Shown: positions 1 through 64,000 of the stretch, piece by piece
Position numbering within the stretch: position 1 is the stretch's first letter
How the letters are laid out: each line of letters opens with the position of its first letter
Source of the DNA: Roseibacillus sp.
GTDB lineage: Bacteria > Verrucomicrobiota > Verrucomicrobiia > Verrucomicrobiales > Akkermansiaceae
Reading direction: 5' to 3'
Length of the DNA stretch: 64,000 nt
Assembly: GCA_051251855.1 (NCBI GenBank)
Contig: JBPOGI010000001.1
Coordinates: 448,001-512,000, forward strand
The notes under the pieces: generated by a model
The model's input: the letters and a program-made list of their open reading frames with translations, nothing else
The model's database searches: none
Told to the model about the DNA's origin: nothing
Made by a program: the position numbers and the translations under genes

Positions 1-1352
1 AGTGGGGTATTGGTTCCATTATAGCGCGCTTCGCGGTGGGGTATTGGCTGGTGCCACTTTACTATGAGAAGGAGATTTATTCGCCTTATGACTTTATGGG
101 GAACCGGCTGGGCGAGGGCGTTCGAAGGTTGGTGACGGTGCTTTTTTCTCTGGGAGCTGTTCTGGGGGCGAGTGTGCGGGTGGTGGTGACAGCAGTGATC
201 TTGAAGGCGGTGACGGGGATGGATGCGATGTTGTGTATCGTGGTGATTGGTGCTTTTGCTGTGCTTTGGACTTTCTTGGGGGGAATGCAGACCGTGATTT
301 GGACGGATGTCATTCAGTTCTGTCTCTTTATCTTTGGAGGGCTCTTGGCTCTGGGGTGGTTGGTGACTTCGCTGGGTTGGGATCAGATTGTGGGTCTCAA
401 CCAGACGACTTCACCGGAGGGGACGGCGATTAATAAGATGGAGATATTCAATCTCGCGTCGCCGTTTACGGAGGAGGGTCGAGCCTTAAAGTTTACGCTG
501 TGGGTTGGCTTGTTTGCGATGCCGTTCCAGAACTTTGCAGCGTTCGGAATCGACCAGTTGAATACGCAGCGGATGTTCTGTTGCGGTAGCGCAAAAGATG
601 CGCGGAAGGCGATGTGTTGGAGTTCGGTTTCCATCATCATTACGCTGATCATGTTGGCCGTGGGTTCTGGACTTTTTGCCTGGTATCAGGTGAACGTGCC
701 CAGTGCGAGTTTGGCTGCGGCTTTTGCTGAGGATGGGAATAATGTCTTTCCTGCTTGGATTGTGACGGTGCTGCCAGTTGGGCTTTCGGGACTAATTTTG
801 GCGGGAGCGTTTGCGGCGGCGATTTCGAGTTTGGACTCGGTGCTAGCGGCTCTTTCCCAGACGAGTTTGTCGATTTTCTATGGACGCGAGAAATTGGAGG
901 ATGAAAGCAAGGGCAAGGAGCGCGTGCTGCAGTCGCGAATTGCGGTGTGCATCTGGGGAGTGATTCTAACGATTGTCACGCTAGGACTTTGGAAGGCGTA
1001 TATGAGCGGGGAGGCGAAGGATTTGATAGGTCTCGCCTTTGGAATGGTGGCTTACACCTTTGGACCGTTGTTAGGGATTCTTTTGGCGGCGATTTTCTTG
1101 AAGGGGAAGAATTTGACTCCGGGTTTGATAGTGGGGTCGTGTTTGTCGGTGTTCTTCGTCGCTTGGTTCCGGCCAGAGATTTTGACGGTGCTGGAAAGCA
1201 TGAATATGGCGGATACGGCGAAGGCGGTTGTGGCGAGCCGTCCAGCCTTTGCTTCGGAGTGGTTCTTCCCAATCAATGCAGGGCTGACCTTCTTTTGTGG
1301 ATGGTTGGGGAAGCAGATTCTTGATGCGCTTGGCAAGAGTGAGTTCGAGTAA
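1..1352 (+). CDS. Sodium:solute symporter (SSS) family transporter, 5'-truncated
   Basis: Frame is open to the window edge. Many TM segments and SSS motifs (GGMQTVIWTDVIQF, DQLNTQR, LAGAFAAAISSLDS). Confidence 0.85.
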   Translation, partial: WGIGSIIARFAVGYWLVPLYYEKEIYSPYDFMGNRLGEGVRRLVTVLFSLGAVLGASVRVVVTAVILKAVTGMDAMLCIVVIGAFAVLWTFLGGMQTVIWTDVIQFCLFIFGGLLALGWLVTSLGWDQIVGLNQTTSPEGTAINKMEIFNLASPFTEEGRALKFTLWVGLFAMPFQNFAAFGIDQLNTQRMFCCGSAKDARKAMCWSSVSIIITLIMLAVGSGLFAWYQVNVPSASLAAAFAEDGNNVFPAWIVTVLPVGLSGLILAGAFAAAISSLDSVLAALSQTSLSIFYGREKLEDESKGKERVLQSRIAVCIWGVILTIVTLGLWKAYMSGEAKDLIGLAFGMVAYTFGPLLGILLAAIFLKGKNLTPGLIVGSCLSVFFVAWFRPEILTVLESMNMADTAKAVVASRPAFASEWFFPINAGLTFFCGWLGKQILDALGKSEFE

Positions 1353-1376
1353 GGTGATTCGATTGAAATAGAAGTC

Positions 1377-1661
1377 ATGAAGGAGGCGGAATATGCGACC
1401 GATAGGTATCTTGTTCTCAATATTGTTCTTTTGGTCCTCGTTATTGGTTTGGTAGTCGCCTACGAGGTTTCCCGTGAGGACTTTCGGATCTGGAGGTCGT
1501 TCAGGGGGCTTATCGTGCCCGCGATTTGTATCTTGATTCCCGAGATTCTAGAGGGGTTGAGCGGAAATTCTTTGAGTGCCAAATTTATCAGATTGGCTGG
1601 ATGGGGGCTGTTATTTTTCGTGCTACTGTATCCGCTTTGTCTGAGGGCACTCTTTTACTAG
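1377..1661 (+). CDS. Small hypothetical membrane protein
   Basis: 94-aa ORF with about 3 hydrophobic segments, directly downstream of the symporter. Confidence 0.55.
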   Translation: MKEAEYATDRYLVLNIVLLVLVIGLVVAYEVSREDFRIWRSFRGLIVPAICILIPEILEGLSGNSLSAKFIRLAGWGLLFFVLLYPLCLRALFY

Positions 1662-1743
1662 GGGGAAATCACAAAGTAGCCCAGCAAGACACTGCGCTTT
1701 TGGTGAGGCCATACTTGTAGGATTGTTGAAGTCGCAGGTTGCG

Positions 1744-2865
1744 CTAGCGCTCTTGAAAGCTACTTTGGTAGAGTTCCCAGGCGGAGCGTTGGACCCACTT
1801 CTCGGTCATCTGGCCATCGACGACCCTGGTGATGGTGATGCCGGTGAATTCGATGGGGCGGCGGTCGGGTTTGCTCTCGAACATGCCCCCGTTTTTACCC
1901 GAGCAGGTCCAGATGGTGATGACTCGTTCCCCATCTTCGGCGAGAAACATGTCGTCGATCTGAAAGCGCACGTCAGGGACCTTCGCTTGAAAATTTTCTA
2001 CCCACTTTTTGAAATTCTTTGGTCCTTTGATGGTGGTGCCAGCAGTGTGAATCTGGAAGTCCTTTGCAACTAAAGTATCGATAAGTTTGAGGTTGTGAGG
2101 AGGATTCCAGACTTCTTCCCAAAATTGCCGCATCACGATGAGAGGCGCCTTGGCGGCTTCGGGGTCGCCGAGTCGCTCGAGAGCGGAGGTGATTTGATCG
2201 GTAGTAGCACGATTGCGGTATTCGCTATCGAGGAAAGCCCAAGTGATGGTGCGGTCGGGAGCGATGACGTAGGTGGCGCTCAGGGGCATCATCTTTTCGT
2301 CGTAGTCGGCTCCATTGTGGTCCTTGAGGCCGGCATACTCGCGCATGGCCTGTTCTACGCCCGGAATCATTTGGAAGACGGTGCCGTATTTCTTGGCGAC
2401 CTCGTTGTTGAGGTCGGTGAGGACTTCGAAACCGAGGGAGAGCTCTTTTGAGTTGGCGAGGGCTTTGTCGGGGAGTTCAGGTGTGAGGGCAATGAGCTGG
2501 CCACCCGCGGCGGTGAAGTCTTCGAGGCGACTTTGATATTTGGCCAAGGTGAGATTGCAGTAGGGGCACCAGGAACCGCGATACCAAGTGAGGATCACGG
2601 GGCCGTCCTTGAGGAGGGCGCTGAGTGTGACCTCTATGCCGGTGGCGTTCTGTAGGGTGAAATCAGGAGCTTTGTCGCCAACGTTGAGGGCTTTGGTGAG
2701 CATTCCTGATTTGCGGACGGTATCGACGCCGAGTTGGTTTTCGGCGGCTTTCTCGGGGGTGACTCGTTTTTCGAAGGCGGTCTTGCGAGCGTCTAACTGG
2801 TCTTGGATATCTTCGCCTAAAAGAGCTGTTGAGAGGGCGAGGAGGGGGAGAAGGCTGGCCTTCAT
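1744..2865 (-). CDS. Exported AhpC/TSA (peroxiredoxin-like) protein fused to a C-terminal SnoaL-like/ester cyclase domain
   Basis: Signal peptide; GDKAPDFTL and YRGSWCPYC motifs. C-terminal FWEEVWN...PDVRFQIDDM...RPIEFTGITITRVVDGQMTEKW is typical of the SnoaL/NTF2 fold. Confidence 0.85.
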   Translation of the reverse strand: MKASLLPLLALSTALLGEDIQDQLDARKTAFEKRVTPEKAAENQLGVDTVRKSGMLTKALNVGDKAPDFTLQNATGIEVTLSALLKDGPVILTWYRGSWCPYCNLTLAKYQSRLEDFTAAGGQLIALTPELPDKALANSKELSLGFEVLTDLNNEVAKKYGTVFQMIPGVEQAMREYAGLKDHNGADYDEKMMPLSATYVIAPDRTITWAFLDSEYRNRATTDQITSALERLGDPEAAKAPLIVMRQFWEEVWNPPHNLKLIDTLVAKDFQIHTAGTTIKGPKNFKKWVENFQAKVPDVRFQIDDMFLAEDGERVITIWTCSGKNGGMFESKPDRRPIEFTGITITRVVDGQMTEKWVQRSAWELYQSSFQER

Positions 2866-2894
2866 CGAGCGAGAGTAGATTTGAGGTTAAGGTT

Positions 2895-2922
2895 AAAGAA
2901 GGCGGCCACTAAGGCCGCTCTT
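2895..2922 (-). terminator. Putative intrinsic terminator between the two peroxiredoxin-like genes
   Basis: GCGGCC-N5-GGCCGC hairpin followed by TTCTTT on the minus strand. Confidence 0.5.
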
Positions 2923-2936
2923 CCTAAGTGTGACTA

Positions 2937-3635
2937 CTATTTGGCGAGGGCTTCGAGGATTTGCTCGGGGGTGGCGCGGTTACGATATTCGGCGTCGAGG
3001 AAGGCATAGCTGATGCTGAGGTCGGGCTGAATAATGTAGGTAGCGCTGAGCGGAAGAGTGGTGTCGTCGTAGTCGTCGCCGTTGTATTTCTTGAGGTCCG
3101 CGAACTCACGCATGGCGTCTTCGACCCACTTGGTCATGGTGAAAACGAGGCCAAATTCTTTAGCGACTGCGCTGTTCAGATCGGTGAGGACTTCGAACTC
3201 CAAGGCGTGCTTTTCGGTGGTGGGGAGGGATTTGTCGGGGAGCTCGGGGGTGAGGGCGACGAACTGCGCGCCAGCTTCTTTGAACTTGGAAAGGTTGGCT
3301 TGGTAGCTTTGAAGAGCGATGTTGCAGTAGGGGCACCAGGAGCCGCGATACCAAGTGAGGATCACGGGGCCGTCCTTGAGGAGGGTGCTAAGGGTAACTT
3401 CCTTGCCGGTGGCGTTTTTGAGGGTGAAGTCAGGAGCCTTGTCGCCAACCTTGAGGGCTTTTTCGAGCATGCCGGATTTGATGACGGCTTCGATGCCCTT
3501 GTTGTATTCTTCGATTTTTTCGGCGGGGGCTTTTTCTTCGAAGGCGGCCTTGAATGCGTCGAGTTCGGTTTGGAGGTTTTCAGCTACGGTGTTCATAGTA
3601 GTCAATGCGAGGGTGAGAATGAGGGAGTATTTCAT
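2937..3635 (-). CDS. Exported AhpC/TSA peroxiredoxin-like protein
   Basis: Start placed at MKYSLILTLAL (signal peptide). GDKAPDFTL and YRGSWCPYC motifs; paralogue of 1744-2865. Confidence 0.88.
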   Translation of the reverse strand: MKYSLILTLALTTMNTVAENLQTELDAFKAAFEEKAPAEKIEEYNKGIEAVIKSGMLEKALKVGDKAPDFTLKNATGKEVTLSTLLKDGPVILTWYRGSWCPYCNIALQSYQANLSKFKEAGAQFVALTPELPDKSLPTTEKHALEFEVLTDLNSAVAKEFGLVFTMTKWVEDAMREFADLKKYNGDDYDDTTLPLSATYIIQPDLSISYAFLDAEYRNRATPEQILEALAK

Positions 3636-3699
3636 GTTGGAACCTTTCAATTGGTAGGTTGTCTTTGTTGGAGAGGTGGGGAGTGATTCTATTCCCAAT

Positions 3700-5094
3700 T
3701 TATTTTGCGGATTTCCATTCGCCACCGAGGGCTTGGATGAGGTTGACGGCAGCGAGTTGGCGAGCGAGTTCGGTTTGGGTGAGGAGGCGTTCCTGCTCGA
3801 GGGTTTGGCGCTCGGTTTCGGTCACTTCGAAAAGGGAGTCGAGACCGCCTTCGTAACGGGCGCGCACTAGGCGTGCAGTACGCTGGGAAGCTTGGGAGGC
3901 TTTGGTTTGCGCGGCGAGGGCTTGGTCGAGGCTGCGGGTTCCGAGGAGGGCGTTTTCGGTGTCGCGAATGGCGACGAGGAGGGCTTGGCGGTAGTTGGCG
4001 AGTGCTTCGCGGAATTGGGCTTCGGCGCGCGCTTTGTCGGACTTGATACGGCCTCCTTGAATGATGGGAGTGAAGAGGCTGGGTCCGAGGGAGTAGAAGG
4101 CCGACTTGGGGTTGAAGATGTCGGCGGCTTCGAGGGACCGAGCGCCGCCGATTCCGGTGAGGGAAAGTCGTGGGAGATAAGTGGAGATGGCGATGCCGAC
4201 GCCTTCGTTGCTGGCGGCGAGACGACGCTCGGCTGCCACGATGTCAGGACGGCGGCGGAGAAGGTCGGAGGGCACGCCGCTGGGGATGCGAGGGATGTGA
4301 GCATTGGTGACTCGGGAGGCGACGTTGAAAGTGGAGGCTGCTTCGCCAGTGAGTGCGGCGAGGGCGTTTTCGAGTTCGCCGCGACGTTGGGCAAGGCGGG
4401 CGATATCGGCGCGGGTGGACTGGTATTCGGTCTCGGCACGGGCAACGTCGAGGCCACTGGCGGTGCCCGCGGTCTTGCGTGAGTTGGTCAGGTCGAGGCG
4501 TTGTTTGCGCAGGGCGCTGGTTTGATCGAGGAGGGCGATTTCGCGATCGAGTGAGCGGAGGGTGAGGTAGTTGCGGGCGACTTCGCCTTGCAGGGAAAGG
4601 AGGGCGGAGCCGTAGTCGGACTCGGCGGCGGAGAGGTTGGCGTCGGCTTGGGCGACACCGCGACGGATGCGACCCCAGAGGTCGACCTCGTAGGCGAGGG
4701 TCAATTGGGCGTCGTATTGACGAAAGGCTCCTCCGGAGTCAGGGAGGCGGGTGCTGCGGCTATCGAGACGTTGGTTGCCTGCGAGGTCGGCGACGAGGGA
4801 GGGAGATTGGTCAGCGCGGGAAAGGCCTAACATGGCGCGGGATTGGTCGATTCGAGCGAGGGCTGCGGCGAGGTCTTGATTGTTGTTTTTAGCTTTTTTG
4901 AGAAGGCGGTTGAGTTCGGAGTCGCGGAAGGCGGTATAAGGGTCGCCGGTGGCGGGTGGGGCTGGCCAGTTGGCGTTTTTGAAGGCGTTGGGGAGGTTGT
5001 CGGAGGGCTTTGTGTAGTTGGGGCCAATGTTGGTGCAGGACGAGACGAGGAGGCAGAGGCTGGAAAGAAGTGCTGGGAAAAGGGTGCGTTGCAT
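3700..5094 (-). CDS. RND efflux outer-membrane factor lipoprotein (NodT/OprM family)
   Basis: Lipobox-like VSSC; YEVDLWGR and PSDLLRRRPDIVAAERRL motifs; C-terminal LIQALGGEW. Confidence 0.92.
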   Translation of the reverse strand: MQRTLFPALLSSLCLLVSSCTNIGPNYTKPSDNLPNAFKNANWPAPPATGDPYTAFRDSELNRLLKKAKNNNQDLAAALARIDQSRAMLGLSRADQSPSLVADLAGNQRLDSRSTRLPDSGGAFRQYDAQLTLAYEVDLWGRIRRGVAQADANLSAAESDYGSALLSLQGEVARNYLTLRSLDREIALLDQTSALRKQRLDLTNSRKTAGTASGLDVARAETEYQSTRADIARLAQRRGELENALAALTGEAASTFNVASRVTNAHIPRIPSGVPSDLLRRRPDIVAAERRLAASNEGVGIAISTYLPRLSLTGIGGARSLEAADIFNPKSAFYSLGPSLFTPIIQGGRIKSDKARAEAQFREALANYRQALLVAIRDTENALLGTRSLDQALAAQTKASQASQRTARLVRARYEGGLDSLFEVTETERQTLEQERLLTQTELARQLAAVNLIQALGGEWKSAK

Positions 5095-5140
5095 TGCTTG
5101 GAAAGGTGGGTTGTTAGACAGGATTGACGGGGTTGGTGGG

Positions 5141-5163
5141 GCCGGTCGAAGACCAGCGCTCCC
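5141..5163. repeat. REP-like hairpin with GCTCCC tail
   Basis: GCCGGTC-GAA-GACCAGC-GCTCCC. Related copies at 16430, 16525 and 45376. Confidence 0.55.
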
Positions 5164-5168
5164 AGTGT

Positions 5169-8100
5169 TTAGGCGTTGCGGGGTGCTGGTACGAGGTTGA
5201 GGATGATGGAGAGGACGGCGGGCACTAGGAACATGGTGAAAATGGTGGAGACAGCGAGGCCGCCGACAACGACAGCTCCTAAGCCACGGTAGAGTTCGGA
5301 GCCGCTGCCGGGAAGAAGGACGAGCGGCAGCATTCCGCCGACGGAAGTGAGCGTGGACATGAGAATGGGACGCACGCGCGAGCGGACGGATTCCCGGATG
5401 GCGTCGTTGGGTGTCATCTCGTCATCCTCGCGAAGGAAGTTGAGGGCCTGGTGCACGATGAGGATGGCATTATTGACCACAACTCCAGCCAGAATGATGA
5501 AGCCCAGCATGGTGAGGACGTCGAGTTGTTGCACCGGCATATAGGGGTCGGCGAGAGACCACTTGTGCACGAGAAAGAGACCGAGGAATCCGCCGAAAGT
5601 GGCGAGAGGAACCGAGAGGAGAATGACGAGCGGGTAGGACCAGCTTTGGAAGAGGATGACGAGAAGGAGGTAGATGACGAGGAGGGCCAGCACCACGGAG
5701 GAGGTGAGGGTGGCGAAGAAAGTGCCGTCGCCGATGAGGGCTTTGGTGATTTCGGCCAGGGCTCCGGCGGAACCTGCGATTTCGACTTGGGTGCCGGGGG
5801 CGACGCCGCCTTGGTCGCGCAGGGTTTGGATGAGTCCTTCAACTTGGGTGATGGCGTCTTCGAGGGCGACTCCGGGAGGAGGGGTGACTTCGAGGGTGAC
5901 GGCGCGAAGGCGGTCGACATGACGGATTTGTTCGGGGCCCTGCACGCGTTCGAGGGTCGCGAGGCTGCGGAGGTCGAGGACGGCTCCGGTGGGAGTGGCG
6001 ACGGGGGTGTCGAGGAGGCTTTCGAAAGGTCTCTCGGAAAGGGCGTCTTGGTTGATGATTTTGATGTCCTTGAGTTCTCCGCTTTGTTCGTAGTCGCGGA
6101 AGAGAAGGATGCCTTCGCCAGCGGCTTGCACCGCGAGTCCGAGGTCGCTGCGGGTCATGCCGACTTCGCGTAGGCGCTCGTCATCGGGGACGATGCGGAC
6201 TTCTTCCAGGGGGAAAGCGAAGTTCGGGGGCGAGGGTTGTGTTTTTCCCGGGCCAAAGGCACCCATGAGCATGCCGAAGAGTTGGCCTGAGGTCTGGCCC
6301 ACGGAATCGAGGTCGTTGCCGCGAATGTCAATTTTGATGGCGGATCCGGTGGTTCCGGCGACCCGGAAGAGGGGGAGCTGGAAGGCGAAGGAAAAGGTGT
6401 CGGGGATATTCGCGGTGGCGTGGTTGAGGAGCGGGAGGGCGTCGACGACTCGTTTTTTATCTTTCGAAATGCCCACTTGGAACATGCGGCCCTCGAAGGA
6501 AACGAGGAAGTAATGGTCGAGCTCGGGAGGAAGAACGGAAGGCGGTGCGCCGGGACCTGCGGGAACCTTGGTACGGTTATCGACTCCGGCAGAGAACTCG
6601 CCGCGTTCTTTGGTTTCGATTTGGAATTTGTCTTCGGTGGTGAGCCAGACGGGTTCGATGACTTCTTCGATACGTTCGCCGACGTCGGAGAGTTGGTCGA
6701 GGTTGTAGGTGGGGGGCGGGAAGAGAAGGGAGAAAACGACGTTACGGTTTCCGGCGGGAAGGTAGTCGCGCGGAGGAAGAAGAATGGCGGTGCCGAAGAT
6801 GGTGAGGGCGGTGAAGGCGAGAATGACGAAGAGGCGGATGGGCCAAGTTCGGTTGATGGTAGCCACGATTTTGGCGACAAGATCTGGAAGGGCATTGAAG
6901 AGCCAGAAAAAGGGGCGGAAAGGTAGGCCGAGGATTTTGAAGAAGGGGTTGGAGAAGGTTTTGTCGAAGCTGCTTTTCTTTTCACTGTCTTCTTTGCTGC
7001 TGAGGAGTCGGGCCGCAGCGGCGGGGATGACGGTGAGAGAGACGACCATGGAAAGACCGACGGCGGCCATGATGGCGAGGGCGATGTCGCGGAAGAGTTG
7101 TCCTGCGGTCTCTTGGATCATGAGGATGGGGGCGAAGACAATGAGGGTGGTCATGGTGGAGGCGAGGACCGCTCCGGCGACTTCCTTGGTGCCGTCAGCG
7201 GCGGCTTGGAGAGGGTTTTTCCCCATCTCGAGGTGGCGGTAGATGTTCTCGATGACCACGATGGCGTTGTCGACCACCATGCCGATGGCGAAGGCGAGTC
7301 CGGCGAGAGAAATGATATTGATAGAGCGTCCGAGGGCCACGAGCACGACGAGGGAGGTGACCACAGAGACGGGAATAGCGATGGCGATGATGCCGACGGT
7401 GCGGATGGAGCGCAGGAAAAAGAGGAGGGTCATGGTGGCAAGAAGACCGCCGACGAGAAGGTTGGAGCGGACGAGGTCGATGGCGTCTTCGACATAGGTG
7501 GTGGAGTCGTAGGTTTGGACCAGTTCGAGGGTGCCGTCGAGTCCGAGGTTGGCGGCGTGAGCGGGGAGGAGTTCTTCGTTGAGGGCGGCGACTTCGGCTT
7601 GGAGCGCGTCCATGGTTTCTAACAGGTTGGCTCCGCGTTGAAGCTGGAAGTTGAAGAAGGGCATGCGGTGGCCCCGGGCGCGGACCCAAGAGTTGGGTTC
7701 TTTGTAGGCCATTTCAATGGTGGCGATGTCGCCGAGGTAAACGGTGCCGGAGGCGTCGCGGCGGAGGACGGTCTCGCGAATGGAGGCGAGATCGTCAAAG
7801 CGGCCGGTGGCGCGGAGGCGGAGATCGCGTTTGCCATCGACGATGCGGCCTCCCGAGAAGTTGGCATTGGCGCTTTGAATAGCGGAGCGGAGAATGGCGT
7901 AGGTGATGTTGCGTTGAGCGAGGGCTTCGGGGTCGACTTTGATGTGCAGCTCGGATTGCACCGCTCCTCGGATGCCGACTTGGGAAATGCCGTCAATGCG
8001 CTCAAAACGAGGCTTAATACGGCGCTCCATGAGGTCGAAGAGGGTTTGAGCAGGGAAGGCGGGATCGGAAGAAGACAGGCCGATCCAGGCGATGTAGTCA

Positions 8101-8507
8101 ACGGACTCGATATCGACGGGCTCGACGACGGGCTGGAGGACTCCGGCGGGGTAACCCGGGACTTCGTCGAGCTTTTGCAGGACTTCGGCATTGGCCACCG
8201 CGATGTCGGTACCGGTTTCGAACTCGAGGCGAATGGATCCTTGGCCCGCGGCGGAGGTCGAGGTCATGGAGACGAGGCCGGTGGTCTCGCCAAGAACCTT
8301 TTCCTGTTCCTCGATGATGTCTGATTCGATCTCCTCGGCGGAAGCGGATTCCCAGTTGGTGACCACTGACACGACCACGGAAGAGACTTCGGGAGTCATC
8401 CGGATGGGGACGAGGGCGATGGCGAGAATGCCGGCGAAGGTGGCGAGGAGAACACCCACCGCCACGGTGATGGGTTGCTTGATAGCAGCGTCGATGAGAC
8501 CTTTCAT
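5169..8507 (-). CDS. RND efflux transporter permease subunit (AcrB/AcrD/AcrF family)
   Basis: 1112 aa; GMVVDNAIVVIENI, GVVVNNAILIV and RVRPILMSTLT motifs. Confidence 0.95.
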   Translation of the reverse strand: MKGLIDAAIKQPITVAVGVLLATFAGILAIALVPIRMTPEVSSVVVSVVTNWESASAEEIESDIIEEQEKVLGETTGLVSMTSTSAAGQGSIRLEFETGTDIAVANAEVLQKLDEVPGYPAGVLQPVVEPVDIESVDYIAWIGLSSSDPAFPAQTLFDLMERRIKPRFERIDGISQVGIRGAVQSELHIKVDPEALAQRNITYAILRSAIQSANANFSGGRIVDGKRDLRLRATGRFDDLASIRETVLRRDASGTVYLGDIATIEMAYKEPNSWVRARGHRMPFFNFQLQRGANLLETMDALQAEVAALNEELLPAHAANLGLDGTLELVQTYDSTTYVEDAIDLVRSNLLVGGLLATMTLLFFLRSIRTVGIIAIAIPVSVVTSLVVLVALGRSINIISLAGLAFAIGMVVDNAIVVIENIYRHLEMGKNPLQAAADGTKEVAGAVLASTMTTLIVFAPILMIQETAGQLFRDIALAIMAAVGLSMVVSLTVIPAAAARLLSSKEDSEKKSSFDKTFSNPFFKILGLPFRPFFWLFNALPDLVAKIVATINRTWPIRLFVILAFTALTIFGTAILLPPRDYLPAGNRNVVFSLLFPPPTYNLDQLSDVGERIEEVIEPVWLTTEDKFQIETKERGEFSAGVDNRTKVPAGPGAPPSVLPPELDHYFLVSFEGRMFQVGISKDKKRVVDALPLLNHATANIPDTFSFAFQLPLFRVAGTTGSAIKIDIRGNDLDSVGQTSGQLFGMLMGAFGPGKTQPSPPNFAFPLEEVRIVPDDERLREVGMTRSDLGLAVQAAGEGILLFRDYEQSGELKDIKIINQDALSERPFESLLDTPVATPTGAVLDLRSLATLERVQGPEQIRHVDRLRAVTLEVTPPPGVALEDAITQVEGLIQTLRDQGGVAPGTQVEIAGSAGALAEITKALIGDGTFFATLTSSVVLALLVIYLLLVILFQSWSYPLVILLSVPLATFGGFLGLFLVHKWSLADPYMPVQQLDVLTMLGFIILAGVVVNNAILIVHQALNFLREDDEMTPNDAIRESVRSRVRPILMSTLTSVGGMLPLVLLPGSGSELYRGLGAVVVGGLAVSTIFTMFLVPAVLSIILNLVPAPRNA

Positions 8508-8528
8508 AGCGTTGTTGTTAGATGGAGA

Positions 8529-9800
8529 CTACTTGCTGCTAGCGAGAGGTTCAGGAGCCTGAAGAGCAGTCTGCTCGGCGGTAGGCTGAGGGGGCTCAAA
8601 GAGTAGAGGAGTCATGGGAAAAAGGCGTTCGTTTCCTTCAATAACAACGACGTCGCTCTCGTTGAGAGCATCGGACTCGAGGAAGACGATACCTTCTTGT
8701 TGAAAGAGAATTTTGACGGGTAAACGCTCGGCAATGGCTGGTCCACCTTCGCTTTTCTTGGCGCGAAACACAGCGGGCCCGGCAAAGGTGGTGACGACGG
8801 CATCAGCGGGGACGGAAAGGCGTGGAGTATCGTCGGAGACTGCGACTTCGGCGGTAACAGAGAGGCCGGGGACGAGCAGACCATCGGGATCCGCAATGTC
8901 GGCAATGAGGGTGACAACACGGCTGGCGGCATCGGCCTCGGGGACGGCGCGTAGGTTGGTGGCGGGATGGATTTTGCCACCGATTTCGACGGTGATGTTC
9001 GCAGTGCCGAGACTAGCAGCGTAGCGCTCGGGGATTTGCAGCCAGGCCTCGAGTTGGCCATCGGAGACCAGAGTAAGAACCGGGTCGCCGGGGCGAAGCC
9101 ATTCACCGGGTTCGGCGTGGCGAGTGACAACACGAGCATTAAAGGGAGCACGAATGACGAGGTCGTCTTTGCGCACTTGAAGGAGTTTGAGGGCTGCGGC
9201 GGCCGCGGAGACGGAATCGCGGGAAGCTTTGACCTGTGAAATAGTGACCTTGGAAGCGCGCTCGGCGTCGAGGAATTCGGACTCGGAAATGGCTTCTTCG
9301 TTAAAGAGCTTTCGCTTCATGGCGAGGTCGGTGTCAGTACGGTTTTTCTCGGCTTCGCGCTGGGTGATGACGGAGCGGGCAGCGGTGAGAGTCGCTTGGG
9401 CTTGTGCCATTTGAGCTTCCAGACGGCGGGCATCGAGACGAACAAGAATTTGGTGTTGCTCGACTTTGCTCCCTTCATCAGCGAGCACTTCGAGGACAGC
9501 TCCCTCCTCGCGTGCTGCGACATCGGCGCGTTGAGCGGCTCGGAGAGAACCCACCACGCGGTGAACGTTTTGGGCTGTAACTTTCAGGACCGGAGCAACC
9601 ACCACTTGGCTCGGAGGAGGGCCTCCGCCTTGTTGGGGAGCGGCAGCGGGCTCTTCTTGATTCGTTTTTTGGAGAGTTTTCATACCGAACCAGATTCCGA
9701 CACCAAGGATGGTAGCGGGGATGAGGATTCGGGCGGCAGAAGCGAGGGCGTTGCCAGAGCGTTTGGGAGATTCATTCTCCGTGTTTTCGGATTGGGACAT
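8529..9800 (-). CDS. RND efflux periplasmic adaptor (MFP) subunit
   Basis: N-terminal TM anchor, lipoyl-like half motifs (V.EG..V; IRAPFNARV) and coiled-coil hairpin. Start placed at MSQSENT. Confidence 0.9.
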   Translation of the reverse strand: MSQSENTENESPKRSGNALASAARILIPATILGVGIWFGMKTLQKTNQEEPAAAPQQGGGPPPSQVVVAPVLKVTAQNVHRVVGSLRAAQRADVAAREEGAVLEVLADEGSKVEQHQILVRLDARRLEAQMAQAQATLTAARSVITQREAEKNRTDTDLAMKRKLFNEEAISESEFLDAERASKVTISQVKASRDSVSAAAAALKLLQVRKDDLVIRAPFNARVVTRHAEPGEWLRPGDPVLTLVSDGQLEAWLQIPERYAASLGTANITVEIGGKIHPATNLRAVPEADAASRVVTLIADIADPDGLLVPGLSVTAEVAVSDDTPRLSVPADAVVTTFAGPAVFRAKKSEGGPAIAERLPVKILFQQEGIVFLESDALNESDVVVIEGNERLFPMTPLLFEPPQPTAEQTALQAPEPLASSK

Positions 9801-9824
9801 GGTGCGTTGTGTCGGTAAAGTAGA

Positions 9825-9838
9825 TGACCGTCTGGTCA
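9825..9838. promoter_or_regulatory. Putative TetR operator upstream of the MFP gene
   Basis: TGACC-GTCT-GGTCA palindrome, with the same 5-4-5 layout as the 10499-10512 site. Confidence 0.65.
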
Positions 9839-9857
9839 AATTTAATTTTGGAAGCAA

Positions 9858-10484
9858 TTAGGCTGCCGAGGCGAGTGAGATGGTAGCGAGTTGGAGGCCT
9901 GCGAGACGTCCGAGTCCTTCGGGAAGACTGAGGAGAGGAGTGAGGCTGTTCTGAATGCGGGCTTGAGCGAAACTGCCGTGAAGAAAGTTGTAGATGGCGC
10001 GTGAGGTTGCCTCGGGGTCTGCGATGTCAGTGAGGTTGTCGGCGAGAGCGTCCCGGAGGGTTGACGTGAGGTAGCCACGGAAGTGATCGAGATAGCCATT
10101 GATGGCGGAGGCAAGTTCGGGTTCGAGGGTGGAAATCTCTTGGGCAACGTTGCAAAAAGGGCATCCTAGGATGCGGTCGTGTTGTTCCTTTTGTTGAATC
10201 GCTACTTCAAAGTCTGCGTGGATGAGCGCCTCGAATCGTTCTTGAGGAGACTTACTGGCAGAGAAGATTTCGTCCAAATGGGGGCGGCTGTCGGTTTCCC
10301 ACAGATGTGCGAAAGCGGCGATAGCGAGTTCTGCTTTTGATTTGTAGAAGTAGTAGAAAGAGCCCTTCTTGACCTCGGCCTTCTCGCAAATGGCATCGAT
10401 GGTAACTGCGGAGTAGCATTGATTCCAGATGAGGCTGATGAGAGCTTCTTGAAGCTGGAGGGGAGCAGTGGAGGTTCGGCCCAT
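9858..10484 (-). CDS. TetR/AcrR family transcriptional regulator (NemR-like)
   Basis: TetR HTH (VTIDAICEKAEVKKGSFYYFYKSKAEL); C-terminal GCPFCN. Confidence 0.93.
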   Translation of the reverse strand: MGRTSTAPLQLQEALISLIWNQCYSAVTIDAICEKAEVKKGSFYYFYKSKAELAIAAFAHLWETDSRPHLDEIFSASKSPQERFEALIHADFEVAIQQKEQHDRILGCPFCNVAQEISTLEPELASAINGYLDHFRGYLTSTLRDALADNLTDIADPEATSRAIYNFLHGSFAQARIQNSLTPLLSLPEGLGRLAGLQLATISLASAA

Positions 10485-10490
10485 GGAGGG

Positions 10491-10520
10491 ACTTTACTTG
10501 ACTAATTGGTCAAGTAAAGT
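10491..10520. promoter_or_regulatory. Putative autoregulatory TetR operator
   Basis: ACTTTACTTGAC-TAATTG-GTCAAGTAAAGT with perfect 12-bp arms, 6 nt upstream of the TetR start. Confidence 0.75.
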
Positions 10521-10583
10521 GGTTTTTCTGATTTGGGAGGTCGTCTGAGAGAAGGGTTGGTAGTGAGAGGCGGTTCAGTGTAA

Positions 10584-11345
10584 GTGAAAGGCATGATTTT
10601 TCCTTTAAGTGATGATGACCGACATTTGACGGGGCCGGGTAAGGTGACGTTGACGTTGATTATTTTGAATGTCCTCTTGTTCGGCTACCAATCGATGAAC
10701 CCCGATTTTACTTTGGGTTGGAGTGTGATTCCCAAGGAAATGGTGACGGGGGTAGATTTAGTGGATAACCAAATTGTGGAGGGACCCGGTGGTCAGCAGG
10801 TGGAGGTTCCGCAAGCGCCGGGGCCGGGCTTCATCTATTTCACGGTCATTTCAGCGATGTTTATGCACGGTGGTCTAGCGCACATTGGAGGAAACATGCT
10901 CTATCTCTGGATTTTTGGAGACAATGTTGAGCACCGGTTTGGTTCGGTGAAGTTCTTGGTCTTTTATCTTTTGAGCGGCCTGGCAGCGACGGTGGCTCAG
11001 ATTCTAATGGGGCCGGAGAGTGTGATTCCGAACTTGGGGGCCTCGGGTGCGATCTCGGGAGTGATGGGAGCCTACTTGGTGCTCTTTCCCAAGAATCGGG
11101 TGAATGCGGTCTTTTTGTTTCGGATGATTTCGATACCAGCGATTGTGGTGCTGGGAATGTGGATCGCGATGCAGCTGTTCAGTGGCTATGGCACGCTGGG
11201 GCAGAATTCGCAGACCGGTGGGGTGGCTTATGCGGCTCACATTGGTGGGTTCGTTGCGGGGGTGGTTGCTGGGTTGGTAGCGAAGGTGTTGATGAAGAAG
11301 GAGCCGCAGGATCGTAAGTATGGGGTGTATACGCTGAAGGGGTAG
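10584..11345 (+). CDS. Rhomboid family intramembrane serine protease
   Basis: FMHGG.AHI.GNM, GASGAISG (catalytic Ser) and AHIGGF (catalytic His). Alternative ATG at 10593. Confidence 0.93.
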   Translation: MKGMIFPLSDDDRHLTGPGKVTLTLIILNVLLFGYQSMNPDFTLGWSVIPKEMVTGVDLVDNQIVEGPGGQQVEVPQAPGPGFIYFTVISAMFMHGGLAHIGGNMLYLWIFGDNVEHRFGSVKFLVFYLLSGLAATVAQILMGPESVIPNLGASGAISGVMGAYLVLFPKNRVNAVFLFRMISIPAIVVLGMWIAMQLFSGYGTLGQNSQTGGVAYAAHIGGFVAGVVAGLVAKVLMKKEPQDRKYGVYTLKG

Positions 11346-11417
11346 AAGAGCCTTTTACCTAGTGTTAGGATACAGAACGTTCTTCTAGCAGGTTGAAAAA
11401 TTTGCTCTTCTCTTTTG

Positions 11418-11813
11418 ATGCCAAGTCGAACGACTCACACAAAGCCTGGAACCCACAAGGTGATGAAGGCTATGGCCTATGAAAGTACGGTGGTGAGTTG
11501 GCTGATGCAGGATGGCTGGCAGGTCTTTCTTCCTATTCTCGACCATGGGCATAAGACCGATATTTTGATTTCCGATGGGCCTCATTTTCATCGAATTCAA
11601 ATCAAGACGGTCGAGGCCTCAGGTGAACAACATATTGTTCCCAATCTTTGGAAGGACAGTCATTGTGACTATGTGATCTTTTTTGCTCGGAATTCAACTT
11701 GGGGTTATGTCGCACCTGCTTTTGTCGAAAAGAATCGACCGCTGAATCATAAGGAGCATCAGAGATTCAATAAGAACCAGAAAGAGTTTTTGAAGGCGTT
11801 TCATAAAATCTAG
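11418..11813 (+). CDS. PD-(D/E)XK endonuclease-like protein (resembles the group I intron-associated family)
   Basis: E..V..WL..DGWQVFLP....KTDILI......RIQIKT pattern. Confidence 0.7.
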   Translation: MPSRTTHTKPGTHKVMKAMAYESTVVSWLMQDGWQVFLPILDHGHKTDILISDGPHFHRIQIKTVEASGEQHIVPNLWKDSHCDYVIFFARNSTWGYVAPAFVEKNRPLNHKEHQRFNKNQKEFLKAFHKI

Positions 11814-11875
11814 CGTTATCATTTCAAGAAACTGCAGGGGTCGGTAGGCTCAGGAAGAATCCTGTTTTGGTGAGG

Positions 11876-12769
11876 CTAGATATTGGTGTTGTCGATGTTA
11901 CGGGCGAGGTTCTCGAAGTGTTTGATGACTCGGTCAACAGTCTTTCCGTCGAGGGCCTTTTCTGGTTTTTTCTCCACTTCCTTCGAGATGTCGCGGGGGT
12001 CGCAGAGAGGGGCAGTGGGGTTTTGAGGCTTTTGAGAGACGTCCCAACCGGGGTAGACCAAGAGCGGATAGACGGGAATGTTACTCTCGATGATGTTAGA
12101 GAGTTCTTCTGAAAGCTCGATGGCGTTTTCTTTGAGGCGGGGGATGGTTTCGTCATCGAACCGGCCGTCGGGGAAAGTGATTCGTTCGTCGCTGACGGTG
12201 AGATGTTGTGGAAGGTCGCGATTGGAGTTGAGTTTCTTGGAGCGCGTTTTGGTTTCGATGAGGAAGACCCCTCGATGATCGAGGAGGATGTGGTCGTAGT
12301 TAAAGGGGTTTGGGGTAAAGGCCTTGTCCTGCTGGATGTCGTGGAAGACATGGAATCCCTTGGGGAGAAATTCTCGTATGAGGTAGTCGCCGACCACGCG
12401 TTCGCCGAGGGCTCCTAATCGCCATTTGCGGGCCTCGTCGAAGTGTTTGTGGAGCGAGCGAATGAAGTAAGCAGAGCAAAGAAAGAGTGAAGCGAGAATA
12501 CCTGCCGTGATAGGGCGGTTGGTCGGAGACAAGAGTATGAGGGCAAAGGCCAGTGCGGCGAATGTGATGACGCAGTAGAGGCCTTCTTCTCCTTTTTCGG
12601 ATAGCTGGCGGGCTCGGTGGGTGGCGTATTCACCAGGGAGGCGGTAGAATTTTTTACGAAAGGGATACTTAGAATCAGCATCTCGCTTCTTCTTGTCGCT
12701 CAAGATGACCCAGAAGAGAAGAGCGACTGGAATGAGCGCTGGGAGGGCTGGGAGAAGGTTGAAATTCAT
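11876..12769 (-). CDS. NERD (nuclease-related domain) protein with N-terminal transmembrane helices
   Basis: GALGERVV..L, VFHDI and NYDHILL...GVFLIETK NERD signature after 3 hydrophobic segments. Confidence 0.85.
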   Translation of the reverse strand: MNFNLLPALPALIPVALLFWVILSDKKKRDADSKYPFRKKFYRLPGEYATHRARQLSEKGEEGLYCVITFAALAFALILLSPTNRPITAGILASLFLCSAYFIRSLHKHFDEARKWRLGALGERVVGDYLIREFLPKGFHVFHDIQQDKAFTPNPFNYDHILLDHRGVFLIETKTRSKKLNSNRDLPQHLTVSDERITFPDGRFDDETIPRLKENAIELSEELSNIIESNIPVYPLLVYPGWDVSQKPQNPTAPLCDPRDISKEVEKKPEKALDGKTVDRVIKHFENLARNIDNTNI

Positions 12770-12807
12770 TGTGGATGGGATGGATGTTGTCCCAGTGGTT
12801 CCCGTGG

Positions 12808-15800
12808 TCAGAGTTGGCCGAGGGTGCGGAGGGTTTCGATGATTTCGTGGATCTCTTTTTCGCGCTTGGGGGCTTTATTGCCGAAGGCTTGGGAGAGGAG
12901 GGCGGGGTCGGGGCCGAGTTCGGTGAGGAGGGGTTGCAGGGCGGCGACTTGTTGGGTGAGGACTTTGGGCCACTTGAGCTTCTGGGTGCTGGCTTTGACG
13001 AGGGCCTTTTGGCTGGCGGGGAGGTCGAGGTCTTGCTCGGTGGCCCGTTGGGTGCCTTCGGGGTCTTGGAACTCGGGGCGGAGGTAGCGGATCTTGCCTT
13101 GCGCTTCTTCGGCGGCGCGCTCGTGGTTGAGGTCGACGAGGCGTTGCAGCAGGACTTGCTCGTATTTTTCGAGGTAGGGAGCGATGGCTTCGTGGAGTTT
13201 GCCGGGCTCGACTTCGAGTTGTGAAGTTGTCTCGTCCTCGGGGTCGTAGCAGGTGCCACGGAGGGCGTCCTGTTGCCATTGCCAAAGGTCGCTCCAGCCG
13301 TAGGCCTCGTAGGTGGCTTGGTCGATTTGGTCGTGGATTTGTTTCAGGAGGGTGACGAGGCCTTGGTCGTGGATGACTTTGTCTTTGTCGGTGAGGGGCT
13401 CTTCTTTGCGGAGCTTTTCGAGGACGTTATACATCCCGGTGAGGGTGAGGTCGGGGTGCTCGGCTTGGCGGGATTTTCGGTGGGCGTCGAGTTGTTCGCC
13501 GAGGTCGCGGAGACGTTCCTTGAGCGGGCCTTCGGGGAGGTCGGGGAAGGGGAAGGTCTCGAAGCAGCGGGTTTTTACGTAGACGGGGTCATTACCTACT
13601 CCAAGTTTACTGCCGGTGGCGAGCGCCCAAGCGACGTGGGGTGGGCTGGACAGTAATGCCAAAGAAGCTGGGTCTGCTACCGCTATATTTACGAGCTTGT
13701 TGTCAGGCAATATTGACTGGTCAAGAAAGGTGAAAAAGCGGTGTTTGCTGGTTTCAACGGTGGCGATGTAGCGAGGGAGCCCTGCGAGCTGCTCTCTTAG
13801 CTTCTGGTTAGGCTCTCCAAAAATCCACCAGAGTTTTTTGCGTGACTCTCGTTTGTTATTGTCTCGTTCAGGTTTCACCGTGTTCAGGAGATGCTGAAAA
13901 ATGCCGGGGTGATCATTCTGAAGTTCTTCAGCCGTGCTCCCGAAAGCATCAATGACTTTGACTAGTCTAGGGCTTGCAGCGAGGTCCCGGCCATTGCGGT
14001 AGTCGTGAATTATCTTCCTAGCCCCGGCTACGGAGCTTAATTCCAGAGATGTAGCGATTTCGGGAGTTACGATAAAGCCGCTGCCAAAGAGACAGAACCC
14101 ACGATTGCAAAGGTTCTCGTTGGCTCCGAGTGACGAGGTGCTCGTCAAGTTAGCGCCGACCTTTAAGTTTGGAGCAATAAACCCCTTCGTTGCTGATAGC
14201 TCAATGTCGTGTTCGCCTTCTTCGCGTTCTTCCTCCTCTATTACCAGAGCTAGCTTCCCGGAGGCTGAACTTTGGTTGGCTACCGTCATCGCAATTCTAA
14301 CTGCCGCGCCATCTGCTGAATCGACCCAAGGGTGATCGGGGATGGCAAAGGTGATGGAGACGGGCTTTTTCTCGTTTGCGAGAAAGGGCTCGATGCAGCG
14401 GCGGTTGAAGGTTTGGTGGATGGAATTGGTGGTGATGAAGCCGAATTGTTGGGCTTTGCCATCGCGGACCAGTTCGGCGGCTTGGTGCCACCAATACATG
14501 ACGAAGTCCCAGGAGTCGGGCTTGTGTTTTTTCCAAGCGAGGCGGAGGGCTTCGGTGTAGCCGTCGCCGAGATTGTCCCTCATGCGGGAGGCTCCGAGGA
14601 AGGGTGGGTTGCCGATGATGTAGTCGGCTTCGGGCCATTCGGTGCGGCGCGGATTGGTGTAGTCGAAAAGGGCTTTGCGGTGGCTTTCGTCGGGGACTTC
14701 TTTTCCGGTGACGGGGTGGGGCTTGGTGGTGCGGCCGTCCCAGATGGTGAGGACTTTTCCGGTTTCGGGATCGGTGCGGGGAATCATCTCGTCGTAGGCG
14801 AGGACGGCGTCTTGATTGAGGATGGTGTTCTGCTTGGGGAGGAGGGGTCTGTCGTTGGTGTCGGCGCTGCCGGTGGTCTTCTGATGCCATTGGAAGTAGC
14901 CAATCCAGAGCACGAGCTGGGCGATGGCGGCGGCGCGGCCGTTGATTTCGAGTCCCCAGAATTGGGAGGGGCGGACTTTGGTGTTGTCCATCTCTAACAG
15001 GCGGTTGCCACCGAGTTCTTCGAAGAGGTCGAGGACTTCGGCTTCGAGTTCCTTGAGGCGGGCGAGGGCGAGGTAGAGGAAGTTGCCGGAGCCGCAGGCG
15101 GGGTCGAGGATGCGGAGGCTGGTGAGGTGTTTGTGGAAGTTCTCGACTTCGGTGCGGGCTTTGAGGTCTTGGTCCTTGTCGTGGAGCTGGGCGGCGGCGG
15201 CGCGGGTGGCGTCCCATTGCTTGCGCAGGGGCGCGAGGAGGGTGGGTTCGATGAGGCGCTCGACGTAGGAGCGGGGGGTGTAGTGGGCGCCGAGCTTGTG
15301 GCGTTCGGCGGGGTCGAGGGCGCGCTCTAACAGGGTGCCGAAGATGGCGGGCTCGACTTCTTTCCAATCCTTGCGGGCGGCTTCGAGGAGGATTTCGATT
15401 TGTTCTTTGTTGAGGGGGAGGGCTTTGGGGTTCTCGAAGAGGCCGCCGTTGAAGTGGGGGACTTCTTGTAGGATGACGGTAGAGAAGGCGGCTCCGGTGG
15501 CCATCTCTTTCCAGAGTTGGGTGATGAGGACGGAGAAGCCTTGAGGAGCGGTGACGGCTTTGACAAGGAGGTCTTCGAAGGATTGTTGGGGGAGGAGGCC
15601 GACGTCTTCGGCGAAGAGGGTGAAGAGGAGACGCTGGAGGAAGGTGGCGATGAGGGTGGGGTCGTGGCCGTCTTTTTCTAAGGAGATGGCGAGCTTGGAG
15701 AGGGTGGTGGCGACTTCGCGGGTGACTTTGGCGGCCGTTTTGGAGGGGTCGAGACTGTGGGGTTCGGTCCAGATCTGGCGCAGGAGTTCGCGCTTGGCGG

Positions 15801-16317
15801 GGTCGCGCAGTTCCTCGAGGTAGATGCGGTGGTTGGCGGGGTCGGGGAAGCGGAGGTAGGTGCCGCCGGTGCCGGAGAATTCGGCGTAGATCTCGATAAG
15901 GTGGCCAACGTCGCAGACGATGAGGAAGGGGGGACGGCCTTCGTGGGAGGGGATGGCTCCGATGTAGTCGCGGGCCTGGTTGTAGGCTTTTTCGAGGGCT
16001 TTGTCCCAGGTCTTGGTGCCGCGCTTGCCGTGGCCGACTTTGCCGGTAGTTCCGCTGGAGCCTTGTTTGGTCTCGAGGACGAAGTGGCCGCGCTTGTAGA
16101 GGTCGAGGTAGACGGGGGCGGTGTGGCCATCCTTTTCGGTGCGGGTGAAGGCGCGGTCGATGACGTAGGCGTTGTGCTGATTGTCTTCGACCGAGGGCTC
16201 GGGTCGGTCGACGCCGAGGAGGTCGCAGAGCTCGGAGAGGAAGAGGGCGTAGTTGGAACGCTCGGCGGCTCCGGAGTTTTGCCAGCGGGTGATAAATGAT
16301 TCGATATCTGCAGCCAC
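12808..16317 (-). CDS. MmeI-like Type IIL/IIG restriction-modification enzyme (fused nuclease, adenine MTase and target-recognition domain)
   Basis: N-terminal DLYKRGHFVLETKQ nuclease motif; PAIFGTLLE, LGAHYTP, LDPACGSGNF (SAM), IGNPPF (catalytic) and CFETFPFP. Confidence 0.92.
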   Translation of the reverse strand: MAADIESFITRWQNSGAAERSNYALFLSELCDLLGVDRPEPSVEDNQHNAYVIDRAFTRTEKDGHTAPVYLDLYKRGHFVLETKQGSSGTTGKVGHGKRGTKTWDKALEKAYNQARDYIGAIPSHEGRPPFLIVCDVGHLIEIYAEFSGTGGTYLRFPDPANHRIYLEELRDPAKRELLRQIWTEPHSLDPSKTAAKVTREVATTLSKLAISLEKDGHDPTLIATFLQRLLFTLFAEDVGLLPQQSFEDLLVKAVTAPQGFSVLITQLWKEMATGAAFSTVILQEVPHFNGGLFENPKALPLNKEQIEILLEAARKDWKEVEPAIFGTLLERALDPAERHKLGAHYTPRSYVERLIEPTLLAPLRKQWDATRAAAAQLHDKDQDLKARTEVENFHKHLTSLRILDPACGSGNFLYLALARLKELEAEVLDLFEELGGNRLLEMDNTKVRPSQFWGLEINGRAAAIAQLVLWIGYFQWHQKTTGSADTNDRPLLPKQNTILNQDAVLAYDEMIPRTDPETGKVLTIWDGRTTKPHPVTGKEVPDESHRKALFDYTNPRRTEWPEADYIIGNPPFLGASRMRDNLGDGYTEALRLAWKKHKPDSWDFVMYWWHQAAELVRDGKAQQFGFITTNSIHQTFNRRCIEPFLANEKKPVSITFAIPDHPWVDSADGAAVRIAMTVANQSSASGKLALVIEEEEREEGEHDIELSATKGFIAPNLKVGANLTSTSSLGANENLCNRGFCLFGSGFIVTPEIATSLELSSVAGARKIIHDYRNGRDLAASPRLVKVIDAFGSTAEELQNDHPGIFQHLLNTVKPERDNNKRESRKKLWWIFGEPNQKLREQLAGLPRYIATVETSKHRFFTFLDQSILPDNKLVNIAVADPASLALLSSPPHVAWALATGSKLGVGNDPVYVKTRCFETFPFPDLPEGPLKERLRDLGEQLDAHRKSRQAEHPDLTLTGMYNVLEKLRKEEPLTDKDKVIHDQGLVTLLKQIHDQIDQATYEAYGWSDLWQWQQDALRGTCYDPEDETTSQLEVEPGKLHEAIAPYLEKYEQVLLQRLVDLNHERAAEEAQGKIRYLRPEFQDPEGTQRATEQDLDLPASQKALVKASTQKLKWPKVLTQQVAALQPLLTELGPDPALLSQAFGNKAPKREKEIHEIIETLRTLGQL

Positions 16318-16429
16318 GAGGGAAAGATGATGGTTAGAGTCGCAGAGGGGAAGGCTGGGGTGGGTAATTTTGGGGGTGAGTGTGAGGGTGAGGGATTCAC
16401 TCTGGGCTTTGCTCTCACAGCCCGTTGGG

Positions 16430-16549
16430 GCCGGTCGCAGACCCGGCGCTCCTAGGGGGGAGAACCCCAGTTCTGCGGCCGGTGTCTGTTGAAGGCTCGT
16501 CCGAACACAGCAGGCCGTTCGCGGGACTCTTTTTCAAAGAGTCGCTCCC
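16430..16549. repeat. Two REP-like hairpins with GCTCC(C) tails
   Basis: GCCGGTC-GCA-GACCCGGC-GCTCC (16430-16452) and GACTCTTT-TTC-AAAGAGTC-GCTCCC (16525-16549). Confidence 0.5.
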
Positions 16550-16601
16550 ACTCTGGTGGTCCGTGGGGAGGGTAGGCCGTTTGAGGGTATGGGTTGGTAG
16601 G

Positions 16602-16818
16602 CTAGTGTTCCACGACATTAAATTTGTGACACCGGTATTTTTCTTGAGATTTTTTGGAATTGCCTCCTTTCGTCGGATTGGGGGAGAAGCTTGAGGCTTT
16701 TTCCCAATAACCGCGTTGTTCGTCAGTCATGAATCCCGATTCACTCCTTCCTCTCGCCTTGTTCTTGGAAAAAATCCTCTGCGCCGAATGTCACAAAGTT
16801 AATGTCGTGGGACACTAG
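16602..16818. mobile_element. Non-autonomous MITE-like palindromic element, copy 1
   Basis: 30-bp terminal inverted repeats including CTAG ends (28/30 match); no transposase. Core shared with copies at 58604 and 59613. Confidence 0.8.
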
Positions 16819-17267
16819 TCCGGCGAAGTGGGGAACTCGTTGGTGACGTCGCGCCATTGAAGCCCACTGAGGGCTGGCGGGCTGGTGGGTTTTTCTTTGA
16901 GCAAGAGGGAGAAGAGTATTTCAGTTGTCTCCTGCGGTATAAAGTCCCGTTCTCGCGTCCACGGTCCATGCTCGCCTGAGTAGGGGTCTGGCTCTCCCGG
17001 AGAGAAAGGGTTGCTGAGGCAATCCCACGCACGGTAGTGAGTATAGCCAGCTTTAGTAGAGGCTCGAAAGAAACGGCATTCGACAAGGTAGCCCTCGGGG
17101 GTGCGGAGAGTTTGGAGATAGTCTCGGGAGCCTTCCCATTCGAGAATGAGATAGGCGTCGGGCAATTCGGTATCCAAGCGATTCAGGATACGGCGGAGGC
17201 TTGTCGCCTGAGGATTTAGAAGCTGTTGAGGGGAGCCTTGGCCGATTGTGAGACGAGTGAGAGGCAT
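16815..17267 (-). CDS. Hypothetical protein
   Basis: 150-aa globular-looking ORF from MPLTRLTIG; the stop codon lies in the CTAG of the MITE. Confidence 0.6.
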   Translation of the reverse strand: MPLTRLTIGQGSPQQLLNPQATSLRRILNRLDTELPDAYLILEWEGSRDYLQTLRTPEGYLVECRFFRASTKAGYTHYRAWDCLSNPFSPGEPDPYSGEHGPWTRERDFIPQETTEILFSLLLKEKPTSPPALSGLQWRDVTNEFPTSPD

Positions 17268-17418
17268 GATTGCGGAGGAGATTTTAGGCCTCGATTGGAG
17301 GACAAGCGGCGCATGAGTTTTAGGCGAAGACTTTTTGGGGTGGGAGGAGTTGAGCGTTCGCTCATTCTTCGGAAAACTCGAATCCGAAAATGCGAAGGCT
17401 GTAGATGCGAACTGATGC

Positions 17419-18312
17419 TTAATCCTCGCGAAGTTGCTTCGCAAACCATGACTGATTAGCGGGGTCGATCCGTAACCAGGTTCCCTTTTCGAAACTCTTT
17501 CCCTCTGTAACAACCTCGAGTCCAACCTCCACTCTGTCTTCCCGATAAGCGATGACGAGTTTATCGCCTTTGACTTCGAGAACAGGGAGAGAGTAGGCAT
17601 AGCGCCTCCGCTCTCCAGCAAAGCCCATTCCTTCGATAGTTACGAAAGATGTTCCTCCGACACATTTCTTCAAAGTATCGAGATCGAATCTGAGGAATTT
17701 CTGAGAGGTGACCTGCTTCACCGGGCTTTCGACTTCTTTGAGTGCCGCTGCCATCTTGATGTGAGCATCTCGAGAGGGACCCTTAATATGTCGTTCGCTT
17801 TGGGCGAGGGCTTTCTTCCAGATTCGATCCCGGTCTTTACTTGTTCCAAAATCAGCAGCACCATTTGACCAGAACCAGAACAAATGGTTAGCGAAAGCTC
17901 GTTGAAAATCTTCGGAGTTGTCTTCGTAGGTGCCTCGATTAGGGATTCTCGAGCGGTTATCTACCCAGCCGTCAGGAGCCAAAAACACCATGGAAATGTC
18001 TAGTTCATGTGTTTTGTTTTCCGCTATTTTAATGGAAGCACCTGGTCCTCCGCCTTTAGTTTGGCTAAGCGAGTAAACGAGCTTGTGGTCTTCGTTGATC
18101 AGTTGGTGGGTGCCAAGTGAGAGTTTTTTGCCGTTTCGCAATTCAAGTGTAATAGGGATAGAAGTGTCGGAGGTTCGACCTGTCGAAGCACGAAGAGATA
18201 GGAGTCTCGCCTTCGTCTCAGTCCCTTGCAAGCTTGTCCAAATGCGCCAATCGGTGAGGGGCTCGGCCCAGCAATTTGCGGCACAGAAAAGGAGAGCTAG
18301 AAAAAATTTCAC
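17419..18312 (-). CDS. Exported hypothetical protein with an N-terminal SHD1-like domain
   Basis: Signal peptide followed by WRIWTSLQG..TKARLL ... L...D motif. Confidence 0.65.
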   Translation of the reverse strand: MKFFLALLFCAANCWAEPLTDWRIWTSLQGTETKARLLSLRASTGRTSDTSIPITLELRNGKKLSLGTHQLINEDHKLVYSLSQTKGGGPGASIKIAENKTHELDISMVFLAPDGWVDNRSRIPNRGTYEDNSEDFQRAFANHLFWFWSNGAADFGTSKDRDRIWKKALAQSERHIKGPSRDAHIKMAAALKEVESPVKQVTSQKFLRFDLDTLKKCVGGTSFVTIEGMGFAGERRRYAYSLPVLEVKGDKLVIAYREDRVEVGLEVVTEGKSFEKGTWLRIDPANQSWFAKQLRED

Positions 18313-18391
18313 CTAGGCACGCTGACTCAAAAAAACTCTTCTGTATACAGGTTTCTATACGAGCTATGGCTTTCACTCTCTGATAAGAGGC

Positions 18392-19819
18392 CTACAGGGG
18401 CGCTCGCTTGAGCAGTTGGCCTCTCCCGAGGGTGCCGGTGAACTGGCCGTTGCGGGCGGCGACTTGGCCGCGGACGGTGACGAGGGAGGGGCGGCCTTTG
18501 ATTTCCATTCCTTCGAAGCCGGAGTAGTCGGTGTTCATGGAGTGGGTTTCGACGGAGATGGTGCCAGTGTAGTTGGGGTCGTAGATGACGAGGTCGGCGT
18601 CGGAGCCTACTGCAATTTCTCCTTTGCAGGGGAAGAGGCCGAAGCGTTTGGCTGCATTGGTGGAGGCGGTAGCGACGAAGGTGTGGAGGTCGATTTTTCC
18701 GGTGGTGACGCCGTAGGTGTAGAGGAGGTTGACGCGTTCTTCGACGCTGGGGATGCCGTTGGGAATGAGGGTAAAGTTTGAGGATTCGCCTTTGGGCGAG
18801 AAATCGGCGGTGACGGCTTTGTTTGCGTCGGGGTGGCCCATGTGTTTCTGGGTCGCGAAGTCGAAGGGGGCGTGGTCAGTGCCAACGGTGTCGATGGTGC
18901 CGTCGGCGAGTTTTTTCCAGAGGAAGTCTTGGTGTTCTTTGGCACGGATGGGGGGCGACATCACGTATTTGGCTCCTTCGAAATCGGGCTTTTCGGCGTA
19001 GGTGCTGTCGAGGACGAGGTAGGGAATAACGGTCTCGATGGTGGCGTTGACGCCGCGTTCGCGAGCGGCGGTGATGGCTTCGACGGCGGGTTGGCAGGAG
19101 GTGTGAACAACGTAGACTTCGGCCCCAGTCATCTCGGCGAAGGTCATGAGGTGGTGGCAGCCTTCGGCTTCGACAGTGACGGGGCGGGAGGGTTCGTGCC
19201 ATTCGGGGCCGACTTTGCCTTCCGCGACGAGGGCGGCTTGGGTCTTTTCTACAAGGTCGGCGTTTTCGCAGTGAGCAGTGACCACGACTCCGAGTTCTTT
19301 AGCGAGGGTGAGGGTGGAGTAGAGTTCGGCATCGTCGATTCCGAAGGCTCCTTTGTAGGCGAGAAAGACTTTGAAAGAGGTGATGCCGTAGTCGGCGACG
19401 ATGGTGCGGAGTTGGTATTCGGCGAGGTCGTCGAAGCGGGTGACACCCATGTGAAAGGTGTAGTCGCAGGCGGAGAGACCTTCGGCTTTGGAGTTCCAGA
19501 GTTGGAAGGCTTCGAGTGGTTCTTCCGCGCGGGAGGGGCAGCACATTTCGATGAGGGTGGTGGTGCCTCCGATGAGGGCCGCCTTGCTGGCGGTCTCGTA
19601 GTTGTCTTTGGAAAAGGTTCCCATGAAGGGAAGGTAGATGTGGACGTGCGGGTCGATGAAGCCGGGGAAGATGAGTTGTCCGGTGGCGTCGATGACCTCG
19701 TCGGCTTCCATGTCGAGGTTTTCACCGATGGTGGTGATTTGTTCGTCTTCGCAAAAGATGTCGGCCTTGTAGCGCTCGGTGGCAGTGACGATTTCGCCGT
19801 TTTTGATAAGGAGGGACAT
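18392..19819 (-). CDS. hydA: Dihydropyrimidinase
   Basis: PGFIDPHVH, SFKVFLAYK, HCEN, KYVMSPPIR, GTDHAPF and IPNG motifs; pyrimidine operon context. Confidence 0.95.
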   Translation of the reverse strand: MSLLIKNGEIVTATERYKADIFCEDEQITTIGENLDMEADEVIDATGQLIFPGFIDPHVHIYLPFMGTFSKDNYETASKAALIGGTTTLIEMCCPSRAEEPLEAFQLWNSKAEGLSACDYTFHMGVTRFDDLAEYQLRTIVADYGITSFKVFLAYKGAFGIDDAELYSTLTLAKELGVVVTAHCENADLVEKTQAALVAEGKVGPEWHEPSRPVTVEAEGCHHLMTFAEMTGAEVYVVHTSCQPAVEAITAARERGVNATIETVIPYLVLDSTYAEKPDFEGAKYVMSPPIRAKEHQDFLWKKLADGTIDTVGTDHAPFDFATQKHMGHPDANKAVTADFSPKGESSNFTLIPNGIPSVEERVNLLYTYGVTTGKIDLHTFVATASTNAAKRFGLFPCKGEIAVGSDADLVIYDPNYTGTISVETHSMNTDYSGFEGMEIKGRPSLVTVRGQVAARNGQFTGTLGRGQLLKRAPL

Positions 19820-19855
19820 AGGATTCGAGATAAAGTGGGTTCGTTGGTTTAGGCC

Positions 19856-19934
19856 GCCCTTTCAGGGCTTGGGATGAATGTGGCTTGGAACCTAGGGCGA
19901 TGCCCTAGGCTGTCTTGGGTCGCCCCTTTGGGGC
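19856..19934. repeat. Tripartite REP-like palindromic repeat
   Basis: GCCCTTTCAGGGC, CCTAGGGC-GAT-GCCCTAGG and GCCCCTTTGGGGC hairpins in the intergenic gap. Confidence 0.65.
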
Positions 19935-19936
19935 TG

Positions 19937-21427
19937 TTAGTCTTTGTGCCAGATGTCGCCTTCGCCGGGGGCGAACCAGCGTTCGGTGTAGACTTTGGCG
20001 CGGGTGAAGAACATCACGGATTCGCGGCCTTGCAGGTGGAGGTCGCCGAAGAAGGAGTAGTCCCAACCTGAGAATGGGAAGTAAGCGAGGGGGGCCGGGA
20101 CGCCGACGTTGATACCGACCATACCTGCTTTCACGCGGTGGCGGAACTCGCGGGCGAGGCGTCCGCTTTGGGTGTAGATGCAGGCGCCGTTTCCGAAAGA
20201 GACTTTGCCGGCGAGCTCAAGGGCTTGGTCGAGGTCGTCCATGCGCATCACGTTGAGGACAGGGCCGAAGACTTCTTCGCGGAAGATGGTCATCTCAGTG
20301 GTCACTTTGTCGACGACGGAAGCGCCCATGTAGAAGCCGCCGGGGTGGTCGGCGACTTGGGCGTTACGGCCATCGACAAGGAGGTCGCAGCCTTCGTCGA
20401 CTGCTGATTGAATGAGGCCGGAGACGCGGTCGCGATGTTGGGGGGTGATGACACCGCCGAGTTTGGCGTCTTTGGAAAGGTGGGTGGGACCGACTTCGAG
20501 GGCGGCAGCGGAGTCGACGATGGCAGGGATGAATCGTTCAGAGGCTTCGCCTACGGTGACGGCGGTGGAGCCTGCCATGCAGCGTTGGCCCGAGCATCCG
20601 AAGGCGGCGTCGGTGAGTCCTTCGACGGCTTTGCCAAAGTCGGCGTCGGGCATGACCACGACGAAGTTTTTGGCTCCACCGGCGGCTTGCACGCGCTTGC
20701 CATTGGCGGTTCCGGTTTTGTGAATGTATTCGGCGACGGGAGAGCTTCCGACGAAGGAGATGGCTGCGACTCCGGGGTGTTCTAAGAGAGCGTCGACGCA
20801 ATCTTTGCCTCCATGGACCACGGAGAAGACGCCGGGAGGAAGGCCCGCTTCTTCTAACAGTTCGATGAGTCGAATGCCGGTGAGGGGGACTTTTTCGCTG
20901 GGCTTGAGGATGAAGCAGTTTCCGCAGGCGAGGGCCATGGGATACATCCACATCGGGACGAGGGCGGGAAAGTTGTAAGGGCAGATGCCGACGCAGACGC
21001 CGATGGGCTGGCGCACCATGGAGCAGTCGATGCCGGGGGCGATGTTTTCTAACACTTCGCCTTTAAGCATGTCGGTGATGCCACAGGCGTATTCCGCGAC
21101 TTCGATACCACGGCGAAGGTCGCCTCGGGCTTCGGTCATGGTTTTGCCGTGCTCGACCACAATCATGGCAGCGAGTTCTTCGAAATTTTCTTCTAATAGT
21201 GCACAATAGCGCATCATCACGCGCACTCGCATCACGGGAGGAGTTTGCCACCAGCCTTCGAAGGCCGCGGTGGCAGCGGCGACGGCGTCATCGACGACAT
21301 CGGCTCCGCACATGGGAACGTTGGCGATGACTTCTCCGGTGGAAGGGTTGTGTACAGGGGCGGTTTCGGCGGTCTCGGGAACGGACCAGGTCCCGTTGAT
21401 CAGGATGGGGCAGGGTGTGAGTGACAT
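19937..21427 (-). CDS. mmsA: CoA-acylating (methyl)malonate-semialdehyde dehydrogenase
   Basis: PYNFP, LKPSEK, ISFVGS, GGAKNF, GQRCMA, EEVFGPV and GINVGVPAP. Confidence 0.93.
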   Translation of the reverse strand: MSLTPCPILINGTWSVPETAETAPVHNPSTGEVIANVPMCGADVVDDAVAAATAAFEGWWQTPPVMRVRVMMRYCALLEENFEELAAMIVVEHGKTMTEARGDLRRGIEVAEYACGITDMLKGEVLENIAPGIDCSMVRQPIGVCVGICPYNFPALVPMWMYPMALACGNCFILKPSEKVPLTGIRLIELLEEAGLPPGVFSVVHGGKDCVDALLEHPGVAAISFVGSSPVAEYIHKTGTANGKRVQAAGGAKNFVVVMPDADFGKAVEGLTDAAFGCSGQRCMAGSTAVTVGEASERFIPAIVDSAAALEVGPTHLSKDAKLGGVITPQHRDRVSGLIQSAVDEGCDLLVDGRNAQVADHPGGFYMGASVVDKVTTEMTIFREEVFGPVLNVMRMDDLDQALELAGKVSFGNGACIYTQSGRLAREFRHRVKAGMVGINVGVPAPLAYFPFSGWDYSFFGDLHLQGRESVMFFTRAKVYTERWFAPGEGDIWHKD

Positions 21428-21444
21428 GAGTATTTTCTAGAAGC

Positions 21445-22767
21445 TTAATGGTGAGGAGGAATGGCGGGAATGGTTCCGGCGGCGAGTCCGGTTTGGTATT
21501 CTGACCAAGTCATGGGGGCTTTGCCGGTATCGACTTCCTCCATGGTGATGCAGTCCTCGACTGGGCAGACGAGGGAGCAGAGATTACAGCCGACGCAGTC
21601 TTCTTCGCGAACCTTGGGAACATCTTTGCCGGGGAGACGACCTGGTCCCAGACCGACGCCGAGTTCGGCTGGACTCTTTAGGTCGATGCACTGGTGGGCG
21701 CCGTCTTCGCAGGCGATGTGGCAGAGGTTGCAGCCGATGCATTTATCGTAGTCGATGCGAGCGACGCGGGCGTAGTTGAGATTGAGGTTTTCCCAGCGTT
21801 TGATGCTGGGGAGGGCGCGGCCACGGAGTTCTTCCAAGGACTTCATGCCCTTGGAATCGAGGTAGTCCGAGAGTCCTTCCGTCATCTCGTTAACGATACG
21901 AAATCCCTTGTGCATGACGGCGGTGCAGACTTGGACTGAAGTGGCGCCGAGGGCGATGAATTCGGCGGCGTCTCGCCAAGTGTTGATTCCACCGATGCCG
22001 GAAATGGGGAAATCGCGTCCAATTTGAGAATCATTGGCGATGGTTTCGACCATGTTTAAAGCGATGGGCTTAACCGCGGGTCCGCAGTAGCCGGCGTGGC
22101 TGCTGAAGTTGTCGACATAGGGCTCGGGGCAAAAGCTGTCCAAGTTGACTTGGCTGATAGAATTGATGGTGTTGATCAGGGAAACGGCATCGGCCCCTCC
22201 TCTGACCGCGGCGCGTCCGGGGAGGGCGACATCGGTGATGTTGGGAGTGAGTTTGATGATGACGGGAATCTTAGCCACCTCCTTGCACCAGCCCGTGATG
22301 GCCTCGATGACGTCTGGGTTTTGGCCGACGGCGGATCCCATGCCGCGCTCGCACATGCCGTGGGGGCAGCCAAAATTACATTCGATGGCATCGGCGCCCG
22401 CGTCTTCCGAACGTTTGATGAATTCGTGCCATTGTTCACGAGTTTCGACCATGAGGGAGGCGACGACCACGCGGTCCGGCCAGCGGTCTTTGACCTCGCG
22501 GATCTCGCGAAAGTTAGTTTCTGGCGAGCGGTCACTAATGAGTTCGATATTATTGAACCCGACGATTTTTTGACCATTGAGATGAAGCGCGGAGTAGCGT
22601 GAAGATTGGTTGACGATGGGTTCGCCGATTGTTTTCCAAACGACACCGCCCCAGCCTGCTTCGAATGCGCGGTGGCACTGGTGGGCGGAGTTTCCAGGAG
22701 GGCCCGAGCCGATCCAGAAGGGGTTGGGGGATTTAACGCCCGCGAAATTGATAGATAAGTCTGCCAT
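21445..22767 (-). CDS. preA: NAD-dependent dihydropyrimidine dehydrogenase subunit PreA
   Basis: NFGCPHGMCERGMGSAVGQ, KLTPN, INTINS and two C-terminal 4Fe-4S ferredoxin motifs. Confidence 0.96.
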   Translation of the reverse strand: MADLSINFAGVKSPNPFWIGSGPPGNSAHQCHRAFEAGWGGVVWKTIGEPIVNQSSRYSALHLNGQKIVGFNNIELISDRSPETNFREIREVKDRWPDRVVVASLMVETREQWHEFIKRSEDAGADAIECNFGCPHGMCERGMGSAVGQNPDVIEAITGWCKEVAKIPVIIKLTPNITDVALPGRAAVRGGADAVSLINTINSISQVNLDSFCPEPYVDNFSSHAGYCGPAVKPIALNMVETIANDSQIGRDFPISGIGGINTWRDAAEFIALGATSVQVCTAVMHKGFRIVNEMTEGLSDYLDSKGMKSLEELRGRALPSIKRWENLNLNYARVARIDYDKCIGCNLCHIACEDGAHQCIDLKSPAELGVGLGPGRLPGKDVPKVREEDCVGCNLCSLVCPVEDCITMEEVDTGKAPMTWSEYQTGLAAGTIPAIPPHH

Positions 22768-22784
22768 GGTTTGAGTGGGTGAGA

Positions 22785-24200
22785 TTAGCCCGTGACGCGG
22801 ATGGGATTGTTGAAGCCTGAGCCATGTGCGGGAGTGAGGCCGTAGCGGGTTGTTTGAGTGGGAGGGGAGGATTCTTCCCCGGTGAAAAGAGTGTGGAGGT
22901 GGAGTGCAGCGCGTTTGCCCTCGGCTACGGCATTGACCACTTCGGCCCCTCCATTTGCGGCGTCGCCTCCGGCGTAGATGCCCGGGACGGAGGTTTCTTG
23001 AGTCTCGGGATTGACGGTGATTTTTCCGCCTGCTCCAAAGTCAAGGTCGGGAAGCCAGTCGCTGAGGAGAGATTGCATCTTGTTTTGGCCGAGGGCCTTG
23101 ATGACAAAGTCAGTGGGCTGGGTGAATTCACTGTCTGCGATGGGGGCGGCGTTCTCGTCAGTGCGAACGAGGCGAATCCCGCTGACGTGACCATCGGTCG
23201 ATTCGATGGCAACGGGGCTAACGTTGAAGGTGAATTCGCAGCGCTCGGATTTGGCGAGGGCGTATTCAAAGCGATAGGCGGACATGGCGTCTTCGCCTCT
23301 TCGATAGAGGACGGTCGCTTCTTCGGCACCGAGGCGTTTTGATTGCGAAACGGCGTCGATGGCGGTGTTGCCGCAGCCGAGAACGACGACCTGTTTGCCC
23401 ATGGCTACCTCTTCAAGAGGCTTGGTGTGAATTTCGTCAATGAAGTCAATGGCATCGACCACTTCGGGGAGATCCTCTCCTGGAATATTGAGCTGTCTGC
23501 CTTCGCCCAGTCCGAGGCCAAGGAAAACGGCGTCGTATTCGGATTGAAGCTCGGCGAGGGTGACATCTTTCCCGACCTCGACTCCGCAGCGGAATTCGAC
23601 GCCGAGGTCTTTAATCATTTCGATTTCACTGAGGCTGACCTCAGGCTTCATCTTGTAGTAAGCGATGCCGTAGGTATTGAGTCCACCGGCATGTTCTCGG
23701 CGTTCGTAGATGACGGCGTCGTGTCCTTGTTGGACGAGTTCGGCAGCGCAGCCCAAGCTGGCTGGGCCACCGCCGACGAGGGCGACTTTCTTACCTGATT
23801 TTTGGGTAGGGACTGAGAGAACTTGTTCACCGGTGGCGAGAACAGCATCGGTGGAATACCGTTGTAAGCGGCCAATATCGATGGGCTTTTGATCGCGATC
23901 CTCGAGGACACAGGCACCTTCGCAGAGGACTTTGGTGGGGCAGACGCGGGCGCAGGAATTTCCGAGAATATTTGACTGAAGGATGGTGCGAGCTGAGCCC
24001 TTCACCTGGTCATAGGCGATTTTTTTGATGAAGGAGGGGATGTCGATCCCTGTGGGGCAGGCTTTGATGCACGGGGCATCGTAGCAGTAGAGACAACGGT
24101 TCGCTTCGTTGAGTGCCTGCTGTTTATCGTAGGCGGGTTTGAGCTCGCACATGGAGAGATCGAGTTCCGCTTTTTTGAGGAGAGGCTTGAGGTCAGACAT
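22785..24200 (-). CDS. preT: Dihydropyrimidine dehydrogenase subunit PreT (GltD-like)
   Basis: EANRCLYCYDAPCIKACP, CARVCP, GGGPA and GCGNTAID; adjacent to preA. Confidence 0.93.
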   Translation of the reverse strand: MSDLKPLLKKAELDLSMCELKPAYDKQQALNEANRCLYCYDAPCIKACPTGIDIPSFIKKIAYDQVKGSARTILQSNILGNSCARVCPTKVLCEGACVLEDRDQKPIDIGRLQRYSTDAVLATGEQVLSVPTQKSGKKVALVGGGPASLGCAAELVQQGHDAVIYERREHAGGLNTYGIAYYKMKPEVSLSEIEMIKDLGVEFRCGVEVGKDVTLAELQSEYDAVFLGLGLGEGRQLNIPGEDLPEVVDAIDFIDEIHTKPLEEVAMGKQVVVLGCGNTAIDAVSQSKRLGAEEATVLYRRGEDAMSAYRFEYALAKSERCEFTFNVSPVAIESTDGHVSGIRLVRTDENAAPIADSEFTQPTDFVIKALGQNKMQSLLSDWLPDLDFGAGGKITVNPETQETSVPGIYAGGDAANGGAEVVNAVAEGKRAALHLHTLFTGEESSPPTQTTRYGLTPAHGSGFNNPIRVTG

Positions 24201-24220
24201 GGCTTGATGAGAGGTAGGAG

Positions 24221-25552
24221 TTAGACGGAGGCCAGGGCTTCATCGATAACGGAGACCATGAAGTCGGCGTCTTCCATGGTGAGGCACATGGGAGGTTTGA
24301 TGCGGATGACGTTGCCAAAGAGTCCGCCTTTTCCGAGGAGAAGGCCAAGGTCGCGGCACTTGTTCCAGACCGCCGCGCATTCGGCAGTGGCGGGAGTTTT
24401 GGTGTCGCGGTCGGTAACGAGTTCGATGCCGAGCATGAGGCCTTGGCCGCGCACTTGGCCGATGAGAGAGTGTTTTTCGGCGAGTGCCTCTAGTTTCTCG
24501 ATGAGGTGGCCGCCAATTTTAGCGCTATTGGCTTGTAAGCCATCGTTGTCGATGGCCTCGATGACGGCACGGCCGACGCGGGAGATGAGGGGGTTGCCAC
24601 CGTAGGTGTTGAAGTGGATGTGGGACTTGAGGGAGGCGGCGATTTCGGGAGTGGTGACGACGGCGGCGAGAGGGAAGCCGTTTCCGATTCCTTTAGCCAT
24701 GACCACGATGTCGGGGACCACGCCTTGGCTTTCGAAGCCCCAATAGTGGGTGCCGGTGCGGCCGAAGCCGGATTGAACTTCATCGGCGATGCAAAGACCT
24801 CCGTGGCTACGAACGATGTCGTATGTTTGAGAGAGGTATCCTTCGGGGAAGACGACGGCACCGCCAACACCTTGAATAGACTCCGCGATGAAGCCGGCGA
24901 CTTGACCGGGAGTGGCAAACTCGATGAGCTGCTTGACGTCGTTGGCGTAGTCGGTGGCTTGGTCTTCGTGGCTGGCAAAAGGGCCCCGATAAGGATCGGG
25001 GTTGAGAGCGTGATGAATGCCGAATCCTTGAGGGGTGTTATACTTCCAAGTGCCATGAGCAGTCAGCCCCATGGTGGATTGCGAGCCGCCGTGGTAGCAG
25101 TTGCGCAGGGCGATCATGTCGTAATTGCCGGTGTGAAGGCGGGCCATCAGGAGCGCGAGGTCGTTGGCTTCCGAACCCGAATTGACGAAGTAGCAAACCG
25201 AAAGGTCGCCGGGTAACTTGTCGGCAAGGGCTTTGCCATAAAGGGCAACTTCTTGGTTGGCGTAGATGGTTGTGGTGTGGACGAGGGTGTCTAACTGCTC
25301 GTGGGCTGCCGATAGAATTTCGGGGTGAGAGTGACCGCAACTCACCGTGACGATGCCTCCGAAGGCATCGAGGTAGCGGCGCCCGGTTTCATCGAAAACA
25401 TACTGCATTTTACCCTCCACGATCATGAGGGGCTTTTCGTAGTAGGTGATGAGAGCAGGAGTGAGATGCTCCTCACGGAGACTCATCACTTCATCGAGAG
25501 AGAGTCCGGTGTAAGGTTTGGGGCTGTGGTCGAAGGAAGGAAGTTCAGGCAC
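24221..25552 (-). CDS. Class III PLP aminotransferase, AGXT2/PYD4-like (probable beta-alanine aminotransferase)
   Basis: [31 protein letters not shown] and HFNTYGGNP; operon context. Confidence 0.88.
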
Positions 25553-25582
25553 GGGAAATAAAGTTGGAAGCTGAGAAATAGA

Positions 25583-26452
25583 CTAAGGGCGGGTGAGGTC
25601 GCCGTAGCTATCGGGACGGCGGTCGCGGAAGAACTGCCAAGTGTCGCGCACTTCCTTGATTTCATCGAGATCGAGGTCGGCGACGATGAGTTCGTCTTGG
25701 TCGCGGGAAGCTTCGGCGATGAGTTGGCCTTTGGGATTGCAGAAGTAGGATTGGCCGTAGAACTCGCCGATGCCCCAGGGTTGTTCGGTGCCGACACGGT
25801 TGATGGCTCCAATGAAATAGCCGTTGGCAACGCAGTGGGCAGGCTGCTCGAGTTTCCAAAGATATTCGCTGAGCCCCGCGACAGTGGCGGAGGGGTTGAA
25901 GACGATTTCGGCTCCGTTGAGAGCAAGCGCACGGGCTCCTTCGGGGAAGTGGCGGTCGTAGCAGATGTAGACGCCGATGGTGCCGACCTTGGTTTTGAAA
26001 ACGGGATAGCCCATGTTGCCGGGGCGGAAGTAGAATTTTTCCCAAAAGCCAGGGTGGCAGTGAGGGATGTGATTTTTGCGGTATTTGCCAAGGTAAGTTC
26101 CATCGGCATCAATCACGGAGGCAGTGTTGTAATAGATGCCTTCGACCTCGACCTCATAGATAGGGACGATGAGGACCATCTGATGTTTGGCGGCGAGTTC
26201 ACACATCAGTTGAGTGGTGGGACCATCGGGAATTTGCTCGGTGATGTCGTACCAGCGTGGCTCTTGCTCGGCGCAGAAGTAGGGACCGTAAAAGAGTTCT
26301 TGGAGGCAGAGAACTTGCACTCCTTGTTCAGCGGCCTGCTCGATCATAGCGACATGCTTTTCGATCATCGCATCGCGAATGGTGGAAGGATCTTCGGTTC
26401 CAGAATGGGTGGTGGAGGCTTGGATGAGGCCGGCTTTGACAATGCGAGACAT
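25583..26452 (-). CDS. Nitrilase-family beta-ureidopropionase (beta-alanine synthase)
   Basis: Glu-Lys-Cys triad motifs LQELF, YRKNHIP and ICYDRHFPE; FWEKFYF. Start at MSRIVKAG. Confidence 0.92.
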   Translation of the reverse strand: MSRIVKAGLIQASTTHSGTEDPSTIRDAMIEKHVAMIEQAAEQGVQVLCLQELFYGPYFCAEQEPRWYDITEQIPDGPTTQLMCELAAKHQMVLIVPIYEVEVEGIYYNTASVIDADGTYLGKYRKNHIPHCHPGFWEKFYFRPGNMGYPVFKTKVGTIGVYICYDRHFPEGARALALNGAEIVFNPSATVAGLSEYLWKLEQPAHCVANGYFIGAINRVGTEQPWGIGEFYGQSYFCNPKGQLIAEASRDQDELIVADLDLDEIKEVRDTWQFFRDRRPDSYGDLTRP

Positions 26453-26471
26453 GATGAATTCGGGGAGTTTT

Positions 26472-27857
26472 CTAGTGTTTGGAGAAGGCGTCGATACCGC
26501 GTTCTGCGGAGGTGCCAGGAATGGTGTTATCCAGAATGAGAGCAAGGAACGCGCCAACTGCCATGCCAGAAGATCCGATTGTGGTTAAAATAGCAGCAAG
26601 CCATTGCAGCGACGAGGGAAAAAGGCTCAAAATCATTTCGGCATTCGGTCCAACGTATTCCGGGAGAGAAAGTCCTGCGAAGAGGGCGAATCCGATAATG
26701 AAAAGGTTGCGTGGTGAATTAAGGTCGACAAATTGGAGGTTGGAGAGGCCGACTCCGGTGACCATGGCGAACATTACGCAGTACATTCCACCCACGATGG
26801 GTGACGGAATGGAGGTGAAGAGGGCCCCGAATTTTCCGAAAATCGCGAGCACGAGCATGAGGACGGCTGCCGTCTGGATGACGCGGCGGCTTCCGACACG
26901 GGTGAGACCGATAGCGCCAATATTTTCGGAGTAAGAAGTGGTTCCGTTTCCGGTTCCGAAGATGCCGGCGATGAGGCAGCCGATGCCTTCGAAGCCGATT
27001 CCGCGATTGACGGTTTTGGCGTCAGGAACGGGTGCCTTTGACATCCGCGCAGCGGCGTAGTAGTCGCCAGTGGATTCGATCATGCTGGCGATGTAACCGG
27101 CAAGCATTCCGATGATGGCCGCGGCCCCGAAGGCGGGCATTCCCCATTGGAAAGGAGTGGGAATTCGAAACCAAGGCGCTTCCTTGACGGTGTCGAAGCT
27201 GACGTAGGCGGCGTGTTTGGCATCAAAGAGTTCCGTCCAAGTGCAAATGGTGGCCACGAGCCAAGCGAGGACTAAACCGAGGAGGATAGGGAAGAGGTTG
27301 AAGAGTTGGCGGGCTGATTTGAGGTATTGGCTGAAGAGAATGAGAAGAAGGATGGTGAGGCCCCCAATTCCCCAATGCTGGCCTGCCAGAGGAGCTCCAA
27401 ATTTGAAAAGAGCGAGTCCAATGAGCGCGATGGTGGGTGCGATGGTGACTGGAGTGATAAACTTAAGAGTTTTTCCCATCAAGCCACTGAACCCAATCGC
27501 CATTTCGAAAAAGGCTCCCGCGATGACGGCTCCTTGCACGTGACGCATGCGCATTTCGAAGCCGGCGTCGGCGAGGGATGCCATGCCGCAAATCGCGATA
27601 GCGGGGCCGAGAAAGGAGAAGGTGCCGCCTTGAATGATAGGTAGGCGGGAGCCGAAAGTGGTCTGGAGGAGAGTGCAGATTCCGCTCACCAGAAACATGG
27701 TGCTGATGAGGAGGGCGAGTTCGGCGTTCGAAGCTCCGAGGTGAGATTGCAGCAGGAGGGGAATGGCTACCGTAGAGCCAAACATGGTCAGATAATGCTG
27801 GAAGCCCAGGAGGAGAGACGTTCCGAGAGGGGGCTTGTCTTCAATGGTATACAGCAT
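26472..27857 (-). CDS. NCS2/NAT nucleobase permease (probable uracil/pyrimidine uptake)
   Basis: QH motif (FQHYLTMF) and NAT signature ENIGAIGLTRVGSR; first gene of the operon. Confidence 0.9.
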   Translation of the reverse strand: MLYTIEDKPPLGTSLLLGFQHYLTMFGSTVAIPLLLQSHLGASNAELALLISTMFLVSGICTLLQTTFGSRLPIIQGGTFSFLGPAIAICGMASLADAGFEMRMRHVQGAVIAGAFFEMAIGFSGLMGKTLKFITPVTIAPTIALIGLALFKFGAPLAGQHWGIGGLTILLLILFSQYLKSARQLFNLFPILLGLVLAWLVATICTWTELFDAKHAAYVSFDTVKEAPWFRIPTPFQWGMPAFGAAAIIGMLAGYIASMIESTGDYYAAARMSKAPVPDAKTVNRGIGFEGIGCLIAGIFGTGNGTTSYSENIGAIGLTRVGSRRVIQTAAVLMLVLAIFGKFGALFTSIPSPIVGGMYCVMFAMVTGVGLSNLQFVDLNSPRNLFIIGFALFAGLSLPEYVGPNAEMILSLFPSSLQWLAAILTTIGSSGMAVGAFLALILDNTIPGTSAERGIDAFSKH

Positions 27858-27931
27858 GGCAAACCTGCTTGTTAGCAGATTGAGAGCCAATGTGGGAGCG
27901 GGAAAAGCGAGCTAGGGAATCGTGAGTTGGT

Positions 27932-28180
27932 TTACTCTGGGAGAGTGGGAAGGAGGGCGAGGAGCATTTGGTAGCGCTCGAGATTGAAAGGCCTCTTTTC
28001 GCTGGTCATTTTTTCGATTTCGTCGGCGAGGCAGAAAGCGAGCATGTATTTGGCTTCCGGCTCGTCGATATCCTCTTCGGCAAGAAGGCCCTCGTAGGTT
28101 GATTGGACGAAAGGAGTTTGAGGGGAAGCCAATTGCTCCTCAATGGCAGGCAGGAGCGCGAGGATTTCGGGATCGTCCAT
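27932..28180 (-). CDS. Small hypothetical protein
   Basis: 82-aa acidic helical ORF with typical minus-strand codon usage. Confidence 0.65.
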   Translation of the reverse strand: MDDPEILALLPAIEEQLASPQTPFVQSTYEGLLAEEDIDEPEAKYMLAFCLADEIEKMTSEKRPFNLERYQMLLALLPTLPE

Positions 28181-28232
28181 GATTTAGTCTGTGTTGAATT
28201 GCGATTCATCGCCCGATGGCTGGGTGATGGTC

Positions 28233-29186
28233 TTAGTTGACCTGATTGTCGGGGGTGCCGTCGATCCAAGCTTCAAGGTTATTGAGAAGTCCGTCTAACA
28301 GGCGTTGGCGAGCCTCTTGGGCAGTCCAAGCGGTGTGAGGAGTGATGAGCAGATTTTTGGCACGAAGGTCGGGGGCCAAAAGGGGATTATCTTGGCTCGG
28401 AGGTTCAACCGAGAGGACGTCGAGACCGGCACCCGCGATACGGTCGTTGCGCAGGGCGTCAGCGAGAGCGGGTTCATGGATGAGAGCTCCCCGGCCGGTA
28501 TTGATAAGGAAGGCGGAAGGCTTCATCAGGGCGAGGGTCTCGGCATTGATGAGGTGCTCGGTGTCTTTGTTGAGCGGAGCGTGAAGGGAGATGAGGTCGG
28601 AAGTCGCGAAGAATTCTTCCCGTGGCACGCGATTGCGAGTGGTGGTAGAAGCTCCTTCGCGGGCGAGAGCTTGCACGTTCATTCCGAAGGCCTCAGCGAT
28701 GCGGGCCACGGCGGAACCGGTCTCGCCCAGACCCACGATGCCGATGGTCTTGCCTGCGAGTTCGGTAACGGGGTGATCAAGATGAGTGAAGATTGGGGAC
28801 TGCGGCCAGGTCTGAATCTCGGCGCTGTAGCGGTTGACTGCGGTGGTGAGATTCAGAAGAAGAGCGAAGACGTGTTGAGCAACCGCAGAGGTGGAGTAGC
28901 CTGCGACGTTACAGACGGGAATGTCGCGCTTACTGGCTGCTTCGAGCTCAACATGATTGAAACCGGTGGCCGCAATCAGGATGAGCTTGAGGTCGGGAAG
29001 GTGAGCGAGGGTCTCCTCGGTGAGGGGAACTTTGTTAGTAACGAGAACTTGGGCTCCGGCAGCGTGCTCGAGGATTTGAAGAGGCGAGGTGGTGTCGTGG
29101 AAGGTCAGACCGCCATGCGCTTCAAAGGGCGAGAAGTCGAGGTCATCACGGTGAAGAGTGGAGGCGTCGAGAAAGGTGATTTGCAT
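28233..29186 (-). CDS. D-2-hydroxyacid dehydrogenase (glycerate dehydrogenase/hydroxypyruvate reductase-like)
   Basis: GIVGLGETG, SLHAPL, INTGRG, GAGLDVLSVEPP and TPHTAW. Confidence 0.92.
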   Translation of the reverse strand: MQITFLDASTLHRDDLDFSPFEAHGGLTFHDTTSPLQILEHAAGAQVLVTNKVPLTEETLAHLPDLKLILIAATGFNHVELEAASKRDIPVCNVAGYSTSAVAQHVFALLLNLTTAVNRYSAEIQTWPQSPIFTHLDHPVTELAGKTIGIVGLGETGSAVARIAEAFGMNVQALAREGASTTTRNRVPREEFFATSDLISLHAPLNKDTEHLINAETLALMKPSAFLINTGRGALIHEPALADALRNDRIAGAGLDVLSVEPPSQDNPLLAPDLRAKNLLITPHTAWTAQEARQRLLDGLLNNLEAWIDGTPDNQVN

Positions 29187-29336
29187 AGGCCTATCTTAGC
29201 GAAGATAGGCCAAGCGGCAACTTTTGTTGTTGGGAAGTCACTTGCGACCAACAGGGTAAGGTCTTGGCCTATTGACCGCTCTCGATTGAGCCGACTTTGA
29301 CTCAACCATAGATCGATTCAAAGGGCCTCAGAACTC

Positions 29337-29930
29337 TTAATCAACAGCGTAATTTGCTGTGTTGAGCACTCGGCTCCATTCCATGTCCGTAGTCGCGCCG
29401 GTTGTGCCATTGGCTTTGAGTTCGATGGTTTCAACTTTGATGGCCCCAAATTGCAGAACTGCAGTAAGGAGGGATTGGTCGCCGTCGGTCGCGGTGATGG
29501 AAATATCTTGAAACATGACAAGTTTCATTGAAATTCTGAAGAGGTCAGTACCACCAGCAGGTCCTCCAGAGCTCCTGCGAGCGGTGATGATGGCTTCGTC
29601 CATGTGGTCGCCTTCAACCAGATATTTCAGCATTTGAGGCGTATGTGTGTCTCCAATGTTCGCGGTGATAGTGAGTTCTTTGAAGGTTGCCTTTCCCGCT
29701 CCGCCTCCTGTGGAGATGCTGCCGATGTTGATGTTATTCTCAGCCCCAAACTCGAAGTTAATGAGTTCGAGCGCCTTTTTATCTTTCATGACGTTGTCTA
29801 GAGTGCCGCCATGAATTGGGCCGCTGGCTCCGTCGGTTGGAAAGTGGATGAAGTAATCTAGTTGGGCGTGGGCTGTGAGGGTGAGGAAGACGGTGCTGAG
29901 GATGAGCGTCAATGATGATTTTAGGTGCAT
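29337..29930 (-). CDS. Hcp (type VI secretion tube protein) homologue with an N-terminal Sec signal peptide
   Basis: Full-length Hcp pattern: DYFI, I.G.T.D, LEL..FEFG, GGGAGKATFKELTIT, TP.ML..L..G.H, LQFGAIKVE and a C-terminal W. Leader MHLKSSLTLILSTVFLTLTAHA. Confidence 0.85.
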   Translation of the reverse strand: MHLKSSLTLILSTVFLTLTAHAQLDYFIHFPTDGASGPIHGGTLDNVMKDKKALELINFEFGAENNINIGSISTGGGAGKATFKELTITANIGDTHTPQMLKYLVEGDHMDEAIITARRSSGGPAGGTDLFRISMKLVMFQDISITATDGDQSLLTAVLQFGAIKVETIELKANGTTGATTDMEWSRVLNTANYAVD

Positions 29931-29949
29931 AATCGTTTAGGTTGGAATG

Positions 29950-31446
29950 TTAGTTCGAGGCGGGCTGAATGTATTCAATGAGGAGTTTTCCGAACCGGGT
30001 GGGGCCGGGTTCGGGATCAGAAAAAAGGAAAACGGAGTTGGCACTGGCTTCCTCATCAGTGAGAAAGGGATTCGAGATAGGGACGGTATCCCAGTCAGTT
30101 AGGTTGGAGGAGAATTGCCCAATGTAGCGAAGAGGGGCATCCCGACGTCCTCCGAAGGCGAGAGAAAGAGGGACGAGGCTTTCGGAGCTGTAAGGGCTGA
30201 GGTCAGGGGCGAAGGAGTAGTCAGCGTTTTCAGCCGCATCACTTTGAGTGGGGTCTTTTCGAAAGGCAAACTCTTCGAGGAGAGTCAGGCCATCGCCGTC
30301 GAGGTCGCTTTGCAAGTCCGCGTTGATGCCGGTGAGTCCGTGCTCATTGATCCAGTCGAGGAGCATGGTATTGGGAATGTGAGAAATTCTGAGTGACACG
30401 GGTTGGCTCTGGACCTCGGTATCAGCACGGGTGAGAAAGAGGTAGCGTGCCCCTGCACGGTAGGTGATGTGGGTTTCCGGTCCGATGGGGAAATCTTCGG
30501 GAATATTGGTGGGGGTCGAGACGGAGCCAAAGCCTTTGGCTTTTTCGGTGTGATAGGTGGAACCTGCTGAGATGGCATCGGGGACCCGTTGAAACTCCGA
30601 GCCTTTCAGAATGTGATTGCTGGAGGAAAGGACGCCGAGCAAGGGATTCGTTTCGCCATTGTCCTTGCGGCCGTTTCCGATCCGCTTGAAGCGGAGAATG
30701 TCGCCTGTCCGGAGGTCTGGAAAGAGTGCTAGGAGGTCGTGGGCATTGCCGTTTGTGAGTGTGGCCTCGTTTGTTTCGGGAGTGCTGTTCCTGACTCCAT
30801 AACCCTCATGGAGGTAGGTCTCTGATGATGAAACCGAGAGCGGTTCGTCTAGGGTGGAAATCGCGGGAAGCTCTGAGAGAGTAGGAGGCGCGGGAGGCTT
30901 GTGTTGAAAAAGGGGATCGGCGATGGCAAAGGTGTTTCCCGGAGAGGCTTCGATCCCAATGATGGCAATCCTAGCCTCGGGGTCGATCATACCAAGGAAG
31001 ACGGGGTTTCCTTGTACTCCTGGACTGCTTCTGCTGGTAGAGAAGAGAAAATGTCCGGTGAAGTCATAGAAGCTAACTATGTAGTCGGCTTGCACTCCTA
31101 AGGAGTGCTCGACTGTGACGGCAAACCCTTGCACGGGACTGGGGGGGTAAATAAGGAGTCGATTGCCTCCGTTGTGCTGGAGAAGCATTCCGGGGGTGAA
31201 ATAGCCAGTGTTTCGGAACTCGGCCGAAGCTGCTTGGGTGGTCACACCGGCGGTGAGTTGATTGGAGTTTGAGAAAGTGGTGTAAGAATCGGCCGCGAGG
31301 GTGGAGCCTGTCGTTAGGGCGACATCTTCCCATGAGATGGTGGCGTCTGCCCTAATCTCGCTCGGTGATGTGACTTCGAAGGGAAGGGCCCAACAGTGAG
31401 TCGCGAGCAGAGTCAGCAAGAAGGCGATGGAAAAGTTAGAAGCCAT
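29950..31446 (-). CDS. Secreted multidomain protein with a C-terminal DxDGDG-containing domain
   Basis: Signal peptide, two beta-rich domains joined by a Pro-rich linker, and W...HGL...SDLDGDGLTLLEEFAF..DP...SSNLTDW C-terminal module. Confidence 0.75.
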   Translation of the reverse strand: MASNFSIAFLLTLLATHCWALPFEVTSPSEIRADATISWEDVALTTGSTLAADSYTTFSNSNQLTAGVTTQAASAEFRNTGYFTPGMLLQHNGGNRLLIYPPSPVQGFAVTVEHSLGVQADYIVSFYDFTGHFLFSTSRSSPGVQGNPVFLGMIDPEARIAIIGIEASPGNTFAIADPLFQHKPPAPPTLSELPAISTLDEPLSVSSSETYLHEGYGVRNSTPETNEATLTNGNAHDLLALFPDLRTGDILRFKRIGNGRKDNGETNPLLGVLSSSNHILKGSEFQRVPDAISAGSTYHTEKAKGFGSVSTPTNIPEDFPIGPETHITYRAGARYLFLTRADTEVQSQPVSLRISHIPNTMLLDWINEHGLTGINADLQSDLDGDGLTLLEEFAFRKDPTQSDAAENADYSFAPDLSPYSSESLVPLSLAFGGRRDAPLRYIGQFSSNLTDWDTVPISNPFLTDEEASANSVFLFSDPEPGPTRFGKLLIEYIQPASN

Positions 31447-31580
31447 TCAAGTATTCTAAAGTGCGTTGAAGATGTCGGAAAAACCCCAATAGATAAGAAG
31501 CTTTTTACCGATTTGAAGGACAAAGACAAGGTGGAAATCGTGCGGTGGAGGGATATCTTAACTCTTTGTATGGTTTTCTT

Positions 31581-32756
31581 TCACCTCACCAAGCCGGCCA
31601 TGGTTTTGGTCATAAATTTGCGGGCGAGTGGGGTGTGCTGCATGGTGCGGAAGAATCCTTTGCGAAGTGGACTGAGCCATTCGTGGTCGGACTGGAACCA
31701 TGGGGTGAGCTGGCGGGAAGAGAAGCGATAGTAGGCCAGTTGGAAGCGACGGGCTTTGGCATAGGCGGCAAGGGCTTGGGTAAGAGAGTTCGCTTGCAGG
31801 CATTTGGCGAGGGAGGAGGCGTCCTGGAGGGCAAGGTTAACCCCCTGTCCAAGTTGAGGGCTCATGGCGTGGGCAGCATCGCCGAGGATAACAGCGCCTT
31901 GGCGATGAGGGCTTGGGAGGCGAACGTCACCGTAGCGGGCGGTGAGGACTTGGGACCAGTCTTCGATTTGAGCCAGAAAGGGTTCTGCACGCGGGGTGAC
32001 TGTGAGAATGGTGTCTTTCCATTGTTGGAGGGGTTGAGCGCGAATCGCGTGGTCGTCGGCAAGCTTAATGCTCCAGAAAAGGCTGACTAGGTCGTCGTCT
32101 TGGCCGAGTTCGTGTCCGGTAGCGAGGAAGCCCGCGAGCTGGCGGGTGCCGTTGACGACTTGAAAGAGTTCGCTGGTGGGAAAGGTGTCGTTGTTTTTTC
32201 CAATGAACCAGTGGGCACCCCAAGGGTAGCCGCGGTTGATGCCTTGGGGAAAAAGTTGTTGGCGGAGGGTTGAGCGGGCACCATCGGCGATGATGAGGAG
32301 GTCGAAGGGGCCGCTTTTCCTTCCGGTTGTGGAATAGAGAATCCAACTCTCCTGATTACGGTGAGCGCTTTTGACCTCCCAATTCCAATGGATGGGAATA
32401 TTCTCCTTCTCCATTGCGGAGAGGAGGTAGTGAAGAAGAACAGGTCGATGGAGGCCGAGGCCAAACTGTTCACCTTTGAGTTCTCGATACTTGAGGTTGA
32501 GAAGGTCCTGCCCTTGCTGATTTAAAATATGCAGACTCTCGATACGAGCTCCATGATTGAGAATGGGGTCTAGAATTCCGAGCTCGGCAAGAACGGACAT
32601 CCCTGAGGGTTGTAGCAAAAAACCTGCACCCACGGGTTGGCAAGATGGAGCGCGTTCAAAGAGTTCGACCCGGTGGCCTTGGCGAGCTAGGAGGGTGGCG
32701 GCAGCGGGACCAGCGGAGCCGAGTCCGACGACGGCGATAGTGAGATTCTGGAGCAT
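31581..32756 (-). CDS. FAD-dependent monooxygenase (group A, UbiH/salicylate hydroxylase-like)
   Basis: VVGLGSAG, IIADGARS and LGDAAHAMSPQLGQGVN fingerprints. Confidence 0.9.
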   Translation of the reverse strand: MLQNLTIAVVGLGSAGPAAATLLARQGHRVELFERAPSCQPVGAGFLLQPSGMSVLAELGILDPILNHGARIESLHILNQQGQDLLNLKYRELKGEQFGLGLHRPVLLHYLLSAMEKENIPIHWNWEVKSAHRNQESWILYSTTGRKSGPFDLLIIADGARSTLRQQLFPQGINRGYPWGAHWFIGKNNDTFPTSELFQVVNGTRQLAGFLATGHELGQDDDLVSLFWSIKLADDHAIRAQPLQQWKDTILTVTPRAEPFLAQIEDWSQVLTARYGDVRLPSPHRQGAVILGDAAHAMSPQLGQGVNLALQDASSLAKCLQANSLTQALAAYAKARRFQLAYYRFSSRQLTPWFQSDHEWLSPLRKGFFRTMQHTPLARKFMTKTMAGLVR

Positions 32757-32768
32757 CGGCAAGGAGAC

Positions 32769-33623
32769 CTAATGCTCGGACTCTGTGGTGATTTTTGCGA
32801 TAAAGCGGAGAATGCTCTGGGCTCCAGGGTCATTGGGGCGGGCCATGTTGTGGGCGATGGAGGAGTGACCACAGTCGGGGACTTCGTCGGTGGTGACTTG
32901 GGTGTTTTTAGCCCCTTTGAGAACGGCGGCGAGGTAGGCGTTCTCTTCGGCACGGGCGGGAGCGTCGTTGTCGGCCCATAGAATAAGGGTGGGAGGAATG
33001 CCCTCTTCGTTGGCATAGCGGACGGGGGCAGCGTCGTCGGCAGTGATGATAAAGGGGTTGTCGGAGCCGAAGCGTTCTTTGCGGACGGTGTAGTGAGTCA
33101 TGGTTTGGGCTGCGACAGGGATGAGGCCGGCGAGGCTGTTGCGTTCAAGATCGTGGGCTGCGAGCCAGCGCTGGTCCATGCCGATCATGAGAGTGAGATA
33201 ACCGCCGGCAGAGTGACCGCCGAGGAAGACTTTTTTTGGGTCGCCGCCCTGTTCCGAAATATTGGCGAGTGTCCAAGCGACCGCTGCGGCGGTGTCTTCG
33301 ACGTAGGCTGGGTATTCCGCTTTGGGGTGAAGGCGATAGTTGACCATCGCGATGGCGAGGCCTTGTTCGCAAAGATGTTGAGCGATGGCGATGTTCCTTG
33401 GGTCGTCTTTTTTTCCACTTTTGAGTCCGCCACCATGGAGCCAGATGAGAGTGGAGAAGCCTTTCTTTCTCTTGGGGAGGTAGAGGTCGAGCTTACAGCG
33501 TTCATTTTGATAGGTGTTGTCGGTCTTCTTCGAGTAGGGGATGTCCCTCTTGACCATGACTGCTTCGATTTCGGCAAAGAGAGGGAGGATGAAGAGCGAG
33601 AACAGAAGGAGAACGTTTTTCAT
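32769..33623 (-). CDS. Exported alpha/beta hydrolase (HSL-like esterase)
   Basis: Signal peptide from MKNVLLL; HGGGL, NYRL and GHSAGG. Confidence 0.9.
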   Translation of the reverse strand: MKNVLLLFSLFILPLFAEIEAVMVKRDIPYSKKTDNTYQNERCKLDLYLPKRKKGFSTLIWLHGGGLKSGKKDDPRNIAIAQHLCEQGLAIAMVNYRLHPKAEYPAYVEDTAAAVAWTLANISEQGGDPKKVFLGGHSAGGYLTLMIGMDQRWLAAHDLERNSLAGLIPVAAQTMTHYTVRKERFGSDNPFIITADDAAPVRYANEEGIPPTLILWADNDAPARAEENAYLAAVLKGAKNTQVTTDEVPDCGHSSIAHNMARPNDPGAQSILRFIAKITTESEH

Positions 33624-33796
33624 TGTGAACTTGTGGACGGTGACGATAGCCATTTTCACAGTGGTCTTACCAGCGACTTATTTTCCTCGAATGAGAGTTC
33701 TTTTTGATATTTGAATAGGCTTTTCTTGCGAATTTTGGGGTGAGAAAATGTTGAGGGCTTGCAGCCGCTTCAAAGTTATGTCGGACTCTTCTAAGT

Positions 33797-36700
33797 ATGA
33801 AGGTATATCTGACATTTGTCCTATGGGTTCTTTCCCTTTCTGATATTTGGGCTGCTCGGGAAGGTTTGTCACGAGATGCGCCCGAGATTTACACAGAGCA
33901 ACTCGAGGCCCTTCTTACTCCGGTGGAAGAGGTGTTGGGCTGGGAGAACTCGTTTCTGGAGGGCGAAGATAGTGACGGCACGGTATTGCTTTCAGAGAGA
34001 GTGACCTGGGTCAATGATGATGGACGCTGTGTGGACGTGCTGCATGCCATCTATCAGGCGCATACGGATGCTGGAGGCTCGCAGCTCGAGTCAGATTCGA
34101 TTCGGTTTTCAGCTTTGTTGGAAAAGCCTACTCTGGTGCTTGCTCGTACTCTAAATAAGGATGGGAAATGGATCGAGGTCGGGGAGAAGGAGGCCTTTCT
34201 TCAACGTGGGCGAGGGGATTCTGAGAGTCAGATTTACGATGATAGTGAAGAAGTGGTTCTCATTTTTCCTGAGGTAGAAGCGGGAGCGATCACGCAGTCG
34301 ATTGTGGTTCTGGAAGACAAGTCTGCGCGAGTCGAAGGGGAATACTTTGCGATTGGTTCTTGGGAAGCGGGGTGGCCCTACCTCATGCGACGACGGGTGC
34401 TCGATCTTTCTGAGACGATGGCAGAGCGGCTTCAGGAGAAAGTGGTAGGGCGAGGGGTGCCTCGACGGGTCAGGCTGGATGCTCCCGAGGGTCGCTGGCG
34501 TGCGCAGTGGGAGAAGAAGAACCGAGAGCGTGCCTTCTGGGAACGGTCTCGTGCTCCTTCTACTCAGATAGGTCCGGCGTCCTTCTTGACGACTTGGGAG
34601 AGTTGGGATGATTTGTCCCGCTGGTATTCCAAGAAGTTGGAGAAGAATTCGGGCCTTGGTGCCGAGTTGTTGCAGGAGGTCGAAACGTGGGTAGGGGAAG
34701 AAACCGATAAGGAAAAAATCGCCAATATTCTCTTAGAGAGAGTTTCCTTAGAGATTCGCTACACGGGCTTGGAATTTGGCCACTCGGGCTGGGAGCCTTA
34801 CTCTTGCGATACTGTTTGGAAGCGTAAGTTTGGAGACTGTAAGGATAAGGCAAACCTCCTTGTTCAACTGCTCGGGAAGTATGATATCGAGGCACGATTA
34901 GTCTTGGTGAATACACGCCATGCGGGATTGGTGAATCGGAAGTCACCTAGCTGCTACGAATTCAACCATGCAATCTTGGCGATTAAGGATGGCGACGAAT
35001 GGCAGTTTTGTGACGCAACGATTCCCGGTGCTCGCGTGGGTGAGCTTTCTCCCTCTTCAAGTGATCGAGAAGTCTATTTGGTTGGAGAGTCCGGTGGCGA
35101 ATGGGCTAGGACCCCGAGGGGAGAAGTTCCGCAGTTAGATTATAAATTCGAGACTGAGTTTGATTCTGAAGGACGGCTTTCTGGCTGGTTGGAGCTCCGG
35201 GCAACAGGATTCTATGAGCTCAGCTATCGCGATGATTATCGTGAGCGAAGTCGAATTTCTTCCAAGAGAGCTCTCACAAGTAAGCTTCAGAACTTTTTTG
35301 AGGGGGTCGAGGTTGTTGATGTCGAGTTTCCTGAAGAAGAAGGTGCGTTCGTGATTAAGGCCTTTTTTACAGGACAGCCAGTGGAGCCGGATACACAAGG
35401 GAGAAGGTCACTGCCGTTTCCTACCTCAACCAGTCTCTTTGTTGATTTTGGCGAAGCTGATACACGCGAGACCGATTTCTTTTTGTGGCGTGATAATATC
35501 GATGTTGAGTGTCGAATCTCGCTAGCCGATGGTCTGGCGGTGGAAGGCCTGCCCCAGCCAATTTCACTTTTGAGTGAGGGCTATCGGGTCGAGGCTGGTT
35601 GGCGAATGACCGAATGTGGTTGCCAAGCGGAATTGACTGTTTCTTGCGGAAAGTCACTGCTGACTCCTGATGAATTGTTGGCGGCTGCTCAGGCGAATCG
35701 TGCCTTTTCCAATTGGTCAGAGAGCCCAGTCTTTGTAAAGGAGGGGAAAGCCGGAAAAGTCCAAGAGATGAAAGAGTCGGGACCTGGGATGCCGCTTCTT
35801 TCTTCTGGTGAAGCCCAATTAGAACTCGTTGAGCAATGGTTTCCTTTAGGAGCTGATGCAGCGAGAAGAAGGTCTGCTTTGAGGGACGTCTTGCGGTTCT
35901 TTCCTCAGGACAAAGAGGTCGCTTTTGATGTCAAGCTGCGGCTAGCGTATTTAGATTACTACGAGGATAAGTATCTTGAAGCGGCCCAACAATACGAGGC
36001 TCTCAGTGGGAGCTCGAATGCATCCAAAGAGAATATTGGATTTGCAAAATATATGTTAGCTACGACGCAGAAGGAACTGGCGCAGCATGAAGAGGCTCTG
36101 GGAACGATGAAGGTTCTGGCTGAGCAAAAGGACCTGTCTGAATATCGTCGTGGGTGGTCAGCGGCGTGGGCAGGAGAGTGGCTTCTCCCCGATGAACCAG
36201 GTGAAGCGGAGAGATATTTTCGGATGGCGCTGGCAATTGAAGGGGATTTTCGTGAGGTGGCTCTTCAAGGGATCGTCAGTGCCCTAGTTAAGCGAGAGGA
36301 GCGCTCTAAGTTGGCAAAGGTTCTCATCGAGGAACTGCCAGAACAGGATGAAATCTTGGAAGAGGAATTCGCCCTGGTTCTAGAGACTTCTCAAGGAGCG
36401 AAGGAGGCCAAGGTATTAGAAGAGGCCCTGGTGTTGGCTCTTGAGGAGCTTGAGGAAGATGATTCGCGCAGGACTTTGTTCGAGTCTCATAGAAAGGAAC
36501 TCGCGGATAGCCTAGGGAAGCGCGAGCTTGTCGAAGCTCTGCATAAGAGTCTGAAAACACTTTTGGAGACGGAGAAGCCGGAATATTTTCGGAGGGTCCA
36601 GATTGATGGGGACCTTAAGACTCAAGCTGACTTCGAGAAGGAGATGGGTGAACTCTACAATGTGAAGCACGACCAGTGGCTTGCGCACGCGGCAGAGTAT

Positions 36701-39700
36701 GTTCATCGTTTTGAAGCGAATGAGAGTTTCCCGGAATTTTTGTGGCGACTTCTAGGGTATATTAATTGGTTAGAGAATCCTGGTAATGAGAAGGAGGAGT
36801 TCTTTGAGAAAATGATGCTCATTACTGATCAGATTCCACATTCGGACGGAAACTACTGGGAGAGCCAATTTGTGAAGGCGACTTGGTTGGAGGAGAGAAC
36901 TCGCTATGAGGAGGCGAATGAGGTCTACAGTTTGATGCCTGGGGATCCTGATTTCGATCAGGACTTCAGTTCCAGTGCCGCCAATAGGCAGGGGCTCGTA
37001 TTGGAAAAAATGGGCCGTTGGAGTGAAGCGGTAGTCTGCTTCCGAAGGACAGAGGACGAACGGAGAACAGTGTTGGAGGTTGTGAACCATCTCGTCCGCG
37101 CGGGGGTGCTCTTGGTGCATCTTGATCGAGCAGATGAAGCGCTGGAAGTATTTGGGCTTCTTCGGGATGTTCCAGTTTCGCTCTACGAAGAGGAATATAT
37201 AGAGTCTCAGGTGAAGGAGGCGATCACTCTGAGTGAAAGCCCTGAGGAGAGTAAGAAGTTCTGGGAGCAAACTCGGGGCGCATGGGCCGAGGGCTTAGGG
37301 AAAGGATCTGAGCTCAATCTGCAGGAACCATTCGGGGCTATTATTCTAACTGGAGATGAATTGACGAATTTTGACGAGGAGTTCCCTAAAGCTTTGAAGG
37401 ATAAAGATAAGGAGAAACAAGACGGCATGACTGCGGGGCTCTATGCCGTTGCCAGTATTTTCCCATCGCAAGTGCAGACAATGACCACTCTGGTTTATAC
37501 ATACTTGAAGCCCAATGAACCCCAGGGAGAGATGGGTCCGGAAAAGGCGCTCAAGAAGTTCGCCGAGATTGTTTTGGAAGCGCCAACTGATCAGGCTGTT
37601 CGAGAATTCTGTTTGCGGCTCTGCGGGGGACTCAGTATTGACCTTGGAGAAAAAGAGGAAGCATTCAATTTGCTCGCAAGATGTGTTGATGAGATTAATG
37701 AATCTTCTAGCCGAGAACATCGAGAACGAGCGGTGTATCTTTACCTTCTTTCGGCGCTTAGAGCGGAAAAGAAATCAGAAGATGTCATTGCTCGAGTTAA
37801 TGAGATCACTTCCGAAGAAATGCTTCATATTGGACGTTTCACTTTGGTTCAGAATGCGGCCCAACTCATTAACCAGTCAGAGGGGACAGAAGAAGCCCTC
37901 GATTTCGTGATGAAACAAATGAAGGTCCGGGCGGGAGACGCGACTTCTGAAGTGTTGGAACAGTTGGAGGCATATGCTGCCGAGCTGAAGGAAGGTGAGC
38001 TCGCGAAGCGGGAGATAGAGGAAGCAATGAACGAATGGATTTCCGCGCTTGAGCTGTCCTGGTTTGAGTATGTTGAGCCACGAGAGGTTGGAGATGCGGA
38101 GCTGGATGAGGCTCGCAGTTTCTTTCGAACAGGCGAAACCGATCGACATGATCTAGAGCAATTCAAATTGATGGTGGGCGTCGTTTTGTCGCCAGATGTT
38201 GAGGAGGAGTTGGCGGGCAATGCTTTGGAGCATTGCTTCTTTGCGCAGAAGGTCTGGACCCTTTCCGATAAGTTCTATTTTGAGCGCCTCATCGATGCCG
38301 TCTACGATGAGCGGTTTCCTACCGCCGTTCGGTCGCAACTCTATTTTTCGGCCGTTGTGGGAACTTCGCTCATAGGAGAGGCTCAACTCTTTGAGGTCTT
38401 GAAGGAGAAGCCAGTCTGGGGGGGAGAGGCTACTGCTCAGGGGAAGGAGCTGCTTGAAAATTTCGCTTTGGTAGCCCAAGCGAAGGAAGAAGGAGGAATC
38501 GACCGTGTTTTGGAATGCTTGAGGAAAATTGGTAAGGAAGGGGACTTCTTGGCGATGGATATCACCTTCTTAAGCAATTTTGTGAAGTTTCTCTTTCGAG
38601 AAGGTGAGACCGAGGTGATCGCGAAGCTACTCAAGGAATCAAAGGAATGGAAAGTTGCTGGTGGTGCGAGTGCTGAGATGCAAAAGGAAAGGTTGGAGTG
38701 GAGTCGGTCCTTGAGAAGAGTGGCTCCTTACTTGGATTTGAATGAACAACTGAAAGAACAGTTGTCAGGTTTGTTGGAAGGGTATCAGAAGGATGCACCT
38801 GAGGATTGGTTCGAGCGCTTTGATCTTTATTTGAATGACGACTGGACACTTCAAGAAAAAAGAGGAATTCAAGCTGCTCGTGTTTCGGACGAAGGTTGGA
38901 CGAGGTCTCGACAGGATGGGCGACTTTGGTTTCTAGAGACCGACACATGGGTTGAAGACGAGGAAGGAGAAGTCAGGGAGGAGGAGTTGCTAGAGGCGAT
39001 CAAGACGGTTTTGGAATGGTCTCAGGATTTTGAAGGGGCTTTTCCTTTGTTATCGCTATTGGACCATGAGTTGTCAGAGCCAGCAGAAGCGAAGCTTGCC
39101 GAGATGCTCGAGCCTTTTGACGATCCACGAGAAACGCCAGAGATCTACGCTGTTAAAAGGCTATGGGAGGCTAAGAATCGTGACGAAATTGTGAAGCACA
39201 GGCTTTCAGGCCTTCAGTCTGCGGCAAACGAAACGGCGATTTTTCAGGGGTTTGTAGACTATGTCACTTTGCTTTTTACGATTGAAAACGCCAATGCGAG
39301 AGAGTCCGAGCGTGTCCTTGATGAGATGGATAGCGAACGTCTGCTATCTAGCGAATTGTTACCACTTAGTTTGCATTTATTTCAAAGTCTAGGAACTCGG
39401 GAAGTGGAACTGGAAATCGCAACTGAGCGCGCTGCCGCTGAGATTCATGCAAGTGTTTTGAATTCATGGCAGCATCTAGAGCTATATGAGCTTAAGCAAG
39501 CTTGTGAACTTGCGATTATGAGTGATGCTGGAAAGCAGCTTCCAGTTGAATGGGCTGAATCAAATCGAAAGAGGATCCCAGAGGATGAAGATAGGCTGAC
39601 GTTCGAGGTTTTGTATGCTCTTGCCAAAAAGAACTGGAGTGACTTAGAGCAGTTTTGTTCCGAGTTGGATAAACTGAACTCTGGTTTCTATTCAACCGCT

Positions 39701-39880
39701 CCTCTTGGGCTCGCTCTTTTTCATCAAGAAAAGTATCAGGAATCATTGGAGCCTTTGCAGGCCGCAATCGATATGAAGTTCTTGGACTGGGAGTTAGCTT
39801 TGGACTTGGAGCCTTTGTTGATTGAAGCAAAGAAGAAAAGTAAAGAGCAGCAGGAGATCTTGGAGTCTGTGACTCCCTAA
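33797..39880 (+). CDS. Large exported DUF3857/transglutaminase-like protein with TPR-like repeats
   Basis: 2027 aa; signal peptide; IRY.GLEFG, GDCKDKA, FNHAI and CDAT (Cys-His-Asp triad); helical-repeat C-terminal two-thirds. Confidence 0.85.
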   Translation: MKVYLTFVLWVLSLSDIWAAREGLSRDAPEIYTEQLEALLTPVEEVLGWENSFLEGEDSDGTVLLSERVTWVNDDGRCVDVLHAIYQAHTDAGGSQLESDSIRFSALLEKPTLVLARTLNKDGKWIEVGEKEAFLQRGRGDSESQIYDDSEEVVLIFPEVEAGAITQSIVVLEDKSARVEGEYFAIGSWEAGWPYLMRRRVLDLSETMAERLQEKVVGRGVPRRVRLDAPEGRWRAQWEKKNRERAFWERSRAPSTQIGPASFLTTWESWDDLSRWYSKKLEKNSGLGAELLQEVETWVGEETDKEKIANILLERVSLEIRYTGLEFGHSGWEPYSCDTVWKRKFGDCKDKANLLVQLLGKYDIEARLVLVNTRHAGLVNRKSPSCYEFNHAILAIKDGDEWQFCDATIPGARVGELSPSSSDREVYLVGESGGEWARTPRGEVPQLDYKFETEFDSEGRLSGWLELRATGFYELSYRDDYRERSRISSKRALTSKLQNFFEGVEVVDVEFPEEEGAFVIKAFFTGQPVEPDTQGRRSLPFPTSTSLFVDFGEADTRETDFFLWRDNIDVECRISLADGLAVEGLPQPISLLSEGYRVEAGWRMTECGCQAELTVSCGKSLLTPDELLAAAQANRAFSNWSESPVFVKEGKAGKVQEMKESGPGMPLLSSGEAQLELVEQWFPLGADAARRRSALRDVLRFFPQDKEVAFDVKLRLAYLDYYEDKYLEAAQQYEALSGSSNASKENIGFAKYMLATTQKELAQHEEALGTMKVLAEQKDLSEYRRGWSAAWAGEWLLPDEPGEAERYFRMALAIEGDFREVALQGIVSALVKREERSKLAKVLIEELPEQDEILEEEFALVLETSQGAKEAKVLEEALVLALEELEEDDSRRTLFESHRKELADSLGKRELVEALHKSLKTLLETEKPEYFRRVQIDGDLKTQADFEKEMGELYNVKHDQWLAHAAEYVHRFEANESFPEFLWRLLGYINWLENPGNEKEEFFEKMMLITDQIPHSDGNYWESQFVKATWLEERTRYEEANEVYSLMPGDPDFDQDFSSSAANRQGLVLEKMGRWSEAVVCFRRTEDERRTVLEVVNHLVRAGVLLVHLDRADEALEVFGLLRDVPVSLYEEEYIESQVKEAITLSESPEESKKFWEQTRGAWAEGLGKGSELNLQEPFGAIILTGDELTNFDEEFPKALKDKDKEKQDGMTAGLYAVASIFPSQVQTMTTLVYTYLKPNEPQGEMGPEKALKKFAEIVLEAPTDQAVREFCLRLCGGLSIDLGEKEEAFNLLARCVDEINESSSREHRERAVYLYLLSALRAEKKSEDVIARVNEITSEEMLHIGRFTLVQNAAQLINQSEGTEEALDFVMKQMKVRAGDATSEVLEQLEAYAAELKEGELAKREIEEAMNEWISALELSWFEYVEPREVGDAELDEARSFFRTGETDRHDLEQFKLMVGVVLSPDVEEELAGNALEHCFFAQKVWTLSDKFYFERLIDAVYDERFPTAVRSQLYFSAVVGTSLIGEAQLFEVLKEKPVWGGEATAQGKELLENFALVAQAKEEGGIDRVLECLRKIGKEGDFLAMDITFLSNFVKFLFREGETEVIAKLLKESKEWKVAGGASAEMQKERLEWSRSLRRVAPYLDLNEQLKEQLSGLLEGYQKDAPEDWFERFDLYLNDDWTLQEKRGIQAARVSDEGWTRSRQDGRLWFLETDTWVEDEEGEVREEELLEAIKTVLEWSQDFEGAFPLLSLLDHELSEPAEAKLAEMLEPFDDPRETPEIYAVKRLWEAKNRDEIVKHRLSGLQSAANETAIFQGFVDYVTLLFTIENANARESERVLDEMDSERLLSSELLPLSLHLFQSLGTREVELEIATERAAAEIHASVLNSWQHLELYELKQACELAIMSDAGKQLPVEWAESNRKRIPEDEDRLTFEVLYALAKKNWSDLEQFCSELDKLNSGFYSTAPLGLALFHQEKYQESLEPLQAAIDMKFLDWELALDLEPLLIEAKKKSKEQQEILESVTP

Positions 39881-40785
39881 GCGCTGGAACGTGTCCAAGG
39901 ATTGAATTCGTTGGGGAAGGGGGCGGTGAAGAGAACTTTTTCGTCTGTGGTGGGGTGGGTGAAGCCGAGTTGTCTTGCATGGAGCATGAGGCGGTCGGTG
40001 TCGGGAAGAGATTTACTAGATTTTCCGTAGATGGGGTCGCAGAGGATGGGGGCGCCGACGTGTTTGAGGTGGACGCGGATTTGGTGGGTGCGGCCGGTGT
40101 GAAGGGTGCATTTGACGAGGCAGGTGCCATCGCCTTGTTGGGAGAGGACTTCGTAGTCGGTGATGGCGGCTTTTCCGGAGCCGGGGGCGACGACGGCCAT
40201 TTGCTGGCGGTTGACGGGGTGGCGGCCGATGTTGGTGAAGATGGTGTCGGCGTCCTTGAGGGGAGGTCGGGCGGTGACGGCGTAGTAGATTTTGGTGGTG
40301 GTTTCGCGTTCAGCAAACTGGGTGAGGAGGGACTTCATGGCGCGATCGGTTTTGGCGACAACGATGCAGCCAGAGGTGTCTTTGTCGAGACGGTGAACGA
40401 TGCCAGGGCGCTCGACTCCATTGATGCCGGCGAGTTGGTCTCCGCAGTGATGGAGAAGGGCGTTGACGAGGGTGCCATCGGGATTGCCTGCGGCGGGGTG
40501 AACCACCATGCCGTGCGCTTTGTTGAGGATGATGAGGTCTTCGTCTTCGTGCAGGATGTCGAGAGGGATGTCCTGCGGAATGAGTTCGAGGGCGACGGGT
40601 TCGGGGATGGTGACGCTGATGAGGTCACCCGGGTTGAGGGCTTGTTTGGGTTTGGCGGGGCGCTCGTTGACGAGGATGTGGCCTTCTTTGACGAGGGCCT
40701 GCAGGCGCGAGCGCGAGTGTTCCTTGAGCTGGGAGGCAAGGTAGGCGTCGAGGCGGGGGTGCGGGCTGTCGATTTCGAGGGTCAT
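39877..40785 (-). CDS. rluD: RluA-family pseudouridine synthase with S4 domain (RluD-like)
   Basis: RLDAYL S4 domain, RPGIVHRLDKDTSG, TGRTHQIRVH and MLHA. Confidence 0.85.
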   Translation of the reverse strand: MTLEIDSPHPRLDAYLASQLKEHSRSRLQALVKEGHILVNERPAKPKQALNPGDLISVTIPEPVALELIPQDIPLDILHEDEDLIILNKAHGMVVHPAAGNPDGTLVNALLHHCGDQLAGINGVERPGIVHRLDKDTSGCIVVAKTDRAMKSLLTQFAERETTTKIYYAVTARPPLKDADTIFTNIGRHPVNRQQMAVVAPGSGKAAITDYEVLSQQGDGTCLVKCTLHTGRTHQIRVHLKHVGAPILCDPIYGKSSKSLPDTDRLMLHARQLGFTHPTTDEKVLFTAPFPNEFNPWTRSSA

Positions 40786-40805
40786 TCGGTGACTGGATTT
40801 TGAAC

Positions 40806-40829
40806 CACGAAGGGCACGAAGGACACGAA
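40806..40829. repeat. 9-nt-period CACGAA triplet repeat
   Basis: CACGAA at 40806, 40815 and 40824; similar arrays at 41650-41673 and 41717-41740. Confidence 0.6.
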
Positions 40830-40881
40830 ATTTTCGTAATGGAAGAGAGGTGACTTATTATAAGTCTCCCCCTGCTCACGA

Positions 40882-41235
40882 TTATTCAGACCAGACTGCG
40901 AATTCGTTGCCGGATGGTTCGGTGAAGTGGAAGCGGCGGCCGCCGGGGAAGGAGAAGATCTCTTGGATGATGGTCCCGCCAGCAGTGATCACTTTTTGTT
41001 GCGTCTCTTCTAAGTTGGCGCTGTAGAAGACGAGCAGGGCGCTGCCGGTTTTGGTGAGAGCGATTTGTTCGGATTTGTAGAAGCCTCCGTCGAGGCCCTC
41101 GTTGCTGAAGGAGCTGTATTCGTCGCCGTAGTTTTTAAAACTCCAGCCAAAGACTTGGCTAAAGAATGCTTTGGTGGCGGGGAGGTCGGTCGAGGGGAAT
41201 TCGACGTAGTTGAGTTTCTCGTGTTGGTTGCTCAT
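40882..41235 (-). CDS. VOC (glyoxalase/bleomycin resistance) family protein
   Basis: LNYVEFP, FF..VFGW and FPGGRRFHFTEPSGNEFAVWS. Confidence 0.92.
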   Translation of the reverse strand: MSNQHEKLNYVEFPSTDLPATKAFFSQVFGWSFKNYGDEYSSFSNEGLDGGFYKSEQIALTKTGSALLVFYSANLEETQQKVITAGGTIIQEIFSFPGGRRFHFTEPSGNEFAVWSE

Positions 41236-41241
41236 GGGTGA

Positions 41242-41574
41242 CTAGCTGGCCTTGGTTTCTTCTTTGTCTCCGTCACGCATGTTCTTTGCTTTGGCAAGAC
41301 GCTCCGCGAAGGCTGGGTCTGTGGGCATGGATTCGGTGTTTTTGGGTGGGAAGAGGTCGCGTTCTAGATTACCGAAGAGGTAGTTGGTCAGGAGAAAACC
41401 GAGGCTACCGAAGGCGAGAATGGCGGTGCTGTAGAAGAGCTTGTTGGCGATAGCTTCGGCGATGGATCCCCAGGCGAGGAGGATGCCGGCTCCCGTGGAA
41501 AGGACGATGCAGGCGGTGATGAGGTAGAAGACGACGCCTTTGACGGTCTCGTGCGGGAGGTAGCCTGTTTTCAT
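41242..41574 (-). CDS. Hypothetical two-TM membrane protein
   Basis: Start MKTGYL; two hydrophobic segments. Confidence 0.65.
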   Translation of the reverse strand: MKTGYLPHETVKGVVFYLITACIVLSTGAGILLAWGSIAEAIANKLFYSTAILAFGSLGFLLTNYLFGNLERDLFPPKNTESMPTDPAFAERLAKAKNMRDGDKEETKAS

Positions 41575-41880
41575 AGCACCTAAAAGAATAGATGTTCGTT
41601 TAGAAGAGGTCGAGGTGAAAAGGTGGGATGACGATTCGGGTCTTTTGTCCACGAATCTCACAAACAGCACGAATGGCTTTGTGATTTTTAGGAGGTCAGT
41701 TCGGGAGAGTTTTGACCGCGAAATTTGCGAAAAGAGCGAAACCTATCGCTGTGGTAGCTTTTCGCTGATTGAGGCGCAAATGTGACGGGCTCGTGATAGT
41801 GAGTCTGACTTAAGATACGGACTGGTGGGGCCCTGACTGTGTCGGGGGAACCGAGCTGAAGACTCTCGGTCCGCAGTGCG

Positions 41881-43131
41881 CTAGCGGCGGCGGCGCTTGG
41901 GTGCGGGGGGGCGCTTTTTGCGGACGGGTCTGGAGGGAGAGTCGTCGAGGAGGGCGGTGTAGATGTAGTCGAAGTTTTCGAGTTTCTTGCGTTCGATTTT
42001 GCGACTGATGAAGTTCTCGATGGAGACGGCGTTCTCGAGTTCGTCGGCGGTGAGGATGGTGAAGGCGTCGCCTTCTTTTTCGGCGCGGCCAGTTCTTCCG
42101 ATACGGTGAACGTAGTCTTCGGCGTTTTCGGGGACGCGGTAGTTAATGACGTGGGTGACGCCAGAGACGTCAATACCGCGAGCGGCAACGTCGGTGGCGA
42201 CGAGAATGTTGTAGGTGCTGTCCTTGAAGCCTGCGAGGGCTTTCATGCGGTCCTTTTGGTTGATGTCGGAGTGCATGGCCACCGCTTTGGCGTGGTCGGC
42301 TCCCTTGAGCATGGCGGTGACGGAGTCGGCTTCTTTGCGCGTGCGGGTGAAAATCATCACGGACTCGAAGTCGGTCTGATTGAGGAGAGAGAGGAGAAGC
42401 TCGTCCCGCTGGTCCATGGACACAGGGTAGAAGGCGTGGGAGACGGTAGAGGCCACTTCGCGACGCGCGATTTGGACTTCGGCGGGGTCAGTGAGGCACC
42501 ATTTGGCAAATTGCTCGATGGTGGGTGGCATGGTGGCCGAGAAGAAGAGCGTCTGGCGGTCGGTGGCGGGGTTGGCGGGGCGCTTGCTGTCGGGGTCGGC
42601 TTCCTCGGCGGGGAGTTTCCATGGGCAGAGGTTGACGATCTTGCGGACGATAGGGAGGAAGCCCATATCGAGCATGCGGTCGACCTCGTCGAGGATGAGG
42701 ATTTTGAGTTCGCCGAAGCGCATGGTGCCGCGGAAGAAGTGATCGACGAGACGGCCAGGAGTGGCGACCACGATGTCGGCCTTGGCGATGTCTTCGTCTT
42801 GCTTGCCGTAGCCCACTCCACCGTAGAGGAGGCAAACGTGAAGACCGGTATGCTTGCCGTATTCTTCAAACTGTTCTGCGACTTGATGAGCGAGCTCGCG
42901 GGTGGGCTCGAGGACGAGGATCTGGGGCTTGCCTTTCTTTTCAATGCGGGAGAGGGAAGGCAGAGCGAAGGCGGCTGTCTTTCCGGTTCCGGTTTGGGAG
43001 GCGCCGGTGAGGTCTCCGCCCTTGAGAATGATAGGAATGGCCTGGGCCTGGATCGGAGTGGGATCGGTGTAACCTTTTTCGGTAACAGCGCGCAGGATAG
43101 GTTCGGACAGGCCGAGATCAGCAAAAGACAT
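41881..43131 (-). CDS. DEAD-box RNA helicase (RhlE-like, DEVD variant)
   Basis: Q motif PTPIQ, SQTGTGKT, PTRELA, TPGRL, DEVD, SAT, ARGID and HRIGRTGR. Confidence 0.95.
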   Translation of the reverse strand: MSFADLGLSEPILRAVTEKGYTDPTPIQAQAIPIILKGGDLTGASQTGTGKTAAFALPSLSRIEKKGKPQILVLEPTRELAHQVAEQFEEYGKHTGLHVCLLYGGVGYGKQDEDIAKADIVVATPGRLVDHFFRGTMRFGELKILILDEVDRMLDMGFLPIVRKIVNLCPWKLPAEEADPDSKRPANPATDRQTLFFSATMPPTIEQFAKWCLTDPAEVQIARREVASTVSHAFYPVSMDQRDELLLSLLNQTDFESVMIFTRTRKEADSVTAMLKGADHAKAVAMHSDINQKDRMKALAGFKDSTYNILVATDVAARGIDVSGVTHVINYRVPENAEDYVHRIGRTGRAEKEGDAFTILTADELENAVSIENFISRKIERKKLENFDYIYTALLDDSPSRPVRKKRPPAPKRRRR

Positions 43132-43261
43132 CGCGGATGGGTCTAGTGTGCCAGCGGACAAGAGGCAAGAACCGAAAAAAGGGCTACTTGGTGGGTAAAG
43201 AGACCTTTTCTAGCCGCTGAGGGTCTAAGAGGGCGCTAACAAATGCCCACCCCTCCCTCTT

Positions 43262-43981
43262 TTAGCGTTGGCGGCGGAAGAGTCCCACAAAACCGAAGGC
43301 GATGAGAAGGGCCGAGGAGGGCTCGGGGATGACGTCGATATCGATTTGGAAGTTGTCTGCTTGGATTGCAAACGCTTCTTGTCCAGTCGATACCTCGGCA
43401 AAAGAGGTGAAGCCAAATCCGAAGCTCAATGCGTCGCTCCCTGAAAAATCGCGTCCAGAGGCACCTGCTTCGGTGACCCCAGAAAGGGTGATTGTTTGCC
43501 ACTGGCCGTCGGGAATGAGAGAGATAAAGCCTGCTCCCGCATTGGCAACGGCTCCTCCATTGGAGTCATTAATTGTGAAAAAGAGGGTTTCAATCGGTTC
43601 TGAGGTCCTGATATCAAGGGAAAAGGTGACGCTTTGAATGAATCCTTGAGTCGCAGGATTGTGACTCAGGGAGCTATTTTCGAAGAAGGACTGAACATTG
43701 GTGAAGCCGTCACCGAAGGGATCTCCGAATTCGTCCCGCTGAATATCGTGCTCATGGGTAATGTTTAGGACGGAGTCTGGATTGCCACCACTAGTTGCAA
43801 TGTTTCCAAATGCAGTACTGATGTCATCGGGATTACTTCCCGAATCCGAGCTATTGAAGTTGGAAGCGGAATAGGCGGATCCGGTCATGTCATCGAAGAG
43901 GATGACGTTCTGAGCCGAGAGAGAGGGGATGGCTAAGAATAAGGTGAAGGGGAAGGCTTTTTTGAAATAAGAAGCTTTCAT
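43262..43981 (-). CDS. PEP-CTERM sorting-domain protein
   Basis: Signal peptide; C-terminal IPEPSS, TM helix and RRQR. Confidence 0.92.
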   Translation of the reverse strand: MKASYFKKAFPFTLFLAIPSLSAQNVILFDDMTGSAYSASNFNSSDSGSNPDDISTAFGNIATSGGNPDSVLNITHEHDIQRDEFGDPFGDGFTNVQSFFENSSLSHNPATQGFIQSVTFSLDIRTSEPIETLFFTINDSNGGAVANAGAGFISLIPDGQWQTITLSGVTEAGASGRDFSGSDALSFGFGFTSFAEVSTGQEAFAIQADNFQIDIDVIPEPSSALLIAFGFVGLFRRQR

Positions 43982-44189
43982 GGTGAACTTCTCAGGTTAA
44001 ACCTAAAAAAATCTACTCATGCAAGTTTAGATAGATTGGGATGTTCGGATTAATAAGGAGAAGTGATAATTACTAAAAATTAAGAAACTTCGAGTCCTGG
44101 GAGGGAAGTTTGTGCTCGGGTAGACCTAAAGTTCGAGCTCACGAATTTGGAAAAGGCGGCAATGTATGGTCCTGATTCCCGGCTTCCAC

Positions 44190-44909
44190 TCAGCGACGAC
44201 GGCCGGTCAGCCCCAAGAGGCCGAGGGTGAGGAGGAGGAGCGAGGAAGGCTCGGGGACAGGGGTGATGTTGATTTGGAAGTTATCGGCGCTCATGAGAAA
44301 GTTCGCTGGGCCGTTCGTTACCTCGGCGAAAGAGGTGAAGCCAAAACCGAAAAACAAAGAGTCACTTCCTGCAAAATCACGATCGGTGGCCCCTGCCTGC
44401 GTCACCTCTGAGAGAGTGATACTGTGCCATTCGCCGTCCGAGACGACCGTAATCTCGCCGTTTTTTCCGTCGGCGACTGTGCTCCCACTCGAGTCATTGA
44501 TTGTGAAATAGACGAGATCAAAGGGCTGAGTGGTTTTGATATCGAGAGAAAACGTGATGCTTTGAATAGGTCCTTCCGCAGCAGGGTTGTAACTCAGAGA
44601 GCTGTTGGAGTAAAGGGACTCAAGGTTAGTGAAGCTTGGCCCAACTGGGAAACCAAACTCGTCACGCTGGACATCATGATAATGGTGGGCATTCATGACG
44701 GAATCTGGGTTTCCTCCGCTCGTTTCGACAAGATTGTAGGCGAAGCTGATATCGATGGGATTACTTCCAGTGCTTGATCCGTTTGTTGAAGAGGAGACGT
44801 AGGCGGAGGTGGTCATATCATCGAAGAGGATGACGTCCTGAGCCTGAAGAGAGGAAATCGCTATGAAGGAAACGATGGGGAGCACTCTTGTGAGAAGGGG
44901 GTGTTTCAT
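44190..44909 (-). CDS. PEP-CTERM sorting-domain protein (paralogue)
   Basis: Signal peptide; VPEPSS, TM helix and RRR; colinear with 43262-43981. Confidence 0.92.
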   Translation of the reverse strand: MKHPLLTRVLPIVSFIAISSLQAQDVILFDDMTTSAYVSSSTNGSSTGSNPIDISFAYNLVETSGGNPDSVMNAHHYHDVQRDEFGFPVGPSFTNLESLYSNSSLSYNPAAEGPIQSITFSLDIKTTQPFDLVYFTINDSSGSTVADGKNGEITVVSDGEWHSITLSEVTQAGATDRDFAGSDSLFFGFGFTSFAEVTNGPANFLMSADNFQINITPVPEPSSLLLLTLGLLGLTGRRR

Positions 44910-45005
44910 AGATAACTCCCTGTGTTTAAGCTAAAAAGCAATTTTTATTCAAGATAAGTTAAGTTTTAAGCGTGTCACCGGATTGTTCGTAGGTTTCTGA
45001 ATGAT

Positions 45006-47480
45006 TCATAGGGTCTCGTCTCCACAGAGACTCAATTGCTTGTCAACGAGTCTGAAAGAAAAAATGGCAACAGGCTGAGAGTCGTGGTCGAGGAGGGATT
45101 GGGAGAAGGTCTCTTCGCTGTTGTGGAGGTGCTTGCGATTGCGGGCTTCGGGGTCAAGGCGTAGGTAGCCGTGTGTTTCGAAAAATTCTTGGAAGAGGTC
45201 TTCGAGTTGGACGGAGTCCCATTTCTTTTCTTCGGTGTTGGCGAGTTGGTTAGCTGCATCTTGGTAACGATGTTCGGCGATGGCTTTGAGGAAGGTCCAG
45301 ATGAGTTGATGAGGATTCGGTGGGGGTGGTGTGGAAGCTTTTTCTGACGGACTGGATTCCGTCGGGTTTGGTGGGGCGGATTGCAAATCCGCGCTCCCGA
45401 GTTTTTCCCACTCGTCGAGGAGGGAGGAGTCGGTTTGGCGGACGAGGGTTTCGAGGTGTTCTTCGGCGGCTTCGAGTTCTTCGGTTTTGAGAGCAGGAGG
45501 AACGGTTTGGGAGAGAACTTTGTAGACTTCGGAGAGGTGGCGCAGGAGGATGGCTTCCGATTTTTCGAGTTGGTAGGTTTTGATGTAGTCTTCGAAGCTA
45601 CTATAGGTTTCGTAGATTTCGCGGGCGATGGATTTGGGTCGGATGTTCTCGGCTCCGAGGTAGGGGTGTTCGGCGGCGTAGTCGTTGAAGGTCTGGTAGA
45701 TGAAGTCGGCGCCGGGTTTAGGGTGCTCGATTTTTTCGAGTTCCTCCATGCGTTGGTCGTAGTTGAGGCCGTCCTCCTTCATTTCGGCGACGGCTTCGTT
45801 TTTGGCGCGGCGGATTTGAGCGCGGAGGATTTGGCTGGGGTCTTCGAGGATGGCTTCGATGAGGGAGAGGATGTTGAGGGCGTGCTTGGGGTCTTCGGGA
45901 TCGAGCTTGGGGATGGTGTCTAACAGGTAGAGGCCGAGGGCTTGGTTGAGGGAGAAGTCGTGTTGGAGGTCAATGTTGAGGCGGACTTTTTGCAGGCCTT
46001 CTCGTTCTGCGGGTGGGATGATTTCGAGGATGTTGCCGCGTACGAGGTTGAAGAAGAGTTTGCGCGCTTGTATGCGGTGGCGCTTTTTTTTGGCTTCGGT
46101 TTCGTGGCTGCGTTCGATGAGGTCGCGGAGGGCTTGGCAGCCGTCTTCGGTTTGGCGGGAGAGGACGTGCAGAATGAGAGAGAGGGTAACTTTGAAGGAG
46201 GAGGAGAGGGGTTCGGGCGCTGAGCTTTGCAGTTTATTGAAGGTGTTTTCGTCCCAGTGAACGTAGCCTTTTTCCGGTGGGGTCTTTTTGACGATCTTCT
46301 TCTTTTTGCCGGCGGCGGCTTTGGCTTCGAGTTTGAGGTTCTCAATGATGTGCTCGGGGGCTTGGGTGACCACGTAACCGATGTCGTCAAAGCCACGGCG
46401 GCCAGCGCGCCCGGCGATTTGTTTGAAGTCGCGCACGGGAAGGATGCCGGTGCCTTTGCCGTCGTACTTGCACATTTGGGTGAAGACGACTGTTCGGATG
46501 GGGACGTTGACTCCGACTCCGAGGGTGTCGGTTCCGCAGATAACTTTGAGGAGACCGCGTTGGGTCAGTTTTTCGACGAGGAGGCGGTATTTGGGAAGGA
46601 GGCCGGCGTGGTGAATGCCGACTCCGTGGCGAAGGAAGCGCGCCATTTCTTTGCCGTAGGGTGAGCGGAAGTCGGCGTCGATGAGGGCGGCGGCGATTTC
46701 TTTCTTTTCCTCTTTGGTGCAGAAGTTTTGGGAGAGGAGGTTCTGGGCGGTGTTGGCGGTAGAGAGTTGGGTGAAGTGGACGAGGTAGATAGGAGCGCGG
46801 TTGGCTTCGGCGAGTTCGCCGATTTTTTCCTCGAGGGTAGTGGTGGAGTATTCGAATTCTAACGGGACGGGACGTTGCTCAGATTGGATGAGGGTGGTTT
46901 CGCCGCCGGTGAGGTCGTTGAGTTCCTTGATGAAGAATTCGGGGTCGCCGATGGTAGCGGACATGAGGAGGAAGCGACACTGCGGCAAGGCGAGGAGTGG
47001 AATTTGCCAAGCCCAGCCGCGTGAGTGATCAGAGTAGTAGTGAAACTCGTCGATGATGACGTCGTCGACGGGAGCGAGTTTGCCGTCGCGCAGGGCCATG
47101 TTGGCGAGGATTTCGGCGGTGCAACAGATGATGGGGGCGTCGGGATTGACGGTGGCGTCGCCGGTGACGAGGCCGACGTTCTCGGGGCCAAAGGTTTGGC
47201 AGAGGGACAGGAACTTTTCGTTGGCGAGGGCCTTGATGGGAACGGTGTAGTAGCTGGTGCGTCCGAGGCAAAGCCCACGATAGTGTAGGGCAGCGGCGAC
47301 GAGGGATTTACCGGAGCCAGTGGGGGTGTTGAGGATGACGTTTTTGCCTTCGAAGAGTTCGAGGATGGCGTTCTCTTGGTGGTCGTAGGGTTCAATGCCG
47401 GACTCGATCAGGTAGTTGAGAAAATTTTCGAGAGCTTGCTCGGAAGTGAGAGGAGAGTCGGGTTTGGTAAGAGACGGCAC
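45006..47480 (-). CDS. Ski2/HelY-like DEAH-type helicase with a DUF3516-like C-terminus
   Basis: [36 protein letters not shown] and [10 protein letters not shown]. Confidence 0.9.
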
Positions 47481-47575
47481 GGCGGAAGAATGAACGTCCC
47501 GAGCGGAAGGTCCAACCTTGAACGTCGAATTTTCAAGGCTTTATCTCGCAAAGAAGTGAAGCTACCTAGGAGTGG

Positions 47576-48295
47576 ATGAAACAAGTTAGAACTACTTTTG
47601 CGCTGATAATCTTGTTAGCTACTTCCTGCTTTTGTCAGGAGATGCCAAGCTTTCCTTTTGTGGAGGTCGAGGGAGCGGCTGAGCGAGATGTGAAGCCCGA
47701 TGAAGTTCGGATTGATTTTCAGGTGGTTGCTTTCTCGGAAGACTCAGAGACTTCCCTTGAAATGTTAACGTCTTATTCGATGGCGGCGTTGGATGTTCTT
47801 AAAAAATTTGGAGTCAAGGAATCAGCTATCGAGGGCTCAGAGGTTCAAAAATCTGAGGTTCGTAAGACGGAAGACCGGAAAAAGATGGAAGTGCTGGGAT
47901 ACGATTTTTCGCGGAGCTATACCGTTGAGTTTACGGAATTGAAAAACTATCCGGGGATTATGAAAGAGTTGTTCGCGCTCGAAGGGGTCAACGGGTTGTA
48001 TTCGTCTTTCGATGTCAGTGACCGCGAAGCCCTCAAAGTTGAGCTCCTGAGAGAGGCTTGTCAGATAGCGAAAAAGAAGGCCGAAAATCTTGCTGCTGGA
48101 ATGGATGTCAAACTTGGACCGCTTTATGCAATCAATGGGACAGGCCGCGTTTTCGTCTTTAGCCGAGGTGGTCGATTCGAGGGGCTTCCTGCTTTGTATA
48201 GTGTCGGCGGAGAAGCTGATGCTAAGCTCTTTTTCGTCCCAAGCACAGTCGAGGTAAGTTCAACTGTTGGCGCTATCTTTCGACTGGAAGAATAG
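47576..48295 (+). CDS. SIMPL (DUF541) domain protein
   Basis: Signal peptide; VEVEG.AE.DVKPD and A...AKKKAE.LA....VKLG. Confidence 0.85.
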   Translation: MKQVRTTFALIILLATSCFCQEMPSFPFVEVEGAAERDVKPDEVRIDFQVVAFSEDSETSLEMLTSYSMAALDVLKKFGVKESAIEGSEVQKSEVRKTEDRKKMEVLGYDFSRSYTVEFTELKNYPGIMKELFALEGVNGLYSSFDVSDREALKVELLREACQIAKKKAENLAAGMDVKLGPLYAINGTGRVFVFSRGGRFEGLPALYSVGGEADAKLFFVPSTVEVSSTVGAIFRLEE

Positions 48296-48299
48296 TCTT

Positions 48300-48833
48300 T
48301 TACAACTCTTCTTCTTCACCATCCCATTCGCCGTCTTCGTCGGGGGTGGGTGGGAGGAGGTCTTCGCGGAGGAGAAGCATCTCGATGGAGAGGTCTTCGA
48401 GAACGTCGGCCTTCGTTTTGAGGAGGACGTTGGCGAGGGGAACGAGGCGGTCGAGTTCGGCGATGATGGCGTGCACCATGGAGCTGATGATGTCGGCGTC
48501 GTACTTCTCTTTTTCGAAGAGGTTGGTGACACGGAAGACGAGGAGCTTGCGGTCGTAGTCGTATTCGAAGCCGCCGAGGGTGAGCATCTTGTTGGCGCGC
48601 ATCACCAATTCCAAAAAGGCGGAGAGGTGAGATTGAGGAGGCGCGAGGGGAGTCTCGCCGACGATGGCAAGGGCGTTGAGATTGGTGAAGGCCTGCGCGA
48701 GAACGTGAATGCGCGTGTGATGAGCTTCGAACTGGGTCTGAAGAACTTCGCGACCTTCGACGAGGTCGTGGTGCCAGCCGTTTTGGCCAAAGGCTTCGAT
48801 GACGGAGTTGAACTGGATAGAAGGTGCGACCAT
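48300..48833 (-). CDS. YbjN-like domain protein
   Basis: Size and the ELVMRAN..L..GGFE.D....LLVFR pattern. Confidence 0.65.
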   Translation of the reverse strand: MVAPSIQFNSVIEAFGQNGWHHDLVEGREVLQTQFEAHHTRIHVLAQAFTNLNALAIVGETPLAPPQSHLSAFLELVMRANKMLTLGGFEYDYDRKLLVFRVTNLFEKEKYDADIISSMVHAIIAELDRLVPLANVLLKTKADVLEDLSIEMLLLREDLLPPTPDEDGEWDGEEEEL

Positions 48834-48837
48834 GTGG

Positions 48838-49476
48838 TTAGTAGGAAACCGAAGCAGTATGGTCTATGCTAGTCTTTTCTGCGCTCTTGGGTGCAATGAT
48901 GCGACTGACGACAGGATTGGAGGCATCTTTGAGGAGTCTGGCACGGGAGCGGAGACCGACTTTGGCATGAAAGGGGGGTTCCCAAGAAGGAGTGATGTCG
49001 GCGAGTTCCTTTTCGGTCAGGAAGCGGCGGAAGTCGGTTTCGATTTCTTTGCGATGATGATCCATGTCCTCATCGAAACGGAGGTGAAAGACGGGTTCTG
49101 TGTAGCTGACAATCAGATTACGGCCTTCCACAGGGGTGCAGATAAAGCGGGCATCAGGAGTCGCCGTTTGTTTGAGGGTTTGGATGGCTTGGCTCTTGAT
49201 GGTTTCCGGATTACGCTCGTTCTCGACGACGACACAGGTGCCGTGGTGAAAGAGGACAAAGGCGCGGTTGCTTTTGACGTTTCGCGAGCAAAATTCGATA
49301 AGCCGATTGTCTGTGCCGTTGCCTGCAAGCACTTTGGGGGTGGTCTTCCTCGGAGTGGCGGCGAAGAAGTGTGTTAAAAAGATAGCTACAAGGGGAACGC
49401 AAGCGGTGAGAAGAATGCCGATGCGAGCGCTCGCACGGTCGAGGTTGAAGTCTAAAAGTTTAGGTTTCTTGGTCAT
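48838..49476 (-). CDS. Hypothetical membrane-anchored protein
   Basis: 212-aa ORF with an N-terminal TM segment, 4 nt from the next gene. Confidence 0.65.
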   Translation of the reverse strand: MTKKPKLLDFNLDRASARIGILLTACVPLVAIFLTHFFAATPRKTTPKVLAGNGTDNRLIEFCSRNVKSNRAFVLFHHGTCVVVENERNPETIKSQAIQTLKQTATPDARFICTPVEGRNLIVSYTEPVFHLRFDEDMDHHRKEIETDFRRFLTEKELADITPSWEPPFHAKVGLRSRARLLKDASNPVVSRIIAPKSAEKTSIDHTASVSY

Positions 49477-49814
49477 ATTTTTAAAAAACAGGGTCCTTTT
49501 GAACGAATTCGACTGTTTTTAAGACACGATAGGACAAACTTCAATCCATTTCCTTAATATTGTTTACAATTAAACTAATCTTAAGTAAATTTCTGGAGTT
49601 CGCCCCGTTCTCATGAAAATTGCTACTTTTCCGAGACGAGATAGATATCTCGTACCTTCCTTATTTGTCGGAGGTCTTTCCCTTGGGGGAGAGTTGTCTT
49701 CCGTTCAGGTGGATTCGGAACTCGTCATCCGTGTGGATGTTTTGAGCAGCGTGAGCAACACAGAGCTCTCTGACTAGCCTTCGAAACTCTCTTAGAAGAA
49801 AACGATTCAACCCG

Positions 49815-50558
49815 ATGTCACGACGTAAAAAAGAAACTCAAGCTTCTCAGGTAAAAAATCCTGAAGGAGAGGAGTTGAGGTTATATGCTCTGGAGGTAGG
49901 GGACGGGAAGGTGATTAAAAGGCCGACCTCTTCAGATGCTTACCAAGTTGTCGGAGACGAGGTGTTGACTGAGAAGCTTGATCCTAGGTGCTGGGCTCAG
50001 GCTCTAGCAGAAGGGGCTAAGACGAAGGACGAGGCCTTGAGTATCTATGCCAAGATTCGAGCGGAAGAGTTGGCAGGAAAGGTCACCGTGGAGGAGACGA
50101 AGGCGAAGGCTCTTGAAGAGCGGAAGTTGGCAGCGGGGCTTCCCGAGTCGCATTACCAGACTCGAATTGTTTGGCGTAAGCGCTACTCATTGGTGTGGGA
50201 TTTTCTCTTTTGGCAGATTCTTTTGTCCGTTAGCGGGGTAGGTCTTTTTCTGGTGATTCTCGCGATGGGAACCGATTCTCGGTGGTGGCCAGGGTTGCTT
50301 CCTTTGGTAGTTGTTTCCGCATGCCTGCAATTGTCACCAATGGCTTTCTATGGGTTAGGTAAACTTTTGGTTGGAAAGGTGAGGTATACTCAAGCCTTGG
50401 CCGCAACAGCTGTGGCCTTGATTGCTCTGGGAGGAGTGATGGGGGTTCAGAACTTGATGGGTAAGAAGAGTCCTCGTTGGATACAGTTTGTTGTCGATAA
50501 GACCGTCGAGGAGCAGAGGGAACCGGAGTCGGTGGTTATGAGCGGGGAAGAATTCTAG
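49815..50558 (+). CDS. Hypothetical membrane protein
   Basis: Soluble N-terminus followed by three TM segments. Confidence 0.7.
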   Translation: MSRRKKETQASQVKNPEGEELRLYALEVGDGKVIKRPTSSDAYQVVGDEVLTEKLDPRCWAQALAEGAKTKDEALSIYAKIRAEELAGKVTVEETKAKALEERKLAAGLPESHYQTRIVWRKRYSLVWDFLFWQILLSVSGVGLFLVILAMGTDSRWWPGLLPLVVVSACLQLSPMAFYGLGKLLVGKVRYTQALAATAVALIALGGVMGVQNLMGKKSPRWIQFVVDKTVEEQREPESVVMSGEEF

Positions 50559-50606
50559 GTGCGCTCTAGATTTGAGGAAGGGGCTCTCATGAAGAGGGAT
50601 CTTCTG

Positions 50607-51101
50607 CTATCTTTCGAGTTCGATTTCTTCCATCTCTTCCTCTTGATCTTTGAACCGCTCGTCCATGCGGCCTTCGATGGCAACATCGAGAAGTTGGCGG
50701 GCATTTTCTGCCATTGGGGAGAGGGAGATGACTGCGCCCCCTGTCTCCTCTTCGTTAAAGTGGAGGTAGAAATTTTTTCCAATGACTTCGGCATGATGGA
50801 ACTCTGACCAAGACCAAAGACGGAAGTTCTGGGAAGGTTTGAAAAAGGGGAAGAACTCGATGCCGACTGGGCTTAGGATGATAAACGCGTGCTTCGCGCA
50901 TCGGAAGGAAAGCCAGAAGGCCCCTGCGGCTGGAAGTAAAAAGGGAAGAGGGTAGAGCGGATGAATGGGAGATCCGGTTCCGATGACAGCTGTGAAAAAG
51001 AGGGTGGCAGCGATGGCTACGAAGATGGCTCCCACGATTGCGAAGGTGCGAGCTTGCCCCGATCGAGTGAAGCGAATTTCTTTCTCAGGATTTGATACCA
51101 T
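50607..51101 (-). CDS. Hypothetical membrane protein
   Basis: Two TM helices and a small beta-rich domain; abuts the trpC stop. Confidence 0.7.
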   Translation of the reverse strand: MVSNPEKEIRFTRSGQARTFAIVGAIFVAIAATLFFTAVIGTGSPIHPLYPLPFLLPAAGAFWLSFRCAKHAFIILSPVGIEFFPFFKPSQNFRLWSWSEFHHAEVIGKNFYLHFNEEETGGAVISLSPMAENARQLLDVAIEGRMDERFKDQEEEMEEIELER

Positions 51102-51914
51102 TTACGACTTTTCGATTTGTTCGGGTGTGGTCAGCTGCAGGGAGAGGAACTCTTGAATGGTCTCGGCGGGAATGTGCGAGCGCATCAAGCTCTCGCCAAC
51201 GAGGATGGCGTTGGCTCCGTATTCGAGAACTTCGTAGGCGTCCTTGGCATCGCGGATTCCGGACTCGGAGACGAGGATGATATTGTCGGGGGCTTCATCG
51301 GCCAGTTGCTCAGTAGTTTTGAGATCGGTTTTGAAGGTCTTGAGATTACGGTTATTGATTCCAAGGAGGTCAATGGAATCGAGGTCCAATGCGCGTTCCA
51401 TCTCGGGGAGATCATGGACTTCGACTAAAACGTCGAGCTGGAGAGCGCGGGCTGTTTCATAGAGTCGGGTAAGGGTGTCTTGGTCGAGAGCGGCTACGAT
51501 GAGGAGAATAGCATCGGCGCCGGCAATGATGGCTTCGTGGATCTGAAGCTCGTGAATGGTGAAGTCTTTTCTCAGGAGGGGACAGGAGGGTTTTTCTGAA
51601 ATTTGGCTCAAGTAGGCGAGGGAGCCCTTGAAGTATTTTTCGTCGGTGAGAATCGACATACAGGAGGCACCACCGTCGATATAGGCTTCGGCTTGCTTGA
51701 GAGGGTCGAAGTTGGGGTCGATGATCCCAGCTGAAGGGGAAGCTTTTTTGATTTCGGCAATGACGCCCAATTGGTCGGGACCGCGATCGAGGGCGGTGCG
51801 AAAGCCTCGGAAGTCGTTTCGTTGCAATGCAGCAGCTTTGAGGTTGGCGGCGCGGGGGAGGAGGAGGTCTACCTCGGTTTGTTTGTGGGCGATGATTTCA
51901 GCAAGTTTGTCCAT
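51102..51914 (-). CDS. trpC: Indole-3-glycerol phosphate synthase
   Basis: IAEIKKASPSAG, SILTD, LLRKDF, LVEVH, GINNRNL and VSESGI. Start MDKLAEI. Confidence 0.97.
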   Translation of the reverse strand: MDKLAEIIAHKQTEVDLLLPRAANLKAAALQRNDFRGFRTALDRGPDQLGVIAEIKKASPSAGIIDPNFDPLKQAEAYIDGGASCMSILTDEKYFKGSLAYLSQISEKPSCPLLRKDFTIHELQIHEAIIAGADAILLIVAALDQDTLTRLYETARALQLDVLVEVHDLPEMERALDLDSIDLLGINNRNLKTFKTDLKTTEQLADEAPDNIILVSESGIRDAKDAYEVLEYGANAILVGESLMRSHIPAETIQEFLSLQLTTPEQIEKS

Positions 51915-52041
51915 GGCGAAGGTCGGGAAAAGGTTCTGTGGTAAAGAGAGCGTAAGGTCGAGTGAGATTTTGTCAGTTTGTGATGAGTTTTCTCTTGCGA
52001 GCCTCAGATGTTTTTGTATCTTCCGCGTCCGCAAGGAAAAA

Positions 52042-52116
52042 GCGGGCGTAGCTCAGTGGTAGAGCGCGACCTTGCCAAGGTCGATGTCGAGAGTTCGAAT
52101 CTCTTCGCCCGCTCCA
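52042..52116 (+). tRNA. tRNA-Gly (GCC)
   Basis: GCGGGCG/CGCCCGC acceptor stem, CGACC-TTGCCAA-GGTCG anticodon arm, GTTCGAAT T-loop and encoded CCA. Confidence 0.98.
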
Positions 52117-52119
52117 AAT

Positions 52120-52157
52120 AAAGGCTCTCAGGAATCAACCTGAGGGCCTTTTCTTTT
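52120..52157 (+). terminator. Intrinsic terminator after tRNA-Gly
   Basis: AAGGCTCTCAGG-AATCAA-CCTGAGGGCCTT followed by TTCTTTT. Confidence 0.85.
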
Positions 52158-52441
52158 CTCCTCTGGCCTTGTTGAAAAAGAGCCGGAAGTATAAGGGCTT
52201 TCGATTAGATGGAGGGGGAGGAGCGAGGCGCGGTCCTGACTTCGGAGTTTTCCTGGACGAGATGATGTCTCGGATTACGGGGTTTGGCGCGGAAATGTCT
52301 TGTCTATCTGGGTGTATCGTGCAATGCCCTCCCTTCCTTTCCTGTGAAAGGGATTAACTTTTTGATTACGTGACGATGGCGGAGGATAACATTATCCAAT
52401 TTAACCAAACAAAGCCTGAGTCACGGTTTTCTGGAACACCT

Positions 52442-52645
52442 ATGAAAAGCGAGCTTGTCGAGAAAGCGTCTGAGGTCATGCCTGACCCCCAAGTCCTGAT
52501 TAATATGGTGTCCCGCCGGGTCAAGCAGCTGAATGATGGGCGTGCCCCATTGATTGAGACTGTTCCCAGCATGGGCGCCGCTGATATTGCCCTGACCGAG
52601 ATTATAGAGGGTAAGATCAAGTTGGCGGAGACGCCTGCGGAGTAA
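52442..52645 (+). CDS. rpoZ: RNA polymerase omega subunit
   Basis: LINMVSRRVKQL...PL...IALTEI.EGKI. Confidence 0.88.
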   Translation: MKSELVEKASEVMPDPQVLINMVSRRVKQLNDGRAPLIETVPSMGAADIALTEIIEGKIKLAETPAE

Positions 52646-52729
52646 GCTCTTGAGCGGAATCCCCCTCAAGTTTGTGCTTAGTTGGATTCTGTGTTAATTT
52701 TTTTCCGTTGAGCCATAGGTTTGGCTCTC

Positions 52730-52757
52730 AGCCTGCGGGGTGACTTGCGGGCTTTCT
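52730..52757 (+). terminator. Putative terminator between rpoZ and smpB
   Basis: AGCCTGCGGG-GTGA-CTTGCGGGCT followed by TTCT. Confidence 0.45.
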
Positions 52758-52810
52758 GCTATCTGGTGACCTACGCTGAAGCTCTGTGATCCTTTCTCCT
52801 ATTTCTACCC

Positions 52811-53272
52811 ATGATTACCGACGTTGCCAAAAATAAGAAGGCGCTGCATGACTTCCACATTTTGGGGAAGATTGAATGTGGGATCGAGTTGCGGGGGACT
52901 GAGGTGAAGTCGATCCGAGACGGCAAGGTGAATATTCGTGATGCGTATGCGCGAGTGGAGCGAGGCCAGGTGTTTCTTTATGGCTGTGATATCCAGCCTT
53001 GGCAGACGGCGGGGACTTGGTTCCAGCATGAGACGAAGCGGCCTAGGAGGTTACTGCTTCATAAGAGTGAGATTCTGAAGTTACAGGAAGCAACTCATGT
53101 GAAGGGGGAGACTTTGGTGGCGTTGCGGCTCTATTTTAAGGGACGCCGAGTGAAAGTTGAGCTGGGACAGGCGAAAGGGAAGACTCATGGGGACCAGAGG
53201 CATGATTTGAAGAAGAAGGTGGAATTGCGTGAGGCTCAGAGGGAGATGTCGAAGTTCAATAAGGGGCGGTAG
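52811..53272 (+). CDS. smpB: SsrA-binding protein
   Basis: NKKALHDF, GIELRGTEVKSIR, RRLLLHKSEI and KVELG.AKGK. Confidence 0.97.
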   Translation: MITDVAKNKKALHDFHILGKIECGIELRGTEVKSIRDGKVNIRDAYARVERGQVFLYGCDIQPWQTAGTWFQHETKRPRRLLLHKSEILKLQEATHVKGETLVALRLYFKGRRVKVELGQAKGKTHGDQRHDLKKKVELREAQREMSKFNKGR

Positions 53273-53555
53273 GGAGGAATTCCCAACGGGAGGCAGAGAT
53301 TGGGTTGGATAAATTGGGTTGGATTTTTGAAAGGTGGAGCTGCGGTGGAGCGCGGAGTTTTAGTTCTCTCTACGGGCAGGACGATTGCAGTGGGATCCCG
53401 AGGATCGTAACTGAAGATCCGAGCTCCGTTAGGAGATTAATCTGACCCCTTCAAAGAACGACAATGAACCTTAACACAGCGTAATTCGACTGAGGTCTAT
53501 GCTCCTTCCCTGATTTTAACAGTGAGGCCAGCTAGAATCGTCGGTCTGGGGAGCC

Positions 53556-54410
53556 CTAGAACACCAGCGGTTCTTCCGGAGAGAGAAAGTTGAGGTCGAC
53601 GAGGAAGCGGTCGAGGGCGTTGAGCGAGAGTTCGTAGAGCTGCTCGTTGGTGTTGTAGTTGAAGAAGGTGTGGCCGGCTCCTTCGAAGTCGATGAGCTCG
53701 CATTTGTTGCCTTTGCGACGGTAATTTTTGGCAAATTTAGTGACGTGATCGAAGGGGGCGACACGGTCGTTGCGGCCGTGGAGAAGGAGGCAAGGAGGCA
53801 GGTCTTTGGCCGGTAGCTGGGTGCTGGGACTGTGCTGTTTTGCCTCTTTAGGGGTGGGGAAACGCTCGTGTTCGATGCCTTTGGGCGTGGTATCGACAAT
53901 GGCCGAATAAGCGGCGACGGCGGCAGGTTTGAGGTCGAGTCCCTCGGCGTTTTGGGTATTACCCTGAAGGGCTGAGGTGAGGGCTAGGTGTCCGCCAGAG
54001 CCGGCTCCGACGACGATAATGCGCTCGGGGTCGATGCCGATGATGGAGGCGTTCTGTTTCAAGAAGCCGATGGCCATGCGGACGTCTTCCATCGCTTCCA
54101 TGGGGTTGGTGCGATGTTTGTTGAAGACGCGGTATTCAACGGTGACAGCAACGCAGCCTCGAGTGGAGAAGTGATGGCAATGGGGGACGAACTGGGTGGG
54201 CATGGAGGCGTCCCAGAGGCCGCCATGGAGGAAGAGGATGCAGTTGAGGTGGGCAGCTTCGGGATTGTGACCAGGAGGAAGGTAGAAGTGAGCTGAGAGT
54301 GGGCCTTGCGGCGATTCGTAGTAGACGTAGGAGTGCGCGTCTTTGAGAAGCTCGCGATCGCGAGCCTCGCCGAGGGCTGGGGCCTCCTTCAATTGTGACA
54401 AAGACGACAT
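53556..54410 (-). CDS. Alpha/beta hydrolase-fold protein with an atypical nucleophile motif
   Basis: HGGLW, EYR, GIDPERI, GAGSGGHLA, LHG..D..AP and GAGHTFFN. Start MSSLSQL. Confidence 0.85.
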   Translation of the reverse strand: MSSLSQLKEAPALGEARDRELLKDAHSYVYYESPQGPLSAHFYLPPGHNPEAAHLNCILFLHGGLWDASMPTQFVPHCHHFSTRGCVAVTVEYRVFNKHRTNPMEAMEDVRMAIGFLKQNASIIGIDPERIIVVGAGSGGHLALTSALQGNTQNAEGLDLKPAAVAAYSAIVDTTPKGIEHERFPTPKEAKQHSPSTQLPAKDLPPCLLLHGRNDRVAPFDHVTKFAKNYRRKGNKCELIDFEGAGHTFFNYNTNEQLYELSLNALDRFLVDLNFLSPEEPLVF

Positions 54411-54464
54411 ATGAAGAAAAAAGGTGGTCGCGGAAGGGGGTGTTTGTCCATAGTTTCCCGCATC

Positions 54465-55355
54465 ATGAAGTCGCTTTTCCCAATCACCTTTACTTCGATG
54501 CTTATTTTCGGGCTTTTGGCTCCTCGTCTTTCGGCACAAAATCAGATGCAGCCGATTCTAGAGGGGGTCTACAATCAGTGGCGTCAGGCCTTGATAACGA
54601 AGAATCCGGGGCGCTGGAGCCAGACGACTTCGACTCGGCGTCAGGTGGAGATGCGGAATCGAATTTTTTCGGAGCGGCGGCCTTTTCCGGGGAGTTTGTT
54701 TGCCTTGCCGACCGCGCCACCTGATTTGAGAGGTCTCACGCCGGCGCGGATTAAGGTGAAGGGGCCGACGGCAAAGGCGATCTATTTTGGTAAGGTCGAT
54801 TTTGGAGTCGGCGGGCAACCGACTGATAATATTCTGGTGCTTTCTTTTGTGCAGGAGTCGGGGTGGAAGTATGATGGTGCGGACTTTATCAATCTAATGG
54901 CTTTGCCTGATGTTCGAGCTGCTTTGGCAAAGGGAGACTATTCGAGTTTGGACAAAGCTGAGTTTCAGCCCACGGGAGCTCCTCCGCGTTCTCCTGCGAT
55001 TCAGTTAAATGGCCCTGTTCCTTATATTGCCAAGGTTTACTGTTTCTGTCCGGGCCGCGAGGTGACGGTACAGGTCAATCGCCGGAGTCGGCATACGGTT
55101 GCGAATAACAAGGCTGCTGAGGTAGTGATTGGTGGAGCGAGCCCTGGTGTAAATCAGGTGGAATACTCGGTGAAAAACTTGCCGGGTTCGGCGGGTAACG
55201 AGCCGCTGGCGATTCGAGTCTACTTGATGTCTGAGAAGGCGGGGACGAAAATTCCTGCGGTATTCGAATACTTGGTGCCTGAGGGGGGGGGCGTGAAGAG
55301 TAGTGGGCAGGGAACCTTTAATTTGGATCAGGCCTTGGCGTCGAAGTTGCGCTAG
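54465..55355 (+). CDS. Exported hypothetical protein
   Basis: Signal peptide from MKSLFPITF; long ORF with plus-strand codon usage. Confidence 0.75.
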   Translation: MKSLFPITFTSMLIFGLLAPRLSAQNQMQPILEGVYNQWRQALITKNPGRWSQTTSTRRQVEMRNRIFSERRPFPGSLFALPTAPPDLRGLTPARIKVKGPTAKAIYFGKVDFGVGGQPTDNILVLSFVQESGWKYDGADFINLMALPDVRAALAKGDYSSLDKAEFQPTGAPPRSPAIQLNGPVPYIAKVYCFCPGREVTVQVNRRSRHTVANNKAAEVVIGGASPGVNQVEYSVKNLPGSAGNEPLAIRVYLMSEKAGTKIPAVFEYLVPEGGGVKSSGQGTFNLDQALASKLR

Positions 55356-55408
55356 GTCGGGACAGTTTGAGGTGTTGACGGACGATGTAGGCAGGTGGAG
55401 CTTTCGCT

Positions 55409-57298
55409 ATGAAAATATTTTCGATGCTGCTGGGTCTTGCTTTGGCAGTCGCTCACGCGGAGGTGGCTTTGCCTACTTTGCAGGGCCAGATTTGGCCGGT
55501 GGTGGAGCAGGCGCATAAGACGACCGTTGCGGTGGGTGCGATGGGAGCGACGGGTAGCGGAGTGGTTGTCACGGCCGATGGTATCGTGCTGACGGCGGGG
55601 CATGTGGTTACGAATATGGAGACGGGCGAAGTCGCGGAGACGGTTTCGATTCAGTTTGATGATGGTGAGGAGTTTCAAGCGGAGGTGCTGGGGATGAATC
55701 GCAGCCACGATGCGGCGATGTTGCAATTGATTGGAGAGGGGCCGTGGGCGTTTTCACCTTTGGGAAGTTCGGCTGCGATTCGGCCGGGGACGTGGGTGGT
55801 GGCGACGGGTCACCCCTCGGGCTACGATGCCTTGCGGGCAGCTCCAGTGCGATTTGGACGGGTGGTCTCGAAGAGCGCGGACCATTTCTTTGGGAGCGAT
55901 TGTGTTTTGTTTGGGGGAGATTCGGGAGGGCCGCTGTTTGATTTGGAGGGCAAGGTTGTGGGGATTCACTCGTGGATTGGGGAGGATGTGCAGACCAATA
56001 CCCACGCAGGAATCAGCGGTTTTGTAGGGGATTGGGAGAAGATGAAGGCGGGAGATCAATGGGGAAAGCTGGAGCCGCCGCCGAGTCTGAAAGAAGGAAC
56101 CCCTGTTCTAGGAGTAATGTTCAATGGCAATGCGAGAGGTCGAAGTGTGCGGCTGGATGCAGTGTTGGCGGAGTCCGCAGCGGAGGTTGCAGGTCTTCGG
56201 GAGGGTGATCTTATTTTGCGAGTAGATGGAGAGCCGGTGGACGGAGCTCGATTCAAGCGCTATTTGCAAAGGTTGCAGGCGGGTGACGAGGTGGTGCTGG
56301 ATGTGCAGCGTGGGCAGGAGGAGTTGATTACGCGGGTACAATTGGGGACGGTAACTGCTTTGCCTTTTGTCACACAAAGGGGGCAGGATTTGTTAGAGAC
56401 ACAGGCGCGGGAGTTTTTTGGGGCCTTTGAGGAGGTGACGGATGAGTTGGGGAATGGGGTAGTTCGAGTTTTTGCGAATGCGAAGCAGGTGGGATTTGGA
56501 ACGGTGTGGAATGGGACAAAGGTGCTGGCGAAGTGGAGCGAGATTAAGAAGGCGAAGGCGCTGACTGGAGTGGATTCGGATGGACGTGAGTTTGCGTTGC
56601 AGGTGCTGGAGATTTTTGCGGCACACGACTTGGTTTTGTTGAAAATGCCCGCAGGGGTCGAGCTTCGTTCGATTCCATTGCAGGGGATTCCGGCTAGGGC
56701 GGGAACGTTGGTGGCGGCGGTGAGGCCTGATGGTGTGGCGGAAGGAATTGGAGTGATTTCGGTGGCGGAGCGAAGTCTGCTCGTGAGTTCACGTGGCTTT
56801 CTGGGGGTCGAACTAGATATCGACTACGATGCGGGAGGGGTTTTGGTGAGAAGTGTGGAGAATAGCAGTGCGGCTGAGGAAGCGGGAGTCTTGGCAGAAG
56901 ATGTGATTTCGGCCGTGGATGGACGCAAAATTGATAGTTTTCAGGAGCTGAGGACGGTGTTGAGTCGGGCGGGAGCGAATCAAGAAGTGGTGTTGAGTGT
57001 GCGCCGTCGAACAGGACCATTGGAACTTACTGCGAAGTTGAAGCCAAAGCGTCCGGATGGGATCAGCTTAAGTCGACGGGAGCGGATGATGAACCGAATG
57101 GATGAGCGTGGCCTCAGTGACGTGCGGGATCGTTTTCCGAGTGTTTTGCAAACGGATATGACGATTTCTCCAGAGGAAACGGGTTTGCCGGTGGTTGATA
57201 GCGACGGGCGCTTGGTTGGGATCGTTCTCGCGCGAGCAGGTCGAGTGAAGACCTTTCTCTTGCCGGTGTCTGCGATTGCTGGGCTGGTGGAAAATTAG
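55409..57298 (+). CDS. HtrA-like (S1C) serine protease with two PDZ domains and a second, degenerate protease domain
   Basis: TAGHVV, HDAAML and GDSGGP triad; PDZ motifs (LGV...SAAE.AG...D.I..VDG) twice. Confidence 0.9.
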   Translation: MKIFSMLLGLALAVAHAEVALPTLQGQIWPVVEQAHKTTVAVGAMGATGSGVVVTADGIVLTAGHVVTNMETGEVAETVSIQFDDGEEFQAEVLGMNRSHDAAMLQLIGEGPWAFSPLGSSAAIRPGTWVVATGHPSGYDALRAAPVRFGRVVSKSADHFFGSDCVLFGGDSGGPLFDLEGKVVGIHSWIGEDVQTNTHAGISGFVGDWEKMKAGDQWGKLEPPPSLKEGTPVLGVMFNGNARGRSVRLDAVLAESAAEVAGLREGDLILRVDGEPVDGARFKRYLQRLQAGDEVVLDVQRGQEELITRVQLGTVTALPFVTQRGQDLLETQAREFFGAFEEVTDELGNGVVRVFANAKQVGFGTVWNGTKVLAKWSEIKKAKALTGVDSDGREFALQVLEIFAAHDLVLLKMPAGVELRSIPLQGIPARAGTLVAAVRPDGVAEGIGVISVAERSLLVSSRGFLGVELDIDYDAGGVLVRSVENSSAAEEAGVLAEDVISAVDGRKIDSFQELRTVLSRAGANQEVVLSVRRRTGPLELTAKLKPKRPDGISLSRRERMMNRMDERGLSDVRDRFPSVLQTDMTISPEETGLPVVDSDGRLVGIVLARAGRVKTFLLPVSAIAGLVEN

Positions 57299-57307
57299 CG
57301 CGGGGAC

Positions 57308-57425
57308 GCTGATTTTTTTCCGGCTGATTTCCGGCTGATTTTCGCTGATGAGGGGCAGACTTGAGGGGTGGGGTTCCGTTCGAGGACGAACGGGTGGACG
57401 CTCGCGGGCCAGAGGCCCACGCCAC
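57308..57425. repeat. Cluster of short repeats and REP-like hairpins between convergent genes
   Basis: GCTGAT x4 (57308-57349), CCGTTCG-AGGA-CGAACGG (57376-57393) and GCGGGCC-AGA-GGCCCAC-GCCAC (57404-57425). Confidence 0.55.
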
Positions 57426-57432
57426 GGGGGCG

Positions 57433-58548
57433 TTAGCGATAGTCGCTGAAGTGAATCTCTAGAGTGGATTCGAGTCGCTTGAGGCGGGGGCGTTGCTTGG
57501 GCTCTAACAGAACGAGGGAAAGTCCGGTCTTGCCGGCACGAGCGGTGCGTCCGCTGCGGTGGGTGTAGTATTCGATCTGGTCGGGAAGTTGGTGGTGAAG
57601 AACGAAGGAAAGGTCGGCGACATCGATTCCGCGGGCAGCGACGTCGGTGGCGATGAGGAACTGGACCCGCTCTTTCTTGAAGGCACGCATCACTTTGTCG
57701 CGTTCCTTTTGAGTGAGGTCGCCTTGGAGGACTTCAACTTGGAAGCCCTTTTTACGAAGTTGATTTCCAAGAGCGACGGAGCCGGCCTTGGTCCGGCAAA
57801 AGATGAGTCCTCGTTCTTTGCCTTGTTCTTCGAGGAAATCGATAATGAATTGGTCTTTCTCGGCGTGCTCGAGGACAATGTATTTGTGGTCAATGTTGCT
57901 GTTGACGACGTCCTTGTGCTCGACTTTGAGGAAAGGTGCTTTGGCGGACAGGTTGTTTTGGATGAGGTCTTCTACCTTCTCGGGGAAGGTGGCGGAGAAG
58001 AGCCAAGTGCCTTTGCGCTTGGGGGTGAGTTTGAAGATTTCGGAGAGTTGGGATTGGAAGCCCATGCTGAGCATTTCGTCGGCTTCGTCGAGAACGAGGA
58101 AACGGACCGTAGAGATGTCGATGGCCTTGCGTTCGAGAAGGTCGAGTAGACGTCCGGGGGTGGCGACCACGATTTGGGTGGGTCGCTGGAGGGCGGCAAT
58201 CTGACGGTCGATGGGGTCGCCTCCGCTGACCACTTCGGTGAAGACTTGGGTGGAGTATTTGGTAAAGCGAAAGAGCTGTTTGCCGATTTGTTTGGCGAGT
58301 TCACGGGTGGGAGCGAGGACGAGGCCTTGGATGCTCTTTTGGGTGGGGTCGACTTTGGCGAGGAGAGGGAGTCCGAAGGCTGCGGTCTTTCCTGTTCCAG
58401 TTTGAGCTTGGGCGATGAAGTCTCGGCCATCTTGCTGCAAGCGTGGGATGGCGTCGTACTGGATCTTGGTGGGCTTGCGGATGCCGAGTTCTTCGAGACC
58501 TTTGACAAGGTCTTCTGAGACGCCGAGAGCAAGAAAGGGATTGGCCAT
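57433..58548 (-). CDS. DEAD-box RNA helicase (core only)
   Basis: AQTGTGKT, PTRELA, TPGRL, DEAD, SAT, ARGID and HRSGRTAR. Confidence 0.95.
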   Translation of the reverse strand: MANPFLALGVSEDLVKGLEELGIRKPTKIQYDAIPRLQQDGRDFIAQAQTGTGKTAAFGLPLLAKVDPTQKSIQGLVLAPTRELAKQIGKQLFRFTKYSTQVFTEVVSGGDPIDRQIAALQRPTQIVVATPGRLLDLLERKAIDISTVRFLVLDEADEMLSMGFQSQLSEIFKLTPKRKGTWLFSATFPEKVEDLIQNNLSAKAPFLKVEHKDVVNSNIDHKYIVLEHAEKDQFIIDFLEEQGKERGLIFCRTKAGSVALGNQLRKKGFQVEVLQGDLTQKERDKVMRAFKKERVQFLIATDVAARGIDVADLSFVLHHQLPDQIEYYTHRSGRTARAGKTGLSLVLLEPKQRPRLKRLESTLEIHFSDYR

Positions 58549-58603
58549 AACGAGGGAGAGGCTATCAGGAACTTTGGGGTGAAAAGCGAGGTTTTTCGGG
58601 AGG

Positions 58604-58814
58604 CGAGCGCTCCGTAACGCCGAAAATGAGTGATAGAATTCTCTATTGGGTCTTCAGTCAGCTTCCTTCGGTCGGAATGAACCGAGACTTGAGCCTTTCT
58701 GTTGATAGCGGCCTTACCCGTCGCTTATGAATTCCTGTTCTTTCTGTTCTCGTGTCTTGTTCTTGGTGAAAAATCTCGTCGCTATCAGTCATTTTCAGAA
58801 TTACGGAGCACTAG
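58604..58814. mobile_element. MITE-like palindromic element, copy 2
   Basis: 33-bp imperfect terminal inverted repeats (27/33), right end CTAG and left end CGAG. Interior aligns with copy 1. Confidence 0.72.
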
Positions 58815-58857
58815 GCTTCTGTTTCGCCGGTGGATACGGTAATTGTCTGCGGAACGA

Positions 58858-59616
58858 ATGGCTGATAACGACAAAAACTTCAAACTCCCGCCTAAAAAGT
58901 ATCAACCGAAGGGGATTCATTTTCTCTATGAAGATCGGGATATCCTGGTGGTGGATAAGGCGAGTGGATTGTTGTCGGTGAGTAGTGAAAAGGTGAAGGA
59001 GAATACGGCCTTTTTCCTCCTGAACAATTATGTGCGAAAGGGGAACGTGAAGGCGCCGCACCGGGTCTTTATCGTGCACCGGTTGGATCGTGATACTTCA
59101 GGGGTTTTGGTTTTTGCAAAAAGTGAGAAGGCGAAGCACTTTTTACAGGACCAATGGCACGATTTTCGCAAAATCTATTATGCGGTGGTGGATGGGGAGC
59201 CGCCGGAGAGGGAGGGGTTGATCGAATCCTATTTGGCGGAGAACAGCATTCACAAAGTCTATTCGACGACGGACAAAAAGAAGGGGAAGTTGTCGAAGAC
59301 GGGATATCGGGTGCTCAAACAGGGTCAGGGAAATTCGCTTTTGGAAGTGGAGCTTTTGACGGGGCGGAAGAACCAGATTCGAGTGCACTTGGCCGATTTG
59401 GGATGTCCCGTGGTGGGGGATAAGAAGTATCGCGGGGAGAAGGATGAGAGTCAGAAGCCTAGGCCACCAGTGAAGGCTGGAGGCGCGGGCAGGAAGCGGC
59501 CACGGCTGGCGCTGCATTCGGCGTCGCTGACGATGGTGCATCCTTTTTCGAAAAAAGAGATGACCTTTGAGACGATGATTCCGCCTTACTTCGAGAGTCT
59601 CGTGCGGAAAGGCTAG
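58858..59616 (+). CDS. RluA-family pseudouridine synthase (no S4 domain)
   Basis: VVDKASGLL, IVHRLDRDTSG, TGRKNQIRVH, GDKKY and LALH. Confidence 0.93.
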   Translation: MADNDKNFKLPPKKYQPKGIHFLYEDRDILVVDKASGLLSVSSEKVKENTAFFLLNNYVRKGNVKAPHRVFIVHRLDRDTSGVLVFAKSEKAKHFLQDQWHDFRKIYYAVVDGEPPEREGLIESYLAENSIHKVYSTTDKKKGKLSKTGYRVLKQGQGNSLLEVELLTGRKNQIRVHLADLGCPVVGDKKYRGEKDESQKPRPPVKAGGAGRKRPRLALHSASLTMVHPFSKKEMTFETMIPPYFESLVRKG

Positions 59617-59777
59617 TGCACCGTTTCAAAAATGACGCTGCATTTCAGCTGGTTCTTTTTCAGAATAACTGGGTTGCAAGCAGCTGTAGAATATTCATTC
59701 AACAAGCAATTTGCGCCTTGTTCTCCAGAAGAATTCCTGCGCCGAAACGCAACCTTATTTTCAAAACGATGCACTAG
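59613..59777. mobile_element. MITE-like palindromic element, copy 3
   Basis: CTAGTGCACCGTTTCAAAAAT / ATTTTCAAAACGATGCACTAG inverted ends (18/21). Shares CGCCTTGTTCT...CTGCGCCGAA with copy 1. Confidence 0.75.
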
Positions 59778-60136
59778 TTCGCGACGCCGTTGGCGCGGAC
59801 GTAGAAATCAGGATTGAGGTCAGCGAGAGGACCGCGGAGTTTGTCGATTTCCTCGGCTGGGCCATGGAACTCGAGGCGATAAAGTTCGGAGATTTCTCCG
59901 CTGGCGGCAATGCAGCTCCCCACGTTTTCGAGGTGTCGCAGGACGGCTGCAGCATCGTGGTAGGCTTCGCGACAGAAGGCTTGGTCGCCGCAAATACTAA
60001 AGTCGTAGTAGTAGCAGGTTTCTTCGGTGGTGGTGCGTTCGACGAACTCGGCCATTAGGGCTTCGAAGGCATCTTCTTTGCCGGACTGAATTTTGAAGTA
60101 GGGATGGATGCTGACTGCTTGGGAAAGGTTACTCAT
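59774..60136 (-). CDS. ABM-like (dimeric alpha/beta barrel) protein, putative monooxygenase
   Basis: F.I..GKEDAF...E..C..Y.F....CREAY.D....L.HL pattern. Confidence 0.7.
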   Translation of the reverse strand: MSNLSQAVSIHPYFKIQSGKEDAFEALMAEFVERTTTEETCYYYDFSICGDQAFCREAYHDAAAVLRHLENVGSCIAASGEISELYRLEFHGPAEEIDKLRGPLADLNPDFYVRANGVAN

Positions 60137-60182
60137 GGAAGGTGATTTTTAGGAAAGGAGTAGATTGTGCAAGGTTAGAAAA

Positions 60183-62267
60183 CTAATTCATGGATCGGAG
60201 AGCGTCGCTCCAGTCTGGGATCCCGATGACGGGAAGGTAGGGTGCGCAGGCGGCGTCTTCTTTAGAAGAGCCGAGAGCTTGATAGAGATGCCAGATGGGC
60301 TTTTTGCCCAGAGGGTCGGTAGCGTCGTCGGGAAACTTACGAAGGCCGATGCGAAGGTTGCCTTCGTGTCGATTGTCGATCCAGTTGTGATACTGCCACA
60401 TCTCAATGGTTTCCAATCCTTGGATTTTTTTCCAAGCGTAGGCCATTCCGGCCGCTTGGTCGCGGAGAGATTCCGGCGAGTAATCGGGGGAGTTGAAACC
60501 GTTCTCGGAGAGATGGACGGGGCGGGTATTGCCATAGCGGTCGCGCATGTCGGGACGCTTCATCCAGGCGTCGAGAACTTCGATGTTGTGAGGGGTGATT
60601 TTTTTGGAGTCAAAGCTCATCGTAGCCTGGTTGTCTTCCCAAGTTCGCGGATGGCGCAGAGACTGGGGGTAGGGATGGTGGGCGAGTGCCCAAGGAAAGT
60701 CTCCTTCAGCTTTCGTCCAGCGAACAAATTCCTCCATGATATCGCGGGAGGGATAGAAGCGCTTGTTGACGGTTTCGGCCCAGTGGTGGGTGAGGGAGAT
60801 GAAGGTGCGCGCATTGGGGTTTTGCTCGCGGGCGATGAGGTCGACGAGTCGGCAAGAGCGATGGTAGAAATCGAGGTAATAGGCGAGGGGCTTTTCGCCA
60901 CAGTTGGTCCAAGTCCAACCGGCATCGACCTCGTTGTGAACAATGTAGTGATGAATGCGGCCGTATTTGCCATCGGGGCGGGAGTATCGGCTGGCGAGCA
61001 GATGAAGAGCGGCACCATACATTTCGACCGCCTTCTGACTGTCCATATTGGGCATAGAAAAAATGCCTTCGGGGTGGGCATCAGGGTGACCCATGGTTTG
61101 GACGGCGGAGTCGCTGCTGCGAGCAGGGTTGCCAAGAAGGAGCACAGGGGAGACGAGGGCGTTGTTCTTGGCGGCGGCTAACATGGTGGCATCGTGGCCG
61201 GCCAGCGCGCGTTGGTTAGCGTAGAAGGTTCGGCCTTGCCACTGGAAGGGCTCGTGGTTTGGCTTGGGAGAATTGGAGAGAAGGGTTTGCAGCACGATGT
61301 TGACGGTGACGGCAGAGATGTCTAGGGCTTCCAGTTCGCCGTGAGGAACTCGTCTGGCGGACCAACCGCCGAGCCCCTTTTTATGGCGTGGATTGACCGC
61401 TGGGAGATGGGGATTGAGGGATTGAATATGGTCGGGGTAGCGGGCGTGGGAGAGGAGGGTGCGCTTGGTTCCGTGCACTTGCACGAGTTGCCAACGCGAG
61501 GTGAGTCGATCGTATTTTTGCCCGAGCCGGTCACGATGACGAGGGAAGGTGAGAGTGGTGGCTTGGCCTGATGAGGGAGAGACGGGAATGAGAAACTCGA
61601 AGCGCGTGGGGTCGTCCATGGCTCGAAAGATAGGCACCTCGGCAAGGTGGATTTGGTTGGTGGGTTTGTTTATGCGGAAGGTGACTTCGATTTCATTTGG
61701 GGTGACCGAGATGTTCTCAATGGTGTTCTCGAATTGAGCGGGAAGGTAAGTGGCGATAGCTTGTTGCCTTTTTTGGACCTTACCATCGAAGCGTTGATCG
61801 AATTCGTCGGGTTTGAGAGGGCGTAGTCGGAGATTGCGGAGTTGGAGAGAGGCTCCAGGTGGGAGGTGAAAGTCGAGGCGAAGTTGCTCAAGGGCTTCCA
61901 TGTCTCCTGGGAGTCCGGCGAGAGGGGTGGAGTAGGGGGTCCAAGCTTCGGCATGGAAGAGGGGTCGAAGGGAAAGCCCTTCGTCAGGTTCGGTAGTGGG
62001 GGATGAAAATGCGAGAATCTTGGGGCAGCCCCCTAGGGAAAAGACCTCAGCTTCGAGAACGGTTTCGTTAGCTGAAGGGGGACTGGAAGGGACAAGGGTG
62101 AGGCTAGCAAGCCCATCTGCGGTGAGGCCGATGACACCTTGGTCGCTGTGGGTGACTCGGTTCTTGTCGAGAGAAGTGGGGGTGAGCTTCAAGGGAGTGA
62201 CTGCGAAGAGTGCCGCTGTCATTGAAAACCAAGTGAAGGCTATGAAGTGAATTCGTAATTTCAACAC
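60183..62267 (-). CDS. Exported DUF5722-like protein, probable glycoside hydrolase (clan A-like barrel)
   Basis: KKGL, YIVHNEVD (acid/base), ALAHHPYP and HLSENGF (nucleophile). Confidence 0.75.
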   Translation of the reverse strand: MLKLRIHFIAFTWFSMTAALFAVTPLKLTPTSLDKNRVTHSDQGVIGLTADGLASLTLVPSSPPSANETVLEAEVFSLGGCPKILAFSSPTTEPDEGLSLRPLFHAEAWTPYSTPLAGLPGDMEALEQLRLDFHLPPGASLQLRNLRLRPLKPDEFDQRFDGKVQKRQQAIATYLPAQFENTIENISVTPNEIEVTFRINKPTNQIHLAEVPIFRAMDDPTRFEFLIPVSPSSGQATTLTFPRHRDRLGQKYDRLTSRWQLVQVHGTKRTLLSHARYPDHIQSLNPHLPAVNPRHKKGLGGWSARRVPHGELEALDISAVTVNIVLQTLLSNSPKPNHEPFQWQGRTFYANQRALAGHDATMLAAAKNNALVSPVLLLGNPARSSDSAVQTMGHPDAHPEGIFSMPNMDSQKAVEMYGAALHLLASRYSRPDGKYGRIHHYIVHNEVDAGWTWTNCGEKPLAYYLDFYHRSCRLVDLIAREQNPNARTFISLTHHWAETVNKRFYPSRDIMEEFVRWTKAEGDFPWALAHHPYPQSLRHPRTWEDNQATMSFDSKKITPHNIEVLDAWMKRPDMRDRYGNTRPVHLSENGFNSPDYSPESLRDQAAGMAYAWKKIQGLETIEMWQYHNWIDNRHEGNLRIGLRKFPDDATDPLGKKPIWHLYQALGSSKEDAACAPYLPVIGIPDWSDALRSMN

Positions 62268-62439
62268 TCTCAGTTACGGTCTTAAGGCGGGGTTCTTCCT
62301 TAGTTTGAGCGATTTTTGTCTTTCGATAATGTCTGAGAAGAGGCATTTCTCGAAACGAAAGTGAGGGTGCGATTCGCTCACTTGTCTGAATACACAGTTG
62401 CTTTTGGGAGTCCCATGGGGGAACTGTTGAAAAATTAGC

Positions 62440-63153
62440 ATGAAAACACTTTTACTTACTTCTGTCCTCTTCCTGTCTGGAATGCTTGGAGCGCAGGCAC
62501 AATTGCCCGATGCGGATGATGTTTTGCGCACGGCTCGCTACGTGGCGACTCTGAATAGCACGAGCTTGAAGGGAAAGCTGCGCAAGGATAATAGAGAGGT
62601 GCCTATCGCGCTCTTTTTGATCGAAGGGCAGGGAATTGAGTTCCAATATTTGGTGGGGAAAACCTATCAGAAGTTTCAGCTGAAGCTGGCCGATGATGAG
62701 TATGATCTCTTCGAGGGGGTGGGTTCGAAAATCAAACGATTCGACAAAAATCGGGTGACTCAGCCGGTGATGGAAACGGACCTGACCTACGAAGATTTAG
62801 CGATGTCGTTTCTTTATTGGCCCAATGGCACCGTATTAGGTGAGGAGAATTTGGGAATCGGCCGTGATGCCTGGAAAGTCCGTCTCGTGAATCCGAGGGC
62901 AGTAGGTCGTTATAAGACGGTCGACGTTTGGGTGCATAAGAAGTCGGGAGCGTTGATGCAGATCAATGGTTACCGAGCGGATGGCAAGTGCGTCAAAGTC
63001 TTCAAAGTAACAGAAATCATGCGCGTGGGCGGTGGTGAGTATTCTCTCAAGACGATGAAGGTGCAGTCCTACGGTGAAGACGGCCGCACTACAGGGATTA
63101 CGAGCTTGGAGTTCGAGAAGCCCAAGGCGCTTGCTCCTCAGGGATTGAGGTAG
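62440..63153 (+). CDS. Outer-membrane lipoprotein-sorting (LolA-like) protein
   Basis: Signal peptide; TDLTYEDL motif and Y..V.VWV.K....MQ...Y..DGK..K. Confidence 0.75.
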   Translation: MKTLLLTSVLFLSGMLGAQAQLPDADDVLRTARYVATLNSTSLKGKLRKDNREVPIALFLIEGQGIEFQYLVGKTYQKFQLKLADDEYDLFEGVGSKIKRFDKNRVTQPVMETDLTYEDLAMSFLYWPNGTVLGEENLGIGRDAWKVRLVNPRAVGRYKTVDVWVHKKSGALMQINGYRADGKCVKVFKVTEIMRVGGGEYSLKTMKVQSYGEDGRTTGITSLEFEKPKALAPQGLR

Positions 63154-63207
63154 ATTTCCACAGCGCCAGCTCTTGTGGCGGGAGGGTTCCTTGGCTAGAA
63201 CGTTGGG

Positions 63208-64000
63208 ATGCAACAGTTTCCCTTTTCGTTTCTGGCGGTGACTCTCATGGCGCTTGGGAGTGCTCTTGGCAGTGACTCGGCGCAGACTTTGGAGGAGGCA
63301 ACTGGGATTGTGGAGGCTTGGCATCCCGAGCAGCACCTCTACGTGAAGGGGAAGGTTAACCTGAATGCCCGGCAGTTGGGAGAGCTTGAGAAGTGGCTCG
63401 ATGAAAAGGCGAAGAACTGGACGGTGGTCTTGGTGAGCTCGGCGCGAGGAGAAAGTTATCAGGGAAAGAGGGGGATTGATGCGGTGGAAGCAATCATGGA
63501 AACAGAGTTACTGGGAAGGACTTCGTTTGGGGAGCTCCGTTCATCGGTGACAGGAGATCGTTCGGGAGCGTTTTTTGTGATTTATCTTCAAGAGCGAAAG
63601 TTCTCCTACTTTGGGGGTGACCATTACGAAGACCGGGGGTTGGGTGGGAACCGGTTTGCGGGTTATTTGGATTCGGCGGCCATTCGGGCGATGCGCAATG
63701 GAGGTAGAGTGGCCGATGCAGTCCGTGGGACCATTGAACTGATTGATGGGAAGGTTGAACAGAAACTGCGGCAAAAGAAGCGTTCGCAGCAGGCTGCTCA
63801 AGCGGCGCAGGCCGCACGTCGCCGAGAAGCATTGAGTACCATCGAGGGAGGGGAGAAAATGGTGCAGGATTTTAAAAAGGAGCTCGTTGAGTTTCGAAAA
63901 GTAGAGGGCGTTTTGATGGGACCTCTCGCTCAGACGAACACGGTGACCTGGGAGGAGTCCTTTCAGCAAGCAAGGTTCTTTCAGACTAATGGTAAGGTAG
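63208..64000 (+). CDS. Exported protein with a TPM-like N-terminal domain and coiled coil, 3'-truncated
   Basis: Open frame MQQFPFSFLAVTLMALG... runs to the window end; absent from the ORF track because there is no stop. Confidence 0.7.
   Translation, partial: MQQFPFSFLAVTLMALGSALGSDSAQTLEEATGIVEAWHPEQHLYVKGKVNLNARQLGELEKWLDEKAKNWTVVLVSSARGESYQGKRGIDAVEAIMETELLGRTSFGELRSSVTGDRSGAFFVIYLQERKFSYFGGDHYEDRGLGGNRFAGYLDSAAIRAMRNGGRVADAVRGTIELIDGKVEQKLRQKKRSQQAAQAAQAARRREALSTIEGGEKMVQDFKKELVEFRKVEGVLMGPLAQTNTVTWEESFQQARFFQTNGKV

Follow-up and report, generated by a model that had tools for sequence, protein, structure and literature searches.

Annotation and secretion assays use Hcp (TssD), the tube protein of the T6SS, as a T6SS marker. 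One Hcp-like protein with a role outside the T6SS, HilE of Salmonella, is a cytoplasmic regulator that has no leader. Within the T6SS, sections of PMC4650826 describe Hcp as a chaperone and receptor for effectors, which stabilises its cargo and has a 40-Å lumen, and report that mutations in loop L2,3 of another Hcp stop the stacking of rings. Hcp can also be a fusion module, as in the Hcp-ET proteins treated in the available portions of PMC8262886, which exit through the T6SS with toxins. The same portions show that IMG contains Hcp genes with a PEP-CTERM sorting signal, which were removed before analysis, so exported Hcp fusions were noticed there but not studied. The accessible part of PMC3482391 mentions Hcp only within the T6SS, and the visible text of a metaproteomic preprint (10.1101/2024.11.06.622250) reports T6SS_HCP proteins in the extracellular fraction and does not tie them to leaders. 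In a literature search that lay mostly outside subscription journals, no account of Hcps with leaders or with six domains came to light, although supplementary gene tables might list such proteins.

We analysed a 64,000-nucleotide stretch of Roseibacillus sp. DNA (the window), which encodes an Hcp homologue with a predicted signal peptide:

29337..29930, reverse strand: predicted exported Hcp, a stand-alone subunit of 197 amino acids (P0001), called from PF05638, PDB sequence matches and fold

29865..29930, reverse strand: predicted Sec/SPI-type signal peptide of the Hcp, residues 1–22, with a predicted cut after Ala-His-Ala, called from anatomy, start-codon census and a heuristic pass

29685..29747, reverse strand: full-length β2–β3 loop of the Hcp, residues 62–82, placed by alignment

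The original prediction, an Hcp homologue, is borne out at the levels of sequence and fold. The protein matches PF05638 over residues 49–167 (47.7 bits against a cut-off of 23.5; E = 2.4e-12), which places it in the Hcp/TssD family, and phmmer aligns it with the PDB Hcps 8yun and 4tv4 (E = 2e-14) and PA0085, 1y12 (E = 8e-8). Its AlphaFold2 model (pLDDT 86.5) has the Hcp β-barrel fold with one helix, and the top Foldseek matches are all Hcp crystal structures (4w64, 4tv4 and 1y12; target TM 0.84–0.92). With the profile for TssD sensu stricto, TIGR03344, it scores 14.7 bits, under the cut-off of 58.9. Fold, mature length and stacking loop are common to this protein and the T6SS tube Hcps (Pseudomonas aeruginosa Hcp1 1y12, Acinetobacter baumannii 4w64 and those of Rhodobacterales), whereas the signal peptide, the absence of Cys (0 in the whole protein) and changes at the Lys90 and Glu155 positions set it apart. 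The gene has a GC content of 0.50, compared with 0.55 for the window.

Residues 1–22 have the anatomy of a Sec/SPI leader, as had been proposed: a basic n-region with Lys4, a 10-residue hydrophobic core (mean hydropathy 2.45) and small residues at −3 and −1 in the Ala-His-Ala that precedes Gln23, with neither a lipobox Cys nor a twin arginine. The call combines this anatomy with a heuristic of our own, which the leader passes. An in-frame stop lies three codons 5′ of the ATG, and ATG, GTG or TTG occur among the first 60 codons at positions 1, 7 and 48 only; the ATC at codon 28 falls within the first strand. Because none of the three common start codons stands at the start of the domain, no whole leaderless Hcp could be made from a common start, and a true start downstream of the leader was not found.

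The whole assembly (G000), which comprises 4.96 Mb in 13 contigs and is 95.4% complete, has 0 matches to any of the profiles for VipB, TssF, VgrG (TIGR01646), phage sheath, TssK, gp5 OB-fold, VipA, DotU/TssL, gp25 or PAAR, and every marker control was positive in Escherichia coli; TssJ and TssM lie outside the marker set. By the markers searched, the assembly therefore lacks the sheath, baseplate, spike and membrane-complex genes that would accompany a T6SS tube component. PF04984 and PF04965, which would point to an extracellular contractile injection system or tailocin, also had 0 matches in G000. There are no vgrG, effector or immunity neighbours, and no VgrG in G000, as an orphan hcp–vgrG effector island would have. 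The window protein thus belongs to the Hcp family but does not qualify as a T6SS tube component, and the claim that it has no T6SS genes nearby and is independent of contractile injection stands for these markers and this assembly. The label ‘orphan’, given to it for the same reason, survives only with respect to the T6SS: a conserved partner gene adjoins it, and G000 holds two more leader-bearing Hcps.

Besides the partner, the Pfam scan shows a 2-hydroxyacid dehydrogenase and an FAD monooxygenase around the Hcp. A promoter and terminator scan found 0 promoter-like sites and 3 terminator-like sites, on the opposite strand and at chance level. Elsewhere in the window, positions 21445–27890 (reverse strand) hold what we take from the translations to be an ordinary pyrimidine catabolism cluster (dihydropyrimidine dehydrogenase subunits, an aminotransferase, a carbon–nitrogen hydrolase and a nucleobase permease), and positions 33797–39880 (forward strand) encode a 2,027-amino-acid protein that is presumably DUF3857/transglutaminase-like and TPR-rich.

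The partner gene lies directly upstream of the Hcp:

29950..31446, reverse strand: conserved partner gene (P0121), 498 amino acids, ending 19 nucleotides before the Hcp start, identified from homologues and conserved pairing

31387..31446, reverse strand: predicted partner signal peptide, about residues 1–20, from the hydrophobic N terminus here and in homologues and a low-confidence model helix

30886..31359, reverse strand: partner domain 1, a CBM-type jelly roll, residues 30–187, from the model and structural matches

30373..30879, reverse strand: partner domain 2, conserved and β-rich, about residues 190–358, from model secondary structure and invariant columns

29953..30369, reverse strand: partner tail, about residues 360–498, with a DxDGDG (TSP3-like) motif and a β C-terminal domain, from hhalign

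No Pfam or NCBIfam profile matches the partner, which has 29 near-full-length homologues under names that include Luteolibacter, Coraliomargarita and Cerasicoccus. In its model (pLDDT 88.8), domain 1 superposes on 8x8h (VIA-align; Z 12.1, rmsd 2.7, 135 residues aligned) and on the DUF4465 protein 4jqr (Z 10.8), and Foldseek matches it to CBM22 and BtuJ1. Domain 1 therefore has the jelly-roll fold of the CBM22/DUF4465 (BtuJ) surface binding proteins (Z 10.7–12.1), but at 8–13% identity only, and a shared fold shows no function. The only match to cover domain 2 is a loose one to tandem CBMs (rmsd 11.9), and a search of the ESM Atlas with residues 22–365 reached a best value of 0.75 and gave no lead. 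An HMM comparison (E = 1.4) and hhalign (probability 0.4) ruled out that the partner is a hidden Hcp, and the structural matches listed for it include neither Hcp nor tail-tube chains.

The partner ends in the same tail that is found in fusions of Hcp to a tail (hhalign probability 95.8, E = 6.7e-9). At least 63 open reading frames of G000 end in such a tail, which makes it a general module. From its position in many secreted proteins, we infer a role in the sorting or anchoring of proteins at the cell surface, at the outer membrane. The partner has no match to PF07589 and ends in this β tail, and so does not resemble a PEP-CTERM/exosortase substrate; we found no paper on the tail in the literature searched.

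In 7 of 7 other loci, drawn from several families, the partner is followed by a leader-bearing Hcp as the next gene. These loci come from two other genomes of a 401-genome phylum sample, three genomes of a 401-genome family sample and two metagenome contigs; one of the Hcps is weak (L227, local E = 0.0037) and one of the partners is truncated. Three metagenome loci (L154–L156) in which only 30 tail residues matched are left out of this count, and L153 consists of the last 121 residues of the partner only. The paired Hcps share a signature in which the conserved Lys90 and Glu155 positions carry apolar residues: Glu155 is absent in 7 of 7, the Lys90 position is likewise apolar, and both changes occur again in three loci found later. 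Partner and Hcp are best read as one unit, which is patchy in distribution (4 of 401 family genomes).

This recurrence bears on whether the window protein could be an ordinary cytoplasmic Hcp with a T6SS that the assembly missed, or a captured gene that is in decay and has a leader by accident. The incompleteness of G000, the two components outside the marker set and the lower GC content would allow for this, as would the closest relative on record, P0003 (54% identical), which is listed as 172 amino acids without a leader; a mis-called start is no more than a guess. However, ten marker searches were negative, no start codon stands at the domain, the fold is intact and the leader and partner recur together in 7 other loci of several families. 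We disfavour this explanation and regard it as very improbable.

The original prediction had also implied a one-off domestication, which our survey contradicts: the window gene represents one layout of an exported class that spans the phylum. A co-directional tail-bearing neighbour accompanies 42 of 44 stand-alone exported Hcps, which belong to several families and include kin that are not independent. In the first layout (32 of 44), the next gene encodes a second exported Hcp that is fused to the tail (31 pairs and one diverged case), and we read this fusion as a built-in anchor subunit. TSP3_bac is present in 12 of the 18 tail-fused Hcps that were scanned, and Big_9 with cadherin repeats in 2. 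The second layout (8 of 44) has an upstream gene for a leader, a 110-residue domain and the tail, and the layout of the window accounts for 2 of 44. One of the remaining Hcps is at a contig end, and one (L213) lacks a tail-bearing neighbour. Hcp is a fusion module in this class, as it is in Hcp-ET, although the window Hcp itself has no extension and its class uses a tail other than PEP-CTERM. Longer fused forms of P0001 itself are limited to 2 matches, which is weak evidence.

Several loci of the class have features of their own. The second-layout loci (L046, L049, L051, L052, L053, L056, L060 and L212) place the Hcp 3–4 nucleotides after the partner or overlapping it; their Hcps form a separate clade (99 SH-aLRT), and the approximately 110-amino-acid partner domain is unnamed. 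The upstream partners of this layout show no likeness to the N-terminal domains of the window partner (hhalign probability 0.5). A PEP-CTERM-like gene occurs 460 nucleotides upstream of the exported Hcp at L213:5758-7504. P0155 (476 amino acids) joins a leader and collagen repeats to an Hcp domain of the subgroup of the window protein. The two further Hcp genes of G000 lie in tandem on contig C10, each with a leader and the second fused to a DxDGDG-containing tail (G000:C10:125880-128726; L004:9881-12724): a leader–Hcp of 170 amino acids and a leader–Hcp–tail of 292 amino acids are followed by a coupled DUF7059–MTS–DUF7782 methyltransferase. The same methyltransferase is found 3′ of the Hcp pair in 8 Pfam-confirmed loci (L004, L037, L040, L045, L048, L050, L054 and L055), whose free subunits have a common leader motif resembling S-[RK]-[TS]-L-A-L-x-x-P. 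This motif, together with the coupling, hints at a leader-directed modification before export.

Across relatives, leaders and T6SS loci separate. One fixed heuristic was passed by 0 of 26 T6SS-type Hcps and by 72 of 78 other Hcps; the labels were set after the N termini had been seen, but, independently of them, 24 of the 26 lie in a VipB locus by coordinates and the other two in a VipB-positive genome. One of the 6 failures among the 78 looks broken: it is a free subunit (L039:7472-8020) with a leader that is seemingly out of frame or broken and an intact partner. In a family sample of 151 genomes, Hcp occurs in 26 and VipB in 7, and each of these 7 has a leaderless Hcp adjoining VipB; the other 19 of the 26 Hcp-positive genomes have no VipB match. 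The phylum sample has Hcp in 30 of 401 genomes, and VipB in 13 of the 25 that were tested further. Three genomes contain both leaderless T6SS-type and exported Hcps.

Among the matches listed, the closest relatives of the window Hcp are Hcps of marine Alphaproteobacteria, which are 170–180 residues long and about 50% identical over the mature part only. The leader is absent in 80 of 80 of the closest alphaproteobacterial loci (one at a contig end), and the 3 of these 80 that were checked by Pfam are all in T6SS clusters. Whereas those three have a tssABC/E/F/G/clpV context, the window Hcp is paired with a tail-bearing secreted protein. Only 2 of the other 119 matches listed (P0002 and P0113) bear leaders. 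Of 117 positions conserved in the T6SS Hcps of Rhodobacterales, the window Hcp keeps 74, and several strand residues differ. The Rhodobacterales group, its closest cytoplasmic relatives, has a mean of 2.5 Cys per domain compared with 0.14 in the type to which the window protein belongs, a scarcity that would be expected for export.

A single clade of exported Hcps set against the leaderless ones is rejected (AU P = 2.7e-5; P = 0.0012 without L184 and P0003), which implies more than one gain or loss of the leader. A single clade for the type of the window Hcp is not rejected (AU P = 0.72). These trees are quick and unrooted, and so give no direction of transfer; two partial L217 Hcps were left out of the trees and counts. 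The quick trees had hinted that the window Hcp was a separate recent capture from Rhodobacterales, a claim that we dropped because trees uniting the window type, or uniting Rhodobacterales, score better.

Such close kinship with T6SS Hcps would suit a defensive decoy, in which exported rings in the periplasm or at the surface catch Hcp-carried effectors, or spike or tail parts, from T6SS-bearing neighbours or phages. The mature protein resembles working marine T6SS Hcps in about half of its residues and in the 74 conserved positions, exported Hcps are not united in one clade, and the unit has the patchy distribution that is common among defence genes; that Hcp is an effector chaperone and receptor, according to sections of PMC4650826, also fits. 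However, Pfam and the flanking loci reveal no immunity, toxin or defence gene beside the Hcp, and several strand residues have departed from the T6SS relatives. Unrooted trees in which one clade for the window type is not rejected also leave repeated recent capture unsupported, and a decoy does not explain the lectin-like partner. We consider it improbable.

Evidence on the working form of the exported protein comes from proteins that carry several Hcp domains in one chain. A profile of 45 exported Hcps was searched against 1.84 billion representatives, and the matches listed are mostly multi-Hcp chains. Exactly six Hcp domains are present in 95 of 152 proteins (150 listed and two others), five in 13 and seven in 3; the list is ranked by summed score, which favours multi-domain proteins. 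The count of six agrees with Pfam in 18 of 19 proteins checked. The multi-Hcp chains are often fused to Ig, cadherin, PKD, dockerin or RTX repeats or to planctomycete-export motifs (P0157–P0305). An RTX-type or planctomycete-type export motif is present in 56 of the 95 six-domain chains, and Cys is nearly absent. The peak at six suggests a single closed ring on a stalk as the extracellular unit and, judging from these sequences, one ring is probably the working unit of exported Hcp. Five further proteins (P0218, P0226, P0250, P0254 and P0289) combine a leader with two or three Hcp domains in tandem, both numbers being divisors of six.

A competing possibility is an extracellular tube or pilus-like filament, in which Hcp is the major subunit of a long, 8-nm hollow tube and the tail-bearing partner its base or tip. 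A major subunit with an anchored minor subunit is the usual layout of a pilus and counts in favour of a tube. The β2–β3 loop of the window Hcp, which by its position would be the ring-stacking loop, has all 28 columns, as in all 12 Rhodobacterales T6SS Hcps, and is nearly identical to theirs in sequence; mutants in L2,3 fail to stack elsewhere, as parts of PMC4650826 report. Of 31 pairs, 24 also show a longer loop in the free subunit than in its tail-fused counterpart (2 show the reverse and 5 are ties; kin not independent), as would be expected if the former built the shaft and the latter the end ring. On the other hand, among the 34 free subunits of the paired type, 8 have a short loop, and the six-domain single chains keep it too (median 25–26), so the loop is no proof of long stacks. 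With no sheath, spike or assembly factor encoded beside the Hcp, we think that a long tube is unlikely, if clearly worth considering.

The ring might instead stay in the periplasm as a chaperone or carrier and accompany the partner, or other proteins with the tail, on their way to the outer membrane. Canonical Hcp stabilises cargo (sections of PMC4650826), and the free Hcp, which is itself tailless, has a gene tightly coupled to that of one secreted protein. This idea is hard to reconcile with a 477-residue, three-domain partner that far exceeds a 40-Å lumen, with partners that are themselves Hcp fusions in most loci and with at least 63 tail-bearing proteins for three Hcps in G000. The six-domain chains on adhesin-like stalks also argue against it, and we hold it to be highly doubtful.

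We tentatively prefer, at somewhat less than even confidence, a surface-held Hcp ring with a tail-bearing, lectin-like partner, serving adhesion or ligand capture. The computed results behind this reading are the Hcp fold and the leader, the lack of T6SS markers, the conserved pairing and the tail in common with Hcp fusions. Both products would cross the inner membrane by Sec, and from their predicted leaders Hcp and partner are, in all likelihood, exported. The mature Hcp, beginning at Gln23, would then assemble outside the cytoplasm into the usual six-subunit ring, single or in a short stack, with no sheath, spike or baseplate; homology makes a ring very likely, although, to judge from the divergence of L227, some members may no longer form rings. 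The partner would hold the ring at the cell surface through its tail and add a carbohydrate-binding-type domain. Physical docking of the ring on the partner, with display at the surface, has in our judgement slightly the better of an even chance. A complex prediction with three mature Hcp copies and the mature partner, in a run whose controls were not folded, reached a best score of 0.27 against a mark of 0.32 and counts neither for nor against docking. The result would be a surface-displayed binding platform for adhesion or ligand capture.

Some observations sit uneasily with a ring held at the surface. The partner in the window has no Hcp domain, so its hold on the ring is unexplained. The leaderless listing of P0003 and the lack of a tail-bearing neighbour at L213 also count against it.

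Taken more broadly, we find it on balance probable that a T6SS tube protein has become a sheath-free extracellular structure: a ring or tube of Sec-exported Hcp, fixed to the cell through a tail-bearing anchor subunit at its surface, with at least three gene layouts in the phylum and a parallel elsewhere in six-Hcp single chains on adhesin stalks. At its boldest, the proposal would make the exported ring a hollow surface filament of a new class, or else a decoy on which incoming T6SS cargo is trapped. HilE and the window Hcp would have a role outside the T6SS in common, but the latter is, by its sequence, predicted to be exported and has a surface-type partner. The pairing of an exported Hcp with such a partner suggests that the Hcp ring has another, so far undescribed, role beyond the cytoplasm.

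The class is widespread without a T6SS, as the 19 of 26 Hcp-positive family-sample genomes with no VipB match indicate, so many annotations based on Hcp would mislead. The two-gene system is small and offers a directly testable case of the role of an Hcp ring without sheath and spike, as well as a handle on a common and unexplained C-terminal tail of secreted proteins in the phylum. Natural exported rings would also be useful for protein nanotube work. If our reading is true, these bacteria would be a clear example of the tube fold of phage tails being put to new use in a structure of the cell surface.
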